NCBI GenBank assembly: GCA_030583725.1 | Contig: CP129472.1 | Coordinates: forward strand, 401,701-465,700 | DNA from: a bacterium | Lineage (GTDB): Bacteria; Patescibacteriota; Microgenomatia; UBA8517 | DNA: 64,000 bases | Reading direction: 5' to 3' | Part shown: positions 1 through 64,000 of the stretch, in pieces | How positions within the stretch are numbered: position 1 is the stretch's first letter | Layout of the letters: every line of letters begins with the position of its first letter | Notes under the pieces: generated by a model | Databases searched by the model: none | What the model was told of the DNA's origin: nothing | What the model saw: the letters and a program-made list of their open reading frames with translations, nothing else | Translations under genes and position numbers: made by a program

Positions 1-9
1 AATCATCAC

Positions 10-981
10 ATGCTAATTAGTGACAGGATATATGGAAAGATTGAAATTAAGGATAAAGTAATTCAAGAACTTATACTTTCCAAGCCACTGCAAAGATTAA
101 AAAAAATAAATCAACACGGTGCTCCACAATATATCCAACCTATTCGCAATGTAAACAGATTTGAACATAGCGTTGGTGTTTGGTATTTGTCCTTTCTCTA
201 CAAACGCTCAATAGAAGAACAAATTGCCTGCTTACTTCATGATGTACCCCATACTGCATTTTCCCATGCCATAGATTTTGTATTCCCAAGTGAAAAACAT
301 AACTTTCACGAAAAATTTACAGAAAAAATAATAATAAATTCAGAAATTCCAGAAATTCTTCAAAAGAATAATATTAATTTAAAAAAAGTTTTAGATGTCC
401 ACAAATTTCCACTTCTTGAAAATGACCTACCAGATATATCCTTTGACCGTTGGGACTATTTTATGAGAGATGGAACTGCACTGGGATTTTTTCCAAAAGT
501 GTTGGTTAGTGAATTTATTAAAAATGTTTTTGAAAAAGATAATAAATTTTATTTTAAAGATATTGGGCTTGCATCCACCTACTCAATTTTGTTTATGAAC
601 TTCTCAAGACTTATCTGGCTTGACCCAACCTCACATGGATCATATTTCTTAATTGCAGAATCAATGAAAACTGCCTTACAAAACAAGATTATTAATGAAA
701 ACGACCTTTTCAGCGATGATGAAGCTTTGATGAAAAAATTAAAAACTTCAAAAAACATAAAAATTGTTAACTTACTAAAGAGATTAAAAGTTGGTAAAGA
801 ATTTAGGTATTCAGAAAAAAACAAAGCCGAGTTTTATGGTCCAAATAAACCCAGATGTGTTGACCCCTTGATTTTGATAAACGACAAATTAAAAAGACTT
901 TCTAATGTTGTTCCAAATATCGGTACCTATTTTGAAGAATTTAAAACGAGCTATAAGTACCTTGGCGTAACACAGATATGA
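10..981 (+). CDS. HD-domain metal-dependent phosphohydrolase
   Basis: H..HD motif (LLHDVPHTAFSHAIDF) and HD-superfamily layout. The ORF starts 9 nt from the window edge, so the N-terminus may lie upstream. Confidence 0.55.
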   Translation: MLISDRIYGKIEIKDKVIQELILSKPLQRLKKINQHGAPQYIQPIRNVNRFEHSVGVWYLSFLYKRSIEEQIACLLHDVPHTAFSHAIDFVFPSEKHNFHEKFTEKIIINSEIPEILQKNNINLKKVLDVHKFPLLENDLPDISFDRWDYFMRDGTALGFFPKVLVSEFIKNVFEKDNKFYFKDIGLASTYSILFMNFSRLIWLDPTSHGSYFLIAESMKTALQNKIINENDLFSDDEALMKKLKTSKNIKIVNLLKRLKVGKEFRYSEKNKAEFYGPNKPRCVDPLILINDKLKRLSNVVPNIGTYFEEFKTSYKYLGVTQI

Positions 982-1259
982 TATTAATCATTCATATATT
1001 AATTGCAGTATTTAGTATTATTTACTCTGTTTTTAGCGCCTTAAAACCTTCAAAGAACTCTGTTGTGGTTTTATCTATTTTAACTTTTCTAACAATTTCA
1101 ACTGGAATTGGATTAATAGTTATAAATCCTGCAAATTTAGGAAAGTTTTGCTTATCTGGCGTCGTTTACTTGGTATTTATGTATTTCTCAGGCAAACTAG
1201 CAAGCAAGAAAAAGGCAGTTCCTATCATTTCTAAACCTTCTTCAACTGCAACACTGTAA
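978..1259 (+). CDS. small hydrophobic membrane protein (hypothetical)
   Basis: 93 aa with 2-3 predicted TM segments. It overlaps the convergent ORF 1166-1768, so one of the two may be spurious. Confidence 0.25.
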   Translation: MILIIHILIAVFSIIYSVFSALKPSKNSVVVLSILTFLTISTGIGLIVINPANLGKFCLSGVVYLVFMYFSGKLASKKKAVPIISKPSSTATL

Positions 1260-1768
1260 ACATAAAAGTCATGACCATAAGTTAAAGAGCCAACGAGTTC
1301 AAAAACTAAAACAAAAAAGTAAGATGTTGTGCCGTAAACCATTAGTTTTTTAGTTTTTAAATTTTCTTCTTTTACTATTCTTACAATAAACATCACCAAA
1401 ACAAGCAATATCACTCCTGACAAAGGAAACAGCCACGACAAATTTGAAAGCTGGCCTAAAATACCTTCACCTACTAAAGCTTGTTTAACCAAAGTGTTTG
1501 CATACTCATGAATTTCAAAAAATTCATCTAAAGAAAGAGCTATAAAGAATGTACCCAGTATGAAATTTAAGTTTATTTTTTTAAAAAACATTTTTGTCTT
1601 TAAGTAATTAACCCCTGTCATAAATGCCAGAACTACAGTAAAAAATGAGGCTAAGGTATATTTCTCATCCATATAAAAAATACTTGTATCCATACCCAAA
1701 ATCCTTACTGGATGCAAAAAAAGATGCAGGAGGACTATCAATATAGATGTCACAAATAATATGTTCAT
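1166..1768 (-). CDS. polytopic membrane protein (hypothetical)
   Basis: 200 aa with multiple hydrophobic helices and no recognisable motif. Confidence 0.35.
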   Translation of the reverse strand: MNILFVTSILIVLLHLFLHPVRILGMDTSIFYMDEKYTLASFFTVVLAFMTGVNYLKTKMFFKKINLNFILGTFFIALSLDEFFEIHEYANTLVKQALVGEGILGQLSNLSWLFPLSGVILLVLVMFIVRIVKEENLKTKKLMVYGTTSYFFVLVFELVGSLTYGHDFYVYSVAVEEGLEMIGTAFFLLASLPEKYINTK

Positions 1769-1827
1769 GGATACAGATTATAACAGAGATTTCTTGTTTA
1801 TTTAGCTTTACTGTAAAATACAGCTGA

Positions 1828-2799
1828 ATGGAAATAATAACAAAAACTGTAATTGCACTAATAACTACCGCAGTCATCATACTTGGATTAGTATGGTCTT
1901 TTTTTGGTCCAGCTAACAATCAGAAACAAGAGATTGTTCTCATAATTCCACAAGACACTGGAAAATTCAAAGTCACGGAAGAACTCTTCAACCAAGGTTT
2001 AATAAAAAACAAAAAAGGCTTTGAGTTTTTGGCTAATAGGTATTTAAAGGGGCAAGACATAAAATCTGGAGGCTACAAACTTAATTCATCATTAAACGCT
2101 TGGCAAACTATTAACAAACTTAAGGGGAAACAAGATCTTATGTGGGTTAACATTTACTTTTGTCCCAGAAAAGAGCAGGTTGGTGAAAAATTGGCTGAAG
2201 TTTTAGGTTGGGACGAAAACAAATTAGAAGACTGGAACGATTTATATAAAGATACAGATTATTATGAAGGTGTTTATTATCCAGACACCTATTTAATCCC
2301 AGTTGATGAATCCGTAGAAGATGTTTCTCAAAGATTCATAAATAGGTTTAATGATAAATTTGCCCCACTTGCCGATGAATATACATCCAAAAATATCAAA
2401 TGGACGACAAGTTTAAAAATTGCATCACTAATTGCGAGAGAAGCTGCAGGTAGAGAAGATATGAATTTAATATCAGGAATAATCTGGAACAGACTTGATC
2501 AAGGCATGAGGTTACAAATAGATGCAACTATGCAATACACACTAGGTAAAAACGAGAAAGGGAGTTGGTGGGGTGCTATTAGTTTGAAAGAAAAACAAAG
2601 TGATTCCCCCTACAACAGCTACAAAAATAAAGGTTTACCACCCACCCCCATTTGTAGTCCAAACATAGAATTTATATCAGCAGTTATTAACCCAGAAGAG
2701 ACAGAATGTCTATTTTATCTTCATGACAAAAACAAAAAAATTTATTGTAGTAAAACTTATGAAGAACACAAAGAAAACATTAATAACTATTTACGATGA
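1828..2799 (+). CDS. mltG: endolytic murein transglycosylase MltG (YceG-like)
   Basis: N-terminal TM anchor and the conserved GLPPTPI motif of the YceG/MltG family. Length about 320 aa. Confidence 0.6.
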   Translation: MEIITKTVIALITTAVIILGLVWSFFGPANNQKQEIVLIIPQDTGKFKVTEELFNQGLIKNKKGFEFLANRYLKGQDIKSGGYKLNSSLNAWQTINKLKGKQDLMWVNIYFCPRKEQVGEKLAEVLGWDENKLEDWNDLYKDTDYYEGVYYPDTYLIPVDESVEDVSQRFINRFNDKFAPLADEYTSKNIKWTTSLKIASLIAREAAGREDMNLISGIIWNRLDQGMRLQIDATMQYTLGKNEKGSWWGAISLKEKQSDSPYNSYKNKGLPPTPICSPNIEFISAVINPEETECLFYLHDKNKKIYCSKTYEEHKENINNYLR

Positions 2800-3779
2800 A
2801 ACCACAAAACACAACTATGATAAATAATTTCTGGAAAAAATTACCAAAACCATTTGTTGCACTTGCTCCCATGGAAGATGTTACTGACTTTGTTTTTAGA
2901 GAAGTTGTCTCAAAATATCTCCCAAGACCTGACGTATGTTTTACTGAATTTACGAACGTTGAAGCATTAAACTCTGCAGGTTTTGAAAGAACAATTCACA
3001 GATTTAAGTTCAGTAAAAAACAAAAACCAATCGTTGCCCAGATTTGGGGACTAAAACCTGATAATTATTACAAAACATCAAAACTAATTGCTGAACTTGG
3101 CTTCAACGGAATAGACGTTAATATGGGTTGCCCTGATAAAGCTGTTGTAAAAATTGGAGCCTGCTCTGCGCTTATTAATAATCAATCACTAGCAAATGAA
3201 ATTATTACTGCAACAAAAGAAGGTGCAGGAAAGCTACCCGTTAGCATAAAAACTAGACTTGGATTAAAAACGATTGTAACTGAAGAGTGGATTACTTTTT
3301 TACTCGAACATAAATTGGACGCAATCACGATACATGGCCGAACAGCAAAGCAAATGTCTGATGTACCAGCAGATTGGGATGAAATCGAAAAAGCCGTAGA
3401 CATTAGAAATAAAATATCACCCGAGACATTAATAATTGGGAACGGAGGCGTAAAAAATTATAACCATGGGATCGAATTATCAAAAAAACACAGAGTTGAT
3501 GGCGCAATGATTGCCACAGGGATACTCTCCAACCCTTGGGCTTTTGACAAAACCAACAAAATTAATAATTTTAACGACAACAAAGAAATTCTGATTAAAC
3601 ACTTAAATCTATATAGCAAAACAAACGAAAGCAATAAAGCATACGGAGTGATGAAAAAATTTTTTAAGATGTATATCAATAACTTTAAAGGATCAAGTGA
3701 TTTAAGAGCCTTACTTATGCAAACAAAAGATCCAGAAGAAGCAATTAAACATTTGACAAGATGGTCTAAAAAACATTAA
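2796..3779 (+). CDS. dus: tRNA-dihydrouridine synthase
   Basis: ALAPMEDVTDFVFR signature (LAPM.GVTD of the Dus family) in a TIM-barrel FMN enzyme layout. Overlaps mltG by 4 nt. Confidence 0.75.
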   Translation: MKPQNTTMINNFWKKLPKPFVALAPMEDVTDFVFREVVSKYLPRPDVCFTEFTNVEALNSAGFERTIHRFKFSKKQKPIVAQIWGLKPDNYYKTSKLIAELGFNGIDVNMGCPDKAVVKIGACSALINNQSLANEIITATKEGAGKLPVSIKTRLGLKTIVTEEWITFLLEHKLDAITIHGRTAKQMSDVPADWDEIEKAVDIRNKISPETLIIGNGGVKNYNHGIELSKKHRVDGAMIATGILSNPWAFDKTNKINNFNDNKEILIKHLNLYSKTNESNKAYGVMKKFFKMYINNFKGSSDLRALLMQTKDPEEAIKHLTRWSKKH

Positions 3780-3790
3780 TATAACTATAT

Positions 3791-4036
3791 ATGTGGGGTT
3801 ATGGAAATTACTACAATCAAGACTTTTATGGAATGGGGTTATTTAAATTTTTAGTCCCAGTTGTTATCTTTGACTTAATTTTAAGAGGATTTGCCCTCTG
3901 GAAATCAGCCAGAAAAGATCAAAATATCTGGTTTATAGCTCTACTTATTGTTAATTCAATGGGAATTTTGCCGCTTATTTACCTTGTTTTAAACAGGGAC
4001 AGTAAACCAGCTCCAAAAAAGAGTAAGGGTAAATAA
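3791..4036 (+). CDS. small membrane protein (hypothetical)
   Basis: 81 aa, two hydrophobic helices and a basic C-tail. Confidence 0.3.
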   Translation: MWGYGNYYNQDFYGMGLFKFLVPVVIFDLILRGFALWKSARKDQNIWFIALLIVNSMGILPLIYLVLNRDSKPAPKKSKGK

Positions 4037-4067
4037 CTTCAGTAAATGCCCCATAGTTGATTGACAT

Positions 4068-4102
4068 CATAATGTTAATGTGTTATTATGCTTATGTTGT
4101 GT
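4068..4102 (+). promoter_or_regulatory. sigma70-like promoter upstream of the DEAD-box helicase gene
   Basis: TTGACA, 17 nt spacer, then TATTAT, about 65 nt upstream of the ATG at 4165. Confidence 0.4.
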
Positions 4103-4164
4103 TGAAAGACTAGTTGTAACTAACTCTTACCTCTTCGGTTTTTCCCCAATAATTTTTTAACAAA

Positions 4165-5376
4165 ATGTATAAGAATTTTAAGAAAAATTCTAATGGTGGA
4201 TTTCGTACTCGCACGAATTATGGTGCAATGGGTAGACGTTTTGGAGCTGGAGGTAGAGGAAGAAATGTTAAATCGTTTGACCCTACTAGTATCATTAACT
4301 CACAAAACAATGAAATAAAGGTTGAAGTTGAAGCTTATACACCTAAAAACACGTTTTCTGACTTTAAAATTGACCACAAACTAAAACAAAATTTACTAGC
4401 CAGAAATTATACTGCCCCATCGCCTATCCAAGACCAATCTATACCTGAAATACTTGATGGTAAAGATTTGATTGGTATTGCAAACACGGGAACAGGTAAA
4501 ACAGTCGCCTTTTTAATCCCCCTTTTAAATAAAGTTATATATGACCGATCTCAAAAAGTATTAATTGTCGCTCCAACTCGAGAACTTGCAAGTCAAATAA
4601 GAGATGAATTTTACACTTTCTCTCGAGGTCTTGGTATTTACTCTGCTCTTTGTATTGGTGGAGAAAATATCAACAGACAAAAACAAGAATTAAGAAGAAA
4701 TCCAAATTTCATAATTGGAACACCTGGAAGATTGTTAGACCACGTAGATAATAGAAACTTAAATTTATCAGACTGTAGATCTGTTGTTCTAGATGAAGCT
4801 GATCATATGGTAGATATAGGATTTTTAAAAGATGTTAAATATATGATTTCTTTGCTTCATGAAAATCGCCAATCACTATTTTTCTCAGCAACAATTGATG
4901 GAAAGGTAAGAGAGGTTTTAAATAGTTTTGTTAAAAATCCAGTAACTGTATCTGTAAAAACTAGAGAAACAGCAGTAAATGTTAAGCAAGAAGTAATAAA
5001 AGTAGATAGTCCAAATAAAAAAATTGAGCAATTACAAGATTTATTAAAAAAACAAGAATTTGATAAGGTTCTAATTTTTGGAAGAACCAAACATGGAGTA
5101 CAAAAATTATCTGATGAATTATCCAAAAGAGGTTTTAAAGCTGACTGTATTCATGGAAATAAAAGACAAAGTCAAAGATTAAAAACTTTAGATCGATTTA
5201 AAAGAAACCAAATTGATATATTAATTGCAACTGACGTAGCTGCTAGAGGCTTGGATATTCCAAACGTTAGCCATGTTATAAATTATGAAGCTCCAGAAAG
5301 CTACCAAACATATATTCATAGAATTGGAAGAACTGGAAGAGCTGATAAAAAAGGTATCGCTATTACTTTTGTTTAA
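4165..5376 (+). CDS. DEAD-box ATP-dependent RNA helicase
   Basis: Q-motif/PSPIQ, Walker A GTGKT, DEAD (VLDEADHM), SAT and HRIGRTGRA motifs. Gly/Arg-rich N-terminus. Confidence 0.85.
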   Translation: MYKNFKKNSNGGFRTRTNYGAMGRRFGAGGRGRNVKSFDPTSIINSQNNEIKVEVEAYTPKNTFSDFKIDHKLKQNLLARNYTAPSPIQDQSIPEILDGKDLIGIANTGTGKTVAFLIPLLNKVIYDRSQKVLIVAPTRELASQIRDEFYTFSRGLGIYSALCIGGENINRQKQELRRNPNFIIGTPGRLLDHVDNRNLNLSDCRSVVLDEADHMVDIGFLKDVKYMISLLHENRQSLFFSATIDGKVREVLNSFVKNPVTVSVKTRETAVNVKQEVIKVDSPNKKIEQLQDLLKKQEFDKVLIFGRTKHGVQKLSDELSKRGFKADCIHGNKRQSQRLKTLDRFKRNQIDILIATDVAARGLDIPNVSHVINYEAPESYQTYIHRIGRTGRADKKGIAITFV

Positions 5377-5680
5377 AAAACCACCTTTTTAATAAATTTA
5401 ACCAAAAGTTCTCTTTATTTTCATGAATTTTCAGAAATACTGTTTTTGACCACACAGATAATATCACCCACTCTTTTTTCTCGTTTTGCTTAGCAACTAC
5501 TTCAATTCTTTGATCTCCATAGGTTTTGTAATAAACCCAAGCTCCTTGAGTTTTTGAGTATCTACTTTGATCTGGCCTATTCCAAACTGCCCAAGCATCT
5601 CCTTGTTTGATATTTCTCTCTTTTAATCTTTGAATTGCATGGTTTGTCCATATTACTCCTCCATAGTTTCGGTCTGGCAT
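5363..5680 (-). CDS. DUF4258-family small protein (toxin-like)
   Basis: N-terminal WTNHAIQRLKERNI matches the H-A-x2-R-x2-ER-x-I core of DUF4258. There is no obvious partner gene. Confidence 0.4.
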   Translation of the reverse strand: MPDRNYGGVIWTNHAIQRLKERNIKQGDAWAVWNRPDQSRYSKTQGAWVYYKTYGDQRIEVVAKQNEKKEWVILSVWSKTVFLKIHENKENFWLNLLKRWFFKQK

Positions 5681-5706
5681 ACTTTAGTAGTATACTTCAA
5701 AAAATA

Positions 5707-7239
5707 ATGTTAATAAATAAAGGCACAGAGAGTTTAATAAATGATCTAAAACTAGCTATTGAATACAACTTAAAGCAGAAGAAGGACTTATCAAAAAAAT
5801 ATCATTCAAAGTCAACTCTCGCCTTTGTATATGAAAAAGCAAGAAATGCAATTGAATATAAAGATGAACACCTAATAAGATACACAGCAACCGAAAGGAT
5901 ACTCAAGCGTCGTTTGCATTTAAATCAATCTTCAAAAAAGATATCTGCATTTCTACTTAAGGAGCTCAACTGGGCAAGATATATAGAACAATATGAAGTT
6001 AATGAATCAAATTTATTAAAAATAGAAAAAATAATTGAAAAGTACAAAAACACAATTAACACCACAGTTGATAGTAAAACCAACCAGACATTAGTTGGAC
6101 TTTGCGCTGCAGAGATAGATGAATCTATCAACTTTGACCCCATTAACCAAATAATCATTAATTATGTTGCATCGTGCTTTGAAAACCTGTTGGTCATTGA
6201 GGGGTTGGATAAACCAACAAAAAGTATGCAAATATACATTGCAACCGAGAGGGCATTTGCTAAAAATAGTGAGATTATTATTAAGCACAAATTATTAAAA
6301 GTTCTACTAAAAGATAGGAATGATCCAGTAAAACTTATTGAAACATTAACAATAGTAGACCAGCACCTAAATTATGAACATGGTAATTTAGTCAGAAGAA
6401 AAATAGTAAAACTTATCCCACCTTTTAACCTACTCAAAGACTATATTAAAGAGCATACAGACGAACTAATTGACTTAATTGAAAAACCTGATGAATTAAA
6501 TTTATCTTTAATAGGATTTCTGGAAGTTAAATATAAAGAAAACACTGATAAGGTACTTAGGGCCTCCAAAAGAAGTATTGTTTATATTTTCTTAACTAAA
6601 ATGTTGTTTGCTTTACTGATTGAAGTACCATTTGATATTCTAATGGGAAGTATTAACTACTTGGTACTAAGCATTAATATTCTTTTTCCCCCATCATTGA
6701 TGATTCTATTTAACTCACAAGTTAAGTTACCTGAAAAAGAAAACTCAGAATTAGTGATCGAAAGAATAAATAGCTATTTATATGCAGATAATCAGTCATC
6801 AGGTGCTGAAAAAATAGAGATTAATAAGACTAAAACAAAAATTGAAGAGGTCTTTTATTATATTTTCATTGTTACCTCTGGGATTTTACTGATAAGTATA
6901 ATTTATTTCTTAAACATTCTAGGGTTTAACCCAATCAATCAAATGATATTTATGTTCTTTTTAAGCGTTGTTTCATTTTTCGCATACCGTGTTCGAGAAA
7001 TCTCAAATGATTTTCTTTTAGAAGAGACTTCAAACAGTTCGCTTATTGAAACCCTAATTGATTATCTTTTCCTACCAATAATAAAAATTGGACAGTGGTT
7101 ATCAATGCAAGTTTCAAAAATAAACATACTCAGCTATATATTTGACGTAATAATAGAAGCTCCTCTTAAGACATTTATTGAGATATTTGAACAGTGGCTA
7201 CACTTTGTCAGAGTTAAGAAGGAGGAGTTCCTTGGATAG
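5707..7239 (+). CDS. membrane protein (hypothetical)
   Basis: The ORF track starts at 5635, overlapping the divergent gene. The internal Met at 5707 is a more plausible start. The C-terminal half has several TM helices. Confidence 0.4.
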   Translation: MLINKGTESLINDLKLAIEYNLKQKKDLSKKYHSKSTLAFVYEKARNAIEYKDEHLIRYTATERILKRRLHLNQSSKKISAFLLKELNWARYIEQYEVNESNLLKIEKIIEKYKNTINTTVDSKTNQTLVGLCAAEIDESINFDPINQIIINYVASCFENLLVIEGLDKPTKSMQIYIATERAFAKNSEIIIKHKLLKVLLKDRNDPVKLIETLTIVDQHLNYEHGNLVRRKIVKLIPPFNLLKDYIKEHTDELIDLIEKPDELNLSLIGFLEVKYKENTDKVLRASKRSIVYIFLTKMLFALLIEVPFDILMGSINYLVLSINILFPPSLMILFNSQVKLPEKENSELVIERINSYLYADNQSSGAEKIEINKTKTKIEEVFYYIFIVTSGILLISIIYFLNILGFNPINQMIFMFFLSVVSFFAYRVREISNDFLLEETSNSSLIETLIDYLFLPIIKIGQWLSMQVSKINILSYIFDVIIEAPLKTFIEIFEQWLHFVRVKKEEFLG

Positions 7240-7524
7240 TTTTTTAATTTCTGCTTTAATTAACTTTTCCACATCTTTACCTATTTTTTCATTTAGATAT
7301 TGAAGTAACCCTGTATCATGTGGGCTTTTGTGAAACTTGTCTAAAAACTCTGAATGATGCTCCTCTGGTAAATTACCAAGGCAACAATCAATGACAGTAT
7401 GATGGATCAAGTCTTCAACGTAAGTCCACAACTCCTGCATCTCATCATTAGAACCAGCTATCTTTTTAATTTTTTTATCAATTGTTTTAATAACAATCAA
7501 GTGGTCGTAAAATAGAATACTCAT
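7198..7524 (-). CDS. hypothetical protein
   Basis: 108 aa ORF co-directional with and abutting the next gene. No motif recognised. Confidence 0.3.
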   Translation of the reverse strand: MSILFYDHLIVIKTIDKKIKKIAGSNDEMQELWTYVEDLIHHTVIDCCLGNLPEEHHSEFLDKFHKSPHDTGLLQYLNEKIGKDVEKLIKAEIKKLSKELLLLNSDKV

Positions 7525-8456
7525 ATTTGTATTAAATTCCCTTCTGGTATATTTAGTTCATTATACTTCACGGGACCTAATGGGACATTATTTTCAGGAT
7601 CATCTACAAAGAAAAGGAGTACAGCTCCTTTTTTGTACCTTGATCCACCCAAATACTCCATCACTTCAGGACTCCCCCCAAAATGCTTACCAGTCCAAGC
7701 TGCAGGGCCTGCATCTGCAATTGCAGCAACAACCGCATTTCCATTTTTAGTATTTATTATCATTACTTTTCTATACTTATACCAATTATATAAATATGGT
7801 TGACGACTATTCCAGTCAGGTAAATATAAGGTTTGAACTACTGCATACCACTTTTCAATTTCTACCAAATCTTGATTTAAATTATCTTTTGATTTTGCAA
7901 AATAACCCCAAGCGCCAAGACCTGGAGCTATCCCTTCTTTGTAGTATGGACCGTGGTTTTCTAAAATATCTCCAGGATATCTTTTTAGGTGTTGCTCTGC
8001 TCCAATATAGCCATATGTAGTGTTTAGATGTTCTCCTTCAAGTGATGCTTTGGCAGGTATGTTTGTTACATTTTTAATAACTTGTTCCAAATGTTTTTCC
8101 TCGTCTCGAGAGAGAGGTCTAACACTTTCAGGCAACATCTGCCTCAAACTTTCTATCAAATCAGCCTGTGGTAAACTCTCACCTTCTTTTCTACCTGCTA
8201 ACTCATCCAAACTTTTCGATATCTCAGTGGGTGATGGAAGTTGACCAACACCCGTTGGAGGAGCAAGTAAAAGAGTTCCAGTTAATGCACCAGCTGAAAT
8301 TAGTTTGGCACTGTGTTGCCTGATCTGACCCAACTCAACACCTTTTTCTAATAAAAACTTGTGGGCCTTAGGATATTTTTTTTCAAAATTTACCTTAGCT
8401 TCTAAGCTTTTTAGTTTTAATAAATCTCTTAAATTATTTTGAGCAGTTTGTGGCAT
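7521..8456 (-). CDS. hypothetical protein (possible secreted/cell-wall associated)
   Basis: 311 aa. The C-terminal region is rich in W, Y and G residues (GLGAWGYF, WTGKHFGGSP). No family assigned with confidence. Confidence 0.35.
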   Translation of the reverse strand: MPQTAQNNLRDLLKLKSLEAKVNFEKKYPKAHKFLLEKGVELGQIRQHSAKLISAGALTGTLLLAPPTGVGQLPSPTEISKSLDELAGRKEGESLPQADLIESLRQMLPESVRPLSRDEEKHLEQVIKNVTNIPAKASLEGEHLNTTYGYIGAEQHLKRYPGDILENHGPYYKEGIAPGLGAWGYFAKSKDNLNQDLVEIEKWYAVVQTLYLPDWNSRQPYLYNWYKYRKVMIINTKNGNAVVAAIADAGPAAWTGKHFGGSPEVMEYLGGSRYKKGAVLLFFVDDPENNVPLGPVKYNELNIPEGNLIQI

Positions 8457-8457
8457 A

Positions 8458-9789
8458 TTAAATTATTTTTTTTAATCTTTCCAACGTTTCTTCCTTACCT
8501 AATATTATAATCGATTCATTAATTGGTGGTGTAAATTTCATACCAGTAATGGCAATTCTTAAACTCATAAAAAAGTCTCCTGTTTTAAAATTGTTTTCTT
8601 TGACAACTTCCATCAAATCTCTTTCTGCTTCAATTCCTTGCACAGCCTTACTTAAATGTTCTTTGTAACTCTCTCCAAACAATGAAGTATCAACATCTGG
8701 CCTTTCCCAAAAGAATTTTGCCAGCGTATCAATATCTGAAACTTTTGTAATTCTTTCTTTTAATAATTTTGTAATTTCTAATTTTTTAGGTTTTTCTATT
8801 TTTTTGAACTTGGGACTTAGAACTTCAAATTTTTCACATAGTTCGCTATCACTCATTCCACGAATATACTGTCCATTAAACCAATCCAATTTTTCTCTGT
8901 TAAATATTGGGTTTGATGCCTGTAAGCCAGAGCGGTCAAAATATTTGACAAATTCTTCCAAACTAAATAATTCTTTGTTATCTTTTGGTGCCCAACCCAA
9001 GAGCACAACAAAATTAAATAATGCTTCCGGTAAATATCCTTCTGCAAGTAATCCATCCACAGAGGTGCTTCCTTTTCTTTTGGATAACTTCCCACCCCCA
9101 GGATCCATAATATCTGTCAGGTGTCCAATTTCTGGAACATCATACTCTAGATACTTATAAACAAGTAAGTGAATTGGTGTAGAGGGCATCCAGTCATGAC
9201 CCCTCAATGCATGTGTTATTTTCATATCGTGGTCATCTACAACCACTGCTAAGTGATATGTGGGAAAACCATCTGACTTTAAAAGTGTTGCATCACCTAC
9301 AACAGAGGTGCTCCAAGAAACCTTTTTACCCAAAACGTAATCAGTAAAACCAATGCCTTCGCTGTCGGGAACTTTTAACTTTATAGCACCATTTGTTAAA
9401 TTCCTTTCTCTGCAAGGATCACGGAGAATACTTGAAAAACCATCTTTTTTGGCATTTTTAGCGGTACATTGGCAGTAAAAAGCATGGCCTTTATCAACCA
9501 GTTCCTTAGCGGTCTTTGTATACAGGTCAAGTCTTTCAGACTGTATATAGTATTCATCCCACTTGATATTGAAAACCTTCAAAAGTCTTTTAATATCTTC
9601 AACCCCTCCCTCCTTCTCTCTTTTTTTATCTGTGTCCTCGATTCTTAAGATAAAATCTCCACCGTTATTCTTTGCCAAAGCGTATGCATAGAAAGCAGTT
9701 CTTAAGTTACCTATATGCATTGAGCCGGTAGGACTTGGAGCAAATCTTGTTCTGACCCTATTTACCATAATTGAATTGTACCATTTCAC
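8458..9789 (-). CDS. gltX: glutamyl-tRNA synthetase
   Basis: Class I aaRS. The N-terminus RFAPSPTGSMHIGNLRTA carries the HIGH motif and KLSKRKG is the KMSKS motif. Confidence 0.9.
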   Translation of the reverse strand: MKWYNSIMVNRVRTRFAPSPTGSMHIGNLRTAFYAYALAKNNGGDFILRIEDTDKKREKEGGVEDIKRLLKVFNIKWDEYYIQSERLDLYTKTAKELVDKGHAFYCQCTAKNAKKDGFSSILRDPCRERNLTNGAIKLKVPDSEGIGFTDYVLGKKVSWSTSVVGDATLLKSDGFPTYHLAVVVDDHDMKITHALRGHDWMPSTPIHLLVYKYLEYDVPEIGHLTDIMDPGGGKLSKRKGSTSVDGLLAEGYLPEALFNFVVLLGWAPKDNKELFSLEEFVKYFDRSGLQASNPIFNREKLDWFNGQYIRGMSDSELCEKFEVLSPKFKKIEKPKKLEITKLLKERITKVSDIDTLAKFFWERPDVDTSLFGESYKEHLSKAVQGIEAERDLMEVVKENNFKTGDFFMSLRIAITGMKFTPPINESIIILGKEETLERLKKII

Positions 9790-9811
9790 GGGTTAAACTT
9801 AAAAGATAAGT

Positions 9812-10861
9812 ATGACAACTCTAACTGAGGCATCAATAGGTTCTAGAAAAGCAATTCGTTATGGAATCTATGCCATAATTTCAATTATTATAGCTAGAAG
9901 TTTACTTTTGGGTGCAATATCTTTGTATAAAACAATTTTTCCCCCACCCCCAGAACCACCAACAGTAGCATTTGGTAGATTGACAAAACTTCCATTGCCA
10001 AATCTTCCAAAATTGAATCTAACCTTTACACTAGAGACTGCTGAAGGTGGGATACCTCAGTTCCCTTTAAAAACTAATGTCTATTTTATGCCTAAGAATA
10101 TCTCAAACTTACTAGCACTTGATATCTCTCAAGACAAAGTTAACAGACTAGGTTTTAACATAGAACCACAACAGGCATCAGACACAACTTTTAAGTTTTA
10201 TCACAAAACTGCACCCTCAAGTCTAGAAATGGATATTGTTAATGGCACATTCTCATTAAATTATGATTTAAACGCTGATCCCACACCACTATCTTTTAGA
10301 CCTAGCCAACCAGAAATTGCAAGAAACAGTATTAAGACCTTTTTAGCCTCGGCAAGTTTATATCCCCCTGATCTTGAAGGTGGAATATTTAAACATACCT
10401 ACTTAAAAACTCAGTCAGGTGGATTTACTCCCGCTTTATCTTTGTCAGATGCAAATTTAGTAAGACTTGATTTATTTAGAAAGAGTTACGACAACCTACC
10501 AACAGCCACCAAAAACCCAAATGAAGGAAATGTTTGGTTTTTAATTAGTGGAGTTAGAGAACGAGGTAAAGAGGTTTTGGCTGGTGAATATCACTATTTT
10601 CCTGTTGATGAAACACAATCAGCTACCTACCCTATTAAATCTGGTGAAGTAGCTTGGCAGGAGTTTGTGGGAGGAAATTACTTTATAGCCTCCAACGGAA
10701 CAGCCCAAGAAGGAGAAAATATTAAGATAAGAGAAATATATTTAGCCTACTATGACCCTGGTACCTATACTGAATTTTTCCAGCCTGTTTTTGTTTTTGA
10801 GGGAGATAAAGATTTTGTAGCCTATATCCCAGCAGTTACTCAAGATTACTACGGAGAGTGA
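9812..10861 (+). CDS. membrane-anchored hypothetical protein
   Basis: N-terminal TM segment followed by a PPPPEPP linker and a 300-aa extracytoplasmic domain. Confidence 0.4.
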   Translation: MTTLTEASIGSRKAIRYGIYAIISIIIARSLLLGAISLYKTIFPPPPEPPTVAFGRLTKLPLPNLPKLNLTFTLETAEGGIPQFPLKTNVYFMPKNISNLLALDISQDKVNRLGFNIEPQQASDTTFKFYHKTAPSSLEMDIVNGTFSLNYDLNADPTPLSFRPSQPEIARNSIKTFLASASLYPPDLEGGIFKHTYLKTQSGGFTPALSLSDANLVRLDLFRKSYDNLPTATKNPNEGNVWFLISGVRERGKEVLAGEYHYFPVDETQSATYPIKSGEVAWQEFVGGNYFIASNGTAQEGENIKIREIYLAYYDPGTYTEFFQPVFVFEGDKDFVAYIPAVTQDYYGE

Positions 10862-10879
10862 GAAAATCTTGGCAAAGTT

Positions 10880-11833
10880 TCACTTTGTGAGAAAATCTTG
10901 TCCTGAAGGAGCTATCTTTTGCCATTCATAATTTCCATATACCCAATCAATTAACTCTATTGTTTCTCCAAACCTATCACTACTACCTAAAACAACTATC
11001 ATTACTTTCCTATTATCTCTCTCTACAAAAGTAATTAAGTTTTCTCTGGCATTCTCAGTCCATCCAGTTTTAACTCCCATAACACCAGGGACTTCACCCA
11101 ATAATTTATTAATATTGACAAGTCTATGAGTAAACCTACCATCTACGCTTTTTACAATTGAGGTTTGAGTGTTTACTATTTCAGCAAACAGTGGATTATT
11201 CATTGCATATTTGGCAACCACCACTAAATCCCTTGTCGTTGAATATTGTGACCCATTATCTAAGCCTGTTGGATTACTAAAATGTGTATTGGTTAGCCCT
11301 AAGTCTTTAACCTTCTTATTCATTAATCCAATAAAAAGATCTCGTCCTCCAACATGGTTACTTGCCAAGACTTCAGCAGCATCATTTCCTGAATATATAA
11401 GTAGCCCCTTTAATAAATCTACGAATTTTATTTCTTCCCCCTGGACAAGCCCCATTTTTTGCCCCACTACGTTTATCCTGCCGACTTTTAAGACCTGTTC
11501 TAGGTCATAAGTATCAAGTGCCACTAGTGCTGTAACAATCTTGGTTGTAGAGGCTGGTAGAAGTGCTTTGTTTGGGTCCTTTTCATATAGAGTTACCCCA
11601 GAGTCCAAATCTACTGCCATGACAGACTGTGAAGATAAAATTGGGTAAGTTGCGTCATTTTTCAAAACTGGCAAATCTGGATATGTTTTTTTAACTTTAA
11701 CAATGGTTATGTAATCTTTAACCTTACTAAAGTTTCCAGATATTGAAATTGCTGTTGTTGAAATTAATAGAAAAGACAAAATAGATAAATAGAACAACTG
11801 ATCTCTAACCAGTGGGGTTTTACTTTTTGACAT
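10880..11833 (-). CDS. dacA: D-alanyl-D-alanine carboxypeptidase (PBP5/DacA-like serine peptidase)
   Basis: Signal/TM N-terminus and the SxxK (ASTTK), SxN (YSGND) and KTG (KTGWT) motifs in canonical order. Confidence 0.8.
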   Translation of the reverse strand: MSKSKTPLVRDQLFYLSILSFLLISTTAISISGNFSKVKDYITIVKVKKTYPDLPVLKNDATYPILSSQSVMAVDLDSGVTLYEKDPNKALLPASTTKIVTALVALDTYDLEQVLKVGRINVVGQKMGLVQGEEIKFVDLLKGLLIYSGNDAAEVLASNHVGGRDLFIGLMNKKVKDLGLTNTHFSNPTGLDNGSQYSTTRDLVVVAKYAMNNPLFAEIVNTQTSIVKSVDGRFTHRLVNINKLLGEVPGVMGVKTGWTENARENLITFVERDNRKVMIVVLGSSDRFGETIELIDWVYGNYEWQKIAPSGQDFLTK

Positions 11834-13214
11834 TTATTTTTATCCCAAGTTCCTTAAGTTGGTCATCGGATGCAGCACTTGGCGCATCGAGTACCGATGT
11901 TTGACCCGATGAAGTTGTAGGAAAAGCCATAACTTCACGAACTGAGGGCTCATTAAACATAGCCATAATAAATCTATCAAGACCTGGAGCTATACCACCA
12001 TGTGGGGGAACACCATAACTAAAAGCTGTTAACATATGATCAAATTGAGCTCTTTGTTCTTTAGAAAACCCAATCAATTTAAAAATCTGTTCCTGTAATT
12101 TGGAGTCACTAATTCTTATACTCCCACCCCCAACTTCAAAACCATTTAAGACCATGTCGTGCTGCAGTCCTCTTACCTTATTTGGATCAGTTTCTAAGAG
12201 TTCCAAGTCGTCTGGGTGGGGAGACGTGAACATATGATGTGATGGTGCCCACTTAGCCTCACCTGAACCATGGAAAAAATCTTCCTTTGTTTGCTCGGTA
12301 AACAATGGGAAATCAACAATCCAACAGAAGGCAAGCTCGTTAGGATCATTTTTGTCGACTCGAAGATCAGGTTTATCACTTCCATACTTTTCCCTAGCCT
12401 CTTTATGTGGAATTCTAGGCCAAGGTGTGTTTGAAATTTTCTTTTCTGGAAAAAGATTCAGCACTAGGTCCGTAAACATTTTTTCAGTCAACTCTAAAAT
12501 GTCATTTTGATCAATAAATGACATTTCCATATCAAGCTGTGTAAATTCGCCATAAGCACGATCTTTCCTGGGGTCTTCATCCCTGAAACATCTTGCAAAC
12601 TGGAAGTATCTTTCCATTCCCGCAACCATTAAAAGTTGCTTATATTGTTGTGGTGACTGTGGTAGTGCATAGAATTTACTATGTTGTAACCTTGAAGGAA
12701 CCAAGAAATCCCTTGCACCTTCAGGAGTAGTTTTAGTTAGAATTGGTGTTTCTATTTCTACAAAGTCATTATCTAATAGATAATTTCTTAAAAATTGTGT
12801 CATTTTTGATCTAATTCTAATGTTTCTAGCCATTCTAGGTCTTCTTAAATCTAAATATCTAAATTTTGTTCTGACATTTTCGTCAATATCATAGCCATCT
12901 GTATCAATAGGCATTGGAAGTTCTGAGGCTAGAGATAGAACTTTTAAACTTTCAATTTGTAGCTCAATTTCTCCTGTTTCAATCTCTTTATTAATTAGTT
13001 TTTCAGGCCTTTCAACAATCTTCCCAGTAATCTCAATAACACTTTCAACGCTAACCTTTTCTAAATTTTGTCCAACACATTGAATAATTCCCGTTCTGTC
13101 CCTTAAATCTATAAAACTGATTTTCCCATGATCACGTATGGTTTCCACCCAACCTTTAAGTGTTACTGTTTCACCAATCATCTCAATAGTTTCTTTGACT
13201 AATGTTCTCTTCAT
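11820..13214 (-). CDS. aspS: aspartyl-tRNA synthetase, short form lacking the GAD insertion
   Basis: Class II motifs FRDEDPRKDR, QLDMEM and GGGSIRI. At 464 aa it is too short to contain the bacterial GAD domain. Confidence 0.85.
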   Translation of the reverse strand: MKRTLVKETIEMIGETVTLKGWVETIRDHGKISFIDLRDRTGIIQCVGQNLEKVSVESVIEITGKIVERPEKLINKEIETGEIELQIESLKVLSLASELPMPIDTDGYDIDENVRTKFRYLDLRRPRMARNIRIRSKMTQFLRNYLLDNDFVEIETPILTKTTPEGARDFLVPSRLQHSKFYALPQSPQQYKQLLMVAGMERYFQFARCFRDEDPRKDRAYGEFTQLDMEMSFIDQNDILELTEKMFTDLVLNLFPEKKISNTPWPRIPHKEAREKYGSDKPDLRVDKNDPNELAFCWIVDFPLFTEQTKEDFFHGSGEAKWAPSHHMFTSPHPDDLELLETDPNKVRGLQHDMVLNGFEVGGGSIRISDSKLQEQIFKLIGFSKEQRAQFDHMLTAFSYGVPPHGGIAPGLDRFIMAMFNEPSVREVMAFPTTSSGQTSVLDAPSAASDDQLKELGIKINVKK

Positions 13215-13409
13215 ATATGTATTCTAACTTCAATATTAGGGATTGACAACAAGCACAAACATTTTTTACAATAGACGAGCAAGAAAGATATCATGAAAAA
13301 ATTATACACAGTCAAGACAATTATTAATCTCTTTACCTAAGGGGTTTGTCCTGACTTTTGTTTTTTGACAAACCTCTTTAACAAAAGGGGTTTTTTTTGA
13401 CCTAAAAAT

Positions 13410-13766
13410 ATGACTGAAAGAAAGAAACCAACAAAAGAGTTTAAATATCCAGACGGAAGCAGAATGTGCGTTGCTGGAAAAGTTAGAGCAAGCTGGTGGT
13501 CTCAACTAATATCAAAGGGTGATCTAACCGAGGAAGATTTGATAAAGCTCGCAGGAAAAGGTGAATATGCTGTAGCAAGGGGGGCAGATACTAACAAAAT
13601 AAATTATATCGCCATGATGGTTTATAGACACCTTAAATCTGGTGATCTAGAAGAATACACCACAGATGGTCAATTTATAAGTAACAACATAATACAAAAC
13701 GTCAACGATAACAAGTTTGCATATCTAATTCGACAAATATTTGGGGGGGGTGATAACTGTGACTGA
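13410..13766 (+). CDS. hypothetical protein (possibly frameshift-split, see findings)
   Basis: 118 aa ORF ending just after a G8 homopolymer. A GC-richer frame continues for about 55 codons downstream in another frame. Confidence 0.35.
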   Translation: MTERKKPTKEFKYPDGSRMCVAGKVRASWWSQLISKGDLTEEDLIKLAGKGEYAVARGADTNKINYIAMMVYRHLKSGDLEEYTTDGQFISNNIIQNVNDNKFAYLIRQIFGGGDNCD

Positions 13767-13912
13767 AAGACAAACTGACAACAATGAGGTTGTGGCAGTA
13801 GATGAGCGGACAAAAGCGGCCAGATTAAAAGTTTTAGAATCTGACAAGGTGGCTCAAGCGAATCGAGAAGCTGCAGAAGCAATAGAAACAGGAGAAGTGT
13901 TTTATGGGGGAA

Positions 13913-15562
13913 CTAAATAATTTTTATATCTTTATCATTCCTAATGTCTCGTATTTTCAACTGTATTGAGGTTTTGTTGTTCCAAACATTTTCTTCAACT
14001 GTGAAGGCAATATTTGCTTTTATGGGTTTTGAAGAAATGTAGTCACTTTTTGCATTAAACCAAATTGCATCTATTATTTTACTGTCTTGTTTTAGTTTCA
14101 TTTTTATATGCTTATTTTCACTACCAACTGTTTTTGTTTCCACAACTTCTACATCTTTACTTAAAAAAATTGGTGAGTAGTTACCATACCCTACAGGTTC
14201 TAGCTTTGTAATGAAATCTAATAAATCTTGATTAATAATACTAAAATCAATAACCGCATCAATTTTTAACTTTCTTAATAACATCTCTTTATTCAAATAT
14301 TTTTTTGATATTTCGTTTATTCTTTCTTTAAACAAACTAATTTTTTTAGTTTCTATTGAAAACCCAGCAGCCATAGGGTGACCACCACCCTCTATGATTA
14401 ATCCAGTTTCTTTAATAGCTTCAATAATATTGAACCCACTAATTGATCTTGCTGAAGCTTTTGATATCTTTTCACCTTTTGAAAATATTATTGAAGGTTT
14501 ATATAATTTTTCTGTAACTCTACCTGACGCCAAACCAATTACTCCTTCATGATAATCACCTTCTATAACAATCACATTTAACTCTTGATCGACTTCTTTT
14601 AATGTTCTTATCAAAACATCTTCCACTATTTGTTGTCTTTTTAGGTTTGTATCATTTAACAACTTTGAAAGTATTAGTGACTTTTTTTTGTCTCTGGTAC
14701 AGAGTAACCTTAAAGAATCAGTAGCATTTAAAAGCCTTCCCATAGCATTTATTCTTGGGGCTATAATAAAACCAATTTCATATACACCAACTTTTGAAAT
14801 ACCTGCAGATTTAATTAATTCTTTTAATCCTAACTTTTTTGTTTTACCAGCGGAGCTGGCCAAGCTATGCTTATTCAGTTCTTCTAGTCCATACTTAACC
14901 AATGACCTGTTTATCCCCAAAAGAGGCATTTGATCAGCAACTGTTCCAATAGCAACCAGCTCCAAATTATCAAAAACTTTGAGTTCTTTAGCTAAAAACC
15001 AAGAAAGAGCAGATCCACAAACCTCAGTCGAATGAATAATATATTCTGTATCTAACTTCTTTTTTGTTTTCTGATGATGATCAACTACAATCACATCAAT
15101 TTTTTTGTTTTTTGCTGTTTTTATTGCACTATGAGCAACAATGCCGTTATCAACAGTTACAATCAATGCTGGATTTAGAGCTTTAAACTTGGAATTTTTA
15201 AAAGTTTGAGATTTAATACCATAACCTTCTTCAAACCTATCGGGTATGTATGGTAAAGCATCAAAACCTAATTTATAAAGCGCCTCCCAAAGTATTGCTG
15301 TTGAACAAACACCATCTGCATCATAATCACCAAAAATTACAATTTTCTCTTTTTTTTCTTTTGCTAATTTTAATCTTTGAAGGACCCTATTAATTGAAGC
15401 TTTTGGAACACCCAAGTCAATTAGATTTATATCCTTTGGATTTTTAGGTTCTAAAAAATCTTTGACTTCATTTTCAGATTTTAGTCCCCTGTTTTTAAAA
15501 ATTACTTTTTGTAAAACCTCGATACTATTTACCTTAGTGCCGTCTAATATTTCCCATTTCAT
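13913..15562 (-). CDS. recJ: single-stranded-DNA-specific exonuclease RecJ
   Basis: DHH motifs (IFGDYDADGVCS, VVDHHQ) and the DHHA1 motif GGGHPMAAG. Confidence 0.85.
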   Translation of the reverse strand: MKWEILDGTKVNSIEVLQKVIFKNRGLKSENEVKDFLEPKNPKDINLIDLGVPKASINRVLQRLKLAKEKKEKIVIFGDYDADGVCSTAILWEALYKLGFDALPYIPDRFEEGYGIKSQTFKNSKFKALNPALIVTVDNGIVAHSAIKTAKNKKIDVIVVDHHQKTKKKLDTEYIIHSTEVCGSALSWFLAKELKVFDNLELVAIGTVADQMPLLGINRSLVKYGLEELNKHSLASSAGKTKKLGLKELIKSAGISKVGVYEIGFIIAPRINAMGRLLNATDSLRLLCTRDKKKSLILSKLLNDTNLKRQQIVEDVLIRTLKEVDQELNVIVIEGDYHEGVIGLASGRVTEKLYKPSIIFSKGEKISKASARSISGFNIIEAIKETGLIIEGGGHPMAAGFSIETKKISLFKERINEISKKYLNKEMLLRKLKIDAVIDFSIINQDLLDFITKLEPVGYGNYSPIFLSKDVEVVETKTVGSENKHIKMKLKQDSKIIDAIWFNAKSDYISSKPIKANIAFTVEENVWNNKTSIQLKIRDIRNDKDIKII

Positions 15563-15585
15563 ATACTCTGATATAATATCATAGT

Positions 15586-16932
15586 ATGCAATTTAATCTT
15601 CCAAAAGATGTAAGTAGTCTGTTAACCAACTTCAAAAAAAATAAATATGAAATATATGTTGTAGGTGGTGCCGTTAGAGACCTGCTGATGGGAAAAGATG
15701 TGGTTGATTGGGACTTTGCCACTAATGCAACACCTGAAGAAATACTATCTCTTTATCCAGATGGTTTTTACGATAACGCCTACGGCACAGTAGGCTTATC
15801 GCGGAGCAATAGCGACGATGATAACCTTAAACCATTTGAAATAACTACATATAGAACTGAATACGGCTACTCAGATAATAGAAGACCGGATAAAGTTGTC
15901 TGGGGTAAAACATTAAAAGAAGATCTTGAAAGGCGTGATTTTACAATAAACTCACTTGCTTTAGATGAAGATAAAATAATTGATTTTTTTGGAGGTCAGG
16001 ACGATTTAGATAAAAAAACACTGCGGGCAGTAGGTGACCCATCAGAAAGATTCAATGAAGATGCACTACGTATGATGAGAGCCGTGAGAATAGCGGGTGA
16101 ACTTAAATTTAAAATTGAATCAAAAACTTTTATGGCCATCCAAGAAAACACCACCCTAATTAATAAAATTGCAAAAGAGAGAATTAAAGATGAACTTTTT
16201 AAAATCTTAAAAAGCAATAATCCTTATTCAGGTATTGTCCACCTAAAAGAATCTGGTTTAATGCAAGAGATATTGCCTGAAATGATGAAGTGTTTTGGAG
16301 TAGAACAAAAGTCCCCCAGTAGACACCATATATATGACGTTGGCACACATTTATTAATGAGTTTAAAAGAATGTAAATCAAGTGATCCTGTTACACGTTT
16401 TGCAACCCTAATTCATGATATTGGTAAACCTCAAACTTATAGAAAACTACCAACTGGAGTTATAACTTTCTACAACCACGAAATGGTTTCAACAAGAATT
16501 GCAGAGAATATTGCAGACAGACTTAAACTATCGTCAAAAGAAAAAGATAAATTAATTAAACTTGTGAGGTTTCATCAGTTTACTGTAGATGAACACCAAA
16601 CAGATTCTGCAATTAGAAGGTTTATAACTAACGTTGGACTTGAGTATGTAGAAGATATGTTGGCTTTAAGAGTTGCAGACAGACTTGGTGGTGGCGCTTC
16701 AGAAACATCTTGGCGTTTGGAAGAGTTTAAAAAGAGATTAATTGAAGTTCAAAAACAACCTTTTTCGATTAAAGACTTAAAAATAAACGGAAAAGATGTA
16801 ATGAATACATTAAAAATTCCAAGTGGACCAAAGGTGGGCGAGATTTTGGAAAAACTATTTAATGAAGTTGTTGAGAACACGGTTCCAAATGAGAGAAAAA
16901 TATTACTAAAAAACTTAAAGGTCTTTTCTTAA
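15586..16932 (+). CDS. cca: CCA-adding tRNA nucleotidyltransferase with HD domain
   Basis: Pol-beta NTase head (YVVGGAVRDLLMG...DWDFAT), a tRNA_NucTransf2 region and a C-terminal HD domain (HHIYDVGTHL, LIHDIGKP). Confidence 0.8.
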   Translation: MQFNLPKDVSSLLTNFKKNKYEIYVVGGAVRDLLMGKDVVDWDFATNATPEEILSLYPDGFYDNAYGTVGLSRSNSDDDNLKPFEITTYRTEYGYSDNRRPDKVVWGKTLKEDLERRDFTINSLALDEDKIIDFFGGQDDLDKKTLRAVGDPSERFNEDALRMMRAVRIAGELKFKIESKTFMAIQENTTLINKIAKERIKDELFKILKSNNPYSGIVHLKESGLMQEILPEMMKCFGVEQKSPSRHHIYDVGTHLLMSLKECKSSDPVTRFATLIHDIGKPQTYRKLPTGVITFYNHEMVSTRIAENIADRLKLSSKEKDKLIKLVRFHQFTVDEHQTDSAIRRFITNVGLEYVEDMLALRVADRLGGGASETSWRLEEFKKRLIEVQKQPFSIKDLKINGKDVMNTLKIPSGPKVGEILEKLFNEVVENTVPNERKILLKNLKVFS

Positions 16933-17739
16933 CTTCTTACTTAATTTATCCCAAGTCACAAGTATCGGGACTGCAACAAACGGTGAAGAGTATGTTCCTG
17001 AAATTGTTCCAATCAAAAGCGCTGAAGCAAACCAACGAATAGAATCTCCTCCCAAAAGAACCATTGCTAAAAGCATAAAAATGATAGTGAAAGAATTATT
17101 TAAACTTCTAACCATAGTTTCTGATATTGCACTGTTTGCAATTTTTTCAATGTCACTACCAAGTTCTGGATCATATTTTTTTTGTTTTTCACGAATCCTA
17201 TCATAGACAACAATTGTGTCATGAACAGAAAAAGAGAGAATTGTTAAAACTGCTGTAACAAACAGAAAGTCTATTTCTACATCCATAAAATGACCGAGGA
17301 GAGAAAATGATCCAATTAAAATTAATGAATCATGAAGCATGGCAAGTATTGCAGATACACCAAACTTAAAACTTTTAAACTGTATAGCTATCCAAAATAA
17401 AATTAGAATAGCTGAAATAGCAATCGCGATATATGTTTTTTTGACAAGTTCTGGACCAATTGACGGGCCAACAACTTCAAATCTTAACTCTTCTGCATTT
17501 TTATTTTTGATCTCATCCCTTATTTTTTGTGTTTCTTCTTCAGATATGTAGGCAAATTTTTGAGCTTTAACTTCACCATCTTCCTGTCTATATTCAACAA
17601 CTACACCACCAGTAAAATCTATGCCTAATTTAAATCCCCATTTGAAAAGGCTGGAAATTCCAATGCTCAATAAAAGCATAGATATCACAAAGTATAAAAT
17701 CCTATATTTCATCCACGGAATTGTATTTTGGTTATTCAT
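16915..17739 (-). CDS. secF: protein-export membrane protein SecF
   Basis: SecD/F family topology, located immediately downstream of secD. Confidence 0.8.
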   Translation of the reverse strand: MNNQNTIPWMKYRILYFVISMLLLSIGISSLFKWGFKLGIDFTGGVVVEYRQEDGEVKAQKFAYISEEETQKIRDEIKNKNAEELRFEVVGPSIGPELVKKTYIAIAISAILILFWIAIQFKSFKFGVSAILAMLHDSLILIGSFSLLGHFMDVEIDFLFVTAVLTILSFSVHDTIVVYDRIREKQKKYDPELGSDIEKIANSAISETMVRSLNNSFTIIFMLLAMVLLGGDSIRWFASALLIGTISGTYSSPFVAVPILVTWDKLSKKLRKDL

Positions 17740-19005
17740 TTATTTCTTTTCCTCTCTAATAAACAACCTAAGTAAATTACGGCTCACAACAAGTCCAGTA
17801 AACAGAGATACTCCAATTCCCAAGGCCAATGTAATTGCAAAACCACGAACTGGGCCAGATACGTGCAAAAACTCCCAATCAAGAGGATTTGCCAGAATAA
17901 AGGAAGTTACAAGTGTTGCAACATTAGCATCTCTTATTGAATCCCAAGCCTTGCCAAATGAGACTTCCAACGCTTCTCTTATTGGTTTTAGTTTTATTTC
18001 CTCTTTAAGTCTCTCGAAAATTAAAATATTACTATCAACCGCCATACCAACAGCAAGTAAAAATCCTGCAATCCCTGGAAGCGTTAGAGTTACTGGAATA
18101 AGTTTATAAATAGCAAGTGTAATTACCCCAAATATAATCAAGGCTATATCTGCAATCAATCCATACCTACCATACATTAAAACCATAAATAACAAAACCA
18201 TAATTAAACCAACTATTCCCGCCCTTAAACTCACATTTACTGAGTCAACACCCAATGAAGCTGTAATAGTTTTTTGCTCAACTAAAAATACGGGAACAGG
18301 TAGGGCACCTGCGTTGAGTTGTACTTCTAGTTGAGAGGCCTCTTCAACTGAAAAGTTACCAGATATTTGTGCAGTTCCACCACTAATTTTCTCATTAACG
18401 ACAGGGGCCGAGACGATTTCGCCATCTAATATAATAGCTAGTGGTTTACCTATGTTTAATTCTGTAATTTCTTCAAACTTTTTTGATCCCTCATCAGTAA
18501 ATTCAATTGACACAGAGGGTTTGCCAGTATTTGGGTCAAAAACAGTATCTGCAGATTTTAGATCAGCACCAGTTAAATTGGTTGGGACCAAGCTTGTTTG
18601 TTCGGGGTTATCTTCAGAAACAGCAACTTCTGCAAAATACAACTGAGCAGTTTGGCCAATTAAATCACTTGCTGTTTTGGGGTCATTAATACCTGGAAGC
18701 TCGACAATTATCCTATCCTTACCCTCAAATCTTGAGCCGACCACATTACTCTCTGTCACACCAAAAAGATTTACTCTTTTTTCAATAACCTTACGTAAAG
18801 ATTCTATGGCCTGTTGTTTTTTTTCCTCCGCTAGTTCCCTTGTATCTGCTTCAAAAACAAGCCTACTTCCACCAGATAAATCTAAGCCCAATGATAAATC
18901 CCAAGTTTTTCCAAATAAAGGAAAACCAAAGCTTATCATTGTACAAGCTACAGTTAAAAGGAGAATTAAAAATAGTTTAACCAACAAGTTCTTCTTCATC
19001 ACCAA
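17740..19005 (-). CDS. secD: protein-export membrane protein SecD
   Basis: N-terminal TM, a large periplasmic domain and six C-terminal TM helices with SecD conserved blocks. Confidence 0.8.
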   Translation of the reverse strand: MVMKKNLLVKLFLILLLTVACTMISFGFPLFGKTWDLSLGLDLSGGSRLVFEADTRELAEEKKQQAIESLRKVIEKRVNLFGVTESNVVGSRFEGKDRIIVELPGINDPKTASDLIGQTAQLYFAEVAVSEDNPEQTSLVPTNLTGADLKSADTVFDPNTGKPSVSIEFTDEGSKKFEEITELNIGKPLAIILDGEIVSAPVVNEKISGGTAQISGNFSVEEASQLEVQLNAGALPVPVFLVEQKTITASLGVDSVNVSLRAGIVGLIMVLLFMVLMYGRYGLIADIALIIFGVITLAIYKLIPVTLTLPGIAGFLLAVGMAVDSNILIFERLKEEIKLKPIREALEVSFGKAWDSIRDANVATLVTSFILANPLDWEFLHVSGPVRGFAITLALGIGVSLFTGLVVSRNLLRLFIREEKK

Positions 19006-19561
19006 TTATCATTACTCGACTTGAAAGAAAAATGCCTTGCAAAAACGGATCACGTCTCTTTTTTCGATAGTCTAATTCTTCTCGAGTCATTACAGTGTAG
19101 TTGATTTCCCTACCCAATTTTGATTCATAAGTTCTAATTATCATGGCAATTTCAGGTAGAACAATTTCACCAACCACCAACATATCAACACTATCTTCAG
19201 TTTTTCTAGGTTTCATCCTTGCAAACCTACCTGAAAACATAATATAGCCAACTTTTCCTAGTTTGGATTTTGAATCTATTAGCGCCTTACCTAATCCAGT
19301 TGATTTTGAAACCATTGAAAGAAGGTCACCATAACCTGGATAGTCAGTTCTTAAATAATAGTAAATTCTATTACCCCTTGGTTCTTTTTTAAGAATTCCT
19401 TGCTTTTCAAGTCTCTCCAGTTCTCTTCTGACTGCATTAATTTCTTCACCAATCTCTCGGACAATTCCCCTGACGTGATACATCTCAGTGACATTAGAAA
19501 AGAAAAGGTCCAAGATTTTAACTCTAACCTTTGAAGTGATTATATCTTCTAGACTTGCCAT
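18977..19561 (-). CDS. winged-helix plus minimal nucleotidyltransferase-domain protein
   Basis: N-terminal wHTH-like region. The C-terminal GRFARM...DSVDMLVVG fits the GS-x(n)-DxD pattern of a minimal NTase. Overlaps the secD start by 29 nt. Confidence 0.4.
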   Translation of the reverse strand: MASLEDIITSKVRVKILDLFFSNVTEMYHVRGIVREIGEEINAVRRELERLEKQGILKKEPRGNRIYYYLRTDYPGYGDLLSMVSKSTGLGKALIDSKSKLGKVGYIMFSGRFARMKPRKTEDSVDMLVVGEIVLPEIAMIIRTYESKLGREINYTVMTREELDYRKKRRDPFLQGIFLSSRVMIIGDEEELVG

Positions 19562-19565
19562 TTTT

Positions 19566-20780
19566 TTAGTAATTTACACTATTTCCAGATGGCAGTGCTT
19601 CTATCCAAATCTTACCTTTAACAAATTTTATTTCTTCGCCATCACTGTCTAATAGCTTTAAGCTATCAACAGCGTTCGTCTTTTCCCAAGTACCCTCTAT
19701 AACATCTCCATTCTGGAAAACCACTGCCTTACCCTCACCGGTTACTGTATACAACATATGACCCTCTTTATCAACAGGTCCTTCTTCTTTGACATAGACG
19801 ATAACAACATTTTTTGCAGACAACTGCTCCCCATTTTCTAAATCTTTATGTGCTTTACCACCATTAAATCTTAAATAGTTGTTTGTACTTTGGTCATATT
19901 TCCACTCAACGTCATAATCAGGTTTATTTTTCCAGAACATAAAGGATATCGAACTATATTTAGGTGAGGAAATCGCCTTTCCTTCAATAAATTGCCAAGG
20001 TGTAAAATTCTTATCCCAAGCATTCCCTTTAGAATCTTTGTAGTTAAACCCTCTTTTCTCAGCTTCTTCATAAATTGCATCAGTGGAGCCAACCTTTTGG
20101 TGTTCTGTTGCAAGACTTAATCTCCTATCGTCTGTAAATAATGCTGGATAACCTGTATTTGTTGCACCATTCATATTATTTCCAAAGCGTCCATTAACCC
20201 AACCTAACTTTTCTAATTGTTTATAGGCGTCAGTTCTTGGATCAATCACACCTTTTTCTTTGACACCTCCAGGACAATTGTTACAAATATTATTGGCCCC
20301 TCCCCAGTGAACAAACAAAGGATTACTACCATATCCTAAAGCATAGTTTGTGAAATAAACCCTAACGCTTCTAATTTGACCAATTGTATAATCATTATCT
20401 GCGACCCCACAGTAAAAAACAGTCAAAAATCTGGTTATCCCACCTTCTGCTACCAACTCATAGACGACATCTGCTCGAGAGAGACCAGATTGTGGCCTTG
20501 ACTCTAGGTGATTTTCAATAATCGCAAGAATTGGACGTTTTTTAGACCAAATTTCTTTTTCTTCCTTTGTATACATCTCACCATTAATTGGACACATTTC
20601 CGTTTTTGGTTTTGAAAGGTCTACACGCGACACCCTACCAGAAGCATCTTTAATAGTTGGGCCTTTTGAATCTTTAACTAAAAATGTAAAGCCCGCAAGA
20701 GATATTCCTGTTGAAACCAAAAATAAACCTATAAAACCTAGAACTAATGTAAAATATTTTGAGTTAACTATTTTATTCAT
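19566..20780 (-). CDS. secreted/lipoprotein-like protein, tentatively DUF3048-like
   Basis: N-terminal TM/signal. A block resembling the RPQSGLSRADVVYE core of DUF3048 proteins (YerB-like). The assignment is from memory only. Confidence 0.35.
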   Translation of the reverse strand: MNKIVNSKYFTLVLGFIGLFLVSTGISLAGFTFLVKDSKGPTIKDASGRVSRVDLSKPKTEMCPINGEMYTKEEKEIWSKKRPILAIIENHLESRPQSGLSRADVVYELVAEGGITRFLTVFYCGVADNDYTIGQIRSVRVYFTNYALGYGSNPLFVHWGGANNICNNCPGGVKEKGVIDPRTDAYKQLEKLGWVNGRFGNNMNGATNTGYPALFTDDRRLSLATEHQKVGSTDAIYEEAEKRGFNYKDSKGNAWDKNFTPWQFIEGKAISSPKYSSISFMFWKNKPDYDVEWKYDQSTNNYLRFNGGKAHKDLENGEQLSAKNVVIVYVKEEGPVDKEGHMLYTVTGEGKAVVFQNGDVIEGTWEKTNAVDSLKLLDSDGEEIKFVKGKIWIEALPSGNSVNY

Positions 20781-20786
20781 ATTAAA

Positions 20787-21203
20787 TTACTTCATTGATA
20801 ATTGTAACGCTTTTTGCTCCTCTTTTGAAAGCTCTATTTTTGCTTTAGCAAGATGGATTTCCTTTATATATGTTCTTGTTCTTTCTCTAGTATGTAAACT
20901 AGTAATAATAATACCATTTTTCTTTCCATCTAAAAGTGCCAAAGAGAAACTATGTTCTCCACCAGCCTCGTCAAATGGGTTGTATTTAACTAAACCAACT
21001 CTCTGGATATTGTTTAAAGATAGCTCTTTAAAATCTTCAAAGTCCTTTTTAAGCTTAACTAACGACTTAGTGTTATCAGAGAAATCTTTATTTTTTGATA
21101 TTTTAATTAAATCTTTAAAAATTATAAGTAGCCAGATTAAAAAGCCAGCTACAAAAACTAGACCAATGATTGCAATTAGACTTAAAGTTAAGTTAATATT
21201 CAT
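20787..21203 (-). CDS. DUF4446-like membrane-anchored protein
   Basis: N-terminal TM. The C-terminal VKYNPFDEAGGEHSFSLALLD..SLHTRERTRTY resembles the DUF4446 core. Confidence 0.4.
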   Translation of the reverse strand: MNINLTLSLIAIIGLVFVAGFLIWLLIIFKDLIKISKNKDFSDNTKSLVKLKKDFEDFKELSLNNIQRVGLVKYNPFDEAGGEHSFSLALLDGKKNGIIITSLHTRERTRTYIKEIHLAKAKIELSKEEQKALQLSMK

Positions 21204-21250
21204 ATTATAAACAAGTTGATATTCGGCATATAAAAGGATAACCTAAACTC

Positions 21251-21487
21251 ATGGCAAAAAAAAGAACAAAAAAACAAAAAATCAGAGCTAGTAATAAGCC
21301 TGTCAATAGCCATTTAGCCTACAGCTTCAATAGCTTGAATTTAAAACAAAGTGACCCTAAAAAATCCATAAAATCGGCAAAATATGACGATTTAGGTTCA
21401 ATTAAAAAAGAGATCAGAAAAAGTATATTTGTAGCTATTCTAATTGTAGCTAGCCTTATGGTGGTATACTGGTTTTCGAAAGCGTAG
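21251..21487 (+). CDS. small basic protein with C-terminal TM (hypothetical)
   Basis: 78 aa, Lys-rich N-terminal half and a hydrophobic C-terminus. Confidence 0.25.
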   Translation: MAKKRTKKQKIRASNKPVNSHLAYSFNSLNLKQSDPKKSIKSAKYDDLGSIKKEIRKSIFVAILIVASLMVVYWFSKA

Positions 21488-21524
21488 CTTCGGTTTCGCT
21501 AAATAGGTTGGAGGTGATTTAAAT

Positions 21525-21662
21525 ATGATGTACTGTGTAAAGTGTAGAACAAAGAGAGAAGGTAAAGACGCACAAGCTGTAACAATGAAGAATGGTAAGA
21601 AAGCAACAAAGGCAGTTTGTGAAGTTTGTGGAACAACGATGTTCAAGATTGGTGGAAACTAA
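21525..21662 (+). CDS. 45-aa zinc-ribbon small protein (not in ORF track)
   Basis: ATG preceded by a strong SD (GGAGGTGA, 8 nt upstream). Encodes MMYCVKCRTKREGKDAQAVTMKNGKKATKAVCEVCGTTMFKIGGN with CxxC...CxxC. Stop TAA at 21660-21662. Confidence 0.5.
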   Translation: MMYCVKCRTKREGKDAQAVTMKNGKKATKAVCEVCGTTMFKIGGN

Positions 21663-22236
21663 TCTCGACAAAGTTATTAAAGCCTTCAAGAGGAACTATC
21701 ACTTAGTGCCTCTTGAAGTGTTTGGTAAAAACCCATACAAAACACTCGTCTCCACATTATTATCTTCAAGGACCAAAGATGAAGTCACGTTAGTTAGATC
21801 CAAAGAACTTTTTAAAGTTGCAGATAGCTTAGAAAAACTAAAAAAGTTAGATGTTAAAACAATAGAAAAACTTATTTACCCTGTAGGTTTTTACAAAACA
21901 AAAGCTAAATACCTAAAGAACTTAAACATTACAAAAGTTCCAAAAACACGTGGGGAACTAATGAAAATTAATGGAGTTGGTAGAAAAACTGCAAATCTAG
22001 TTTTAAACAGAGCTTTTGGTATCCCAGCCATTGCAGTCGACACTCATGTTCATAGAATTTGTAATACCTTAGGTTGGGTAAAAACAAAAACACCAGAACA
22101 GACAGAGATGAAACTTATTAATATAATCCCAAAGAAATATTGGCCTGATTTAAATAGATTGTTTGTCTCCATCGGTCGTCAATTTACAACAAATAAAAAA
22201 TTGATAGCGTTTCTAAGGAAAGAGGGTTTAATTTAA
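21649..22236 (+). CDS. nth: endonuclease III-like HhH-GPD DNA glycosylase lacking the Fe-S cluster cysteines
   Basis: HhH-GPD motif INGVGRKTANLVLNRAFG with the catalytic Lys and the AVDTHV Asp. Likely start TTG 21649 or GTG 21652. The ATG at 21592 would read through the zinc-ribbon ORF in another frame. No C-terminal Cys cluster. Confidence 0.7.
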   Translation: MVETNLDKVIKAFKRNYHLVPLEVFGKNPYKTLVSTLLSSRTKDEVTLVRSKELFKVADSLEKLKKLDVKTIEKLIYPVGFYKTKAKYLKNLNITKVPKTRGELMKINGVGRKTANLVLNRAFGIPAIAVDTHVHRICNTLGWVKTKTPEQTEMKLINIIPKKYWPDLNRLFVSIGRQFTTNKKLIAFLRKEGLI

Positions 22237-22676
22237 TTCTCTAAAACTAGTGTAACTGGACCGTCGAGGACACAATCAATTTTCATATAGTCTCCAAAAC
22301 TACCAGTTGCCACCTTGACATTTTTTTCTTGTAAACTTTCAACAATATATTCATATATTATTTTTGCCTTTAAGGGTTCTTCTGCTTCCATAAACGAAGG
22401 TCTGTTTCCATCTTTTGTGTTTGCATAAAGTGTAAACTGAGAAACCAAAAGTATTTCAGACTTTGTATCTATAACTGACAAATTCATTTTTCCTTCTTCA
22501 TCTGCCATTATTCGAAGTTTAACCATTTTATTTATAATCTCATCAGCCTGTTTTTTAGTATCCCCCTTTTTAATGCCCAAAAGTACAAATAATCCGCTTT
22601 TTATCTCGCCAACTATACTTTTATTCTCCTCCCTTATAACCATAGCTGACTTTACACGCTGTATAACCACTTTCAT
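22233..22676 (-). CDS. dtd: D-aminoacyl-tRNA deacylase
   Basis: MKVVIQRV N-terminus, SQFTL and the C-terminal GPVT characteristic of Dtd. 147 aa. Confidence 0.8.
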   Translation of the reverse strand: MKVVIQRVKSAMVIREENKSIVGEIKSGLFVLLGIKKGDTKKQADEIINKMVKLRIMADEEGKMNLSVIDTKSEILLVSQFTLYANTKDGNRPSFMEAEEPLKAKIIYEYIVESLQEKNVKVATGSFGDYMKIDCVLDGPVTLVLEN

Positions 22677-22699
22677 GGCTATATTGTATCAGAAATGCT

Positions 22700-23012
22700 A
22701 TACTCTAGCCTCTAGAGAGGAGATAATCGCTCCAAAGCAATTTGGAGAGGAAAGTCCAGACAGCAGAAGACAGGGTGTCTAGTGCAAACTAGAGATACGT
22801 TTGAGTAATCAAACGTAGCCAGTTAGAGTAACAGAGACGAGTCTAACTGAAAGGTTAGGGTGAAACGCGACAATCCTCCCCGCTGCAACCTCCGAATTGA
22901 CTTATGGGATGTCTTCCCCACGTAATCGTAAGATTGCAAAGTCTAAAGTATGAGGGCAATAGATAGATGATTATCGAGACACAGAATCTGGCTTACTACT
23001 CTCTAGAGCCGC
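22700..23012 (+). ncRNA. rnpB: RNase P RNA (reduced bacterial type)
   Basis: AGGAAAGUCCAGAC (P4 5' strand), GGGUGAAA, GCAAAGUCUAAAGUAUGAGGG and ACAGAAUCUGGCUUA (P4 3' strand) all occur in order on the + strand. P4 shows compensatory changes (CCAGA / UCUGG). The 5' CUCUAGAGAG pairs with the 3' CUCUCUAGAG as P1. A P3 hairpin CUCCAAA/UUUGGAG is present. Ends are approximate. Confidence 0.7.
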
Positions 23013-23144
23013 AAGGCGATAGTGTGTTAAGTGGCCAAGCTTTGCTTACTACTCTCTAGAGCCAGTGATGGTAATGGAGAGGAGCCAAGTTTACTTACTA
23101 CTCTCTAGAGGAGAGGAGCCAAGTTTACTTACTACTCTCTAGGG
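22990..23144. repeat. four partial copies of the rnpB 3' terminus, including a 34-bp tandem duplication
   Basis: CTTACTACTCTCTAGAG recurs at about 22992, 23046, 23093 and 23127. The unit GAGAGGAGCCAAGTTTACTTACTACTCTCTAG(AG/GG) is tandemly duplicated at 23077-23110 and 23111-23144. Confidence 0.6.
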
Positions 23145-24102
23145 GCCGAAAGGCAATTGTTTGAATTATAATGACTATTGGTATGGAGATAATCATGCCA
23201 ACTATTCCAGCCAATCTATACCCCACCGCCAAAGCAATTAATGTAATAATTGGTGATACTCCTGCAGATTTCTCCATAATCTTTGGTACAAAAATATAGT
23301 TTTCAAGTTGCTGAATTAAAATAGCAAGTCCAACTGAAGCAAAACCTAAAAACGGAGAAATACTAAAACCTAAAATAACCACAGGAATCGCCGCAATAAT
23401 TGGTCCCACAAAGGGAACTATTTCTAAAATACCAGCCAGCAACGCAAGTGGTAACGCGTAAGGTATTCCCAAAATAATAAATCCGATATAACTTAAAACA
23501 CCTATCAATATCATTAGTAAAAGCTGACCTCTTGCCCAACCACCTAGCTTTGATTCAAGTCTATTAATAAAATCTGCTGCATTTTTTGTTTTCTCTTTCC
23601 CAAAAAGAAATTCTAAGTTTGTGTCAAATTTGTCTCTAACTAAAAGTAAATAAAATGCAAAGATGAGTACAGTAAAAATGTTTAAGATATTTCCAAAGAG
23701 AGAAAATCCAGCTTTTACAATCTGACTAGGTACTGACCCTAATTGAGAAACAGTTTGTTTTACCACGTCTTCATTTATATATTTTGCCAACTCTGAACTC
23801 TGAAAGTACTGCGGTAAACCATTGGCCAAATTGGTTGTTTGTTCAATTAATGGTGGGAGTACCGCTCCTATTGTTAAACCAAAAAAACCAAAGATAAGAA
23901 TGTATGAAATAAGTATTGAAACAGGTTTAGGTATTTTATACTTTGAAAGCTTAGTAACAAATGGGCTAAGTATCGAAACCAATATCAAGGCCACAAAAAG
24001 CTGTAGGACTATATCTCTGATATAGTATACAAACCAAATAGAACCTACAAAAATGGCTGTAAAAAATATTGTCTTGTGTGAGATCTCAACTTTTCTCGGC
24101 AT
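23125..24102 (-). CDS. AI-2E family transporter (PerM/UPF0118-like permease)
   Basis: 325 aa with about 8 TM helices and AI-2E family topology. The last five codons and the stop lie inside the rnpB 3' repeat. Confidence 0.55.
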   Translation of the reverse strand: MPRKVEISHKTIFFTAIFVGSIWFVYYIRDIVLQLFVALILVSILSPFVTKLSKYKIPKPVSILISYILIFGFFGLTIGAVLPPLIEQTTNLANGLPQYFQSSELAKYINEDVVKQTVSQLGSVPSQIVKAGFSLFGNILNIFTVLIFAFYLLLVRDKFDTNLEFLFGKEKTKNAADFINRLESKLGGWARGQLLLMILIGVLSYIGFIILGIPYALPLALLAGILEIVPFVGPIIAAIPVVILGFSISPFLGFASVGLAILIQQLENYIFVPKIMEKSAGVSPIITLIALAVGYRLAGIVGMIISIPIVIIIQTIAFRPLESSK

Positions 24103-24105
24103 ATG

Positions 24106-25131
24106 CTAAAGAATACCATTTAAATCGCCCAAGTTCCACTTGCTAACTAAATTTTCTATATTTTCAAGAAAATTTTTATCACTTATATAAAACCAAACAA
24201 TTCTCTTGTCTTTTTTAAACCAAGTTATTTGACGCTTAACATACTTCATTTCATTTCTCTCCCAATTTTCAATAAATTCCTCATAAGTTTGCCCTTCTTT
24301 GAAAAAGGCTTCGGCTTCTTTATATCCTAACGATTTCATTGACTGGTTCTTCCAAGAAACACCCATTTTTAAAAGCGACTCAATCTCATCAATAAAACCC
24401 TCATTTACTCTTTTTTCCACCCGATTCTTTATATTTTTAAACAAATTTTCTTTACTTGATTTTAGTCCAATCATTAAAACTTCGACATCATCATCCAAGA
24501 CCCTGTCTCGTAAATCGACTATCTTTTTTTGTGTTTCATTTTCGATATTCCAAACAGCAACCTCAATAGCCCTAATAAGTCTTCTTGGATTTTTTTTATC
24601 AGACGAGTTTAGCCTTGCTACTTTTAGACTATCAAGAGTTGCTAATTTTTCATATAACTCAGTCAGGCTTAAGTTTCCAAGGTTTTTTCTTAATTCCTCG
24701 TTTTTAGGAATATCTACAGTGGGTATTCCATCAATCAAACTTTTTATATACAAACCTGTGCCCCCCACAATTATTGGTAACTTATCTCTATCCCAAATAT
24801 CAGAAACTACCTGCTTCATTTGGTTAAAGTAGTCGGAAACACTAAATTCATCTTTTGGATCAACTAGGTCATACCCCCAAATTTTTATATTTTTATCCCA
24901 CTCTTTACCTGTACCGATGTCCATATGTTTGTATACTTGTCTAGAATCTGCGGAGACAATCTCGCCATCAAACTTTTTAGCCAACAAAAAACCGAGGTGT
25001 GTTTTACCTGTAGCTGTAGGCCCACAGATAACCAACAATTTTTTGTGAGTTATGACTTTTTGCTCTTTTGAAGTGGTATTAGAACTTTGGTGATAACCAG
25101 ATGTTGTATCTATTGCACCTACTGTATCCAT
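24106..25131 (-). CDS. miaA: tRNA dimethylallyltransferase
   Basis: P-loop ICGPTATGKT and the IVGGTGLYIKSL block. A 30-aa N-terminal extension precedes the conserved core. Confidence 0.8.
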   Translation of the reverse strand: MDTVGAIDTTSGYHQSSNTTSKEQKVITHKKLLVICGPTATGKTHLGFLLAKKFDGEIVSADSRQVYKHMDIGTGKEWDKNIKIWGYDLVDPKDEFSVSDYFNQMKQVVSDIWDRDKLPIIVGGTGLYIKSLIDGIPTVDIPKNEELRKNLGNLSLTELYEKLATLDSLKVARLNSSDKKNPRRLIRAIEVAVWNIENETQKKIVDLRDRVLDDDVEVLMIGLKSSKENLFKNIKNRVEKRVNEGFIDEIESLLKMGVSWKNQSMKSLGYKEAEAFFKEGQTYEEFIENWERNEMKYVKRQITWFKKDKRIVWFYISDKNFLENIENLVSKWNLGDLNGIL

Positions 25132-25133
25132 CT

Positions 25134-25481
25134 TTATAACTTTCTAAGTTTTAAGTAAACCAATATAAGCAACAAAAACAAAATATCCATAGGGTTTCGG
25201 TTATAGACCATAATCCCCACTAAAGGGTTTACTGGCTTTAGTAGAATTAAATCATAACCACCTGGTTGAGTTAATTTTCTATAAAAATAAAATATTCTAA
25301 CTGCGGAACTAACTATAATAATTGTCAACAACAGTATAAAACTTAAGAACAAATTGTAGTTTGTGAAATAATAAACCACAAAAAATATGGCTAGGTGCTC
25401 AATAAATAGTATGGATAATAGTTTGTAATTTATTGTTTTTACAATAACACTTAACCAAATTTTAAAATAGTTTGTGATCAT
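25134..25481 (-). CDS. small membrane protein (hypothetical)
   Basis: 115 aa with 3 hydrophobic helices. Overlaps the upstream ATPase-like gene by 4 nt, suggesting an operon. Confidence 0.3.
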
Positions 25482-26290
25482 TTTTTCATATTATTAATTA
25501 TTTCATCAATTGGTAATTCTTCTATATTTAAGTTTGTAACTGGCAGTTTTTGCAACAATTCTGCTGCCGCAAAAGCTGCAACAGAACGTGGAGCTGATAG
25601 GTAAAGATAGGGAAATACATATTTTTTAACTGTACCAACTTCTTCAACATCTTTTGTATTAATTTCTTCCGACAACTTAATTTTAATTAACTTCTCTTTT
25701 GCAAATTTCTCAATTATTTCATCAATAGGACCGTCAAATATTTGGCGACCTTCATCTACCACAATAACCCTCCTAACCAAGCCTACTAAATCGTCTATCT
25801 TTTCTTCTGCAATTATCACTGTCGCTTGGTTTTTAGAATTATATTCATATATCTGATTCAAATAGTTATTTTGTTCATCTAGAATGACTATTTTTGGTCT
25901 ATATATTAATGAGTCAAGTAATACTGGATCTGCAATATACTTGGTTAAGTCGTTTAGACTTTTGTTGAAATCTCGCATCGTTAATCCATAGACTTCTTTG
26001 GTTATCTCTAATACCTCTATGGGTGTTAAATTATTCAGAAGTGGTTTAACTGTGTTAAATAAAAAAGAAATCTGTTTCAAGAAGTCAGCAGTCTTCAAAA
26101 ATGGATCGTAGTCAAGTACAGACACAAAACCCGACGAGGGCTTTAAAAGCCCAGAAAGAATTTTAAGTATTGTTGTTTTACCAGAATTTTTCGGGCCTAT
26201 AAGACCGACTATTTCACCAGACTGTATTGTAAAAGAGATATCTTTTAAATGGTTCTGGTACGACAAATGATCCACAATTATTACCTTCAT
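25478..26290 (-). CDS. ABC-type ATPase-like protein with degenerate motifs
   Basis: Walker [10 protein letters not shown] and a Walker-B-like IVILDEQ. No LSGGQ signature and no H-loop could be found. Confidence 0.4.
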
Positions 26291-26310
26291 TAAGTAGGAT
26301 TATACCACTC

Positions 26311-26586
26311 TTATCTTACAACTTGTCTTTTTAAAGTTTTGCCTGGAGTAAATTTTGGAGCTCTATGTGACTTAATTGTAACCAGTTTATCTGTTTTCGG
26401 TATCTTAACAGTCTTACCCTTCATTGAAATAACTCTAAATGTTCCAAATCCAGAAAGAACAACTTTTTCTCCCTTAGATAACACTCTCCCAATCTCAACC
26501 AAAAAAACATCAACTGCCTCTTCAGCACCTTTTTTAGTTAAATGGGCTTTTCTTGAAACCAACTCAATTATTTCTTTTTTTGTCAT
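26311..26586 (-). CDS. hup: DNA-binding protein HU
   Basis: MTKKEIIELV...GFGTF...RAPKFTPGK shows HU/IHF fold motifs. The ORF track's upstream extension (to 26655) is probably not translated. Confidence 0.8.
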   Translation of the reverse strand: MTKKEIIELVSRKAHLTKKGAEEAVDVFLVEIGRVLSKGEKVVLSGFGTFRVISMKGKTVKIPKTDKLVTIKSHRAPKFTPGKTLKRQVVR

Positions 26587-26617
26587 TTTTAAATTAAATA
26601 GCTTTAAGCCAAATATA

Positions 26618-27781
26618 CTATTTAGCCTTCGTTGTGTCAACAGCACGAACTTCACGTACAGCCGTTACCTTAATTTGACCTGCATACTCTGCCTCTTTCT
26701 CAAGTTTCCTTGCAATATCATGGGCTAGAATGGTTAGTTTATCATCATCTACTTCATTTGGATCAACAAAGACCCTAACATCACGACCTGCCTGGAAGGC
26801 ATAGGCTGTTTCTACACCTTCAAAACCCTTAACAATTTCCTCAATTTTGTCCATTCTTTTAACATATCCTTCGTGAGGTTCGTATCTAGCCCCGGGGCGT
26901 GACCCAGAAGCAGCGTCAGCTATCCAACAAATATAACTTTCAATAGATGAAAATGGCTTGTCTTCGTGATGTTCTGCAATTACATTAACCACCTCTTTAG
27001 CAATACCAAACTTTTTGGCTGTAGCGACACCTACATCAATATGATTTCCCTCTTCGTCAGTTACTACTTTACCTATATCATGAAGCAAACAACCAAGTCT
27101 AACAATGTCAATGTTTGCGCCCAATTCTTGGGCAATTGCAACTCCAATTTTTGTCTCTTCAATTGTGTGGTGTCCCAAATTCTGGCCATATGAAGTTCTA
27201 AATTTAAACTTACCGATAAGCCTCATTAATTCAATTGGTAAGTTATATACACCACATTCTTCAGAAATTTTCTTACCTTCTTCCAATAGAACATCATTTA
27301 AGTCTGCCCTAGTAATCTTTAACACTTCTTCAATTCTTGAAGGCTGAATCCTTGAATCTTTAATTAACACTTCCAATGCTCTCTTTGCAACTTCACGTCT
27401 AATTGAATCAAATGAAGAAATTCTTATTTCGTTAGTATCATCTATAATAATTTCAACACCAGCATCTTTTTCAAATGCCCTAATATTTCTTCCCTCCCCA
27501 CCAATAATTCTACCTTTAACTTCCTCATTTGGAACAATTATTGAAGAAACAGTATATTCTGCCACGAACTTAGTAACGCCATGCTTTAATGCATCAGCCA
27601 ATATTTCTCTTGATTTTTCTGAAGATTCAAGTTTGACTTTCTCTTCAGCCTGTCTAATTTTCTTTGCAATTTCAGAAGATAAATCTCTCTGGACTTCATC
27701 CAACAAAGCCTTCTTTGCTTCGTCTACTGTCATCTTAGAAACTGATTCTAATTTTTTAATGTAATCACTTTGTGTAGCCAT
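26618..27781 (-). CDS. rny: ribonuclease Y (KH + HD), N-terminal TM anchor absent
   Basis: KH domain (IIGGEGRNIRAFEKDAGVEIIIDD) and HD domain (GHHTIEE...LLHDIGK). 387 aa beginning with a coiled-coil region. Confidence 0.75.
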   Translation of the reverse strand: MATQSDYIKKLESVSKMTVDEAKKALLDEVQRDLSSEIAKKIRQAEEKVKLESSEKSREILADALKHGVTKFVAEYTVSSIIVPNEEVKGRIIGGEGRNIRAFEKDAGVEIIIDDTNEIRISSFDSIRREVAKRALEVLIKDSRIQPSRIEEVLKITRADLNDVLLEEGKKISEECGVYNLPIELMRLIGKFKFRTSYGQNLGHHTIEETKIGVAIAQELGANIDIVRLGCLLHDIGKVVTDEEGNHIDVGVATAKKFGIAKEVVNVIAEHHEDKPFSSIESYICWIADAASGSRPGARYEPHEGYVKRMDKIEEIVKGFEGVETAYAFQAGRDVRVFVDPNEVDDDKLTILAHDIARKLEKEAEYAGQIKVTAVREVRAVDTTKAK

Positions 27782-27837
27782 AAATTATCTGGAGGTTATT
27801 TTTCATTATCTTATCTCCTATTAAGTCTATTATATCT

Positions 27838-28467
27838 TTATTCGCTATCTATATCAACATTTATGTCAATACACTTACTTATTACGTCCCAACCAAACCC
27901 TTTGCTGGCAAGGTATTGTGTAATTTTTTGTTTTTTTGTTTTTTTGTCAAATCTTTCCCATTTATATTTTTTACTTTCTATTAAATTTTTTGCAATTTTA
28001 ATTTCATTAATCTCTGAAACCTCCAACAAATCTTTAATTATTTGATTATTTACACCTTTAACTCTTAATTCGTTTGTCAAAACTTTTTTTGATTTTGGAG
28101 AAAAAGACTGTCTTTGATCAATCCACCACTTTGCAAATTCCAAGTCATCTAATAATTTTAATTTTTTTAATTTATTTAAAATGTATAAGTGTATCAATTC
28201 TTCAACTTTTTTTCGTTTCAAATAATCTTTGATCTCTTTTTCAGATCTCGGCCTAATTGTTGCGTAATTTAAAACTTTATTTAATGTTTTTGATCTTTCT
28301 GATTTATCTTTAATTATACTTATTTGCTCATTACTTAATTCTTGATTAACTTTTAAGTTAAATTTAATAAAACCTTCAAGATCTATTCCAAACCCAAATT
28401 TTTCATCAAGAAAAATGTTTACTCGTTTTTTTGATTTTTGTAACTCTATTGAAGTGATAACCTGCAT
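27838..28467 (-). CDS. recX: regulatory protein RecX
   Basis: Located immediately downstream of recA. Has the RecX-like three-helix repeat pattern and a basic composition. Confidence 0.55.
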   Translation of the reverse strand: MQVITSIELQKSKKRVNIFLDEKFGFGIDLEGFIKFNLKVNQELSNEQISIIKDKSERSKTLNKVLNYATIRPRSEKEIKDYLKRKKVEELIHLYILNKLKKLKLLDDLEFAKWWIDQRQSFSPKSKKVLTNELRVKGVNNQIIKDLLEVSEINEIKIAKNLIESKKYKWERFDKKTKKQKITQYLASKGFGWDVISKCIDINVDIDSE

Positions 28468-28481
28468 GGTTATGTCGGGTA

Positions 28482-29588
28482 TTAATCCTCTTTATTCTCT
28501 TCACCTATTTCTGTAGGTAATTTTTTACCAGAAGTCATGACATTTCTAATCTTTTTCTCTATTTCATCTGCAAATTTTTCATTTTCTTTAAAGTGAACTT
28601 TAACACCCTCTCTACCTTGGGCAACTACTTTTCCGTCATAATTGAAAAATGATCCAGATTTAGTTATGATCCCCAAGTCAACTGCCACATCTAATAAATT
28701 GCCAGACTTACTAATTCCCTCATCATTCATAATATCAAATTCAGCTACTCGAAGTGGTGGAGCTACTTTATTTTTAACAACCCTAACTCTTACCCTTGTA
28801 CCAATAACCATGTCTGCCTCACCTTTAATTGATTCAACCCTTCTGATGTCTAGTCTAACCGAAGAATAAAACTTTAAGGCCATACCCCCCGTTGTGGTTT
28901 CAGGATTACCAAACATCACACCAATTTTTTGTCTTAACTGGTTTGTAAATATTAAAACTGTTTTACTTTTACTAATTGCTCCAGTTAATTTTCTTAACGC
29001 TTGGCTCATCAAACGAGCTTGTAAACCCATTACTGCATCTCCCATCTGGCCTTCAAGCTCTGCTCTTGGAACTAGGGCTGCAACTGAGTCAACAACTATG
29101 ACATCAAGTGCTCCACTTCTTACTAATGTTTCTGTTATTTCTAATGCCTGCTCACCAGTGTCTGGTTGAGAAAGTAATAAATCATCAAGATTTACACCAA
29201 TTGTTTCAGCTCTTACTGGGTCAAGAGCATGCTCCGCATCAACAAATGCACACTGACCACCAGTTTTTTGAGCTTGAGCAACAACAGACAGTGCCAAGGT
29301 AGTTTTTCCAGATGCCTCAGGACCATAAATTTCAACAATCCTGCCGCGTGGAAGTCCACCAACTCCAAGGGCTAGATCAAGAGCAATAGAACCAGTTGGA
29401 ATAACTTCAATCTGGGCCATTTTTTCTGCATTTCCACCAAGCCTCATAATTGAACCTTTACCATATTGTTTGTCGATTTGTTCCATAGCGATTTTAATTG
29501 CTTGGAGTTTTTGAGCTGAACCTTCTTGTTTTGTTGGAGCTACTACTGTGTCTTGTTTCTTTTTTGCCATATGTTTATATTTACACAA
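28482..29588 (-). CDS. recA: recombinase RecA
   Basis: Walker [14 protein letters not shown]1/L2 loop blocks and the full RecA core. 368 aa. Confidence 0.9.
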
Positions 29589-29623
29589 TAATACGAACTA
29601 TTACCAAATGCAAGTGGGTAAAA

Positions 29624-29971
29624 TTATTGATCTTGAAATCTTACGAAATAAAATTCGGATTCGGTATCAGAATTATTTTCAATTTCATGCTTTATACCAG
29701 AAGGAAATATAAATCTGTCTCCAACTTTATACTCTTCTATTTTTCCGTCTATATCTTTGATTATTCCATTACCTTTTGTGACTACACAAATCTCAACAAT
29801 GTTATTGTGGTCATGCATTTCCCATTTAACCCCTGCGGGTAAGTAACCGTAAGTCATAGCTTCAAAATATTTCGAAGTTGTTTGATCTTTAGAAACAATC
29901 ATTTTTCTAGAACCAGAATTATGTGATGTCTCTTCAATTTGAATGTTGTTTAAGTTAATCTTTGAAAACAT
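29624..29971 (-). CDS. cupin-domain protein
   Basis: Small beta-barrel cupin motifs (HDHNNIVEICVV..G, GDRFIFPSGIKHEIEN). The plausible start is the Met at 29971. The ORF track's extension to 30121 is likely spurious. Confidence 0.5.
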   Translation of the reverse strand: MFSKINLNNIQIEETSHNSGSRKMIVSKDQTTSKYFEAMTYGYLPAGVKWEMHDHNNIVEICVVTKGNGIIKDIDGKIEEYKVGDRFIFPSGIKHEIENNSDTESEFYFVRFQDQ

Positions 29972-30084
29972 ATTTATATTATATCTTTGTCGGAGATGAG
30001 TGAGTCGCACACTCGCCAGATGCACCCCATGCACCCATTCTACTCTTAAACTAATCTCCGTCAGAAACATTTTATCAAAAAACA

Positions 30085-30130
30085 AACTGTTACATTTTGT
30101 AACGGTTTCAGAAGGTGACAATTTGTCACC
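30085..30130. promoter_or_regulatory. two adjacent operator-like inverted repeats
   Basis: AAACTGTTACA-ttt-TGTAACGGTTT (11-bp arms, 1 mismatch) and GGTGACA-att-TGTCACC (7-bp perfect arms). They lie about 120-150 nt upstream of the cupin start, downstream of the convergently ending ABC permease. Confidence 0.3.
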
Positions 30131-30165
30131 GACTGAATTTCCAACCGATCACCAATTGTGACCGT

Positions 30166-31371
30166 TTATTCATACCTTATCGCATCAATTGGTGATAGTT
30201 TTGCTGCACGACGGGCAGGAAATACTCCAAATAATATTCCTATTCCTGACGAAACAAAAAGTGCTACCAAAACTGCAACTAAATTTAAACTTGCTGGGAA
30301 GAAAAATCTAATACCCCAAACAATTATTGCAGAAAAGATTAAACCTACAATCCCTCCCATAAGCGACAAGACAACAGACTCTGTCAAAAACTGAGAAAGT
30401 ATATCCTTTTCAGTTGCACCTATTGCACGTCTGATTCCAATTTCTTTTGTCCTTTCTGTCACAGTTGCATACATTATATTCATAATCCCAATACCCCCAA
30501 CAAAAAGCGATATTGAACCTATGGCTACTAAGATGGTGTTTATAATTCCAAATATTTGGTTAACAGACGATAATATTTGGGACTGCTCAGTAACAGAAAA
30601 ATCATCTTCGTTATATCTTTTTAGTAGAACCTGCTTTGAGGCCTCCTTAACTGTAGGTATTTTTTCCTCTGTCGTTGTGGCTATATAAATATTAAAAAAA
30701 GTTTTAGAAGGATTTAGGCTACCATATGTTGCAGTGTAGGGGACAAACAAACCATCGTCCAATTGTTGATCACCTTTTTTCTTGGCCAATCCTACAACAT
30801 TAAATCTCACATCGTTTGCTTTTACAGTTTGCCCCAATGCTAATTCTGGGTCTCCAAATAACTTTTCTGCCATCGTAAAACCTATAACTGCCTTTTTTGA
30901 CTTTCCTAAAACATCTCCACTTCCAAACTGTCGTCCCTCAACAAGTTCTATGTTTAAAGCTTCAAAAGCGTCATCTGATGTGCCTATCACATATCCAAGT
31001 TTTTTTGTCTTGGTACTAGATAACGCCAAACTCTTAGTAAAAAGTGGTATTACATATTTAACATCACTCACTTTTTGTAAACTTTTCAAATCTTTTTCGT
31101 CAAAATTTGCACCCCCGGCAAAACCCGCTCCAAAATTACCACCAGCGCCGCTATCTTCTGAGAATACACTACCAGGAAAAACAATTAGCAAGTTTGCTCC
31201 CAAGCTTTCAAACTGCTCTTCAATGTAGTTTTTAAGTCCCAACCCCAAGGCAATCAATAAAACAACAGACATAACTCCAACAGTGATACCTAAAGATGTT
31301 AGAAAGGTTCTGATTTTATTTCTCTTAAAGTCATCAATTGCTGTCTTAATCAAATTTATGTAAGTATTCAT
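30166..31371 (-). CDS. ABC transporter permease, MacB/FtsX-like
   Basis: N-terminal TM, a large periplasmic MacB-PCD-like domain and a C-terminal FtsX 3-TM bundle. Confidence 0.7.
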   Translation of the reverse strand: MNTYINLIKTAIDDFKRNKIRTFLTSLGITVGVMSVVLLIALGLGLKNYIEEQFESLGANLLIVFPGSVFSEDSGAGGNFGAGFAGGANFDEKDLKSLQKVSDVKYVIPLFTKSLALSSTKTKKLGYVIGTSDDAFEALNIELVEGRQFGSGDVLGKSKKAVIGFTMAEKLFGDPELALGQTVKANDVRFNVVGLAKKKGDQQLDDGLFVPYTATYGSLNPSKTFFNIYIATTTEEKIPTVKEASKQVLLKRYNEDDFSVTEQSQILSSVNQIFGIINTILVAIGSISLFVGGIGIMNIMYATVTERTKEIGIRRAIGATEKDILSQFLTESVVLSLMGGIVGLIFSAIIVWGIRFFFPASLNLVAVLVALFVSSGIGILFGVFPARRAAKLSPIDAIRYE

Positions 31372-31377
31372 AGTAAT

Positions 31378-32082
31378 TTAATATTTCTTAACCACTTTCC
31401 CATCTTTAACATATATTTTTCTTCTTGTTCTGTCCGCGACTGACTTCTCATGGGTAACTATAACAACTGTGACCCCAGTCTTTTTATTTAAGTCTTCCAA
31501 GATATCAAGAATCTCATCTCCAGTTTTACTATCTAAATTGCCAGTTGGCTCATCTGCCAATATCAAGTCAGGACTCATAATTAGAGATCTTGCAATAGCT
31601 GTTCTCTGTTGCTGACCACCAGATATTTTATTGGGGTAAAAATTTAGCCTTTCACCCATTCCAAACTTTACTAACAAGTCTGAAGCTTTTTTATATGGAT
31701 CAAAATCCAACTTTTTCTTTGAATAAATTGCAGGCAAGGCAACATTTTCTAAAACGGTCAACTTATTTATTAAATTAAACTGTTGAAAAACAAACCCGAC
31801 ATATGAATTCCGGAGAACAGAAATTTGGTCATCTGACATTTTTGAAATATCTTTTCCATTTATCAAAACAGTACCCGTTGTCGGTCTGTCTAGTAACCCA
31901 ATGATATGCATAATTGTAGACTTACCAGAACCTGAAGCACCCAGGATACTCACATACTCACCTTTTTTTATTTTTAAACTTGCACCGTCAACTGCATAGA
32001 CAGTATCCTCTCCTAAAATATAAGTCTTATTAATGTTTACAACATCAATCATATATTGTTTGACCCTCGATGATGTCTCCAA
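31378..32082 (-). CDS. ABC transporter ATP-binding protein (MacB/LolD type)
   Basis: Walker A GASGSGKST, signature SGGQQQRTAIARSL, Walker B ILADEPTGNLD and an H-loop. Confidence 0.8.
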   Translation of the reverse strand: METSSRVKQYMIDVVNINKTYILGEDTVYAVDGASLKIKKGEYVSILGASGSGKSTIMHIIGLLDRPTTGTVLINGKDISKMSDDQISVLRNSYVGFVFQQFNLINKLTVLENVALPAIYSKKKLDFDPYKKASDLLVKFGMGERLNFYPNKISGGQQQRTAIARSLIMSPDLILADEPTGNLDSKTGDEILDILEDLNKKTGVTVVIVTHEKSVADRTRRKIYVKDGKVVKKY

Positions 32083-33046
32083 TAACTTCTATATTATCTT
32101 CAGATTCTATGCCTGTTTCAATATAAACTTTCTCACCTTTTCTGTTAACTTTTAGGTACTTACCCTGTTTATCCTGTTTAACATAGTTAAATGGAACATA
32201 TAATATATTTTCCTTTTCAGACACTGTAAATTTTGCATCCCCAGACATGGCAATTTTAAAGTTAAGATATTCGTCTGTCTCAAAGTTTACTTTAATCAAA
32301 TAAACTGACCCCGCTTCTCCGATTTTTGGTGTAAATGAAATATTTCTTACACTACCCTGGTACTCTTTGTCTTCAAAGGCGTCTAGAACAATCCTTACTT
32401 TTTGGCCGACAGTTAATTTTGTAACTTCGGTTTGATCAGCCAAAACTCCAAAATAAATAGTTTTGGGATCTATTATTTCTGCCTCTACAGTACCTATGTT
32501 TGTATAAACGCCGGTGAAGGGGTGGGCTAAAAATGTGATAGTTCCATCAAACGGTGCATATAGACTGGCCCCATCTAAGTTTCTTTTTGCTGAAATTACC
32601 GCTTCATAGGCTTTATCTTTATTAGCTTCGGCAGTCGTCCTTTGATCTTTCTGTGCATAGGTTTCGTCATCATTATGACCCTTGACCTGATCAAGTACAT
32701 TCTCTGCAGTAGCTGAATATATTCTCAAATTAGATAAGGCGATTTGATAACTTGAATTTAAGACGGTTGTGTCAAGTTTACTTATCAACCTCCCTCGTTT
32801 TACAGACTCTCCTTCCTCTACCCCGACATAAACAATTTTTCCTGATGTCTCAAATAGTAGCTTTGCATAATTAGTGGCATTAATCTCACCTGAAAGAATT
32901 AATTCCTCGCTTAAATTCCCTCTTTGAATAGTTGAGGTCTTAATGTCGGCATTTTTACTTCTTAAACCAAAAAACAGTATTCCAGTTAGTATTAATACTG
33001 CAACAATTATTATTTTCCATCTTTTTTGCAGGAATGTTCTTACCAT
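32045..33046 (-). CDS. HlyD/MacA-like periplasmic adaptor (membrane-fusion) protein
   Basis: N-terminal TM, lipoyl/beta-barrel-like segments and operon context with the MacB-like ATPase and permease. Confidence 0.55.
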   Translation of the reverse strand: MVRTFLQKRWKIIIVAVLILTGILFFGLRSKNADIKTSTIQRGNLSEELILSGEINATNYAKLLFETSGKIVYVGVEEGESVKRGRLISKLDTTVLNSSYQIALSNLRIYSATAENVLDQVKGHNDDETYAQKDQRTTAEANKDKAYEAVISAKRNLDGASLYAPFDGTITFLAHPFTGVYTNIGTVEAEIIDPKTIYFGVLADQTEVTKLTVGQKVRIVLDAFEDKEYQGSVRNISFTPKIGEAGSVYLIKVNFETDEYLNFKIAMSGDAKFTVSEKENILYVPFNYVKQDKQGKYLKVNRKGEKVYIETGIESEDNIEVIGDIIEGQTIYD

Positions 33047-33067
33047 ACTTACATTATATATGAAGTT

Positions 33068-33475
33068 CTAACGCTTTGGTGACTGCTTCTTTCTTCTTGC
33101 TTTTCCGCCTGTTCCTACCATTCTTCTAAGTCTTGCTCTTGGATCACGAGTCAAAAGGTTGTTATCTTTTAAAACTGACCTAAACTTTTCAGAATTAACA
33201 CCAACTAAAGCCCTTGAAATACCGTGTACAATTGCCTCCAGTTGTCCCTCTTTACCACCACCAACAACCCTTGCAGTAAAAAAGTATTTACCTTCGGTGT
33301 CTGTTAATTTAAAAGGCTTACTGATTACAATTTCTGGAACCTTACCCTGATAGATTTCAGAGATCTTCTTTCCATTAATTAAGTTGATACCACTACCCTT
33401 ATATAGCCTAATTCTAGCCGAAGATCTTTTTCTTCTTCCAATCGCATAAGTGTAGTTTGTTTTTGCTTTTGCCAT
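33068..33475 (-). CDS. rpsI: 30S ribosomal protein S9
   Basis: S9 family blocks and a basic C-tail ending KR. Confidence 0.85.
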   Translation of the reverse strand: MAKAKTNYTYAIGRRKRSSARIRLYKGSGINLINGKKISEIYQGKVPEIVISKPFKLTDTEGKYFFTARVVGGGKEGQLEAIVHGISRALVGVNSEKFRSVLKDNNLLTRDPRARLRRMVGTGGKARRKKQSPKR

Positions 33476-33480
33476 TATTT

Positions 33481-33894
33481 TTAGATAAATCTACTTTCAA
33501 ATTTGTGTTTTAAACCCTTAGTAATATGTAGTCTAACCATCCTCTTTGATTTTAATCTATTGTCAGGAAGCATTCCAGCTATTGCAAATTCAATAATTCT
33601 GGCCGGATGCTCTTTACTCATTTTTTCAAAACTAACCTCTTTAAAACCCCCTGGATAGCCTGAATGACTTCTATATACCTTTTGTTCTGCTTTTTTACCA
33701 GTAACTTTAATTTTCTCGGCATTAATCACAACCACATTGTCGCCAGAATCCATATGTGTTGAATATACCGCCTTATGTTTACCCATTAAAAGAATTGCAA
33801 CTTTTGATGCCAGTCTTCCCAATACCTGCCCATTTGCATCAATCAAGTGCCAACTCCTAGTAACTTCTTTTTGTTTTGGTTGATATGTTTTCAT
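33481..33894 (-). CDS. rplM: 50S ribosomal protein L13
   Basis: N-terminus MKTYQPKQKEVTRSWHLIDANGQVLGRLAS is typical of L13. Confidence 0.85.
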   Translation of the reverse strand: MKTYQPKQKEVTRSWHLIDANGQVLGRLASKVAILLMGKHKAVYSTHMDSGDNVVVINAEKIKVTGKKAEQKVYRSHSGYPGGFKEVSFEKMSKEHPARIIEFAIAGMLPDNRLKSKRMVRLHITKGLKHKFESRFI

Positions 33895-33904
33895 TATTTT
33901 AGTT

Positions 33905-34336
33905 TTACTTTTTTATAGACTTTTTGACTTTACTAACGGTTTTCTTGGATTTTTCCTCTTTTTTCACTGCTTTGACTATTGTTTCAACCCACTCTAATCT
34001 GACCATTTCGGCCATGTCGCCCTTCCTCTGTGTTAGGGGTATAATTCTTGTAAAACCGCTCGGTCTGTCTTTAAAAGCTTGCGACACCTCTGTCCACAGT
34101 TTTGTAGAAACTTCTTTGTTTCCTTTTAGTCTCTTTAGAACCTGTCTTTTTGAAGCCAAGGTATCTTTTTTAGCCAGAACAACAAGTCGGTCAATAAGAC
34201 CGATTATAGATTTTGCTTTGGCTTTGGTTGTCTTGATTTTTCCATTTAGAACCAAATCACAAACCAAGCCCACAAATAATAATTCTCTAGAAGATCTTTC
34301 GCGAGAAAGCTTTCTTCCAAAAACTCGTTTGTTCAT
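33905..34336 (-). CDS. rplQ: 50S ribosomal protein L17
   Basis: L17 N-terminal block (RKLSRERSSRELL) and a Lys-rich C-terminal extension. Confidence 0.85.
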   Translation of the reverse strand: MNKRVFGRKLSRERSSRELLFVGLVCDLVLNGKIKTTKAKAKSIIGLIDRLVVLAKKDTLASKRQVLKRLKGNKEVSTKLWTEVSQAFKDRPSGFTRIIPLTQRKGDMAEMVRLEWVETIVKAVKKEEKSKKTVSKVKKSIKK

Positions 34337-34370
34337 AAATCGATACGTTTTAAAAACAGCTTAAGGCTAT

Positions 34371-35279
34371 TTAAAACGAAACCCCTTTCTCTCCAAGTGC
34401 AGCTGAAATAATTTTAAGAGATTTTTCTCCCAAATTCCTTACTTTAACTAATTCATTCTTGTCAGCTTTTACTAGGGCGTCAACTGTTTCAAACCCTGCT
34501 TTACTTAAAGCATTAGCAACTCTTGTTGGAAGACCAATCTCTTCGACAGAGAGTCTACCAACTGGTCCCAAGTCACTAACTGACACCTCTTCCTTTTCTA
34601 CTTTGACTTTGACAGGGCTAACAATCTGGGAAAAATAAGCCATCAAGGTTTTTGAGGCTTCAACTACTGCATCTAATGCCTTAATTGTTCCATCTGTCCA
34701 AACTTCTAGGGTAAGTTTGTCGTAGTTAGTTAATCTTCCTACACGTGTTTCTTCTACTTTGTAATTTACCCTAACTATTGGTGAGAATGATGCATCAAGT
34801 GGAATCATACCAATTTCAGTTGATGATTTTGTTTCTGCTGGAACATATCCAGTTCCTGATTCTATAATTATGTCAGCGTCAAGTTTTGCACCCTTGTTTA
34901 AAACGGCCAAAACTAATTCAGGATTTGATACTGTAACTCCAGCTGGAACTTTAATATCTCCCGCTTTAACTTCACCTGTAGTATTTACTTTCAAACTAGC
35001 ATTTGCTGGTTTTTCACCATCATAGGATACTCTTACTTTTTTAAGATTTAAGCAGAATTCAACAACATCCTCTTTCATTCCTGACAGACTTGAGAATTGA
35101 TGATTAACACCAGCAATTTTAACTGATGTTATTGCAGCACCTGATAGGGAGGTAAGTAAAACTCTCCTTAAAGAATTTCCTAAAGTAAATCCGTAACCCT
35201 GCTCCAAAGGAGTGATTACTAGACTTGAGTAATTTTTTTCTTTCTTTTCTTCTTTTATTTCAAATATTGGTTGCGACAT
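34371..35279 (-). CDS. rpoA: DNA-directed RNA polymerase subunit alpha
   Basis: GNSLRRVLLTSLSGAAIT block, NTD and CTD present. Confidence 0.85.
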   Translation of the reverse strand: MSQPIFEIKEEKKEKNYSSLVITPLEQGYGFTLGNSLRRVLLTSLSGAAITSVKIAGVNHQFSSLSGMKEDVVEFCLNLKKVRVSYDGEKPANASLKVNTTGEVKAGDIKVPAGVTVSNPELVLAVLNKGAKLDADIIIESGTGYVPAETKSSTEIGMIPLDASFSPIVRVNYKVEETRVGRLTNYDKLTLEVWTDGTIKALDAVVEASKTLMAYFSQIVSPVKVKVEKEEVSVSDLGPVGRLSVEEIGLPTRVANALSKAGFETVDALVKADKNELVKVRNLGEKSLKIISAALGEKGVSF

Positions 35280-35316
35280 AAAATATCACCTCCTTAAAGG
35301 TTTTCGTATTGTATCA

Positions 35317-35919
35317 TTATCGTGAGTAGAACTCAACGATATCTTGTTCTGAAACTTGCTCTGTTATATCTTCTCTTTTAGGTTCAGATTTAACATTGCC
35401 CACATAAGCTTTTCTGGTTAACCAGCTTGGTGTTTCATACTCCTCCTGATCAATTAACTTTTTAAGATTTTGGTTCTCTGCAATTTTTGAAGTCAAACTA
35501 ATCACGTCACCAACCTGAACTTGGTATGATGCAATGTTTAACTTTTTTCCATTCACTAAAATATGTCTGTGAGAAACCAACTGTCTTGCCATTGGTCTGC
35601 TTTCGGCAAATCCCAATTTATAGACAACATTATCCAACCTTTTTTCTAAAAGTATCAAGAGAGCCTCACCAGTATTTCCTTTTGATTTTAAGGCTTTTTC
35701 GACATATATTCTGAATTGTTTCTCTAAAATTCCATAGATCCTTTTGACCTTTTGTTTTTCACGAAGTTGCTTTCCATATTGTGATTGATTTCTCATTTGA
35801 CCTTTTGGCCCGTGAACACCTGGAGTTATAAGGAGTCTTGTCAATTTTGCACCCTTACCAAAAAGGTCTATCCCTTCTCTTCTTGATAATCTGTCTTTTG
35901 GTCCGTTATATTTTGCCAT
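35317..35919 (-). CDS. rpsD: 30S ribosomal protein S4
   Basis: MAKYNGPKDRLSRREG N-terminus and an S4 RNA-binding domain. Confidence 0.85.
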   Translation of the reverse strand: MAKYNGPKDRLSRREGIDLFGKGAKLTRLLITPGVHGPKGQMRNQSQYGKQLREKQKVKRIYGILEKQFRIYVEKALKSKGNTGEALLILLEKRLDNVVYKLGFAESRPMARQLVSHRHILVNGKKLNIASYQVQVGDVISLTSKIAENQNLKKLIDQEEYETPSWLTRKAYVGNVKSEPKREDITEQVSEQDIVEFYSR

Positions 35920-35961
35920 TTTGTTATATTTTTAATTTCTAATTAATAATTTTGCTTGTAA

Positions 35962-36339
35962 CTACACTCTCCTCTTCTTTTTTGGTCTAGGTCCATTGTG
36001 TGGTATTGGTGTAACATCAGCAATTAAAGACAACTTAACACCTGAGGCCTTAATGGCTCGTAGCGCAGCGTCCCGTCCTGGTCCTGGACCTTTGACATAG
36101 ACCTCAACCTCCTCAACTCCTTTATCCTTAGCTTTCTTGATTGCTGTTTCTAGTGCTGTGGTTGCAGCAAATGGGGTTGACTTTCTTGTCCCTTTAAAAC
36201 CAGATGCTCCAGAAGAACACCAAGCAATAGTACCACCCTGAGTATCACAAATATTAACTAAAGTATTGTTAAAGGATGCAGAAATATAAATTTTTGCAAG
36301 TCCTTGATCTTTAATTACTTTATTTTTTTTATTTGCCAT
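35962..36339 (-). CDS. rpsK: 30S ribosomal protein S11
   Basis: S11 family blocks ([16 protein letters not shown]). Confidence 0.85.
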
Positions 36340-36350
36340 CTTTTAATGTT

Positions 36351-36749
36351 TTATTTTTGAGCTGTTTTTGTTTTTGCTAAGGCTTCTTTCTTGAAAGCTC
36401 CAACAGTTTTTCTCTTGCCCCTCTTGGTTCTAGCATTTGTCTTGGTCCTTTGACCCCTTACAGGTAATCCTTTTGAGTGTCTAATACCACGATATGACCC
36501 AATTGCTTGAAGTCTAGTAATATTTGACCTAACCCTTCTTATTAAGTCTCCCTCAGTCGGAAATTCTTCTATTTTACTTGATATTTTATTTAATTCCTCT
36601 AGGGAAAAATCTTTAACTCTTTTACTGTCATCAATTTTTAAACTTTTAAGAAGTTTTCTTGAAACAGCCCAACCTATACCCTTAATTCGGGTTAGAGCAA
36701 AATCAATTCTATTATTATCGTTTAGTTCTATTCCTGATATTCTTGCCAT
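36351..36749 (-). CDS. rpsM: 30S ribosomal protein S13
   Basis: MARISGIELNDNNRIDFALTRIKGIG N-terminus. Confidence 0.85.
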   Translation of the reverse strand: MARISGIELNDNNRIDFALTRIKGIGWAVSRKLLKSLKIDDSKRVKDFSLEELNKISSKIEEFPTEGDLIRRVRSNITRLQAIGSYRGIRHSKGLPVRGQRTKTNARTKRGKRKTVGAFKKEALAKTKTAQK

Positions 36750-36801
36750 ATATTTTAGTTTACCTTTGCTTGACCTAACAATGCGTTAGCAGTGCCAAGG
36801 T

Positions 36802-36915
36802 TTAGCCCTGTCTAGCCTTGTGTCTTGGATTTTTACAAATCAATCGTAAAACCCCAGCCCTTTTTATAAGCTTACAATCTTTACACCTTGGTTTTATTGA
36901 CGCTAGTACTTTCAT
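36802..36915 (-). CDS. rpmJ: 50S ribosomal protein L36 (not in ORF track)
   Basis: The minus-strand ORF encodes [37 protein letters not shown], 37 aa with the C..C...C..H zinc ribbon of L36. It sits at the expected position between infA and rpsM. Confidence 0.7.
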
Positions 36916-36992
36916 AATTTTAATTTCAAGCTATGCTTATAATATTCTTATTGTCTTATTTAAATGACATATTACAAGCCATGCTTATAATT

Positions 36993-37217
36993 TTATTTAC
37001 CATACTTAAAAACTATTCTACCTCTATCCTGATCATATTTTGTCATCTCCACTTTTACTTTATCTCCAGGAAAAACTCTAACATAGGCCTTTCTCATTTT
37101 ACCTTTCAATGTCGTTAGTAAACTTTTTCCTTCAGCGGTAACTACCCTAAACATAGTATTTGGTAAAAGTTCAGTTACTGTTCCCTCTAAAATATAAGTA
37201 TCACTATTTGTTTTCAT
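36993..37217 (-). CDS. infA: translation initiation factor IF-1
   Basis: MKTNSDTYILEGTVTELLPNTMFRV S1-like fold. Start taken at the second Met of the ORF-track ORF. Confidence 0.8.
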   Translation of the reverse strand: MKTNSDTYILEGTVTELLPNTMFRVVTAEGKSLLTTLKGKMRKAYVRVFPGDKVKVEMTKYDQDRGRIVFKYGK

Positions 37218-37235
37218 ACCAAAATAAGTCACATT

Positions 37236-37991
37236 CTATGTGACTATTTTAAATCCTTTCTCTGTTACGATTATAGTATCTTCGAAAAGCCCTGCTATTT
37301 TACCATCCTGGGTGGCTATTGTCCACCAGTCATTTTCTTTGATTAGGTTTGGTTTACCCATTACATACATCACCTCAACAGCCAAGGCCATTCCAGGTAC
37401 AATTTTTTCTGTTTCTACCCTTAAACCTTCTGTAAAACAAGGAATATGGGGGTGCTCGTGAAGATTTCTACCAATACCGTGGCCAGTTAGGTCTAGTATT
37501 GGGGAATAGCCATATTTTTTTAAAGATTTTTCCATAGCAGATGAAATATCATAAATATAACTATTATTTGGAACTATGGCTGAAACCGCATTTTTAAAGG
37601 CTTCCTTTCCAGAGTTGAGGAATTTTTCTACTTCCTTTGAGGGATTGATGGCTAGACTGACTGAAGTATCAGTATGAAACCCCTTATAATATAACCCTAA
37701 ATCAATACTTACCAAATCTCCTTCTTTAAAAATCAAATTCTTGTGGGGTATGCCGTGTACAACGCCTTCATTAACGTTTACACAAGTTGACCATTTATAG
37801 CCAGAGACCATTTTAAATGATGGCTTAGCCCCTGACTTTATTATTAAGTCTTCCGCTGTCTTATCAATTTCGCCAGCAGACACTCCGGCTTTTACTTTTT
37901 TAACCAAATCTAGTTTAATCGAATGAAGTTTTTTACCTCCCTCTTCCATAATTTTTAGCTCTTCTGGAGTTTTGATGTCTATTTTATTCAT
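37236..37991 (-). CDS. map: type I methionine aminopeptidase
   Basis: Pita-bread fold metal ligands (D...D...H...E...E pattern, HGIGRNLHEHP). Confidence 0.8.
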   Translation of the reverse strand: MNKIDIKTPEELKIMEEGGKKLHSIKLDLVKKVKAGVSAGEIDKTAEDLIIKSGAKPSFKMVSGYKWSTCVNVNEGVVHGIPHKNLIFKEGDLVSIDLGLYYKGFHTDTSVSLAINPSKEVEKFLNSGKEAFKNAVSAIVPNNSYIYDISSAMEKSLKKYGYSPILDLTGHGIGRNLHEHPHIPCFTEGLRVETEKIVPGMALAVEVMYVMGKPNLIKENDWWTIATQDGKIAGLFEDTIIVTEKGFKIVT

Positions 37992-38025
37992 AGCGATAGT
38001 TGAATTTCATAACGACAGTGGTACT

Positions 38026-38652
38026 TCATTTGAAGCTCTCTATTAGTTTAACTAAATCGGTCTGAATTTCGCTTATAGATCTTGTTCCATCAATACTCAC
38101 CACTTTTGATGTTTTTGACATTTCAGCAATTAATGGTTCGGTATTTTCTTTATATAACTCCAGTCTTTTTTTGATAGCGTCTGGTTTGTCATCGTCTCTT
38201 TGAACCAAAGTGTTAATATCAACATCCTCTGGTGGCTTATCGGTTATTAAGTTATATATCTTCTCAGTTTTGGGGTCTTGTCTTCTGGCGCTTAACCTTC
38301 TGACTGTTTCCTCTTCTGGAATTTTCAAAACTATACAGAGATCAATTTTTACAGACTTATCTGTTAACCACATTTTTAAAAAGCTATATTGGTCTAAAGT
38401 TCTTGGAAAACCATCAAAAATAATGTCATCATATAAATGTTCCTGATCTAGGAAAGCCGTTAGATAAGATGTCATTTCTTTATCTGGAACCAACCTACCT
38501 GAGTCAATAATAGTCTTTATTTCAAGGTGCTTATCTGCAATTCTTCTTAAATATGCACCAGATTCAAAATAAAAGAATCCAAATTTTTCACATAAAAGTC
38601 TTGCCTGTGTTCCTTTTCCAGAACCTTGTGGACCTAACAAAATTATATTCAT
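38026..38652 (-). CDS. adk: adenylate kinase
   Basis: MNIILLGPQGSGKGTQA P-loop and LID region. Confidence 0.85.
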   Translation of the reverse strand: MNIILLGPQGSGKGTQARLLCEKFGFFYFESGAYLRRIADKHLEIKTIIDSGRLVPDKEMTSYLTAFLDQEHLYDDIIFDGFPRTLDQYSFLKMWLTDKSVKIDLCIVLKIPEEETVRRLSARRQDPKTEKIYNLITDKPPEDVDINTLVQRDDDKPDAIKKRLELYKENTEPLIAEMSKTSKVVSIDGTRSISEIQTDLVKLIESFK

Positions 38653-39929
38653 TTTGCATACCTTTCGTATTTGTTCATTAACATATCTCCCTCGATTTCT
38701 CTGATAATTTCTAGAACTACTGAAATAACAATTAAGACTCCCGTACCACCAATTGCTAAATTACTAACCCCAATTGTACCTTGAAACATAGATGGTAAAA
38801 CTGCAACCAAACCTAAAAACATTGCTCCAACCAAAGTTATTCTATTTAAGACAAAGGTTAGGTATTTGATAGTTGACGAACCCGGTCTAATTCCAGGTAT
38901 AAAACCTCCTGATTTTTGCAAATTTTCTGAAATTTTTTCTGGATTAAAAACAACTGAAGTATAAAAGTATGTAAAACCAACAACTAACAAAAAGTATATT
39001 AAGTTGTAAACAAAAGATTGTGGGTCAAAATATTTTTGGATATTTCCTGCAATCATCAAAATAGTTGGATTTGTAGATGCCCCCAAAAACTGGACGATCA
39101 TGGAAGGCATTAACACCAACGAAACAGCAAAAATTATTGGTATCACGCCAGCTTGATTTAACCTTAAAGGAAGATAGGAAGCAGTTTGTTTAAAACTAGA
39201 CACTGCCTTAGCATAGCTAATTGGTATTCTTCTTATTGCCTCGTTTACAAAAACGATAAGCCCCATAACCGTTAATGCAATTAACCCAAATATAATATAT
39301 TTTAATGTGTCTTCAGATCTAAAAGTAGATAAGGTTTGACCAACAACAACCGGCATTCTAGAAATAATACCCACAAAGATCAAAAATGATATACCGCTTT
39401 TAAACGCATACTCTGTGATAATGTCACCAAGCCATACTGCCAGCATCGTTCCTGCGGTCATTGTCAAACATAAAAAGATAAGTTGAAAAACATCTAAATT
39501 TCCAATAATTGATTGAGATTTTAATAAAGCATACATTCCAAAACTTTGCATAATGGCAAGTGGAACAGTCAACATTCTTGTATATTGATTTATTTTCTCT
39601 TGACCGTACTCTCCTTCTTTTTGCAGTTCTTCAAGTTGGGGTACGACGTAACCTAAAATTTGAAATATAATCGAAGCATTGATATATGGATTTAAACCAA
39701 GAGCCATAATTGAAAAGTTTGCTAAAGTACCCCCAGAAAAAACATCTAACAACGAAAGTAGTGGGCTTCCCGAAAACAGGATAGCTAGGCTTTCTCTATC
39801 AATACCCGCTGCGGGGATATGAGCTGCTATTCTAAAAACCAACAGTGCTAGGGCTGTAACTAATATTTTTTTTTGAAGTCTAGGGTTGGAAACTATTTTT
39901 TTAAAAAATTGGGCAATGTAGTCAATCAT
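38649..39929 (-). CDS. secY: preprotein translocase subunit SecY
   Basis: 10-TM SecY layout at the expected spc-operon position. Confidence 0.85.
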   Translation of the reverse strand: MIDYIAQFFKKIVSNPRLQKKILVTALALLVFRIAAHIPAAGIDRESLAILFSGSPLLSLLDVFSGGTLANFSIMALGLNPYINASIIFQILGYVVPQLEELQKEGEYGQEKINQYTRMLTVPLAIMQSFGMYALLKSQSIIGNLDVFQLIFLCLTMTAGTMLAVWLGDIITEYAFKSGISFLIFVGIISRMPVVVGQTLSTFRSEDTLKYIIFGLIALTVMGLIVFVNEAIRRIPISYAKAVSSFKQTASYLPLRLNQAGVIPIIFAVSLVLMPSMIVQFLGASTNPTILMIAGNIQKYFDPQSFVYNLIYFLLVVGFTYFYTSVVFNPEKISENLQKSGGFIPGIRPGSSTIKYLTFVLNRITLVGAMFLGLVAVLPSMFQGTIGVSNLAIGGTGVLIVISVVLEIIREIEGDMLMNKYERYAK

Positions 39930-39942
39930 TATTTGTTTAAAA

Positions 39943-40317
39943 CTATTTTATCTTAGAAACAGGAACTAATATCTCCAAATCTTTCTTAATTGGGTCTTGT
40001 CCTACTATTTTAACACCATATTTATAAGCCTTTGCTTTGTCAACCAATCCTTTTGCGATTAAGGTCTCTATTGTTACTTTCTCTTTACTCTTAAAGACTG
40101 ATAATTTATCTGCTTGAATTATTAAAGGTTTAGCCTTTGCCAAAAACTTACCACGCCCTCTTAATAATGGGAACTTCTTAAGCGTCGACTTCTTGACCTT
40201 TAATCCTTCAAACAATATATGTATATCGGTCCTTGATTTTTGTCCTTTTTGCCCACGGCTAGAAGTGTGTCCGCCCTTACCACTACCATACCCTCTTCCT
40301 AGTCTTTTAGTTGACAT
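39943..40317 (-). CDS. rplO: 50S ribosomal protein L15
   Basis: GRGYGSGKGGHTSSRGQKGQKSR block. Confidence 0.85.
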   Translation of the reverse strand: MSTKRLGRGYGSGKGGHTSSRGQKGQKSRTDIHILFEGLKVKKSTLKKFPLLRGRGKFLAKAKPLIIQADKLSVFKSKEKVTIETLIAKGLVDKAKAYKYGVKIVGQDPIKKDLEILVPVSKIK

Positions 40318-40341
40318 ATTTATTTACTTCGCAGAAGCAAG

Positions 40342-40839
40342 TTACTGCTTATTTTCTCCTTTCATATAATCTTTCTTTTCCATAAGTCTTGATGCTTTTG
40401 AAAGAGCTAGTATCGTTGCTCTAACATTTGATATTTTATTATTACTACCTAAAGTTTTACCAACAACATCGCGTAACCCAGCAGATTCTAAAACAGTTCT
40501 CATTGGTCCACCCGCAATAACACCAGAGCCGGGAGGTGCAGGTTTAAGTAAAACTTCAGATGCTCCAACCTTGGCATTGATGGAATATGGTATTGTTGTA
40601 CCCCTCATTGCAACCACTATCATATTTTTCTTGGCATCGTCTATAGCTTTTCTGATTGCGTTCCTAACATCTTTGGCCTTTGAGTTACCAACTCCAACCT
40701 TACCTTTTTTATCTCCCAAAACAACAACTGCTCCAAATCTTATCTGATTTCCACCTTTAGTTTTTTTAGAAATCCTATTTATTTGCACCACAGTTTCACT
40801 AAACTCTCTTTCTGGTTGTTGATAATTATTGTTTCTCAT
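40342..40839 (-). CDS. rpsE: 30S ribosomal protein S5
   Basis: S5 dsRBD and C-terminal domain blocks. Only 24 nt separate it from rplO, so no L30 gene is present. Confidence 0.85.
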   Translation of the reverse strand: MRNNNYQQPEREFSETVVQINRISKKTKGGNQIRFGAVVVLGDKKGKVGVGNSKAKDVRNAIRKAIDDAKKNMIVVAMRGTTIPYSINAKVGASEVLLKPAPPGSGVIAGGPMRTVLESAGLRDVVGKTLGSNNKISNVRATILALSKASRLMEKKDYMKGENKQ

Positions 40840-40856
40840 ATATTTAATTCTATAAT

Positions 40857-41198
40857 TTAAAACTCCAAACCACCCTCTCTTGCACCATCTGCAATGGCTT
40901 TAACTTTGCCGTGATACGAATAACCACCCTTGTCAAATACTACCTTTTTAATCTTTAATTTTATGGCTTTTTCAGCAATCATTTTACCAATTTCTTTAGC
41001 TTTACCTAAACCATCTTTTCCTAACTCTCCTAACTTTCCAAGTTTCTTTTCAGAAACAGAAACCAATGTGACTGATTTTTGATCATCAATTAACTGTGCA
41101 GATAGATACTTATTTGATTTGTGGACAGAAAGCCTAGGCCTGTCAACAACAGCCCTTACTTTAGATCTAGTTCTGATTTCTCTTTTGTTAAATGTCAT
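40857..41198 (-). CDS. rplR: 50S ribosomal protein L18
   Basis: L18 family, in order. Confidence 0.85.
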   Translation of the reverse strand: MTFNKREIRTRSKVRAVVDRPRLSVHKSNKYLSAQLIDDQKSVTLVSVSEKKLGKLGELGKDGLGKAKEIGKMIAEKAIKLKIKKVVFDKGGYSYHGKVKAIADGAREGGLEF

Positions 41199-41202
41199 AT
41201 AA

Positions 41203-41748
41203 TTACGCCGCAGCTTTAGCTGCTTTACCCGCCTTTCTTCTTATCACTTCACCGACATATTTGACCCCTTTACCCTTATATGGTTCAGGTGGTCTTGAAC
41301 TTCTGATAACTGCAGAGATTTGGCCAACAACCTGTTTATCAATTCCCTCAACGTTTATCACGCTCTTCTCAACCTTAAAGGTTATGTTGTCAGGTGCTTT
41401 AATTTTAACTGGGTGTGAATAACCGACAGTTAAAACCAATGTGTCACCTTGTACCTCCGAACGATATCCAGTTCCAACTAATTCCAGTTGTTTTTTCCAA
41501 CCTTCTGTCACACCCACAATGTTATTTGCAAGAAGCATTCTGATTGTCCCCCAGACGGAACGTCCAATCTTGCTCTCCTTTTTAAGAGAAACCACCAGTT
41601 TTTGATCTTCAACTTTTATCTCAATCAAACGTTTGTCATATGAAACTTCCAATGCACCCTTGGGCCCAGTTATTTTAACTGAACCCTCCGAAACATCAAC
41701 GGTTACCCCTACTGGTATTGTTATTGGTAGTTGTCCTATTTTACTCAT
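41203..41748 (-). CDS. rplF: 50S ribosomal protein L6
   Basis: Two-domain L6 layout. Confidence 0.85.
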   Translation of the reverse strand: MSKIGQLPITIPVGVTVDVSEGSVKITGPKGALEVSYDKRLIEIKVEDQKLVVSLKKESKIGRSVWGTIRMLLANNIVGVTEGWKKQLELVGTGYRSEVQGDTLVLTVGYSHPVKIKAPDNITFKVEKSVINVEGIDKQVVGQISAVIRSSRPPEPYKGKGVKYVGEVIRRKAGKAAKAAA

Positions 41749-41797
41749 ATTTTTTATAGTTTACGTAGCAAAATGCTACAAGATTTTCATAAACTTT

Positions 41798-42193
41798 CTA
41801 TATTACTTTTGCTATTACCTCTCCCCCAACTCTTTGTTTTATTGCCGTCTTATGTGACATAACTCCCTTAGGTGTACTTATAATAAACATCTCAGGTGTT
41901 TTAATTGACTCCAGCTCGTCAACGTTTTTATATATTCTAAGTCCAGGTCTTGATATTATTTTTACATTTGACAGAACCGGTTTTTTTCTAAAAATAGATA
42001 ACGTAACAGTAATAACTCCTTGTTTTTCAGTAACTGTATCCAAAAAACCTTCTTTTTTAAGAGTTTTGGCAACCGCAGAAATTACCTTGGTTTTCGCAAC
42101 TTCAACCACTTTAAGATTTGCCATTGATGCGTTCTTAAGTCGTATTAAAAAATCTGCTATTTGATAGTTCGTCATATATTTATTTTTTACCAA
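41798..42193 (-). CDS. rpsH: 30S ribosomal protein S8
   Basis: S8 family, in order. Confidence 0.85.
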
Positions 42194-42372
42194 CTTGCCT
42201 TTCTAACTCCAGGAATTTCACCTTTTAAGGCGTGTTCCCTGAAACATAATCTACAAAGACCATATTTTCTCATATATCCCCTTGGTCTTCCACAAAGTTT
42301 ACATCTGTTTCTATATTGTGTCTTATGTTTTAATTTTTTTGTTTCTCTTGCTATTTTTGATGTTTTTGCCAT
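42187..42372 (-). CDS. rpsZ: 30S ribosomal protein S14 type Z (zinc-binding)
   Basis: 61 aa with [10 protein letters not shown]...CRLCFRE. Confidence 0.85.
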
Positions 42373-42402
42373 ATTTTATTTACTTTTAGTTATTATTATT
42401 TT

Positions 42403-42969
42403 TTATTTTACAAACGGCATACCCATTAATTCTAGTAATTTCATACCTTTTTCGACAGAACCAGCCTTCGTTACAAATGTAATTTCCATTCCATGTGCTG
42501 GTGCAGCTTTAGCAATATCTATTTCTGGAAAAACAGTATGATCTGTCAAACCTAATGTGTAATTACCTTCTCTATCAAAACTTGTTCGTTTAACGCCCCT
42601 AAAGTCTCTTAAACGAGGGAGTACAATGTTAACAAATTTATCAAAAAAATCATACATTCTCTTTCCTCTTAAAGTTGCAGAAAGTCCAACTACCATCCCC
42701 TCTCTGACTGCGAATGCTGAAACAGATATTTTTGCTTTCCTTTCTGAAAACTTCTGGCCAGCGATTAACGAAAAATCATTGACCAATTTTTCCTTAACAT
42801 CCTTATTTTTTAGCACATCACCTATACCAACATTTAAGTTTATTCTTTTTAAACTTGGTATTGCCATAACATTATCAATTTTAAATTCTTCCTTAAGTAC
42901 TGGCATTACCTCCTTTTTATATATTGCTAGTAATCTAGTATTTTTTGTTATTAAGTCGTTTTTTTTCAT
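42403..42969 (-). CDS. rplE: 50S ribosomal protein L5
   Basis: L5 family, in order. Confidence 0.85.
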   Translation of the reverse strand: MKKNDLITKNTRLLAIYKKEVMPVLKEEFKIDNVMAIPSLKRINLNVGIGDVLKNKDVKEKLVNDFSLIAGQKFSERKAKISVSAFAVREGMVVGLSATLRGKRMYDFFDKFVNIVLPRLRDFRGVKRTSFDREGNYTLGLTDHTVFPEIDIAKAAPAHGMEITFVTKAGSVEKGMKLLELMGMPFVK

Positions 42970-42983
42970 ATTTGTTTACCAGT

Positions 42984-43292
42984 TTACTGGCCAAGATTCT
43001 TATTACATTTGACACAAATTCTGACCTTTGTTGATTTTTCAATTTTAAACGTAACTCTAGTTTGTTTTTTACAACTAGGGCAAATAATTGCAACTTTTGC
43101 AGTGTTTACAGGTCTTGGTAAGTCATAAATACCACCCTTTTGACCCTGAAAACCCTTAACATGTTTTTTATACATATTAATTTCAGGAACAACTACAGCA
43201 TTTATTTTGGGTAAAACTGCCTCAATTTTACCCTCACGACCCTTGTCTTTTCCTGCTGTTATTTTAACTGTATCTCCTTTTTTAAACTTCAT
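42984..43292 (-). CDS. rplX: 50S ribosomal protein L24
   Basis: KOW motif (MKFKKGDTVKITAGKDKGREGKI). Confidence 0.85.
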   Translation of the reverse strand: MKFKKGDTVKITAGKDKGREGKIEAVLPKINAVVVPEINMYKKHVKGFQGQKGGIYDLPRPVNTAKVAIICPSCKKQTRVTFKIEKSTKVRICVKCNKNLGQ

Positions 43293-43307
43293 AATTTTAA
43301 TTTCTCC

Positions 43308-43673
43308 TTAAACTACCTCTCTTGAGAGAGATGCAATTTTATTAAATCCTGCTTCTTTAACTTCTCTTGCTATTGGACCCAAAACTCTTGTTCCTAGTGG
43401 CAAGCCCTGTTTGTCTATGACCACTCCAGCATTGTCATCAAATCTTACATATGTACCGTCAAATCTCTTAACTTCTTTTCTGGTTCTGACTATCAAGACT
43501 TTAACTTTTTCGTGATCTTTTACCGCTCCATTTGGGTCAGCACCTTTAACAACACATAAGACGACTTGACCTAGACTGGCAATTTTTCCTATCCTTCCGG
43601 GAACACCAATAACCATCAATTTCTTGGCGCCTGAGTTGTCGGCTGGTACTAAATATGACCTTAGTTGAACCAT
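43308..43673 (-). CDS. rplN: 50S ribosomal protein L14
   Basis: L14 family. Confidence 0.85.
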   Translation of the reverse strand: MVQLRSYLVPADNSGAKKLMVIGVPGRIGKIASLGQVVLCVVKGADPNGAVKDHEKVKVLIVRTRKEVKRFDGTYVRFDDNAGVVIDKQGLPLGTRVLGPIAREVKEAGFNKIASLSREVV

Positions 43674-43674
43674 A

Positions 43675-43896
43675 TTATTTTACAAGCTCCTTCCATCTTT
43701 TTGATTTACTAACTGGTGGGCATTCAACAAATTTAATAACCTCACCAAGTGTATGTTCCTTTTCGCTATGTACCTGATATTTCTTACTTCGTTTAAATCT
43801 CTTTTTATACAATGGATGGGCCAAAAATCTTTCCACCTCAACCGTTAAGGTCTTTGCCATTTTGTTTGAAACTATTTTTCCTTGATATATTTTCAT
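43675..43896 (-). CDS. rpsQ: 30S ribosomal protein S17
   Basis: S17 OB-fold. Confidence 0.85.
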   Translation of the reverse strand: MKIYQGKIVSNKMAKTLTVEVERFLAHPLYKKRFKRSKKYQVHSEKEHTLGEVIKFVECPPVSKSKRWKELVK

Positions 43897-43898
43897 AA

Positions 43899-44093
43899 TT
43901 ATTTAATTACCTTTAATATTGACATAATTTGGGCAATTTCTTTTCTTATCTTCCACCCTGCTTTTAAGTTTTTATTGTCTCCACCAGCTATTTTAACTTT
44001 ATTTTTCATTAGTTCAAGCTTTTTCTTAGAAACAAGATTTTTTAATTCGTCTTGTGTTTTTGTTTTAATGTCGTTTAATTCCTTTTTCTTCAT
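43899..44093 (-). CDS. rpmC: 50S ribosomal protein L29
   Basis: 64 aa helical L29. Confidence 0.8.
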   Translation of the reverse strand: MKKKELNDIKTKTQDELKNLVSKKKLELMKNKVKIAGGDNKNLKAGWKIRKEIAQIMSILKVIK

Positions 44094-44098
44094 ATTAT

Positions 44099-44506
44099 TT
44101 AATCTTTAATTACCATTTTTGTAGCAACAGGTAATTTTGCACCCGCTCTTATAAATGCTTCTTTTACTAACTTTTCAGGTGCTCCTGCAACTTCAAACAT
44201 AATCCTGCCTGGTTTAACAACTGCTACATGTTTCTCAACCTCACCTTTACCCCCACCCATTCTTTTACCGGCTGCCCTACCTGATATTGGTTTGTCAGGA
44301 AAAATTCTAATCCAAACTTTTCCTCCTCTTTTAAGGTGATGGGTTATTGCCTTTCTTGCAGCTTCTATTTGTGCTGCAGAAATCCAAGCAACTTCAAGTG
44401 ATTTTAAACCAAAATCTCCGAACGATATATCGCTACCTCGAAGGGCCATACCCCTTCTTCTACCTCTAAAACTTTTTGTAAATTTTTCTCTTCTAGGTTG
44501 TAACAT
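44099..44506 (-). CDS. rplP: 50S ribosomal protein L16
   Basis: L16/L10e family. Confidence 0.85.
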
Positions 44507-44558
44507 TATTTTTTATTTGAACAAACTTTTATTTACCCCTTAAGGAGTAATTTTTTGA

Positions 44559-45194
44559 TTATTCCTGTTCCTTTCTATGTATCCAAACTTTGACACCTAC
44601 ATATCCTCTTCTCGTTAGGGCTGGTTTTTCAGCATAATCTATATCTTCTCTTAATGTTTGAGTTGGGACCGACCCTTGGTGGAATTTTTCAACTCTGGAA
44701 ATTTCTGCACCATTGATACGACCACCTAAAACTATTTTTATTCCACCTGCACCAGCTGCCATAACCCTATCCATTGCCTTAGTAACAGACCTTCTGTGTG
44801 GAATTCTTTTTTCTAAGTCCATAACAATTCTTTCCATTACCAAATGTGCAGAAAGTTCGTGGTTTTTAACTTCGTTAACTTTTAAATCAATCTTTTGTTG
44901 CTTATTATTAATAATTGAAACTATAAACTTTTTCAAATCTTCGATTCCAGATCCACCTCTACCTATAACTACTCCCGGTCTTGAAACTGTAACTATTACT
45001 GACATACTTTTTGGTTGTCTCTCAATTTCAACGCCGGTAACTCCTGCAATTGATAATTTTTTCATCAATTCCTTTCTGATTTTAATATCCTCAAGTAATA
45101 GGTCTTTGTAAACACCACTGTCTGAAAACCATCTAGACTTCCAGCCTATTGTTCTACCTACTCTAAAACCAATTGGATTAATTTTTTGTCCCAT
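44559..45194 (-). CDS. rpsC: 30S ribosomal protein S3
   Basis: KH domain and S3 C-terminal domain. Confidence 0.85.
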   Translation of the reverse strand: MGQKINPIGFRVGRTIGWKSRWFSDSGVYKDLLLEDIKIRKELMKKLSIAGVTGVEIERQPKSMSVIVTVSRPGVVIGRGGSGIEDLKKFIVSIINNKQQKIDLKVNEVKNHELSAHLVMERIVMDLEKRIPHRRSVTKAMDRVMAAGAGGIKIVLGGRINGAEISRVEKFHQGSVPTQTLREDIDYAEKPALTRRGYVGVKVWIHRKEQE

Positions 45195-45196
45195 TT

Positions 45197-45634
45197 TTAT
45201 TTTTTATTCTCTTTCTTAACTGTTTTTTTAAGCATACTTGATCTTTTTCCCTCAATCTTGTTAGATTCTTTTTTGACTACTTTCTTTTTGATAACCTCGG
45301 CAACTTTCTTGGTTACTAAAATAACCTTGATATGGCTCATTCTTTTCTTTATAGGATGCCACCTACCCCTTGAAACAGGTTGGCCTCTTTTAAGCCTTGG
45401 TCCCTCTCCTATCTGAATTTCTTTAAAAATCAAACTATTAACATCTGCACCTTTTTGGCTGGCATTAGCCACAGCTGACTTTATAACTTTGTATAAATAC
45501 TCAGATGCTCTTTTTTTGATAAAAGGTAAATTTTCAAGTGCCTTTAAAGGTGTCATCTTTTTAATGACGTCAACAACTGGCCTCACCTTTCTTGGGCTTA
45601 TAATTAAATGTTTTTGTTCAGATTTATATTCCAT
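45197..45634 (-). CDS. rplV: 50S ribosomal protein L22 with Lys-rich C-terminal extension
   Basis: L22 core MEYKSEQKHLIISPRKVRPVVDVI...GEGPRLKRGQPVSRGRWHPIKKRMSHI followed by a roughly 45-aa K-rich tail. The ORF-track extension to 45772 overlaps rpsS and is spurious. Confidence 0.8.
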   Translation of the reverse strand: MEYKSEQKHLIISPRKVRPVVDVIKKMTPLKALENLPFIKKRASEYLYKVIKSAVANASQKGADVNSLIFKEIQIGEGPRLKRGQPVSRGRWHPIKKRMSHIKVILVTKKVAEVIKKKVVKKESNKIEGKRSSMLKKTVKKENKK

Positions 45635-45644
45635 ATAATTCTCC

Positions 45645-45926
45645 TTAAGTTTTGTCCATTGTACGTTTGACAATTTCTCCGTGCCCTTTAAATGTTCTAG
45701 TTGGTGAAAATTCTCCCAACGTGTGCCCAACCATATCCTCACTAACAAAAACCTCAATAAAAACTTTGCCATTGTGAACTTGGAAATACTTATTTACAAA
45801 TTCAGGTGGTATCTGACAAGCTCTGGACCAAGTTTTAATTGGATTTTCTTTCAAGCCCAAACCTTTCTCAAGCTTTTTAACAAGCTTTAAGTCTATGTAT
45901 GGTCCTTTTTTTGTACTTCTTGACAT
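45645..45926 (-). CDS. rpsS: 30S ribosomal protein S19
   Basis: [19 protein letters not shown]-terminus. Confidence 0.85.
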
Positions 45927-45930
45927 ATAA

Positions 45931-46689
45931 TTATTTCGTTAATCCTCTCACTCCTCTTTTTCTTCCTTCAACTATTAAGTTGTTAGAATATTTCTTTTTA
46001 TTTCTAGTTTTTCCAACTGCTTTTTTACCCCAAGGTGTTTTTGGATACTTAAGACCTATTCCACTTCTGCCCTCACCACCACCATGTGGATGAGCGTTAG
46101 GATGCATGGCGACACCTCTTACGGTTGGCCTAATACCTCTCCATCTTGATGCACCTGCTTTACCTAATTTTTTATTCTTATGATCAACATTACCTACTTG
46201 GCCAATAGTTGCTCTACAAAGTGGGTCAAATCTTCTAATTTCAGTTGATGGCATTTTGATTAAAACACTTGTTTCATCTTTACCAAAAACAAAGGCTGCA
46301 ATACCTGCACCTCTTGCAATTTGTCCACCCTTTCCCGGTCTTATTTCAATATTGTATACTGAAGTCCCAACTGGAATTTTTGACAACGGTAAACAATTAC
46401 CAGTTTCTAATGGTGCATCATCTGATGCAATTACTTTCATTCCTTCAACTAGACCAACGGGTGCTATTATATATGATCTCGTACCGTCTTGATAGACTAG
46501 CCTTGCAATATCTGCATTCCTATTTGGATCATATTCAATTGCCTCAACTTTAGCCCACATATCTACTTTGACTCTTTTAAAGTCAATCATACGTAAAAAC
46601 CTTTTTGCCCTACCACCTTGGTGACGGACAGTAATTTTACCCTTACTTCTTCCTGAATTTTTCTTTAATAATATTTTTAGTTTTGCCAT
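45931..46689 (-). CDS. rplB: 50S ribosomal protein L2
   Basis: L2 N- and C-terminal domains (GRNxxGRIT-like, HPHGGGEG). Confidence 0.85.
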
Positions 46690-46734
46690 ATTTTTTATAA
46701 TTTTAGTTGCATTTTAAACAACAAGCTCTTTTTT

Positions 46735-47019
46735 TTATTTTTTCTTTTCTGTAAATAAATCAATTTTTCCAGATTTTAAAGTAATCAATACCTTCTTCTT
46801 TGCTTGTATCGTTTTAACTATTCCTCTCATTGTTTTCGATTTCATCTTTTTGTAATTTTGAGTTTTGATAGCATTGATTTTAATATCAAATGCTTTTTCT
46901 AAAATTACCTTTATCTGATTTTTAGAAAACTTTGGTAAAAACCAAAAGGAATACAGACCGTTTTTGGCTTGGTTTAGACTTTTTTCTGTATATATTGGTT
47001 TTATATTCATAATGTTCAT
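46735..47019 (-). CDS. rplW: 50S ribosomal protein L23
   Basis: L23 family. The start lies inside a 17-bp tandem repeat. Confidence 0.8.
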   Translation of the reverse strand: MNIMNIKPIYTEKSLNQAKNGLYSFWFLPKFSKNQIKVILEKAFDIKINAIKTQNYKKMKSKTMRGIVKTIQAKKKVLITLKSGKIDLFTEKKK

Positions 47020-47047
47020 ATATTCATAATGTTCATATATTCATAAT
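46999..47047. repeat. 17-bp tandem repeat (about 2.7 copies) at the rplD/rplW junction
   Basis: TATTCATAATGTTCATA occurs at 47004-47020 and 47021-47037, with a partial third copy. On the minus strand it contributes the MNIMNI start of L23. Confidence 0.6.
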
Positions 47048-47670
47048 TATTTTTTGGACTTCTCTTTTTCAAAACACTGACTATCAAAAATAATTAATTG
47101 AGACGTTAATACTTTAAAAGCATTTAATGAACTAAATTGAACCACCTCTAAATCTTTAATATTTTTTAAAAATCTAGAAAAAGATTGATTTTCTTTAGAA
47201 ATCACAAATACCACCTTTGACTTGACTGAAAAGTCTTTTTTAATTTTATCAACCATTTCACTAACTCCATTTGTTTTTAAAAACTTGTTTACTCCATTTA
47301 CTACAACAAAATCTCCAGCCTTAAAACGTTTAGAAAGAGCCATTGTTAAAGCTAGCTTTTTCATTTTTTCAGAAAGTTTTAATTGCCTTTTAACTCCCTT
47401 CGGTCCATGAGCAACGCCTCCTCCAACAAAAATGTGTGCTGATTTTGCACCATGTCTTGCTCCACCTGTACCTTTTTGCTTGTACAACTTTTTCCTTGTT
47501 GCGTTAATCTCAGACCTTGTTTTAACACGAGAAAGACCAAAATGAGTTCCATCCTCATAGACTCTAATGGCCTGTTTAAGTAAGCTTTCAGTTACCTCAA
47601 CTCCATAGATCTTTGGTAATACCAATTCTTTAGTATCCTTACCTTTTAATGTATATGTCTTTATTTTCAT
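47047..47670 (-). CDS. rplD: 50S ribosomal protein L4
   Basis: L4 family. Confidence 0.85.
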   Translation of the reverse strand: MKIKTYTLKGKDTKELVLPKIYGVEVTESLLKQAIRVYEDGTHFGLSRVKTRSEINATRKKLYKQKGTGGARHGAKSAHIFVGGGVAHGPKGVKRQLKLSEKMKKLALTMALSKRFKAGDFVVVNGVNKFLKTNGVSEMVDKIKKDFSVKSKVVFVISKENQSFSRFLKNIKDLEVVQFSSLNAFKVLTSQLIIFDSQCFEKEKSKK

Positions 47671-47671
47671 A

Positions 47672-48421
47672 TTAGTTCTTTGCCTCTTCTAAAACTGTTG
47701 CCGCTTCTGGGGCAGTTTCTGTCTTAGATTCTTCACCAGCAGGGCTTTCACCCTCAACAACTGTGGCTACTGCGTGATGTTCAAAATCTAAAGATCCAGA
47801 TTTTATCTTATTAACTGTCAAGAAAATTCCAACTCTTCCAGGAATTGGGCTTGAAAGTAATAGTTGATTGTTTTCTGCATCTATATCAACAACACGAGCA
47901 TTTTTAAATGTAACCTGAACTCCACCCATTCTACCCGCCATTCTCTTGCCTTTATAGACTCTACCTGGAGTTGTGGTCTGTCCTATTGATCCAGGAGCTC
48001 TGTGGCGATCACTTTGTCCGTGAGTCTTTGGCCCACCTCTAAAGTTATATCTTCTAACTCCACCAGCAAAACCTTTTCCTTTATTAACAGCAGTTACTGA
48101 AACAGTATCACCCTTTTTAAAGATATCAGAAACATTAATGATATCACCAACTTTGTAATTTGGTTCTGATGTCATTCTTACTTCTCTTACATATCTTGGA
48201 AAGTTTTTTTCTTTTGATTTGAGGTGGCCTTGAAGTGGTTTAGAAGTGTTTTTTGCTTTTCTGTTTCCGAATCCGAGTTGAATTGCCCAATAGCCATCAT
48301 TCTTTTCATTTTTAATTTGGGTAACTACACATGGGCCAAGTGTTACTTTTGTCACGGGAACTCTAGACCCGTCTATAAAAGTCTGTGTCATCTGTCCTTT
48401 TGTACCAAATAATGTTTTCAT
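47672..48421 (-). CDS. rplC: 50S ribosomal protein L3
   Basis: L3 family. It is not preceded by rpsJ here. Confidence 0.85.
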   Translation of the reverse strand: MKTLFGTKGQMTQTFIDGSRVPVTKVTLGPCVVTQIKNEKNDGYWAIQLGFGNRKAKNTSKPLQGHLKSKEKNFPRYVREVRMTSEPNYKVGDIINVSDIFKKGDTVSVTAVNKGKGFAGGVRRYNFRGGPKTHGQSDRHRAPGSIGQTTTPGRVYKGKRMAGRMGGVQVTFKNARVVDIDAENNQLLLSSPIPGRVGIFLTVNKIKSGSLDFEHHAVATVVEGESPAGEESKTETAPEAATVLEEAKN

Positions 48422-48437
48422 TTGCCGCGTGTCGTGT

Positions 48438-48472
48438 TTTAGAAAAAAATAAAAGCGCCGTAAAAGCGCTTA
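48438..48472 (-). terminator. terminator-like hairpin plus U-run in the rplC leader (candidate attenuator)
   Basis: The minus-strand RNA folds as AAGCGC-uuuuacg-GCGCUU followed by UUAUUUUUUUC. It lies between the promoter at 48539-48567 and the rplC ATG at 48421. Confidence 0.4.
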
Positions 48473-48524
48473 TCCTGCTTTTAGCATTCTTTCTTGAGGC
48501 TATCTTGTTAAATACACCTCCATA

Positions 48525-48569
48525 ATTTCTATTGGTGAATTATATCAAACTATATGACTTGTATCAAGC
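48525..48569 (-). promoter_or_regulatory. 45-bp repeated element copy 1, a near-consensus sigma70 promoter (TTGATA-N17-TATAAT) pointing at rplC
   Basis: Minus-strand reading gives -35 TTGATA (48567-48562), an exact 17-nt spacer and -10 TATAAT (48544-48539). About 110 nt upstream of rplC. Confidence 0.5.
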
Positions 48570-48835
48570 CACGCTTTCATGCTACACTTAGGCTCAAGAC
48601 GGGTATGGAAATTGTAACAAGCGTATTTAATGACGAAATTGTTATTGTCACAGGAAAGCCTGGAGATAAAACTATTCTTAGAACTCCACAACTTGGAGTA
48701 GCCCAAGCATTGGCCACTGCAAGGAACAATTTAGCAAGAACCAATCCTCTTGTTTGTTCAGATAACAATGAGAAAACTAAACCAGTTATGCCAAAAGTAT
48801 CTTTGGTAAGGTCAAATAATTAAATGAAGAGAAAA

Positions 48836-49057
48836 TTAACCTCTTCTCTCAGCACTACTATTTTGACCTTTTTCTTTCCTTTTTTCTAAAACTTCTTCGA
48901 CAGTTTCCTCTAATTGAGATCTTAATAATTCCTCTTTGGCTTCAGCACTTTCTAAAGCCAACCTAACAGTATCTTTTGAATAACCTGTTAAACCAGCCAA
49001 GAGAGAAATCTTAATTTCGTTAGGGATTTTTCTCAATTTATTAAAAACTACCTGCAT
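48836..49057 (-). CDS. small helix-turn-helix-like protein (hypothetical regulator)
   Basis: 73 aa. ISLLAGLTGYSKDTVRLAL resembles an HTH. It has its own TTGAAT-N18-TACTAT promoter. Its C-tail KGQNSSAERRG is paralogous to that of ORF 50477-50743. Confidence 0.35.
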   Translation of the reverse strand: MQVVFNKLRKIPNEIKISLLAGLTGYSKDTVRLALESAEAKEELLRSQLEETVEEVLEKRKEKGQNSSAERRG

Positions 49058-49138
49058 TTTATTATCAACAGATAGTACTCTCTTTTTTTTTTGAAATTCA
49101 AGAATTGTGATTTTTAATATTCCTGAGATAATATAAAT

Positions 49139-49723
49139 ATGTCCAACAAGAAAAATAAGGAAATCGAGATCCAGGTACAGGTTGAGAATATTAAAGGACT
49201 AAATAAGTTTCTTAGAGAAAAAGCAAAATTTATAAACAAAGAACATCAAGTAGATAAATACTTTTCCCCAAAAGATCGTAAGTTTTTAAAAGTCAGACCA
49301 GTAGTTGAGTGGCTTAGGCTACGAGATTCGTCGGATAAACAATCAATTAATTACAAAAATTGGCATCATGATAAAAATGGTAGAAGCCATTATTGTGACG
49401 AATATGAAACTCCTGTTGGAAATATGGAGCAAGTAGAGAAAATATTCAAATCGCTTGAGATAAAACCAATTGTTACTGTAGATAAAACAAGAAAAATATA
49501 TAAATACAAAGATTACGAAATTTCTATTGATTCCATTAAAGATTTAGGTAACTTTGTAGAAATTGAATATAAAGGTAAAAATACAACCAAAAGTCCAGCA
49601 AAAATCACAGAAGAAATGATTAAATTTTTAAAGGACCTAAATTGTGGAAAGATATCAAGAAATTATGTTGGCTACCCTTTTCAAATGTTATTTCCAAAAG
49701 AAGTAAAATACGAAATATTTTAA
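49139..49723 (+). CDS. CYTH-domain protein (triphosphate tunnel metalloenzyme / CyaB-like)
   Basis: N-terminal EIEIQVQV (E-x-E-x-K-like strand with Q at the Lys position), LRLR, DEYETPV and C-terminal FVEIEYKG acidic strands in CYTH order. 194 aa. Confidence 0.5.
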   Translation: MSNKKNKEIEIQVQVENIKGLNKFLREKAKFINKEHQVDKYFSPKDRKFLKVRPVVEWLRLRDSSDKQSINYKNWHHDKNGRSHYCDEYETPVGNMEQVEKIFKSLEIKPIVTVDKTRKIYKYKDYEISIDSIKDLGNFVEIEYKGKNTTKSPAKITEEMIKFLKDLNCGKISRNYVGYPFQMLFPKEVKYEIF

Positions 49724-49730
49724 TCAAAAA

Positions 49731-50372
49731 ATGCCAGATAATAATAACGAGAGGTTAAAATTATTAGAGAGGCAACCCGACTATGGAAAAGTAACAGTTT
49801 TAATTGGTCCAGATGGTGGAGGCAAAACTTACCTTTCAAATAAACTTCATGAAGATAATCCAGAAGCTATTTTAATTGATGGTACTCATCCACAAAACTG
49901 GCCTGTTTCAGATGAAAAGAAAAAGAGTCTTGCAAGATTAAAGGAAATTGGAGGTAATGATCCTAATTTTGATTATTATGGAATTTTAGGTTTAGAACTT
50001 CACAAAGTTATATATAGATTAGCAAAAGAAGGTAAAGATGTAATTGTAGACTCAGAACAAACTTTTAAATGGTTAATGTGGGAAGATATGAAAGGTAACT
50101 TAGACAAATCAATTCAAATACTAACAAGCAAAGAATTCAATGCAATTTTGCCAGATACAGTTAAGTACGTTGTTCCAGAAGCAGAAAGTTTTGATAAACA
50201 AGCAGAATTAATATGGGAACAGCAAAGCAGAAAATTACAATCAGAAGTAAGCCCTATTGACCCTAAAAATTTAGAGGAAGTTAAAACTAGACTTAAAGCT
50301 TCAGAAAATGTAATACTCGCACTTGAAAAGGTTGGAGTAATTGTTGAAGGAAAACCAAATTGGGTAAAATAA
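49731..50372 (+). CDS. P-loop NTPase, nucleoside/nucleotide-kinase-like
   Basis: Walker A VLIGPDGGGKTYL and a DVIVDSEQ Walker-B-like segment. 213 aa. The start lies 8 nt after the CYTH stop, indicating an operon pair. Confidence 0.45.
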   Translation: MPDNNNERLKLLERQPDYGKVTVLIGPDGGGKTYLSNKLHEDNPEAILIDGTHPQNWPVSDEKKKSLARLKEIGGNDPNFDYYGILGLELHKVIYRLAKEGKDVIVDSEQTFKWLMWEDMKGNLDKSIQILTSKEFNAILPDTVKYVVPEAESFDKQAELIWEQQSRKLQSEVSPIDPKNLEEVKTRLKASENVILALEKVGVIVEGKPNWVK

Positions 50373-50414
50373 ATTAATAACTAATTGGAATTTTAATAAT
50401 TACTCAATATAATC

Positions 50415-50459
50415 ATTTCTGATGGTGAATCAGATCAAACTATATGACTTGTATCAAGC
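50415..50459 (-). repeat. 45-bp repeated element copy 2 (degenerate promoter copy)
   Basis: 41 of 45 positions match copy 1. The -35 TTGATA and the 17-nt spacer are conserved, while the -10 is degraded to TCTGAT. Confidence 0.5.
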
Positions 50460-50476
50460 AATGGTTTTATAAAGTT

Positions 50477-50743
50477 TTAACTTCTTGCTTCAGTCCTACC
50501 ACCTTTTTGTTCAGCCTCAAGTTCTGCTTTGTATTTATTCATTTTGTCAATTAATGTTGGAGGTGGTTGTTCTCCACGACTTAACATACCTTCTACTAGT
50601 AATATAAAGGGTTTTCTAGAACGATCTTGTCTTTCTTTATATGTAGATAGACTGTCCCGTACACCTTTTGCAACATGTGCTATTATTCCAGAGCTCATTC
50701 CACCACCGCCTTGCCAAAAATAACGTTTACCCGACATTGCCAA
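50477..50743 (-). CDS. small hypothetical protein, paralogous to the HTH-like ORF
   Basis: 88 aa, possibly starting at the internal Met at 50698. TTGAAT-N17-TAATAT promoter upstream. C-tail QKGGRTEARS and the 3' nucleotides are homologous to ORF 48836-49057. Confidence 0.3.
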   Translation of the reverse strand: MAMSGKRYFWQGGGGMSSGIIAHVAKGVRDSLSTYKERQDRSRKPFILLVEGMLSRGEQPPPTLIDKMNKYKAELEAEQKGGRTEARS

Positions 50744-50815
50744 ATATTACTCTCTCTTTTTTTGAAATTCAACACACATATTAAAATCTTTGATTAAAGA
50801 TATTGTATAATCCAA

Positions 50816-51210
50816 ATGTATGAATCCGTAGGTATATTTAGCAGGACCAGGAAATCAATATGATCCAAGGAGGTCGATAGTTAAAAAAATAAAAGGTTTT
50901 AAATTTTATGATCCTGATACAGATTCTGATCAATCTTCATCAGAAACATTTTTCCCTCAAGATTTAACTGCAATCAAAAACTCAGAAATTTTAATTGCAA
51001 ACCCAGGCACTGCACCTGCAGAAGGAACATGGATTGAAATTGGATATTTTTACGCACTAAACACTAAAAAAGCTGGGGACTTTTGTAACAACTTGATAAT
51101 TATTTGGAACAAAGACAGAGTATCTTGGTCTATAGAATTTGTTAAAAAAACTGGCCATGTAGTTGGAACAGTTAAAGAAGCAATATCCAAACTCAGAGCG
51201 CTACACAATT
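50816..51210 (+). pseudogene. nucleoside 2-deoxyribosyltransferase-like gene with N-terminal +1 frameshift
   Basis: The frame from 50832 encodes VYLAGPGNQYD...PAEGTWIEIGYFYALNTKKAG (NDT-family YLAGP and E.G.A.A motifs) but has no start codon. An ATG at 50816 in the adjacent frame gives MYESV then stops. Deleting one nt near 50831 restores MYESVVYLAGPG. Confidence 0.5.
50984..51066. repeat. 83-bp perfect direct repeat, copy A (inside the NDT-like gene)
   Basis: Identical to 52258-52340 by eye over all 83 nt. Confidence 0.7.
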
Positions 51211-51285
51211 AGTCGTTAATCTAAATAGATCCAGTAAAGATATATCTATTGTGAATCGGTACAAGGATGTTGTGTTTAGTGACTT

Positions 51286-51942
51286 TTGATCCTGTGTTAT
51301 AATTCTTTTGTGCTTAAAAACAAAATTCTTGGCATATTAAATATACTTCTGAGTTTATGTTTTGCTTATTTTATATTCTCTGGAATTAAAAATGATGGTT
51401 TCCCGGAAATTTTTTCTTCTGAGATTTTTATATTTATTCTTTTTGTATTTTCACTGAGTATAAATATATTTGTAGTTTATAAAATGTTATTCAAAAATAA
51501 CGACAAGTTATCTTTTCCTTTGTATCTAGTATTAACCCTCTCAACTATATTTTGGTTTATATTATTGTTTGTTACTTATTTTTTTGCATCTAATTTCTTA
51601 TTTCATTTAATTATCTTGACTGCAATTTCTATTTTTTCTTACTTCCTTTATAAATTGTCAAAAAAGATAGCTTTAATGTTTTTAACTACGACTGTCTTTA
51701 TTTTGTTTATCTCAACTATAATTGGATTTAATAACGACTACTGTTGGAGAAAAGGAAGACAAGCTGATAAGACTGGAGATAAAATGATGGTTGCTACAAA
51801 AGAAGATGCTGAGTTACTTAAAAACTTTGGTGTTGTGAAAGAGGGAAATAAAATTGGAGTTAGTTTTAGAACTGAGATGTTATGCTATCAAACTTTCAAT
51901 TTCAAGGATGCTATTAGTGATCTTTTTCCAATCTTAAAGTAA
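51286..51942 (+). CDS. membrane protein with C-terminal soluble domain (hypothetical)
   Basis: About 5 TM helices followed by a 70-aa polar domain. Confidence 0.35.
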   Translation: MILCYNSFVLKNKILGILNILLSLCFAYFIFSGIKNDGFPEIFSSEIFIFILFVFSLSINIFVVYKMLFKNNDKLSFPLYLVLTLSTIFWFILLFVTYFFASNFLFHLIILTAISIFSYFLYKLSKKIALMFLTTTVFILFISTIIGFNNDYCWRKGRQADKTGDKMMVATKEDAELLKNFGVVKEGNKIGVSFRTEMLCYQTFNFKDAISDLFPILK

Positions 51943-52038
51943 CTTTTTACTTTATTACCTATTAACCCTTCGACTACTGCCAAAGTATAACTACAGGCGA
52001 TAACATTACAGAAAAAATTGTAATTAAATTTCTTATAT

Positions 52039-52257
52039 TTAAATAAGACTAAAGTGTTTAAATACATCAATTATTCCATTTTCATCCACACTTGGAGCTA
52101 TATATGAATTATTACTTCCTTTAGACAAGACAAGTTTTTTTAACTCTTCTTGTGAATTTCCCATAGCTGAAACAAACTTACAAAGCTCAATAAATTTCCA
52201 ATCTCTTGTACTATCACCGACCCCAAGCATGTTTTCAAAAGATATATTTGTTTCTTT
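52039..52257 (-). pseudogene. C-terminal fragment of a Cof-type HAD phosphatase
   Basis: VGDSTRDWKFIE...AMGNSQEELKKLVLSKGSNNSY...ENGIIDVFKHFSLI aligns to the last 70 aa of Cof-like hydrolases (GDxxND motif III, AMGNA). The first 200 aa are missing. The 5' end abuts copy B of the 83-bp repeat. Confidence 0.55.
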
Positions 52258-52340
52258 AGAAATTTTAATTGCAAACCCAGGCACTGCACCTGCAGAAGGA
52301 ACATGGATTGAAATTGGATATTTTTACGCACTAAACACTA
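52258..52340. repeat. 83-bp perfect direct repeat, copy B (rearrangement junction)
   Basis: Identical to 50984-51066. It supplies the spurious first 9 codons of ORF 52039-52284. Confidence 0.7.
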
Positions 52341-53102
52341 GATCAGTCGTTGCAATTGCATTTCTCCCTTTTGTCTTCCAAAGTGATTACCACCATATAA
52401 TATAACCCCATATTTTTCAAAAAGTTTGTATGGTGGGTCGCTTGTACGTTTCTTTGATTCAATAATTTTTCTAAGTTCATCAGAGGGCGACTTTAATGCT
52501 TCGATTGTCGTTCTTGATGCAACCATTAAACCTAATTGTGACTGAGTAATAAGACCCGATGTTGTAAGTCCTTGATGGCCTAAAGCTGCGCTAATTAAAA
52601 GACTTTGGAAATCTCCTAAAGTCCAAGTAACAGGAACGCCGTTAACTTTTGGAATCGTTTTCGAAAAATAACTTAGAAGATGATTTACTACATCATCTAA
52701 CGGATGTGAATGTATATGTGCAAATGTCCTCCAACCCGCTGGAAAAGGAATTGACTTCAATGTATTAACATGTTGATGCATCTCCTTCTGAGTTTTATCA
52801 GTCAAGCTTTCGTATTCACTACCTTCAAAAACCTTATTACTAATCATTAACTCTCCTGCGTCGTTTGTACCAATAACAGCATCGCGTTCAATCAAAATAC
52901 CAGAATCTGCTGATGTTGTATTTTTGCCACAATAAACACGGTGATAGATAGATTGAAAAAAGTTTCCATCAAGTGGAACTACAACTTTGTATGGAAACAC
53001 TTCTGGCTCTAAATCTGCCGAAACTTTAATAACTTGGCCAAAGTTTTCAAATGAATATGTTATAAAATCAGGTCTACTTGGAAACCCTACTGTTTTTTCC
53101 AT
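52338..53102 (-). CDS. hypothetical protein (H-x-H-S-H-P metal-site-like motif)
   Basis: 254 aa. The FAHIHSHP segment is loosely reminiscent of a JAMM/MPN H-S-H-P site, but the downstream S-x2-D is not evident. Confidence 0.3.
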   Translation of the reverse strand: MEKTVGFPSRPDFITYSFENFGQVIKVSADLEPEVFPYKVVVPLDGNFFQSIYHRVYCGKNTTSADSGILIERDAVIGTNDAGELMISNKVFEGSEYESLTDKTQKEMHQHVNTLKSIPFPAGWRTFAHIHSHPLDDVVNHLLSYFSKTIPKVNGVPVTWTLGDFQSLLISAALGHQGLTTSGLITQSQLGLMVASRTTIEALKSPSDELRKIIESKKRTSDPPYKLFEKYGVILYGGNHFGRQKGEMQLQRLI

Positions 53103-53133
53103 AAATTGTATTATATCAAAGATAAGAAGTTAA

Positions 53134-53784
53134 CTAATTCTGTTTTCTACTTTCAACAAACTTTTTTCCATGACCAATTTGTAAATTAATTGGTATATTT
53201 TGTTCACATAAAGGGCAATCTTTTTCATGATATGACTCGGCTTTTAAATTGGAAAGCGAAGAAAATGGAACACCCAACGTCTCAGAGTTAACTCCGTCAG
53301 GATTTCTATTAACCATAGTGCTAACCGCTGTAATCCTTCCACCAGCTTTAACAACACTTTCAACAACTTTCAATACAGAACCACCCGTTGTTGTTATGTC
53401 TTCAACTATTAAAACATCTTTGCCTTTTACCATTTCACCATATCCTCGTCTAAAAACTTGATCATTAAGTTCATCCTTTTCCGTATAAACCCCACTTATC
53501 TCTTTGCTTTTAAGCTGAGTTAAATGATATGCAGTCCATTGAGATAAAATTATTCCACCAACTGCTGGACCAACTACAACATCTATATCCAGATACTGAT
53601 GTCTTTCGGCAAACATTCTACAAACCATAGTTGTTTCCATGGGGTGCAAGTACATTGCATCTTTATTTACATATACTGATCCATGAAGTCCTGAAGTGTA
53701 GACAAAATGACCATTGGTATAGACTGCTCCGACTCTTTTAAAAAGATCAAGAAGTGGATCAACCCCTTCAAATTCTATAGTCAT
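53134..53784 (-). CDS. type I phosphoribosyltransferase, PyrE-like, with C-terminal Cys pair
   Basis: GHFVYTSGLHGSVYVN (compare PyrE GEFTLKSG..SPYFFN), PRPP-binding VLIVEDITTTGGS, and a C-terminal CPLCEQ. Confidence 0.6.
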   Translation of the reverse strand: MTIEFEGVDPLLDLFKRVGAVYTNGHFVYTSGLHGSVYVNKDAMYLHPMETTMVCRMFAERHQYLDIDVVVGPAVGGIILSQWTAYHLTQLKSKEISGVYTEKDELNDQVFRRGYGEMVKGKDVLIVEDITTTGGSVLKVVESVVKAGGRITAVSTMVNRNPDGVNSETLGVPFSSLSNLKAESYHEKDCPLCEQNIPINLQIGHGKKFVESRKQN

Positions 53785-53842
53785 TTTGAAATGATAACAT
53801 AGAATTAATATAAAGTTGTTTTTTTGGTTATTGTTGTAAAGA

Positions 53843-54106
53843 TTGTTGAGTGGTATTTTATTACTAATGGCACCTGAAGCTTTAGTTATAGTGAATAGTG
53901 GGCAATCTAGTGATGAAATGACTGAAAGATTACGGCTAGCTGGGATTAAATTTCGAGAAATGAAAGTGGAAGGTGAAACAGTCCAAGACGAGACAGGGGT
54001 TCGCCAAGTTCCAGTTATAATTACAAGAGAAGGCGACTTTACTTCAGATGGGTTAGAGAATTATTTAGAAATAAAGGCAGAACAGACAAGATTAAAAATA
54101 CGATAA
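53843..54106 (+). CDS. Cys-less NrdH/glutaredoxin-like small protein
   Basis: Fold-level resemblance to NrdH (beta-alpha-beta with VPVIIT..GDF), but SGQS replaces the CxxC. Noticeably GC-richer than its surroundings. The true start may be an internal Met. Confidence 0.3.
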   Translation: MLSGILLLMAPEALVIVNSGQSSDEMTERLRLAGIKFREMKVEGETVQDETGVRQVPVIITREGDFTSDGLENYLEIKAEQTRLKIR

Positions 54107-54116
54107 TATTTTAAAA

Positions 54117-54446
54117 ATGCCAGCAGAACGAATACACGTAACTAAAGAGAATGCTGGGATAGCAGTGGCCTCAGGAATACTACTTGGAGCTGGAGTTATC
54201 TTTCCACCGGCGGTAGGATTAGGAATTGCTGTTGGCGCCGTGGGGGTTGTAAGAGAAGAGCGACATCAACGAGATGTTCAAATGGAAAATCTTAAAAACT
54301 ATATCGAATCTAGTCTCAGGGGTAAAGCTCCGGATGAAATTAGACCAACTATTGAGGAGTTAACAAAACGAATCACAGAAGGTCGTGATCTTCAAGATAG
54401 ATTTGACGCTGTCGAAGAACTTGCTCGTAGAATTGAAGATTCATAA
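54117..54446 (+). CDS. membrane-anchored hypothetical protein
   Basis: 109 aa with a Gly/Ala-rich TM hairpin and a charged C-terminal helix. GC-richer. Confidence 0.3.
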   Translation: MPAERIHVTKENAGIAVASGILLGAGVIFPPAVGLGIAVGAVGVVREERHQRDVQMENLKNYIESSLRGKAPDEIRPTIEELTKRITEGRDLQDRFDAVEELARRIEDS

Positions 54447-54472
54447 AATTATACCTAGTTTCCACACCACTC

Positions 54473-54775
54473 TTACATCTTAATTTCTATGGAGACACCT
54501 GCTGGAAGATCCATATTGCCTAATGAATCTACTGTTCTTGGGGTTGGGTCAATTATATCAATTAGTCTTTTATGAATTAAAACTTCATAATGTTCTTGAG
54601 CATCTTTATCTGTAAATGGAGATTCTTTAACGGACATCAAGGTCCTATCAGTTGGGAGTGGGGTTGGTCCAGAAATTTTAGCACCTGAAGCTAGGGCGAC
54701 ATCTATAATCTTTGATGCTGCCTCATCTATTACTCTATGATCGTAAGCTTTTAGCTTAACTCTAAGTCTTTGCAT
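54473..54775 (-). CDS. rpsJ: 30S ribosomal protein S10
   Basis: RLRVKLKAYDHRVID...HKRLIDIIDPTP is the canonical S10 sequence. It directly follows tuf, but about 6 kb separate it from rplC. Confidence 0.9.
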   Translation of the reverse strand: MQRLRVKLKAYDHRVIDEAASKIIDVALASGAKISGPTPLPTDRTLMSVKESPFTDKDAQEHYEVLIHKRLIDIIDPTPRTVDSLGNMDLPAGVSIEIKM

Positions 54776-54821
54776 AATGTGCGACGCCGTTAGGCGGTTA
54801 CTTGATAAATAATGGGATGGA

Positions 54822-56024
54822 TTAGGCTATAATTTTTGTGATAACACCTGCGCCTACTGTGTGTCCACCTTCACGAATTGCAAATCTCAAACCATCTTCC
54901 ATAGCTACAGGTACAATTAGTTTAACTGTCATTTTTGCACTATCTCCAGGCATAACCATTTCTACACCTTCAGCTAGTTTAACTTCACCTGTAATATCTG
55001 AAGTTCTAATAAAGAATTGTGGTTTGTATCCTGTAAAGAATGGTGTATGTCTTCCACCTTCGTCCTTAGATAGGATGTAAACTTCTGCTTCAAATTCTGT
55101 ATGAGGTGTAACTGAACCAGATTTTGCTAAAACTTGACCTCTTTCAACTGCTTCCTTGTCAATACCTCTTAAAAGTACACCAACATTGTCACCAGCCATT
55201 GCAGAATCAAGAAGTTTTCTAAACATTTCAAGACCTGTGACAACTGTTTTTTGTGTATCCTTGATACCTACAATTTCAATTTCTTCGTTGACTTTAATTT
55301 CTCCTCTTTCAACCCTACCTGTGACAACTGTTCCACGACCTGAAATTGAGAAAACATCTTCAACAGGCATAAGAAATGGTTTTTCTGTATCTCTTACTGG
55401 ATCTGGAATATATGAGTCTGCTGTTTTCATTAATTCTAAAATACCCTTTTCTGCTTCAGCATCACCTTCAAGAGCCTTAAGTGCTGAAACTCTAACAATT
55501 GGGGTTTCTGCTCCTGGGAATTGATACTTTGTTAACAATTCTCTAATATCTGCTTCAACCAACTCAAGAAGTTCTGGATCATCCATTGCATCACATTTGT
55601 TTAATGCAACTATCAAAGACGGAACATTGACTTGTCTTGCTAAAATTACGTGTTCTCTTGTTTGAGGCATAGGTCCATCTGGAGCTGAAACAACTAAGAT
55701 TGCTCCATCCATTTGGGCTGCACCTGTAATCATGTTCTTAATGTAATCTGCGTGACCTGGAGCATCAATATGAGCATAATGCCTTTTGTCTGTTTCATAT
55801 TCAACGTGGGAAATATTGATTGTAACTCCTCTTTGTTTTTCTTCTGGAGCTGAATCAATTTGATCAAAAGCGTAAGCTTTATTTACTCCACCTGGGAAAT
55901 TCTTTGCAAGTACTGTAGTAATAGCTGCAGTTAATGTGGTCTTGCCGTGATCAACGTGACCAATTGTCCCAATGTTTAAGTGGGTTTTTGTTCTATCAAA
56001 TTTTTGTTTTGCGTCTGCTGCCAT
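54822..56024 (-). CDS. tuf: elongation factor Tu
   Basis: [27 protein letters not shown] and the full 400-aa EF-Tu. Confidence 0.95.
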
Positions 56025-56091
56025 AGTTTTTGTATTATAGTTTTTTCTCTCTCAAAAAACAAGAGGCATATCTTTGCCTCAAGAGATTGTA

Positions 56092-56120
56092 TTATAGTTG
56101 AAGCTAGTAAAAAGTGTCAA
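56092..56120 (-). promoter_or_regulatory. sigma70-like promoter upstream of tuf
   Basis: Minus-strand reading gives TTGACA (56120-56115), an 18-nt spacer and TATAAT (56097-56092). A second AACTATAATACAA copy lies at 56029-56041, just before the ATG. Confidence 0.4.
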
Positions 56121-56173
56121 CACCCAAATTTGAATTGCAACTTAAATTAAGTATGTGTTAAAATAACCAAAAT

Positions 56174-56425
56174 ATGGAAAGAGAACCTGGTTATCAAGTT
56201 ATTGTTTACACTAGAATACTACCAGACGGTTTTAAAGGTCCAACGTTTCTCAGAAAAATAATGAGTTATCTCTCCGAAGGTAAGAATGAAAGCATTGGTA
56301 ACTCTTGGCCAGGTATGGATATTGAGGAGGCAAAAAGATTAGCAGGTACACGAACTATATCGTCGTATACAGATGGTAGGGGTCAATTAAGATCTTCAAA
56401 GGGTGTTGTCGTGAGAGTAAGTTAA
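56174..56425 (+). CDS. small hypothetical ORF on the opposite strand between tuf and fusA
   Basis: 83 aa with no obvious SD and no motif. It occupies an unusually long (412 nt) tuf-fusA spacer. Confidence 0.2.
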   Translation: MEREPGYQVIVYTRILPDGFKGPTFLRKIMSYLSEGKNESIGNSWPGMDIEEAKRLAGTRTISSYTDGRGQLRSSKGVVVRVS

Positions 56426-56436
56426 ATAAATTTTTT

Positions 56437-58605
56437 TTATCCTCTTGCCATTTCGACTTTTCCAGCTTTTTCTACAATCTGTGCGGCAATATGAGATGGA
56501 ACCTCTTCATAGTGTGATGGTTCTACGAAAGCTCTAGCTCTACCTTGTGTTAGAGACCTTAACTTTGTTGCATAACCTGAAAGTTCAGCTAGTGGTGCGG
56601 TTGCATAAACAACTGTTTCTCCCATTTTCTCTTCTGTTCCTGAAATTTGTGCTCTTTTACTTGAAAGGTCTCCCATAACATCACCCATATATTCTGCAGG
56701 GGTAAAGACCTCAACCTTCATAATTGGCTCAAGTAGGCACATATCAGCTTTCTTTATTGCATCTTCAACAGCTAAAGATCCCGCAATCTTAAATGACATT
56801 TCTGACGAATCGATATCGTGGAAAGTTCCATCATAGACAACTGCCTTGATATCAACCATTGGATAGCCTGCCATAATTCCGTTTTCAAGTTTTTCTTTAA
56901 CACCCTTTTCAATTGCAGGAATATATTCTTGTGGAATTGCACCACCTTTAATTTCTGACTTAAATTCAAAACCTTCACCTCTGCCTCTAGGCTCAACTTT
57001 AATGAAACAGTGACCATACTGACCACGACCACCAGTTTGTCTAATATACTTACCCTCACCATCACCATTTCTCTTAATTGTTTCTTTATAAGCAACTTGT
57101 GGCGCTCCAGTTGTGGCTATGACGTTAAACTCTCTTTTCATCCTATCTACCAATACCTCAAGTTGAAGTTCACCCATACCTGCAATGATAGTTTGACCTG
57201 TTTCAGGATTACTCTTAATTCTAAACGTTGGATCCTCGTCTGAAAGTTTGTTTAATGCCAAACCCATTTTTTCTTGATCTGATTTTGTAGCAGGTTCAAT
57301 TGCAAGTGAAATGACAGGTTCCGGAAAAGTAATTGACTCCAAATGAATAGGGTGTGCAGGGTCACAAATAGTATGTCCCGTAGTTGTATCCTTAATACCA
57401 ACAACAGCAACAATTTCTCCCGCATATGCTTCTTCAATTAATTCTCTCTGATCTGCATGAAGTAAAACCAATTTTCCAATTCTTTCACTAATTTGCTTAT
57501 TTGCGTTATATACTGTTTGACCCGTCTTTAAGACCCCTGAATAGACTCTAACATAGACTAAACGACCGACATGGGGGTCAGTCACTACTTTAAAGGCAAT
57601 GCCTGAAAATGGTTGGTCATTTCTTCTCTCTCGTGTTTCAACTTCTCCTGTTTTTGCGTTTGTTCCTTCAATTGCTGGAATATCGATAGGAGATGGCAAG
57701 TATTCAACAACACCATCAAGTAAAAGTTGTGATTCTGCTGATCTATTGTCACCCCCAAATACTGGGAAGAATTTACCAGCTATAACACCTTTTCTGATTG
57801 CTCTTTTAATCTCTAGCTCTGTTGGCTCTTGACCTTCTAAGTATTTTGCCAATGCCTCGTCGTCAAATTCAGAAACACTTTCAATCAACTCTTGTCTGTA
57901 CTTCTTGGCAGTTTCTAAAAGATCTGCAGGAATTTCTTCTTCTGTCAATTTTGGATCTTCTATAGCTTTATAAGTTAAAGCCTTCATTTTAACTAAATCA
58001 ATTACGCCTCGATGAGCGTGTTCTTGACCAATTGGATAGGTAACAGGTGAAGCATTGGCCTTTAATCTTTCACGAATAGATTTAATTGAACCATCAAAAT
58101 CAGCTCCAATTAGATTAAGTTTGTTTAAAACACAAATTCTTGGAACATTATATTTGTCTGCTTGTCTCCAAACAGTTTCAGACTGAGATTCTACTCCCGT
58201 TCTTCCATCAAAGACCATTAAAGCACCATCTAATACCCTTAAGGATCTCTCAACTTCTGCTGTAAAATCAATATGACCCGGGGTATCAATCAAATTTATT
58301 CTGTAGTGACCCTTTTCAACTGAAGAATCTTCCTTTAAATCCCAAAAGGCTGTGATTGCCGCAGAAACAATAGTAATTCCTCTTTCCCTTTCTTGTGCCA
58401 TCCAGTCAGTAACTGTTGTTCCGTCATCAACCGAACCTTGTTTGTAAGTCCTACCTGTCTCAAAAAGAAGTCTTTCTGTAGTTGTTGTCTTACCAGCATC
58501 AATGTGGGCAATTATTCCTAAGTTTCTAATTTTATCCAATGAAACATTACGGTCTTTGGTAGCCGTCATAACCATTGCTGACTTTTTTGCTTTTTCCTCT
58601 GCCAT
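56437..58605 (-). CDS. fusA: elongation factor G
   Basis: AHIDAGKTTTTE, DTPGHIDF, NKLNLIGA and domains I-V. 722 aa. Confidence 0.95.
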   Translation of the reverse strand: MAEEKAKKSAMVMTATKDRNVSLDKIRNLGIIAHIDAGKTTTTERLLFETGRTYKQGSVDDGTTVTDWMAQERERGITIVSAAITAFWDLKEDSSVEKGHYRINLIDTPGHIDFTAEVERSLRVLDGALMVFDGRTGVESQSETVWRQADKYNVPRICVLNKLNLIGADFDGSIKSIRERLKANASPVTYPIGQEHAHRGVIDLVKMKALTYKAIEDPKLTEEEIPADLLETAKKYRQELIESVSEFDDEALAKYLEGQEPTELEIKRAIRKGVIAGKFFPVFGGDNRSAESQLLLDGVVEYLPSPIDIPAIEGTNAKTGEVETRERRNDQPFSGIAFKVVTDPHVGRLVYVRVYSGVLKTGQTVYNANKQISERIGKLVLLHADQRELIEEAYAGEIVAVVGIKDTTTGHTICDPAHPIHLESITFPEPVISLAIEPATKSDQEKMGLALNKLSDEDPTFRIKSNPETGQTIIAGMGELQLEVLVDRMKREFNVIATTGAPQVAYKETIKRNGDGEGKYIRQTGGRGQYGHCFIKVEPRGRGEGFEFKSEIKGGAIPQEYIPAIEKGVKEKLENGIMAGYPMVDIKAVVYDGTFHDIDSSEMSFKIAGSLAVEDAIKKADMCLLEPIMKVEVFTPAEYMGDVMGDLSSKRAQISGTEEKMGETVVYATAPLAELSGYATKLRSLTQGRARAFVEPSHYEEVPSHIAAQIVEKAGKVEMARG

Positions 58606-58678
58606 ATTTCTATATTAACAAACTAAAAACTCCACATTAAAGGAGCAAGAGTGATTGTAACAGGAGTGGATTAAATCT

Positions 58679-58930
58679 TCAACCTTCTTTACTTCGATTA
58701 AATTTTAATCTCGCTATAATTCCGACTTCTCCATGTAAAAAAGTCCATGTTGATGGATCAACCCAAGTCCTTTCGACCGAAGAACCCGCCCCAACTGATG
58801 CCCCAACTTCGAGGTCTTTCTTTTTAATATCATTATAGTCTGACAGTTCACTAACAGATTGAGCTCCTTTTGGAACATATGTCTTTTTACGATCTGATGT
58901 TGATCTTGATGTAGTAAACGATATAGGCAT
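58679..58930 (-). CDS. small hypothetical ORF between rpsG and fusA
   Basis: 83 aa, Ser/Thr-rich and co-directional with the operon. Coding status uncertain. Confidence 0.2.
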   Translation of the reverse strand: MPISFTTSRSTSDRKKTYVPKGAQSVSELSDYNDIKKKDLEVGASVGAGSSVERTWVDPSTWTFLHGEVGIIARLKFNRSKEG

Positions 58931-59035
58931 AATGAAGCGATATTACTCTCTCTTCGGTTAAAATTCAATCAGTAAACCTTTTTTCTCCACCCTCTAAAAT
59001 TTGATTTCAGTTTATGTAGTGAATTCAATTAAAAT

Positions 59036-59082
59036 GTTTGCATCTGTTTGACGAGGGCTTGTCCCGAAGGAGTCATGCAAAC
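59036..59082 (-). other. stable stem-loop downstream of rpsG
   Basis: GTTTGCATCTGTTTGACGAGGGCTTGTCCCGAAGGAGTCATGCAAAC. The outer GTTTGCAT/ATGCAAAC and inner GGGCTTGTCCC pairings surround a UUCG-type loop. No U-run follows. Confidence 0.3.
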
Positions 59083-59118
59083 AAAAATGATATGAAGAAA
59101 AGGTCGAAAATACGACTT

Positions 59119-59598
59119 CTACCATTTAAAATGTGAGAAAGCACGATTCGCATCAGCCTGTTTTTCCATTTCTTGTCTCTTTCTTACTGCTCCGCCTTCA
59201 CCTTTTGCAGCGTCCATTAGTTCTTGAGCAAGTTTCTCACCATAGGTATGAAATTCTGAATTTGATTTTGCCCTCGTTGCGTTGACAAGCCATCTAATAG
59301 CCAATGATTCTTTTCTCTCACCCCTAACTTGCATTGGAACTTGATATGCGGCTCCACCAACTCTTTTGGCTCTAACTTCCATTTCTGGTTGGATGTTCTC
59401 AATTGCTTTATCGAATACTGTTACGGGATTTTCTTTTGTTTTTTGTTCAATTAAAGTAAGAGCTCTATAAACTTCTTTTTGAGCAACTGATTTTTTGCCA
59501 TCATACATACTCCTGTTTATAAGTTTTGCAATTAACCTACTTCCATAAACAAGATCTACTTCAACTAATCTTTTTCTTGCTGGTCCTTTTCTTGGCAT
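59119..59598 (-). CDS. rpsG: 30S ribosomal protein S7
   Basis: MPRKGPARKRLVEVDLVYGSRLIAKLIN is the S7 N-terminus. The ORF-track extension to 59703 overlaps rpsL and is spurious. Confidence 0.85.
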   Translation of the reverse strand: MPRKGPARKRLVEVDLVYGSRLIAKLINRSMYDGKKSVAQKEVYRALTLIEQKTKENPVTVFDKAIENIQPEMEVRAKRVGGAAYQVPMQVRGERKESLAIRWLVNATRAKSNSEFHTYGEKLAQELMDAAKGEGGAVRKRQEMEKQADANRAFSHFKW

Positions 59599-59623
59599 AT
59601 TTTTGTCCGAAATAAGCTTCCGC

Positions 59624-60046
59624 TTACTTAGCTCCTCCCTGATTTTTCTTAGCCCCATATCTACTTCTTGATGTTTGCCTACCAGATACTCCTGTTGTAT
59701 CAAGTTTTCCTCTAACTACTGTATATTTTACACCAGACAAATCTTTAACTTTTCCACCTCTAACCAAAACAACAGAATGCTCTGCCAATTCATGGCCTTC
59801 ACCTGGAATATAAACAGTAACCTCTTGTTTGTTTGAGAGTCTAACTCTAGCAACTTTACGAAGCGCTGAGTTTGGTTTTCTAGGTGTTTGAGTTCTAACT
59901 GTTAATACAACACCTCTTTTAAAGGGTGATGAATTTTCGCCAAACTCTCTATCTTTGGCGTTAAACCACTTTTTTAAAGAAGTTGTTTTAGACTTTTTCT
60001 TGTTTGATTTTCGACCGTATTTTACTAGTTGGTTTGCTGTAGGCAT
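59624..60046 (-). CDS. rpsL: 30S ribosomal protein S12
   Basis: [12 protein letters not shown]...[15 protein letters not shown]...[12 protein letters not shown]. Contains a roughly 20-aa insertion near the N-terminus. Confidence 0.9.
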
Positions 60047-60047
60047 A

Positions 60048-63000
60048 TTAATTTTTTATTAAGGCTTTTTCTGCAGTAACAGGAATTAATCTTCCAATAA
60101 TAACGTTCTCCTTCAAACCAAGTAGTTTGTCTTCTCTTGAGAGTAGTGAGCTTTCTGTTAACACATCTGTTGTCTGTTCAAACGATGCAGCAGATAGCCA
60201 GCTCTCAGTGTAAAGAGATCTTCTAGTTATACCTAATATAATTTGTTGAGCTGATGCTGGTTCTCCTCCTGCGGCTAAAGCTTTTTCATTCTCACTTTCG
60301 AATGTTGCTTTACTTGACAACTCACCTGGTAAGAAGGATGTGTCTCCTGCAGTTACAACCCTAACTTCATCACTCATTTTTCTTGCAATGACCTCAAAAT
60401 GTTTATCATTAATGCCAATACCCTGTGACTCATATACCTTTTGAAGCTCTGTCACTAAGTATTCTTGAGCTGATCTTAAACCACAAATCAACAACACGTC
60501 TTTAATATCAAGAGGTCCTTTAGCAAGTGCTTCACCAGCATCTATTGTCTGGCCATCTTCAACACTTATTTCCAAGGTTTTAGGTAATATATATTCCCTT
60601 TCCTCTTTAGATTTTCCTGTCGCAGAAATTACAACTTTTATACCCTCTTCGGTCTCAGAAACACTGACTTTTCCAGATATTTCAGCCATTGCAGAAACTA
60701 CTTTTGGAGTTCTTGCTTCAACCAGTTCCTCAACTCTTGGTAATCCTTGTGTAACGTCAACACCAACTGCACCGGCAGCATGTTTGGTTCTTAGTGTAAG
60801 TTGTGTACCAGGTTCACCGATTGACTGAGCAGCAATTACCCCAACAGGTGTACCCACTTCTACATCCTTTTTAGTAGAAAGGTCCCAACCGTAACACTTA
60901 ACACAAAGTCCGTGTCTTGCTGAGCAAGTCAAAGCTGACCTAACTATAACATCCTCAACCTCTTCTTTTTCAAATTTTAGAGCCAAGTCTTCACTAATTA
61001 AGTCTCCACTAACTCCCAAAACCTTACCTTTTTTGTCTTTTATATCATTAACTAAATATCTACCTGTAATCCTGTTTGTGAAGGCTTGCGGTCTATCTGA
61101 TTTTCTAATTGTTAAACCTTCAGTTGTTTCACAGTCAACCAACCTTACAATCAAATCGTGAGAGACATCTACCAAACGTCTTGTTAAGTACCCGGCGTCG
61201 GCTGTCTTGATTGCAGTGTCAGTCAAACCTTTTCTTGAACCCCTTGACGAAGTAACATATTCAAAGACAGACAATCCTTCTCTAAAGTTTGATTTAATTG
61301 GAAGTTCAACAATCTTTCCAAGTGGATCAACAACTAGACCCCTCATAGCTGATAATTGTTTGACCTGATCTCGGCTTGCACGACCAACCTTAGCATCAAT
61401 AACCACCCTAATTGGGTTTGTAGGCTCCATTAGATCCCAAGTTTTATCAGCCAACTCTTCGGATACTTCAAGCCAAACCTCCTGAATCATTCTTTTCTTT
61501 TCAGATAGTGTAATTAAACCTATATCAAAGTTGCTCTCAATTTCAGCGACTTTTGTTTCAGAAGCCTTAATAATTTTTGCCTTTTCAGGTAACAATACTG
61601 CGTCAAATATACCAAATGATAGACCTGAGATAGTACCTGCCGTAAAACCTAGTGACTTAACACTATCAATCATATTAACAACAGTTCCTGAGTCACACTT
61701 GGCATATGCAACGCTAAACAACTTCTTAATTACAGTGGATGTACAAGACTCGTTAACAAATTCAAAAACATCTGGCAATATTTCATTGAAAGTAATTCTA
61801 CCGACTGTTGTCTCGATTATTTTCCCATCAATGCGAACCTCAATTGGCTGTCTTAATTCAATTAAATAACTCTGATGAGCTTGTAAAGCTTCGCTCTTAT
61901 CTGAAAAAATAGTTGTGTACTTTTTAAGACTTGGGTCGATTGACGTCAAATAATAGACACCCAATGCCATTTCTTTAGACGCTGGCGTTGAAACTGGTGA
62001 ACCATCGGCAGGTCTTAATAAGTTATGCTCTGGTAACATCAAAGTTTTTGCCTCTTCAATTGCTTGTTTTGATAGTGGTACGTGAACTGCCATTTGATCT
62101 CCATCAAAATCTGCATTAAAACCTGAACAAACAGCAGGATGAAGTCTAATTGCGCTACCCTCAATCAAAATTGGATAAAAAGCTTGGATAGATAGTTTAT
62201 GCAAAGTTGGCGCACGATTTAACAATACTGGATGATCTTTTGTAATTTCTTCCAATATGTCAAAAACTTCAGGTGGCCTTCTATCAAGCATGTTTTTAGC
62301 AGATTTTACATTTGGGGCAATTCCTCTTGTAATCATCTCTCGAAGAACAAATGGCTTAAACATTTCCAAAGCCATTTCTTTTGGTAAACCACATTGATTT
62401 AATTTAAGATCAGGTCCTACTATAATTACACTTCTACCTGAATAATCAACTCTTTTACCAAGCAGATTCTGTCTAAACCTACCCTGTTTTCCTTTAAGTA
62501 AATCACTTAAAGATCTTAAAGGTTGTCTTCCTCTTGCCCTCCTGGTTGCTTTTCTTTGAGAAGAATCTAATAATGAATCTAGGGACTCTTGCAACATTCT
62601 TTTCTCATTTCTTAAAATAATTTCAGGAGCGCCAAGACCTATTAAGTGCTTAAGTCTATTGTTTCTATTAATTACTCTTCTATATAAGTCGTTCAAGTCA
62701 GATGTTGCAAACCTACCACCTGACAACTGCACCATTGGCCTTAAATCTGGTGGCAAGACAGGCAAAACTTTCATAACCATCCAAGTTGGATCAATCTTTG
62801 ATTTTTTCAATCCTTCTATTAATTTAAGTCTTTTAACTGCTTTTATATACTTTGCACTTGTTGTTTTTGTTTCACTTAGTTCCTTTTTCAACTCTTCAGA
62901 TATTTTTTCAAGATTTACTTCAGCCAACACAGAAAGAACTGCCTCAGCACCCATTTTAGCCTCAAAGAAGTCAGCTGCACCAAAAGTGTAAAGTTCATCG

Positions 63001-63776
63001 TACTCCTCTTCTGAAAGAATACTTAAAAGTTTAAGGCCTCTGACCAAACTTATTAGATTTTCAAACAATCTTGAGTTTCTGCTCAGGTTTGCTTTTTCAT
63101 CTTCTGAAATAGCAGTTTCCTTTTTTCTTTGATCAAGTTCAATTTCATTTAATGCTAGGGCAAGTTGCTCCTTGTCTTTAATTTTTCCTTCAATCTTTTC
63201 CTTTGCCTTTTTAGCTTCTTCTGCTAAAAGACTCTTTTTATCCTTAAAGGAAGTTATAATTTCATTTTCACTCTCGACTAAAGCAGTCTCCAGTACTTTG
63301 ATTGCTGTCTTTTTCTTGTCTTCGTCCACATTCAAGACCAAGTATCGTGCAAAATAAATGACCTGTTCAATTGCTCTTGGTGCAACACCTAGAATCATTG
63401 ATATTTTTGAAGGTGCTCCTTTAAAGAACCAGATATGGGCTACTGGGCAAGCTAGGTTGATATGTCCCATTCTTTCGCGTCTTACTCTTGATTGTGTAAC
63501 CTCTACACCACACTTGTCACAGATTACCCCTTTATATCTAATTCTTTTATACTTACCACAATAACACTCCCAATCCTTTGAAGGTCCAAAGATTTTTTCA
63601 TCAAAAAGGCCGTCCTTTTCAGACTTTAAAGTTCTGTAATTTATAGTTTCAGGCTTTGTTACCTCACCGCGACTCCATTTTCTTATATCGTCTGGGGACG
63701 CGAGCCTAATTACTAATGAACCAAAGTCTTCTAAGTTCTTTAAATCAAACAATGTGTCTAGTGTATTAGTTAACAT
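60048..63776 (-). CDS. rpoC: DNA-directed RNA polymerase subunit beta'
   Basis: Zn-finger [23 protein letters not shown], catalytic [12 protein letters not shown], trigger loop and bridge helix blocks. 1242 aa. Confidence 0.95.
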
Positions 63777-64000
63777 TTTCTACCTCCATATTTCCTTTTG
63801 GATCCAAAAGTTCTTCTGTGGCTACTGCTTCAGCACCTAGGGCTTGTGCAAATTCTTTGCCCTGCTTTGTATCTTCTTCAATTTTGGTATCTGAGAGTAT
63901 AACACCCTTTGGTAAAATATTTAAGCCCAAGGCATTAAGTTCACGAACAAGAACCTTAAAGGATTCTGGTATTGTAGATTCTGGAATTTCAGTTCCCTTA
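63767..64000 (-). CDS. rpoB: DNA-directed RNA polymerase subunit beta, 3' end (partial, continues beyond window)
   Basis: The minus-strand frame is open to the window edge and ends ...[23 protein letters not shown] with a TAA overlapping rpoC codons 3-4. Position and context match rpoB. Confidence 0.6.

What the first reader, a model, noticed from the sequence alone, without database searches (positions are those of the whole stretch)
49139..50372. CYTH-domain protein and P-loop kinase-like protein form a tight two-gene operon
The 194-aa ORF has the ordered acidic strands of a CYTH/triphosphate-tunnel enzyme (EIEIQV, LRLR, DEYETPV, FVEIEYKG). The Lys of the canonical N-terminal E-x-E-x-K strand appears to be Gln, which could alter or abolish triphosphate binding. 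Eight nt downstream starts a 213-aa P-loop protein (GPDGGGKT) resembling small nucleoside/nucleotide kinases. A triphosphate-cleaving or cyclizing enzyme coupled to a kinase suggests a dedicated nucleotide or polyphosphate conversion step. It could also be a nucleotide second-messenger maker with a partner. I cannot name a described system with this exact pair.
Basis: partly seen in the sequence, partly recalled or inferred. Interest (0 to 1): 0.6.

Follow-up and report, generated by a model that had tools for sequence, protein, structure and literature searches.

The report
CYTH triphosphatase with dedicated kinase-like partner
A tunnel-shaped triphosphate-cleaving enzyme, mislabelled in databases as an adenylate cyclase, is co-transcribed with a very rare, undescribed thymidylate-kinase-shaped protein that is almost always encoded next to such an enzyme, so the two probably work together on one phosphorylated small molecule whose identity is still unknown.

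Summary
ORF1 (49139-49723, 194 aa) is a bona fide CYTH/triphosphate-tunnel protein. ORF2 (49731-50372, 213 aa) starts 7 nt later and has a thymidylate-kinase/deoxynucleoside-kinase fold with an intact P-loop.

ORF1 fails the published signature of class IV adenylate cyclases. It has no HF motif, ExE instead of ExA, and the central Arg is present. It carries the W-x-R-x-R motif otherwise reported only for thiamine triphosphatases and plant TTM1/2. The Lys-to-Gln change in ExExK is real and is a conserved clade trait (107 of 117 homologues), not decay.

ORF2 belongs to an undescribed and very rare family:
- 15 close proteins among 5.8 billion clusters;
- 1 of 185,579 species genomes;
- about 55 proteins including a distant subfamily.

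ORF2 lacks the catalytic Arg of the kinase DRX motif and has an invariant D-S-[D/E] there.

Every close member examined sits immediately after a CYTH gene. The linkage persists at about 20% identity, in both gene orders and in divergent orientation. The CYTH orthologue itself is common and usually stands alone.

Best reading: a two-protein module acting on one organic polyphosphate, in parallel to the plant TTM-kinase fusion. The substrate is unknown. Novelty is moderate.

The parts
49139..49723 (+). ORF1, 194-aa CYTH / triphosphate tunnel metalloenzyme-like protein
49160..49174 (+). N-terminal strand E8-I-E10-I-Q12: the ExExK motif with Gln in place of Lys
   Evidence: Translation. Q in 107, K in 5, R in 2, H in 2 and E in 1 of 117 homologues with the motif. 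E8 and E10 are invariant.
49310..49324 (+). W58-L-R60-L-R62: the W/YxRxR motif (aromatic stacking residue plus two phosphate-binding Arg)
   Evidence: Translation. Present in 119 of 120 homologues. Motif definition from PMC8233210. hhalign places it on W53-L-R55-Q-R57 of mouse ThTPase.
49559..49567 (+). E141-I-E143: the ExE metal-binding motif on the last tunnel strand
   Evidence: Translation. Present in 115 of 120 homologues. Class IV cyclases have ExA here (PMC8233210).
49724..49730 (+). 7-nt spacer between the stop of ORF1 and the start of ORF2
   Evidence: In related loci the spacer ranges from -11 to +19 nt.
49731..50372 (+). ORF2, 213-aa P-loop protein with thymidylate-kinase / deoxynucleoside-kinase fold; member of an undescribed family
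49806..49829 (+). Walker A / P-loop G26-P-D28-G-G-G-K32-T33, with the acidic third residue typical of dTMP kinases
   Evidence: G26, D28, G29, G31 and K32 are invariant in 26 sequences down to 17% identity. hhalign aligns it to IEGLEGAGKTT of E. coli Tmk.
49899..49901 (+). W57, invariant Trp after strand 2, in the region that forms the acceptor-binding loop of NMP kinases
   Evidence: Invariant in A3. Its position relative to the secondary structure comes from the model. A role in acceptor binding is inferred.
50049..50057 (+). D107-S108-E109 at the end of strand 3: Walker B Asp followed by Ser where dTMP kinases have the catalytic Arg (DRX)
   Evidence: D107 and S108 are invariant in A3. Strand 104-107 followed by helix 109-120 in the model. 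Role of the DRX Arg from PMC12995831. Equivalence is by topology, not by a printed structural alignment.
50211..50270 (+). Lid-like segment I161-N180 with R167/K168 and the invariant D177-P178
   Evidence: Distant relatives carry R-x(3-4)-R here.

Best explanation
ORF1 and ORF2 form a co-transcribed, probably translationally coupled, two-protein module that acts on one phosphorylated small molecule.

ORF1 is a two-metal CYTH triphosphohydrolase, not a cyclase. It removes the terminal phosphate of an organic triphosphate whose head group stacks on Trp58. Candidate substrates are a nucleotide or thiamine triphosphate, with inorganic tripolyphosphate as the fallback substrate.

ORF2 is an ATP-binding phosphotransferase of the thymidylate-kinase/deoxynucleoside-kinase fold. 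It belongs to an undescribed family defined by GxDGxGK[ST], an invariant Trp, D-S-[D/E] in place of DRX, and a D-P lid motif. This family exists essentially only beside CYTH genes.

The likeliest arrangement is a complex. The kinase-like protein phosphorylates, or binds, the less phosphorylated form of the same compound, so that both activities set its phosphorylation state. The plant TTM1/2 proteins are a parallel case: there a P-loop kinase and a tunnel domain are fused and regulate each other.

Shown: domain identities, motif states, rarity, and conserved linkage.
Inferred: hydrolase rather than cyclase chemistry, kinase activity of ORF2, complex formation, and the shared substrate.
For: ORF1 identity: CYTH by HMM, PDB sequence search and fold.

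ORF1 chemistry: all residues needed for two-metal hydrolysis are conserved, and all three cyclase determinants are absent.

ORF1 head-group binding: W/YxRxR occurs in 119 of 120 homologues. Y41 and K73 stand where ThTPase has the Tyr39/Lys65 dyad.

Linkage in the close family: window, L001/2, L003/4, L013/15/16, L014 and L021 all show CYTH followed by the P-loop gene, with spacers of -11 to +11 nt and different flanks. P0003, P0005 and P0011 share contig lengths with CYTH hits P0017, P0053 and P0025.

Linkage in distant relatives: L017 is divergently oriented, L022-25 has the order P-loop then CYTH, and L026/27 has CYTH then P-loop. The partner CYTH proteins belong to different subfamilies, so the link is to CYTH function and not to inherited synteny.

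Precedent for physical and functional coupling: the AtTTM1 crystal structure (PMC9582702).
Against: - No substrate is identified and no biochemical data exist for either family.
- ORF2 lacks the DRX arginine, which is essential in dTMP kinases and PPK2/3 and is replaced in the inactive rPPK3 subunit. ORF2 could therefore be a regulatory or nucleotide-binding subunit rather than a kinase.
- Most CYTH orthologues work without the partner (679 hits against 15).
- One distant relative (P0138, L018-20) has no CYTH neighbour.
- In one Woesebacteria lineage either gene can be disrupted, so the module is dispensable.
- Complex formation could not be modelled with these tools.
Confidence: 0.5

Rival explanations
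1. Polyphosphate or tripolyphosphate module. ORF1 is an inorganic tripolyphosphatase. ORF2 is a PPK3/PPK2-like enzyme of the thymidylate-kinase superfamily that moves phosphate between short polyphosphates and nucleotides.
For: - Tripolyphosphatase is the commonest and presumed ancestral CYTH activity, and SaTTM, the best PDB relative, is one.
- NUDIX genes, which are typical PPK neighbours, flank several CYTH loci.
Against: - The DRX arginine, essential in PPK2/PPK3, is Ser in every family member.
- ORF2 is not consistently basic. pI values are 5.3, and 4.7-5.1 in several relatives. Only K32 is an invariant basic residue across the wider family, so no polyP cleft is evident.
- Predicted PPK3 operons encode a catalytic plus a regulatory paralogue. 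Here there is a single P-loop gene.
- The conserved Trp58, Trp75 and His76 in ORF1 suggest an organic head group.
Confidence: 0.15
2. RNA-end processing module. ORF1 acts as an RNA 5'-triphosphatase and ORF2 as a polynucleotide 5'-kinase. In a distant branch they are joined by a methyltransferase, for RNA repair or end modification.
For: - The TTM superfamily includes RNA triphosphatases.
- The distant subfamily has a tightly linked 461-472 aa protein with a class I SAM methyltransferase domain.
- L001 carries a 2H/CPDase, a NUDIX, a GIY-YIG and a TGT gene nearby.
Against: - The methyltransferase is absent from the window and from all close-family loci.
- Flanking genes vary from locus to locus.
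Confidence: 0.1
3. Signalling pair. ORF1 is a class IV adenylate cyclase, as NCBI and JGI annotate its homologues. It makes a cyclic nucleotide, and ORF2 is an effector or a supplier of substrate.
For: - TIGR00318 (cyaB) scores 89 bits against a cutoff of 58.
- Sources name homologues 'class IV adenylate cyclase'.
Against: The published determinants of true AC-IV enzymes (PMC8233210) are all missing:
- no HF motif in 0 of 120 homologues;
- ExE instead of ExA in 115 of 120;
- the central Arg of the xRxR strand retained in 119 of 120.

SaTTM carried the same annotation and is a triphosphatase. No cyclic-nucleotide receptor domain lies nearby.
Confidence: 0.05
4. ORF2 is a catalytically dead, nucleotide-sensing regulatory subunit. 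It gates or activates the CYTH enzyme, in the way rPPK3 activates cPPK3, and has no second substrate of its own.
For: - Loss of the DRX arginine is exactly what distinguishes the inactive rPPK3 subunit.
- The dependence is one-sided: the P-loop gene needs CYTH, but CYTH does not need it.
- In AtTTM1 the two domains lock each other.
Against: - Walker A, Walker B Asp, lid basic residues, Trp57 and D177-P178 are conserved to 17% identity. That is more than nucleotide binding alone would need.
- Ser108 is itself invariant, which suggests a new catalytic arrangement rather than decay.
Confidence: 0.15

Closest known systems
Arabidopsis TTM1/TTM2 (P-loop uridine/cytidine-kinase domain fused to a CYTH tunnel domain; PDB 7z67)
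   Same: A P-loop nucleotide kinase-type module is obligately associated with a CYTH module. The CYTH part carries the W/YxRxR motif and a non-canonical ExExK.
   Different: - Here the two are separate genes, not a fusion, and there is no membrane anchor.
- The deviation in ExExK is Lys to Gln with both metal-binding Glu kept. In AtTTM1/2 the Glu residues are lost and the tunnel is inactive.
The association therefore looks like a parallel invention.
SaTTM (Saci_0718) and archaeal CYTH proteins PH1819 and PH1012
   Same: These are the best sequence and structural relatives of ORF1. They share stand-alone size, the ExE motif, the xRxR strand and the DxY motif. They also carry the same misleading 'adenylate cyclase' annotation.
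   Different: - SaTTM has Lys in ExExK and Ala where ORF1 has Trp58.
- Its operon partners are a SAM hydrolase and NMNAT, not a P-loop kinase.
- ORF1 has an extra conserved C-terminal NYVGYPFQLLFP segment.
Mammalian 25-kDa thiamine triphosphatase (THTPA)
   Same: The W-x-R-x-R motif, with the Trp that stacks the thiazolium ring. Tyr and Lys stand at the positions of the Tyr39/Lys65 dyad. The ExE motif is also shared.
   Different: - ThTPase activity has so far been assigned only to metazoan enzymes.
- THTPA has the canonical Lys11.
Thymidylate kinase superfamily, including PPK3 (cPPK3/rPPK3)
   Same: The fold, a P-loop with an acidic third residue, a Walker B Asp at the end of strand 3, and a lid with basic residues.
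   Different: - No Pfam Thymidylate_kin match even at E<=1.
- The DRX Arg is replaced by an invariant Ser.
- None of the dTMP-binding residues is recognisable by sequence; hhalign aligns only the P-loop.
- A single gene rather than a c/r pair.
Class IV adenylate cyclase CyaB (YpAC-IV, A. hydrophila CyaB)
   Different: ORF1 lacks HFxxxxExExK, lacks ExA, and keeps the gate-keeper Arg.

Membership tests
CYTH / triphosphate tunnel metalloenzyme superfamily | Significant match to the family profile (Pfam PF01928 above gathering score) | tested here: met
   83.8 bits against a cutoff of 23.2, E 1.7e-23, profile positions 1-170 of 179.
CYTH / triphosphate tunnel metalloenzyme superfamily | Beta-barrel tunnel fold | tested here: met
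   [not shown]
CYTH / triphosphate tunnel metalloenzyme superfamily | N-terminal ExExK: the two metal-binding glutamates | tested here: met
   E8 and E10 are invariant in 38 homologues.
CYTH / triphosphate tunnel metalloenzyme superfamily | N-terminal ExExK: the lysine | tested here: not met
   Gln12 in the window. Q in 107, K in 5, R in 2, H in 2 and E in 1 of 117 homologues. The register is supported by the minority with K at this position. HMMER's ungapped alignment to SaTTM is offset by two residues.
CYTH / triphosphate tunnel metalloenzyme superfamily | Basic tunnel residues and the C-terminal ExE motif for two-metal hydrolysis | tested here: met
   R60, R62, K73, K116, R118, E88, E141 and E143 are invariant, and E90 is nearly invariant (>=90%) in 38 homologues. 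ExE is present in 115 of 120.
Class IV adenylate cyclase (CyaB type) | HF motif four residues before ExExK (HFxxxxExExK) | tested here: not met
   The N-terminus is MSNKKNKEIEIQ. There is no HF within the first 15 residues in any of 120 homologues. Criterion from PMC8233210.
Class IV adenylate cyclase (CyaB type) | Second Glu of the C-terminal ExE replaced by Ala (ExA) | tested here: not met
   E141-I-E143. ExE in 115 of 120.
Class IV adenylate cyclase (CyaB type) | First Arg of the xRxR strand replaced by a small residue | tested here: not met
   R60 is invariant.
Class IV adenylate cyclase (CyaB type) | NCBIfam TIGR00318 (cyaB equivalog) above cutoff | tested here: met
   89.2 bits against 57.95. 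The model evidently also captures non-cyclase CYTH proteins such as SaTTM relatives.
Thiamine triphosphatase (THTPA type) | W/YxRxR motif with the aromatic stacking residue | tested here: met
   W58-L-R-L-R, present in 119 of 120 homologues. Aligned to W53-L-R55-Q-R57 of mouse THTPA (THTPA sequence verified against 5a64).
Thiamine triphosphatase (THTPA type) | Tyr39/Lys65 catalytic dyad | tested here: inconclusive
   D39-K-Y41 aligns with D37-T-Y39. K73 lies on the strand after the WxRxR hairpin, where K65 lies in THTPA, but hhalign mis-gaps that strand and the match is weak (E 0.026).
Thiamine triphosphatase (THTPA type) | Orthology with metazoan THTPA | tested here: not met
   [not shown]
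Thiamine triphosphatase (THTPA type) | Specific hydrolysis of ThTP | not testable with these tools
   Needs an enzyme assay.
Thymidylate kinase (dTMPK) family | dTMPK fold | tested here: met
   [not shown]
Thymidylate kinase (dTMPK) family | P-loop GxxxxGK[ST] with an acidic residue at position 3 | tested here: met
   G-P-D28-G-G-G-K-T. D28 is invariant and aligns with E12 of E. coli Tmk (Tmk sequence 212/213 identical to 4tmk).
Thymidylate kinase (dTMPK) family | DRX motif with the catalytic Arg after strand 3 | tested here: not met
   D107-S108-E109. D and S are invariant in 26 sequences. Equivalence is by position in the model, not by a printed structural alignment.
Thymidylate kinase (dTMPK) family | Match to Pfam PF02223 Thymidylate_kin | tested here: not met
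   No hit at E<=1. hhalign to E. coli Tmk aligns only 23 residues around the P-loop.
PPK3 polyphosphate kinase | Catalytic and regulatory dTMPK paralogues encoded together | tested here: not met
   There is one P-loop gene per locus in all loci examined. Criterion from PMC12995831.
PPK3 polyphosphate kinase | Conserved positively charged polyP cleft and DRX Arg in the catalytic subunit | tested here: not met
   Ser at the Arg position. K32 is the only invariant basic residue across the wider family. pI is 5.3 in the window and 4.7-5.1 in several relatives. The surface itself was not computed.
Plant TTM1/2-type TTM-kinase proteins | P-loop kinase of the uridine/cytidine-kinase family fused to a CYTH domain, with a C-terminal membrane anchor | tested here: not met
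   [not shown]

The most novel reading that the evidence does not exclude
The pair may be a bacterial thiamine-phosphate module. ORF1 would be the first non-metazoan enzyme built like a thiamine triphosphatase, with W-x-R-x-R, Tyr and Lys. ORF2 would be the long-postulated but never confirmed ATP-dependent kinase acting on thiamine phosphates, either ThDP:ATP phosphotransferase or a P-loop ThMP kinase. Together the two would set the ThMP/ThDP/ThTP balance in a cofactor-scavenging CPR bacterium.

More generally, ORF2 would found a new enzyme family of the dTMPK fold that uses Ser/Asp chemistry instead of the DRX arginine.
Probability: 0.08. Interest if true: 0.75.

Novelty: new variant of a known kind. 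Interest (0 to 1): 0.45.

Why it matters
Four consequences follow if this reading is right.

1. **Annotation.** Hundreds of Patescibacteria proteins named 'class IV adenylate cyclase' are probably triphosphohydrolases. Inferences of cAMP signalling in these reduced genomes from this gene are therefore unsafe.

2. **A new P-loop family.** The pair defines an undescribed family with the thymidylate-kinase fold that has replaced the catalytic arginine by an invariant Ser. It occurs almost only beside CYTH genes. This gives a clean, two-gene, easily expressed system for asking what CYTH enzymes do with a kinase partner. That question is still open for the plant TTM1/2 proteins, where the two domains are fused.

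3. **The ExExQ variant.** The conserved ExExQ plus WxRxR combination is a natural variant of the hallmark motif. It can be used to test what the motif lysine and the stacking tryptophan contribute to substrate choice.

4. **Thiamine metabolism.** If the substrate were a thiamine phosphate, the pair would bear on the unresolved enzymology of thiamine triphosphate synthesis.

Tried and rejected
- **Sequence searches of ORF2 against the PDB, alone and as a profile.** These gave only P-loop matches and spurious pentatricopeptide-repeat hits. Only the fold searches were informative.
- **hhalign of the ORF2 family against E. coli Tmk.** It aligned only the P-loop. The DRX/DSE equivalence therefore rests on the topology of the model.
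- **hhalign of the CYTH family against mouse ThTPase.** The match was weak (E 0.026). It was used only for motif correspondence.
- **PADLOC and PHROGs.** Neither gave a meaningful match for either protein. A defence-system or phage origin is not supported.
- **The search for related loci with the broad alignment A3.** It failed for lack of a conserved stretch. A full neighbourhood census was therefore not possible.
- **The afdb50 library.** It was not available.
- **The protein upstream of the P-loop gene in L005/L006.** It looks CYTH-like by eye but could not be confirmed. I do not count that locus as a confirmed pair.
- **Chance adjacency or inherited synteny.** I considered this for the pairing and rejected it. 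The flanks differ, the gene order and orientation vary, and the partner CYTH proteins belong to different subfamilies.
- **ORF2 as the genome's housekeeping thymidylate kinase.** I rejected this because the family is found in only 1 of 185,579 species genomes. A canonical adk is present in the window, but no tmk could be looked for beyond 64 kb.
- **The Iyer and Aravind 2002 CYTH paper.** It is not held in the library. My recollection that it noted CYTH-kinase fusions in plants is unverified here.
Full report
**What is in the window**

Two same-strand ORFs lie at 49139-49723 (194 aa) and 49731-50372 (213 aa). They are separated by 7 nt (TCAAAAA), not 8. No terminator-like site lies between or inside them, and promoter-like hexamers upstream are no more frequent than in shuffled sequence.

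The pair sits on the strand opposite to the surrounding ribosomal-protein genes. It lies in a roughly 6-kb stretch that separates rpsJ/tuf from rplC, and this stretch is lower in G+C than its surroundings. N-termini of homologues confirm both start codons.

The organism is a low-GC (34%) member of the Patescibacteria/CPR. All homologues come from such metagenomes. The only species-level genome with the second gene is a Candidatus Woesebacteria.

**ORF1 is a CYTH protein**

- Pfam PF01928 scores 83.8 bits against a cutoff of 23.2.
- The best solved relative is the Sulfolobus triphosphatase SaTTM (E 1.5e-17).

**ORF1 is probably a hydrolase, not a cyclase**

The family is large: 679 hits, mostly above 60% identity, many named 'class IV adenylate cyclase' by their sources. 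TIGR00318 also scores above its cutoff.

However, the structure-based signature of Vogt et al. (PMC8233210) says a true class IV cyclase needs three things. ORF1 and its homologues meet none of them.

| Cyclase requirement | State in ORF1 and homologues |
|---|---|
| HF motif four residues before ExExK | Absent in 0 of 120 |
| ExA instead of ExE on the last strand | ExE in 115 of 120 |
| Small residue instead of the first Arg of the xRxR strand | Arg kept; W[LI]R[LI]R in 119 of 120 |

So the annotation is probably wrong, as it was for SaTTM.

**The Lys-to-Gln change**

It is not a lesion, though. Among 117 homologues with the motif it is Q in 107, K in 5, R in 2, H in 2 and E in 1. Every other residue of the two-metal mechanism is invariant or nearly so: E8, E10, D39/Y41, R60, R62, K73, E88, E90, K116, R118, E141 and E143.

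HMMER and MAFFT align SaTTM two residues out of register here. The minority with Lys at position 12, and the invariant Glu at positions 8 and 10, fix the register as E-x-E-x-(Q/K).

**An aromatic stacking residue**

The clade has Trp58 in a W-x-R-x-R motif. Vogt et al. found the W/YxRxR motif only in thiamine triphosphatases and in the plant TTM1/2 cluster. In ThTPases the Trp stacks the thiazolium ring. Other clusters have a small residue at this position.

Mouse ThTPase (sequence verified against 5a64) aligns D37-x-Y39 and W53-L-R55-Q-R57 with D39-x-Y41 and W58-L-R60-L-R62 of ORF1. The alignment is weak.

ORF1 is not an orthologue of THTPA, so this resemblance is a lead about the type of substrate, namely an organic head group. 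It is not an assignment.

**ORF2 has the thymidylate-kinase fold but an altered active site**

By sequence only the P-loop is recognisable, and no Pfam or NCBIfam model reaches threshold.

The model (pLDDT 82) gives:
- Foldseek agrees, with E 2e-6 and TM up to 0.60.

The P-loop G-P-D-G-G-G-K-T has the acidic third residue typical of dTMP kinases and aligns with E. coli Tmk.

At the end of strand 3, dTMP kinases and PPK2/3 have D-R-X with an essential Arg clamp, which is replaced in the inactive rPPK3 subunit (PMC12995831). The family has an invariant D-S-[D/E] there.

Also invariant down to 17% identity are Trp57 after strand 2 and D177-P178 in a lid-like segment that carries basic residues. 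This pattern of conservation argues for a working nucleotide-dependent protein with a modified catalytic arrangement. Kinase activity remains an inference.

**Rarity of the ORF2 family**

- The close family has 15 proteins among 5.8 billion clusters.
- It forms a single 50%-identity cluster among 1.84 billion representatives.
- It occurs in 1 of 185,579 species genomes.
- A profile search adds a second subfamily of about 240-250 aa at 20-25% identity, for about 55 proteins in all.

**Linkage to CYTH**

Close-family loci:

| Locus | Arrangement and flanks |
|---|---|
| Window | CYTH then P-loop, 7-nt spacer |
| L001/L002 | Flanked by NUDIX, CPDase, TGT |
| L003/L004 | After rpsI and mevalonate-pathway genes, followed by NADAR |
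| L013/L015/L016 | Woesebacteria |
| L014 | — |
| L021 | — |

In all of these the P-loop gene immediately follows a CYTH gene, with spacers from -11 to +11 nt. Three more members share contig lengths with CYTH hits.

In L005/L006 the upstream gene looks CYTH-like but could not be confirmed.

Among distant relatives:
- P0136 lies next to a divergently transcribed CYTH gene.
- The P0161 group has the order P-loop then CYTH.
- P0148 has CYTH then P-loop.
- P0138 has no CYTH neighbour.

The partner CYTH proteins are of different subfamilies. They have canonical ExExK and Y, F or C at the Trp position. The link is therefore to CYTH function rather than to inherited synteny.

The converse does not hold. 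Three ORF1 orthologues sampled independently of the partner stand alone, next to NUDIX, HAD, nucleoside phosphorylase or secY/adk genes. Overall there are 679 CYTH hits against 15 partners. The P-loop protein is thus an optional accessory of a common enzyme.

**How it most likely works**

I commit, at about 0.5, to a two-protein module acting on one phosphorylated small molecule.
- ORF1 hydrolyses the terminal phosphate of an organic triphosphate stacked on Trp58.
- ORF2 binds ATP and phosphorylates, or at least binds, the less phosphorylated form of the same compound.
- The two are co-translated and probably associate.

**Rivals**

- *Polyphosphate/PPK3-like module (0.15).* Weakened by the missing Arg, by the lack of conserved basic residues and the often acidic pI, and by the absence of a catalytic/regulatory paralogue pair.
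- *Catalytically dead regulatory subunit (0.15).*
- *RNA-end processing (0.10).* Suggested by a linked methyltransferase in the distant branch. Weakened by the fold rankings and by the methyltransferase's absence from the window and close-family loci.
- *Cyclase signalling (0.05).*

Defence or phage origin finds no support.

**Comparison with the known, and novelty**

ORF1 is a new variant within the well-known CYTH superfamily: ExExQ plus WxRxR, in a CPR-wide clade. ORF2 founds an undescribed family of the dTMPK fold.

I found no description of this gene pair in five literature searches. The closest described system is the plant fusion. I rate it a new variant of a known kind, of moderate interest.

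The most novel reading not excluded is a bacterial thiamine-phosphate kinase/triphosphatase pair. A ThDP:ATP phosphotransferase has been postulated but never confirmed (PMC8615392). I put this at about 0.08.

**Limits**

- No substrate is identified.
- The DRX/DSE equivalence rests on model topology.
- Complex formation could not be modelled.

Noticed in passing
L003:4411-4995 (also L004): The CYTH gene upstream of an intact P-loop gene carries an in-frame TAG exactly at the codon that is Gln12 (CAG) in the window: MSKNKEIEI*VQIE. Gene callers therefore start downstream, giving 144 or 170 aa without the first tunnel strand. This is either a CAG-to-TAG nonsense mutation or a read-through site.
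   Followed up: partly
L013:6001-6638 (also L015:4795-5432, L016): In Candidatus Woesebacteria GW2011_GWB1_38_8b and matching JGI contigs, the P-loop gene is split into 69-aa and 143-aa ORFs. The cause is loss of one G in a G-run (CCTGAGGGGATAAAG). The adjacent CYTH gene is intact. Together with L003, which shares the synteny rpsI-MVD-IPK-CYTH-P-loop, this shows that either partner can be disrupted in this lineage.
   Followed up: partly
L013:6582-6761 (also L015:5376-5555, L016:2458-2637): A 60-aa stretch 43% identical to the C-terminal part of ORF1 (residues 140-193) lies at and just past the 3' end of the frameshifted P-loop gene. It may be a relic of a second CYTH copy or of a rearrangement.
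   Followed up: no
L023:3580-4998, L024:2758-4176, L026:3012-4397, L027:1001-2386: In the distant P-loop subfamily a third gene is packed against the pair, with spacers of 2-7 nt. It encodes a 461-472 aa protein with an N-terminal class I SAM methyltransferase domain (PF08242) and a conserved C-terminal region of about 270 aa with no Pfam or PDB relative. In L022/L025 a 99.7%-identical copy lacks the first 113 residues. It is absent from the window and from close-family loci.
   Followed up: partly
window 48422-54472: The usual rpsJ-rplC junction of the S10 operon is interrupted by about 6 kb: rpsJ is at 54473-54775, tuf at 54822-56024 and rplC at 47672-48421. The insert holds the CYTH/P-loop pair on the opposite strand, a phosphoribosyltransferase (53134-53784), a predicted membrane protein (51286-51942) and several unknown ORFs. 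G+C falls to 0.29-0.31 at 49-52 kb against 0.34-0.39 around, and GC skew changes sign.
   Followed up: partly
window 52039-52284 (- strand): An 81-aa ORF matches only the last 60 positions or so of the Cof-type HAD hydrolase profile (PF08282, E 9e-7). It is probably a truncated or frameshifted HAD gene. Intact HAD hydrolases flank the ORF1 orthologue in L007 and L009.
   Followed up: no
L005:3395-3976 (also L006:4420-5001): The 193-aa protein encoded immediately upstream of a close P-loop family member (1-nt overlap) shows a CYTH-like succession of strands: EIEIRG, IRLKK, EVEVK, FEIEG. It gives no significant Pfam or hhalign match, so it may be a very divergent CYTH.
   Followed up: partly
ORF1 homologues and L007, L009, L011: Hundreds of Patescibacteria proteins more than 60% identical to ORF1 are named 'class IV adenylate cyclase' or 'adenylate cyclase class 2' by NCBI and JGI. 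They lack all three published cyclase determinants. Their recurrent neighbours are NUDIX, HAD and nucleoside-phosphorylase genes.
   Followed up: partly
ORF1 residues 170-186 (window 49646-49696): The C-terminal segment G-K-I-S-R-N-Y-V-G-Y-P-F-Q-x-L-F-P is conserved across the clade, whether or not the partner gene is present. It is absent from SaTTM. Its role is unknown; tunnel closure or an interaction surface are possibilities.
   Followed up: no

Follow-up and report, generated by a model that had tools for sequence, protein, structure and literature searches.

A recent 83-bp direct repeat at a truncated Cof-type HAD phosphatase gene in a Patescibacteria-like genome is probably a scar of microhomology-mediated illegitimate recombination

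The window analysed here, a 64-kb stretch of DNA, carries a str/S10/spc ribosomal gene cluster on its minus strand. An island of ~6 kb lies between the genes for ribosomal proteins S10 and L3, and no L30 gene was found between the S5 gene and the gene preceding SecY; absence of L30 is a CPR-like trait. Annotation of the island with Pfam and NCBIfam identified CYTH, P-loop, NDT-like and orotate-PRTase-like genes and a HAD fragment, together with several ORFs that belong to no family. Matches to integrase or recombinase families were found in none of the ten island ORFs with Pfam, nor in the NCBIfam scan. The features discussed below are collected in Table 1.

Table 1. Features of the S10-L3 island and its borders (window coordinates)
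Feature	Position	Strand	Remarks
L3 gene (rplC)	47672-48421	-	border of the island
Island	48422-54472		~6 kb
NDT-like gene (nucleoside 2-deoxyribosyltransferase superfamily)	50820-51212	+	in-frame TAG at 50829-50831; MNP*VYLAGP...
Copy A of the repeat	50984-51066	+	in frame within the NDT-like gene, codons ~55-83, SEILIANPGTAPAEGTWIEIGYFYALNT; the family's most conserved motif
Membrane-protein gene	51310-51942	+	210 aa from GTG 51310, or 218 aa from TTG 51286
Cof-type HAD-IIB phosphatase remnant	52039-52272	-	last ~74 codons; GDSTRD and AMGN motifs
Annotated 81-aa ORF	52039-52284	-	GTG start inside copy B; first nine residues antisense to NDT
Putative microhomology at the left junction	52258-52272	-	antisense of the first 15 nt of copy B: GCA ATT AAA ATT TCT (AIKIS)
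Copy B of the repeat (ectopic)	52258-52340	+	bordered by the HAD remnant and by the stop of the 254-aa gene, with no NDT-like sequence on either flank
254-aa gene, conserved, function unassigned	52338-53102	-	TAG stop at 52338-52340, the last 3 nt of copy B
S10 gene (rpsJ)	54473-54775	-	border of the island

The island contains an 83-nt sequence that occurs twice in direct orientation with full identity, the starts of the two copies being 1274 nt apart. When up to three mismatches were allowed, these were the only two matches in the 64-kb window, and 100 dinucleotide-preserving shuffles gave none. The bases immediately flanking the two copies differ, and the flanks have no residual similarity. 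Apart from these two copies, exact direct repeats of 24 nt or more occur in the 64 kb only as a pair of 59-nt promoter sequences and as two short tandem repeats. The 59-nt pair is older and brackets another segment of the same island, of 1.9 kb.

The first-pass annotation of this DNA had reported the exact repeat and had also raised the possibility of a collapsed or misjoined assembly. That the source is a metagenome-assembled genome (locus tags QY322_*) speaks for an artefact of assembly or amplification, be it a collapsed repeat, a misjoin or a chimera. We checked the assembly independently against Logan contigs (k=31) from two runs, DRR859381 and SRR24881069; in both, the contigs are free of mismatches to the window. 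The contigs on the left, or P, side (L009 and L010) stop at position 51013, the middle contig (L003; 1251 nt, 51037-52287, present in two samples) covers the interval between the copies, and the contigs on the right, or R, side (L001 and L002) begin at 52311. Each contig break is located exactly 30 nt (k-1) inside a repeat copy. This is the de Bruijn behaviour of an 83-bp repeat with four distinct flanks, which shows that the four junctions are present in both read sets, and P-A-Q-A-R is the sole linear path that uses every unique segment once. Contig L003 crosses the membrane gene and the HAD remnant without a break, which indicates that these samples contain no identical second copy of the segment with other flanks. 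With three classes of junction-bearing contigs of exact sequence, the predicted breaks, two independent runs from different archives and a source contig of 841,695 bp, the misassembly alternative is refuted and an artefact of any of these kinds has a negligible probability. The repeat is genuine, as the mismatch search, the shuffles and the two read sets all confirm.

Copy A had been described as internal to the NDT-like gene, and this was borne out by the reading frame and by two relatives, in which NDT homology runs on both sides of copy A (84.6% nucleotide identity in L013 and 78.8% in L004). Since NDT similarity flanks copy A in these relatives and does not continue past the borders of copy B, the alignments identify copy A as the native and copy B as the ectopic sequence. 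In L013, L014 and L004 the sequence of A is internal to an uninterrupted NDT gene, and the point at which the window and L013 diverge is located downstream of the NDT stop, not at A.

The family assignment of the NDT-like protein is borderline, with a score of 28.7 bits for Pfam PF05014 at a cut-off of 28.8, and the NDT homologs of L004 and L014 have only 'weak' precomputed family matches. Profile alignment placed its residues 46-83 on CMP N-glycosidase (4jen, E = 0.0047) and on blasticidin M (5vto), and the protein contains the active-site segment PG...GT.IEIG, the Glu of which we take to be catalytic. The frame of the gene is not intact: codon 4 is TAG in the window and in both Logan runs, where the relatives have Gln (MKPQVYLAGP in L004, MQSQVYLAGP in L013), and no alternative ATG, GTG or TTG start is found in this frame before codon ~92. 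Apart from the nonsense codon, dN/dS against L013 is 0.08, which suggests that the nonsense mutation is recent too. The NDT-like gene is probably a recent pseudogene as well as the donor of the patch.

Both junctions of copy B are present in the Logan contigs L001, L002 and L003 from the two runs. To its right, the 254-aa gene has kept its native C-terminus, GRQKGEMQLQRLI; the homologs of 255-257 aa all finish with ...GRQKGE[MT]QLQRL[IF], and since the match extends to the last residue in all of them, the gene is complete. The final three bases of copy B, taken as their reverse complement, form its TAG stop, and the stop is TAA in three relatives. The overlap at the right joint would be at most 2-3 nt ('TA' or 'CTA'), as judged from the relatives. 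The start of copy B (AGAAATTTTAATTGCAA) has some resemblance to the reverse complement of the sequence coding for the C-terminus of the 254-aa protein (AGAAATGCAATTGCAA). RNA through copy B folds no better than shuffled sequences (z = 0.6), and a role of copy B as a structured RNA or terminator was dropped on this ground. An Rfam scan of the window gave no match.

To the left of copy B lies the remainder of a Cof-type HAD-IIB phosphatase gene. It is matched by Pfam PF08282 (Hydrolase_3) over profile positions 194-254 of 255, with 29.3 bits against a cut-off of 20.9, and by the NCBIfam Cof-subfamily model TIGR00099 over positions 196-254 of 256, with 25.2 bits, which is below that model's cut-off of 137. 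Compared with complete members of the family, it retains the last ~60 profile positions and the C-terminal core, in which GDSTRD represents GDxxxD (motif III/IV region, characterised by this motif and a conserved Lys) and AMGN is present. It lacks ~205 N-terminal residues, and with them the C2 cap domain, motif II and motif I, which provides the DxD nucleophile. By its motif content the remnant cannot be an active family member, since motifs I and II and the cap are absent. The annotated 81-aa ORF is a 100% match to an 81-aa 'HAD hydrolase family protein' at NCBI.

A profile search for this HAD subfamily returned 17 proteins, mostly fragments. The full-length form is represented by L012, where a protein of ~283 aa is split by a frameshift into 158 and 129 aa, and the remnant aligns to it only from residue ~207 onward. 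In tblastn, the C-terminal half of the L012 protein matched 52272-52051 with 55% identity, reaching 15 nt into copy B, and nothing in the 64 kb matched the N-terminal half (DVDGV motif, TIGR00099 positions 2-134; best E = 0.076). These results support the earlier description of a truncated Cof-type HAD gene with the repeat at its junction, of which ~74 C-terminal residues remain while ~205 are gone from the 64 kb. What remains has decayed little: all 14 residues that are invariant across the other 12 family members are kept, as are 26 of the 33 residues conserved at 80% or more. In L011, another HAD gene of this subfamily has been 5'-truncated independently.

The position at which the HAD frame enters copy B suggests how the left junction was formed. 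Read on the minus strand, the first 15 nt of copy B encode AIKIS, the antisense of AGAAATTTTAATTGC, and at this position members of the HAD family follow the pattern A-[ILM]-x-[IV]-[SA], with AIEIS as the commonest form. Random in-frame 15-mers of the window fit the family pattern with p = 2.8e-4 and the exact A-I-x-I-S with p = 5.5e-5. With a chance of about 3e-4 for a match of AIKIS to a family that prefers AIEIS, the left junction was probably formed at a microhomology of ~15 nt; the ancestral HAD nucleotides at this place are deduced from protein conservation. The copied patch may measure 68-83 nt, since up to 15 nt of copy B probably matched the native HAD sequence already.

Between the copies lies a membrane-protein gene, as had been noted before, and its end and its two candidate starts (Table 1) were borne out. 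Exact look-ups found the 210-aa product from the GTG start on record, not the 218-aa membrane ORF and not the 81-aa HAD ORF, and gene calling on Logan contig L003 gives the identical 210-aa product. The membrane protein matches no family in Pfam or NCBIfam and has a homolog with 37% identity in L005. The GC content of the membrane-gene segment is 0.25-0.30, against 0.33-0.37 for its neighbours.

The two copies differ at 0 of 83 nt, which sets a 95% upper bound of 3.6% on their divergence. This identity, together with the full set of 14 invariant residues in the HAD remnant, supports the earlier view of a very recent event, and by both measures the event is recent when set against the 15-25% divergence of orthologous genes in the closest relative. 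Since two samples carry it in identical form, it must also have a certain age, unless the strain is highly clonal.

Relatives were recovered from groundwater fractions of 0.1-0.2 um and from a single-cell genome of Patescibacteria, and the gene order of the island differs in every relative found. In L004, the genes for S10, YunG, a 73-aa family member and the 254-aa homolog come in this order, followed by NDT on the same strand. In L005, a stretch of ~2.2 kb contains S10, the 254-aa homolog, an 88-aa family member, the membrane gene, a 73-aa family member and the L3 promoter, in this order. The closest relatives, L013 and L014, share ~83% of nucleotides with the window in tuf, fusA and rpsJ, and orthologous genes in the closest relative diverge by 15-25%; here an intact NDT gene and the 254-aa homolog are direct convergent neighbours, neither a membrane gene nor a HAD gene intervening. 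The order membrane gene, intact HAD gene, 254-aa gene was not found among these relatives. Three contexts were inspected for an intact HAD ortholog in synteny (L007, L011 and L012), and all are unrelated to the island. A scan of genome representatives with the 254-aa protein alone gave no match and no long syntenic relative, and the same scan with a 254-aa profile found only a homolog of 43% identity, on a 2-kb contig of a Patescibacteria single-cell genome.

We argue that the locus is the recent scar of a microhomology-mediated illegitimate recombination, probably functionless, in a Patescibacteria-like genome, and give this reading a probability of roughly three in four. The ancestral order on the plus strand would have been the NDT-like gene (forward), the membrane gene (forward), a full-length HAD gene of ~283 aa (reverse) and the 254-aa gene (reverse), an intact HAD gene thus having once stood at this exact position. 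Its sequence at the future junction would have been close to GCA ATT GAA ATT TCT, so that ~15 nt of the plus strand would have been nearly identical, in direct orientation, to AGAAATTTTAATTGC of the NDT-like gene 1274 nt upstream. Synthesis or annealing would have switched at this microhomology, the next 68 nt of the NDT-like gene would have been copied, and the strand would have been rejoined at the stop of the 254-aa gene, with loss of the 5' ~620 nt of the HAD gene and of the spacer. The 254-aa gene would thereby have exchanged its TAA stop for TAG, the chimeric 81-aa ORF would have arisen, and the remaining 83-bp repeat could later delete the 1274 bp between the copies. Several observations stand against this best explanation. 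The proposed ancestral order is seen in no relative found; in the closest relative L013, confirmed by L014, the NDT-like gene abuts the 254-aa gene with nothing between. The lost stretch of at least ~620 nt exceeds the SPDIR microindels described so far, and the putative microhomology at the right joint is no longer than 2-3 nt. A simple inversion relative to L004 was considered and rejected: it would put the N-terminal part of the HAD gene beside the start of the NDT-like gene, where there is only a promoter of 76 nt. A copy brought in from another locus is disfavoured, as L003 is unbroken, the window contains no paralogs and the protein collection includes only one HAD-subfamily protein from the source contig.

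Any scenario needs two new joints, one between the HAD gene and the start of A and one between the end of A and the stop of the 254-aa gene. We tentatively favour, at a little under even odds, a single complex event that would have made both, either a double template switch or an SPDIR-like ectopic annealing of a single strand at two microhomologies. Possible, with rather less conviction, is a two-step route, in which a 1274-bp tandem duplication at the microhomology would have been followed by a deletion of ~1.9 kb that removed most of the second copy. Duplication remodelling, in which a tandem duplication forms at a microhomology and is later deleted in part, is a known bacterial route. The joint between the HAD gene and copy B is of the kind expected if 50984-52257 had been duplicated head to tail at a direct microhomology of 15 nt and a deletion had then left a stub of the second copy. 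Unlike a simple tandem duplication, only 83 nt of the putative second copy are left, two events are required and the intermediate is normally unstable. Rearrangements by replicative template switching (FoSTeS/MMBIR type), known chiefly from eukaryotes and from amplification systems of E. coli, resemble the locus in that a deletion junction carries a short insert, templated in direct orientation by DNA close by, and in that there is microhomology where the template is switched.

The likeness to SPDIR is closer in some respects than in others. SPDIR, defined by experiments in Acinetobacter baylyi, gives rise to patches of ectopic DNA, 3 to ~100 bp long, where there are (extended) microhomologies (bioRxiv 10.1101/2023.11.22.568220). 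The present patch, of 68-83 nt, is likewise intragenomic, with copy A as its putative donor at a distance of 1274 nt, and one of its joints would be at an extended microhomology of ~15 nt. In contrast to SPDIR, the DNA that was replaced, at least ~620 nt, would be far longer than the patch, homology at the second joint would not exceed 2-3 nt, and the event is deduced from a natural genome.

The order found in L013 suggests another history, in which the HAD gene was never intact here. An ancestor of the L013 type, with the NDT gene convergent on the 254-aa gene, would have taken up, by illegitimate recombination, the membrane gene and an already truncated piece of the HAD gene of another strain or haplotype, one of the joints falling at the NDT/HAD microhomology, and a deletion of ~160 nt would then have removed the second NDT 3' end. 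The adjacency of NDT and the 254-aa gene in L013 and L014, in the orientation that copy B has, speaks for this history, as do the variable gene order of the island and the lower GC content of the membrane-gene segment; low GC is also expected for a membrane protein rich in Phe, Ile and Leu. The illegitimate joint would, however, be located inside the homologous anchor; its resolution on a single duplex would require an extra duplication, and another deletion, a precise one, would have to follow. No donor haplotype is known, and the 100% identity of the copies fits an intragenomic source better. We consider such an import improbable. The same neighbourhood of NDT-like sequence and the 254-aa gene, seen in L013, L014 and L004, would also suit an old relic, copy B being the rest of an ancient NDT copy that gene conversion has kept identical to copy A, in which case the event would not be recent. 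This is very improbable in our judgement, as no degenerate NDT similarity continues past the sharp borders of the 83 bp, a tract this short is ill suited to sustained conversion, the HAD remnant has not decayed, and a relic does not predict a left border at an HAD-like microhomology.

Direct repeats that bracket a 1.2-kb segment might also be read as the attL and attR sites of a site-specific cassette, and the older 59-nt pair around its own 1.9-kb segment could be seen in the same light. The absence of integrase and recombinase families from the island ORFs argues against a cassette, and the repeat is ordinary conserved NDT coding sequence. Moreover, an empty att-type site with a single copy at the insertion point was not found in L013, L014 or L004. 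Alternatively, copy B could have a function, for instance as an 83-nt antisense to the NDT mRNA, for it is antisense to NDT on the strand of the 254-aa gene and would be part of a minus-strand transcript. The fold of RNA through copy B is nevertheless unexceptional, and the NDT target already carries a nonsense codon. Taken as one alternative, a cassette or a functional copy B is scarcely credible.

We regard the scar of illegitimate recombination as an ordinary mutational scar: it reveals no new system, will not surprise a specialist, bears on no question of long standing, and offers no evidence of function. It is a clean natural case in which a deletion junction carries a templated patch at a microhomology and donor and recipient can both be seen. 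A stronger proposal, which we put forward as speculative and rather unlikely, is that an SPDIR-like event or a double template switch, its donor and recipient lying in cis at a distance of 1.3 kb, became fixed here in nature, and that it is part of a wider reshuffling of the rpsJ-rplC island by illegitimate recombination at microhomologies or short repeats. If this were true, a mutation class known so far chiefly from laboratory work would be evidenced in a natural population, and in one other than Acinetobacter; the older 59-nt promoter duplication flanking a 1.9-kb gene set would fit the pattern of reshuffling, and the reduced DNA-repair repertoire of these organisms might favour such events.

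The public 81-aa 'HAD hydrolase family protein' is the remnant of a chimeric pseudogene, and the NDT-like gene appears to be inactivated as well. Metabolic reconstructions of this reduced genome should count neither the HAD enzyme nor the NDT-like enzyme. In this lineage, the spacer between S10 and L3 is a rearrangement hotspot with small genes of nucleotide metabolism.

The spacer between rpsJ (S10) and rplC (L3) is occupied by an island of ∼6 kb made up of small genes, several of them from families of unknown function. Subsets, orders and orientations of the island genes differ among three contigs of relatives (L004, L005 and L013), and the island of L005 is only ∼2.2 kb long.

Features of the island and of other parts of the window
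Feature	Position (nt)	Strand	Details
rpsJ-rplC island, gene content	48422-54472	both	CYTH, P-loop protein, NDT-like gene, membrane protein, PRTase
rpsJ-rplC island, families of unknown function	48422-54472	both	254-aa, 88-aa, 73-aa
L3 start codon	48421	-	
Terminator-like hairpin and U-run	48453-48471	-	
59-nt direct repeat	48522-48580, 50412-50470		85% identical
In-frame TAG	50829-50831	+	codon 4 of NDT-like gene
58-aa chimeric ORF	52229-52405	+	
254-aa gene	52338-53102	-	
Perfect tandem duplication	23076-23142		34 nt x 2
Perfect tandem duplication	47002-47047		17 nt x 2.7; spans L4 end and L23 start
tRNA-Pro(GGG)	29989-30060		ARAGORN call

The NDT-like gene, a member of the nucleoside 2-deoxyribosyltransferase superfamily, is interrupted at a position where relatives have a Gln codon. 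The stop codon was seen in both of two independent read sets, and the gene apart from codon 4 has a dN/dS of 0.08. It looks like a recent nonsense mutation. In L013, the closest relative, the sequence that encodes the C-terminus of the 254-aa gene product (...QLQRLF*) recurs in inverted form at the 3' end of the NDT gene (...LKLQRLIY*; 470-520 of that contig). The result is a 9-bp hairpin (GTTACAAAG/CTTTGTAAC) that lies between these convergent genes and may serve as a bidirectional terminator.

The family of the 254-aa protein has no sequence match in Pfam, NCBIfam or PDB. Alignment of seven members showed 25 invariant positions, including H131, S132, H133, P134 and D137; in the 254-aa protein the stretch H131-D137 reads HSHPLDD, and after it come PKVN and a conserved Trp. 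A 58-aa chimeric ORF (MFSKDIFVSLEILIANPGTAPAEGTWIEIGYFYALNTRSVVAIAF...) overlaps the end of this gene in antisense orientation and crosses the ectopic copy (copy B) of the perfect 83-bp repeat in the frame used by the NDT-like gene; most likely it has no meaning.

The subfamily of Cof-type HAD-IIB phosphatases of which the window carries a C-terminal remnant is independently damaged in two metagenomic relatives too. In L012 (1872-2722), a frameshift splits the HAD gene into 158 and 129 aa at the 'KIMPIA' point, which is also where several database proteins start. The HAD gene of L011 (629-1126) is 5'-truncated to 137 aa, with an upstream remnant of only ∼32 residues.

Elsewhere in the window there are two perfect tandem duplications, the one at the L4-L23 junction reiterating an ATG-containing motif. 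A gathering-threshold scan of the whole window against Rfam gave zero matches, tRNA model included, despite the ARAGORN call.

The 59-nt repeat is a minus-strand sigma-70-type promoter preceding L3, with TTGATA and a TG-extended TATAAT separated by 17 nt (11 of 12 matches). Its second copy, located directly past the 88-aa gene, has a degenerate -10 hexamer, and the 1.9 kb between the two copies carries the 73-aa, CYTH and P-loop genes. This pair looks like an older counterpart of the 83-bp pair. Downstream of the L3 promoter and ahead of the L3 start codon lies a terminator-like hairpin with a U-run. Now that the island separates the L3-L4 operon from S10, this hairpin could serve the operon as a leader attenuator.
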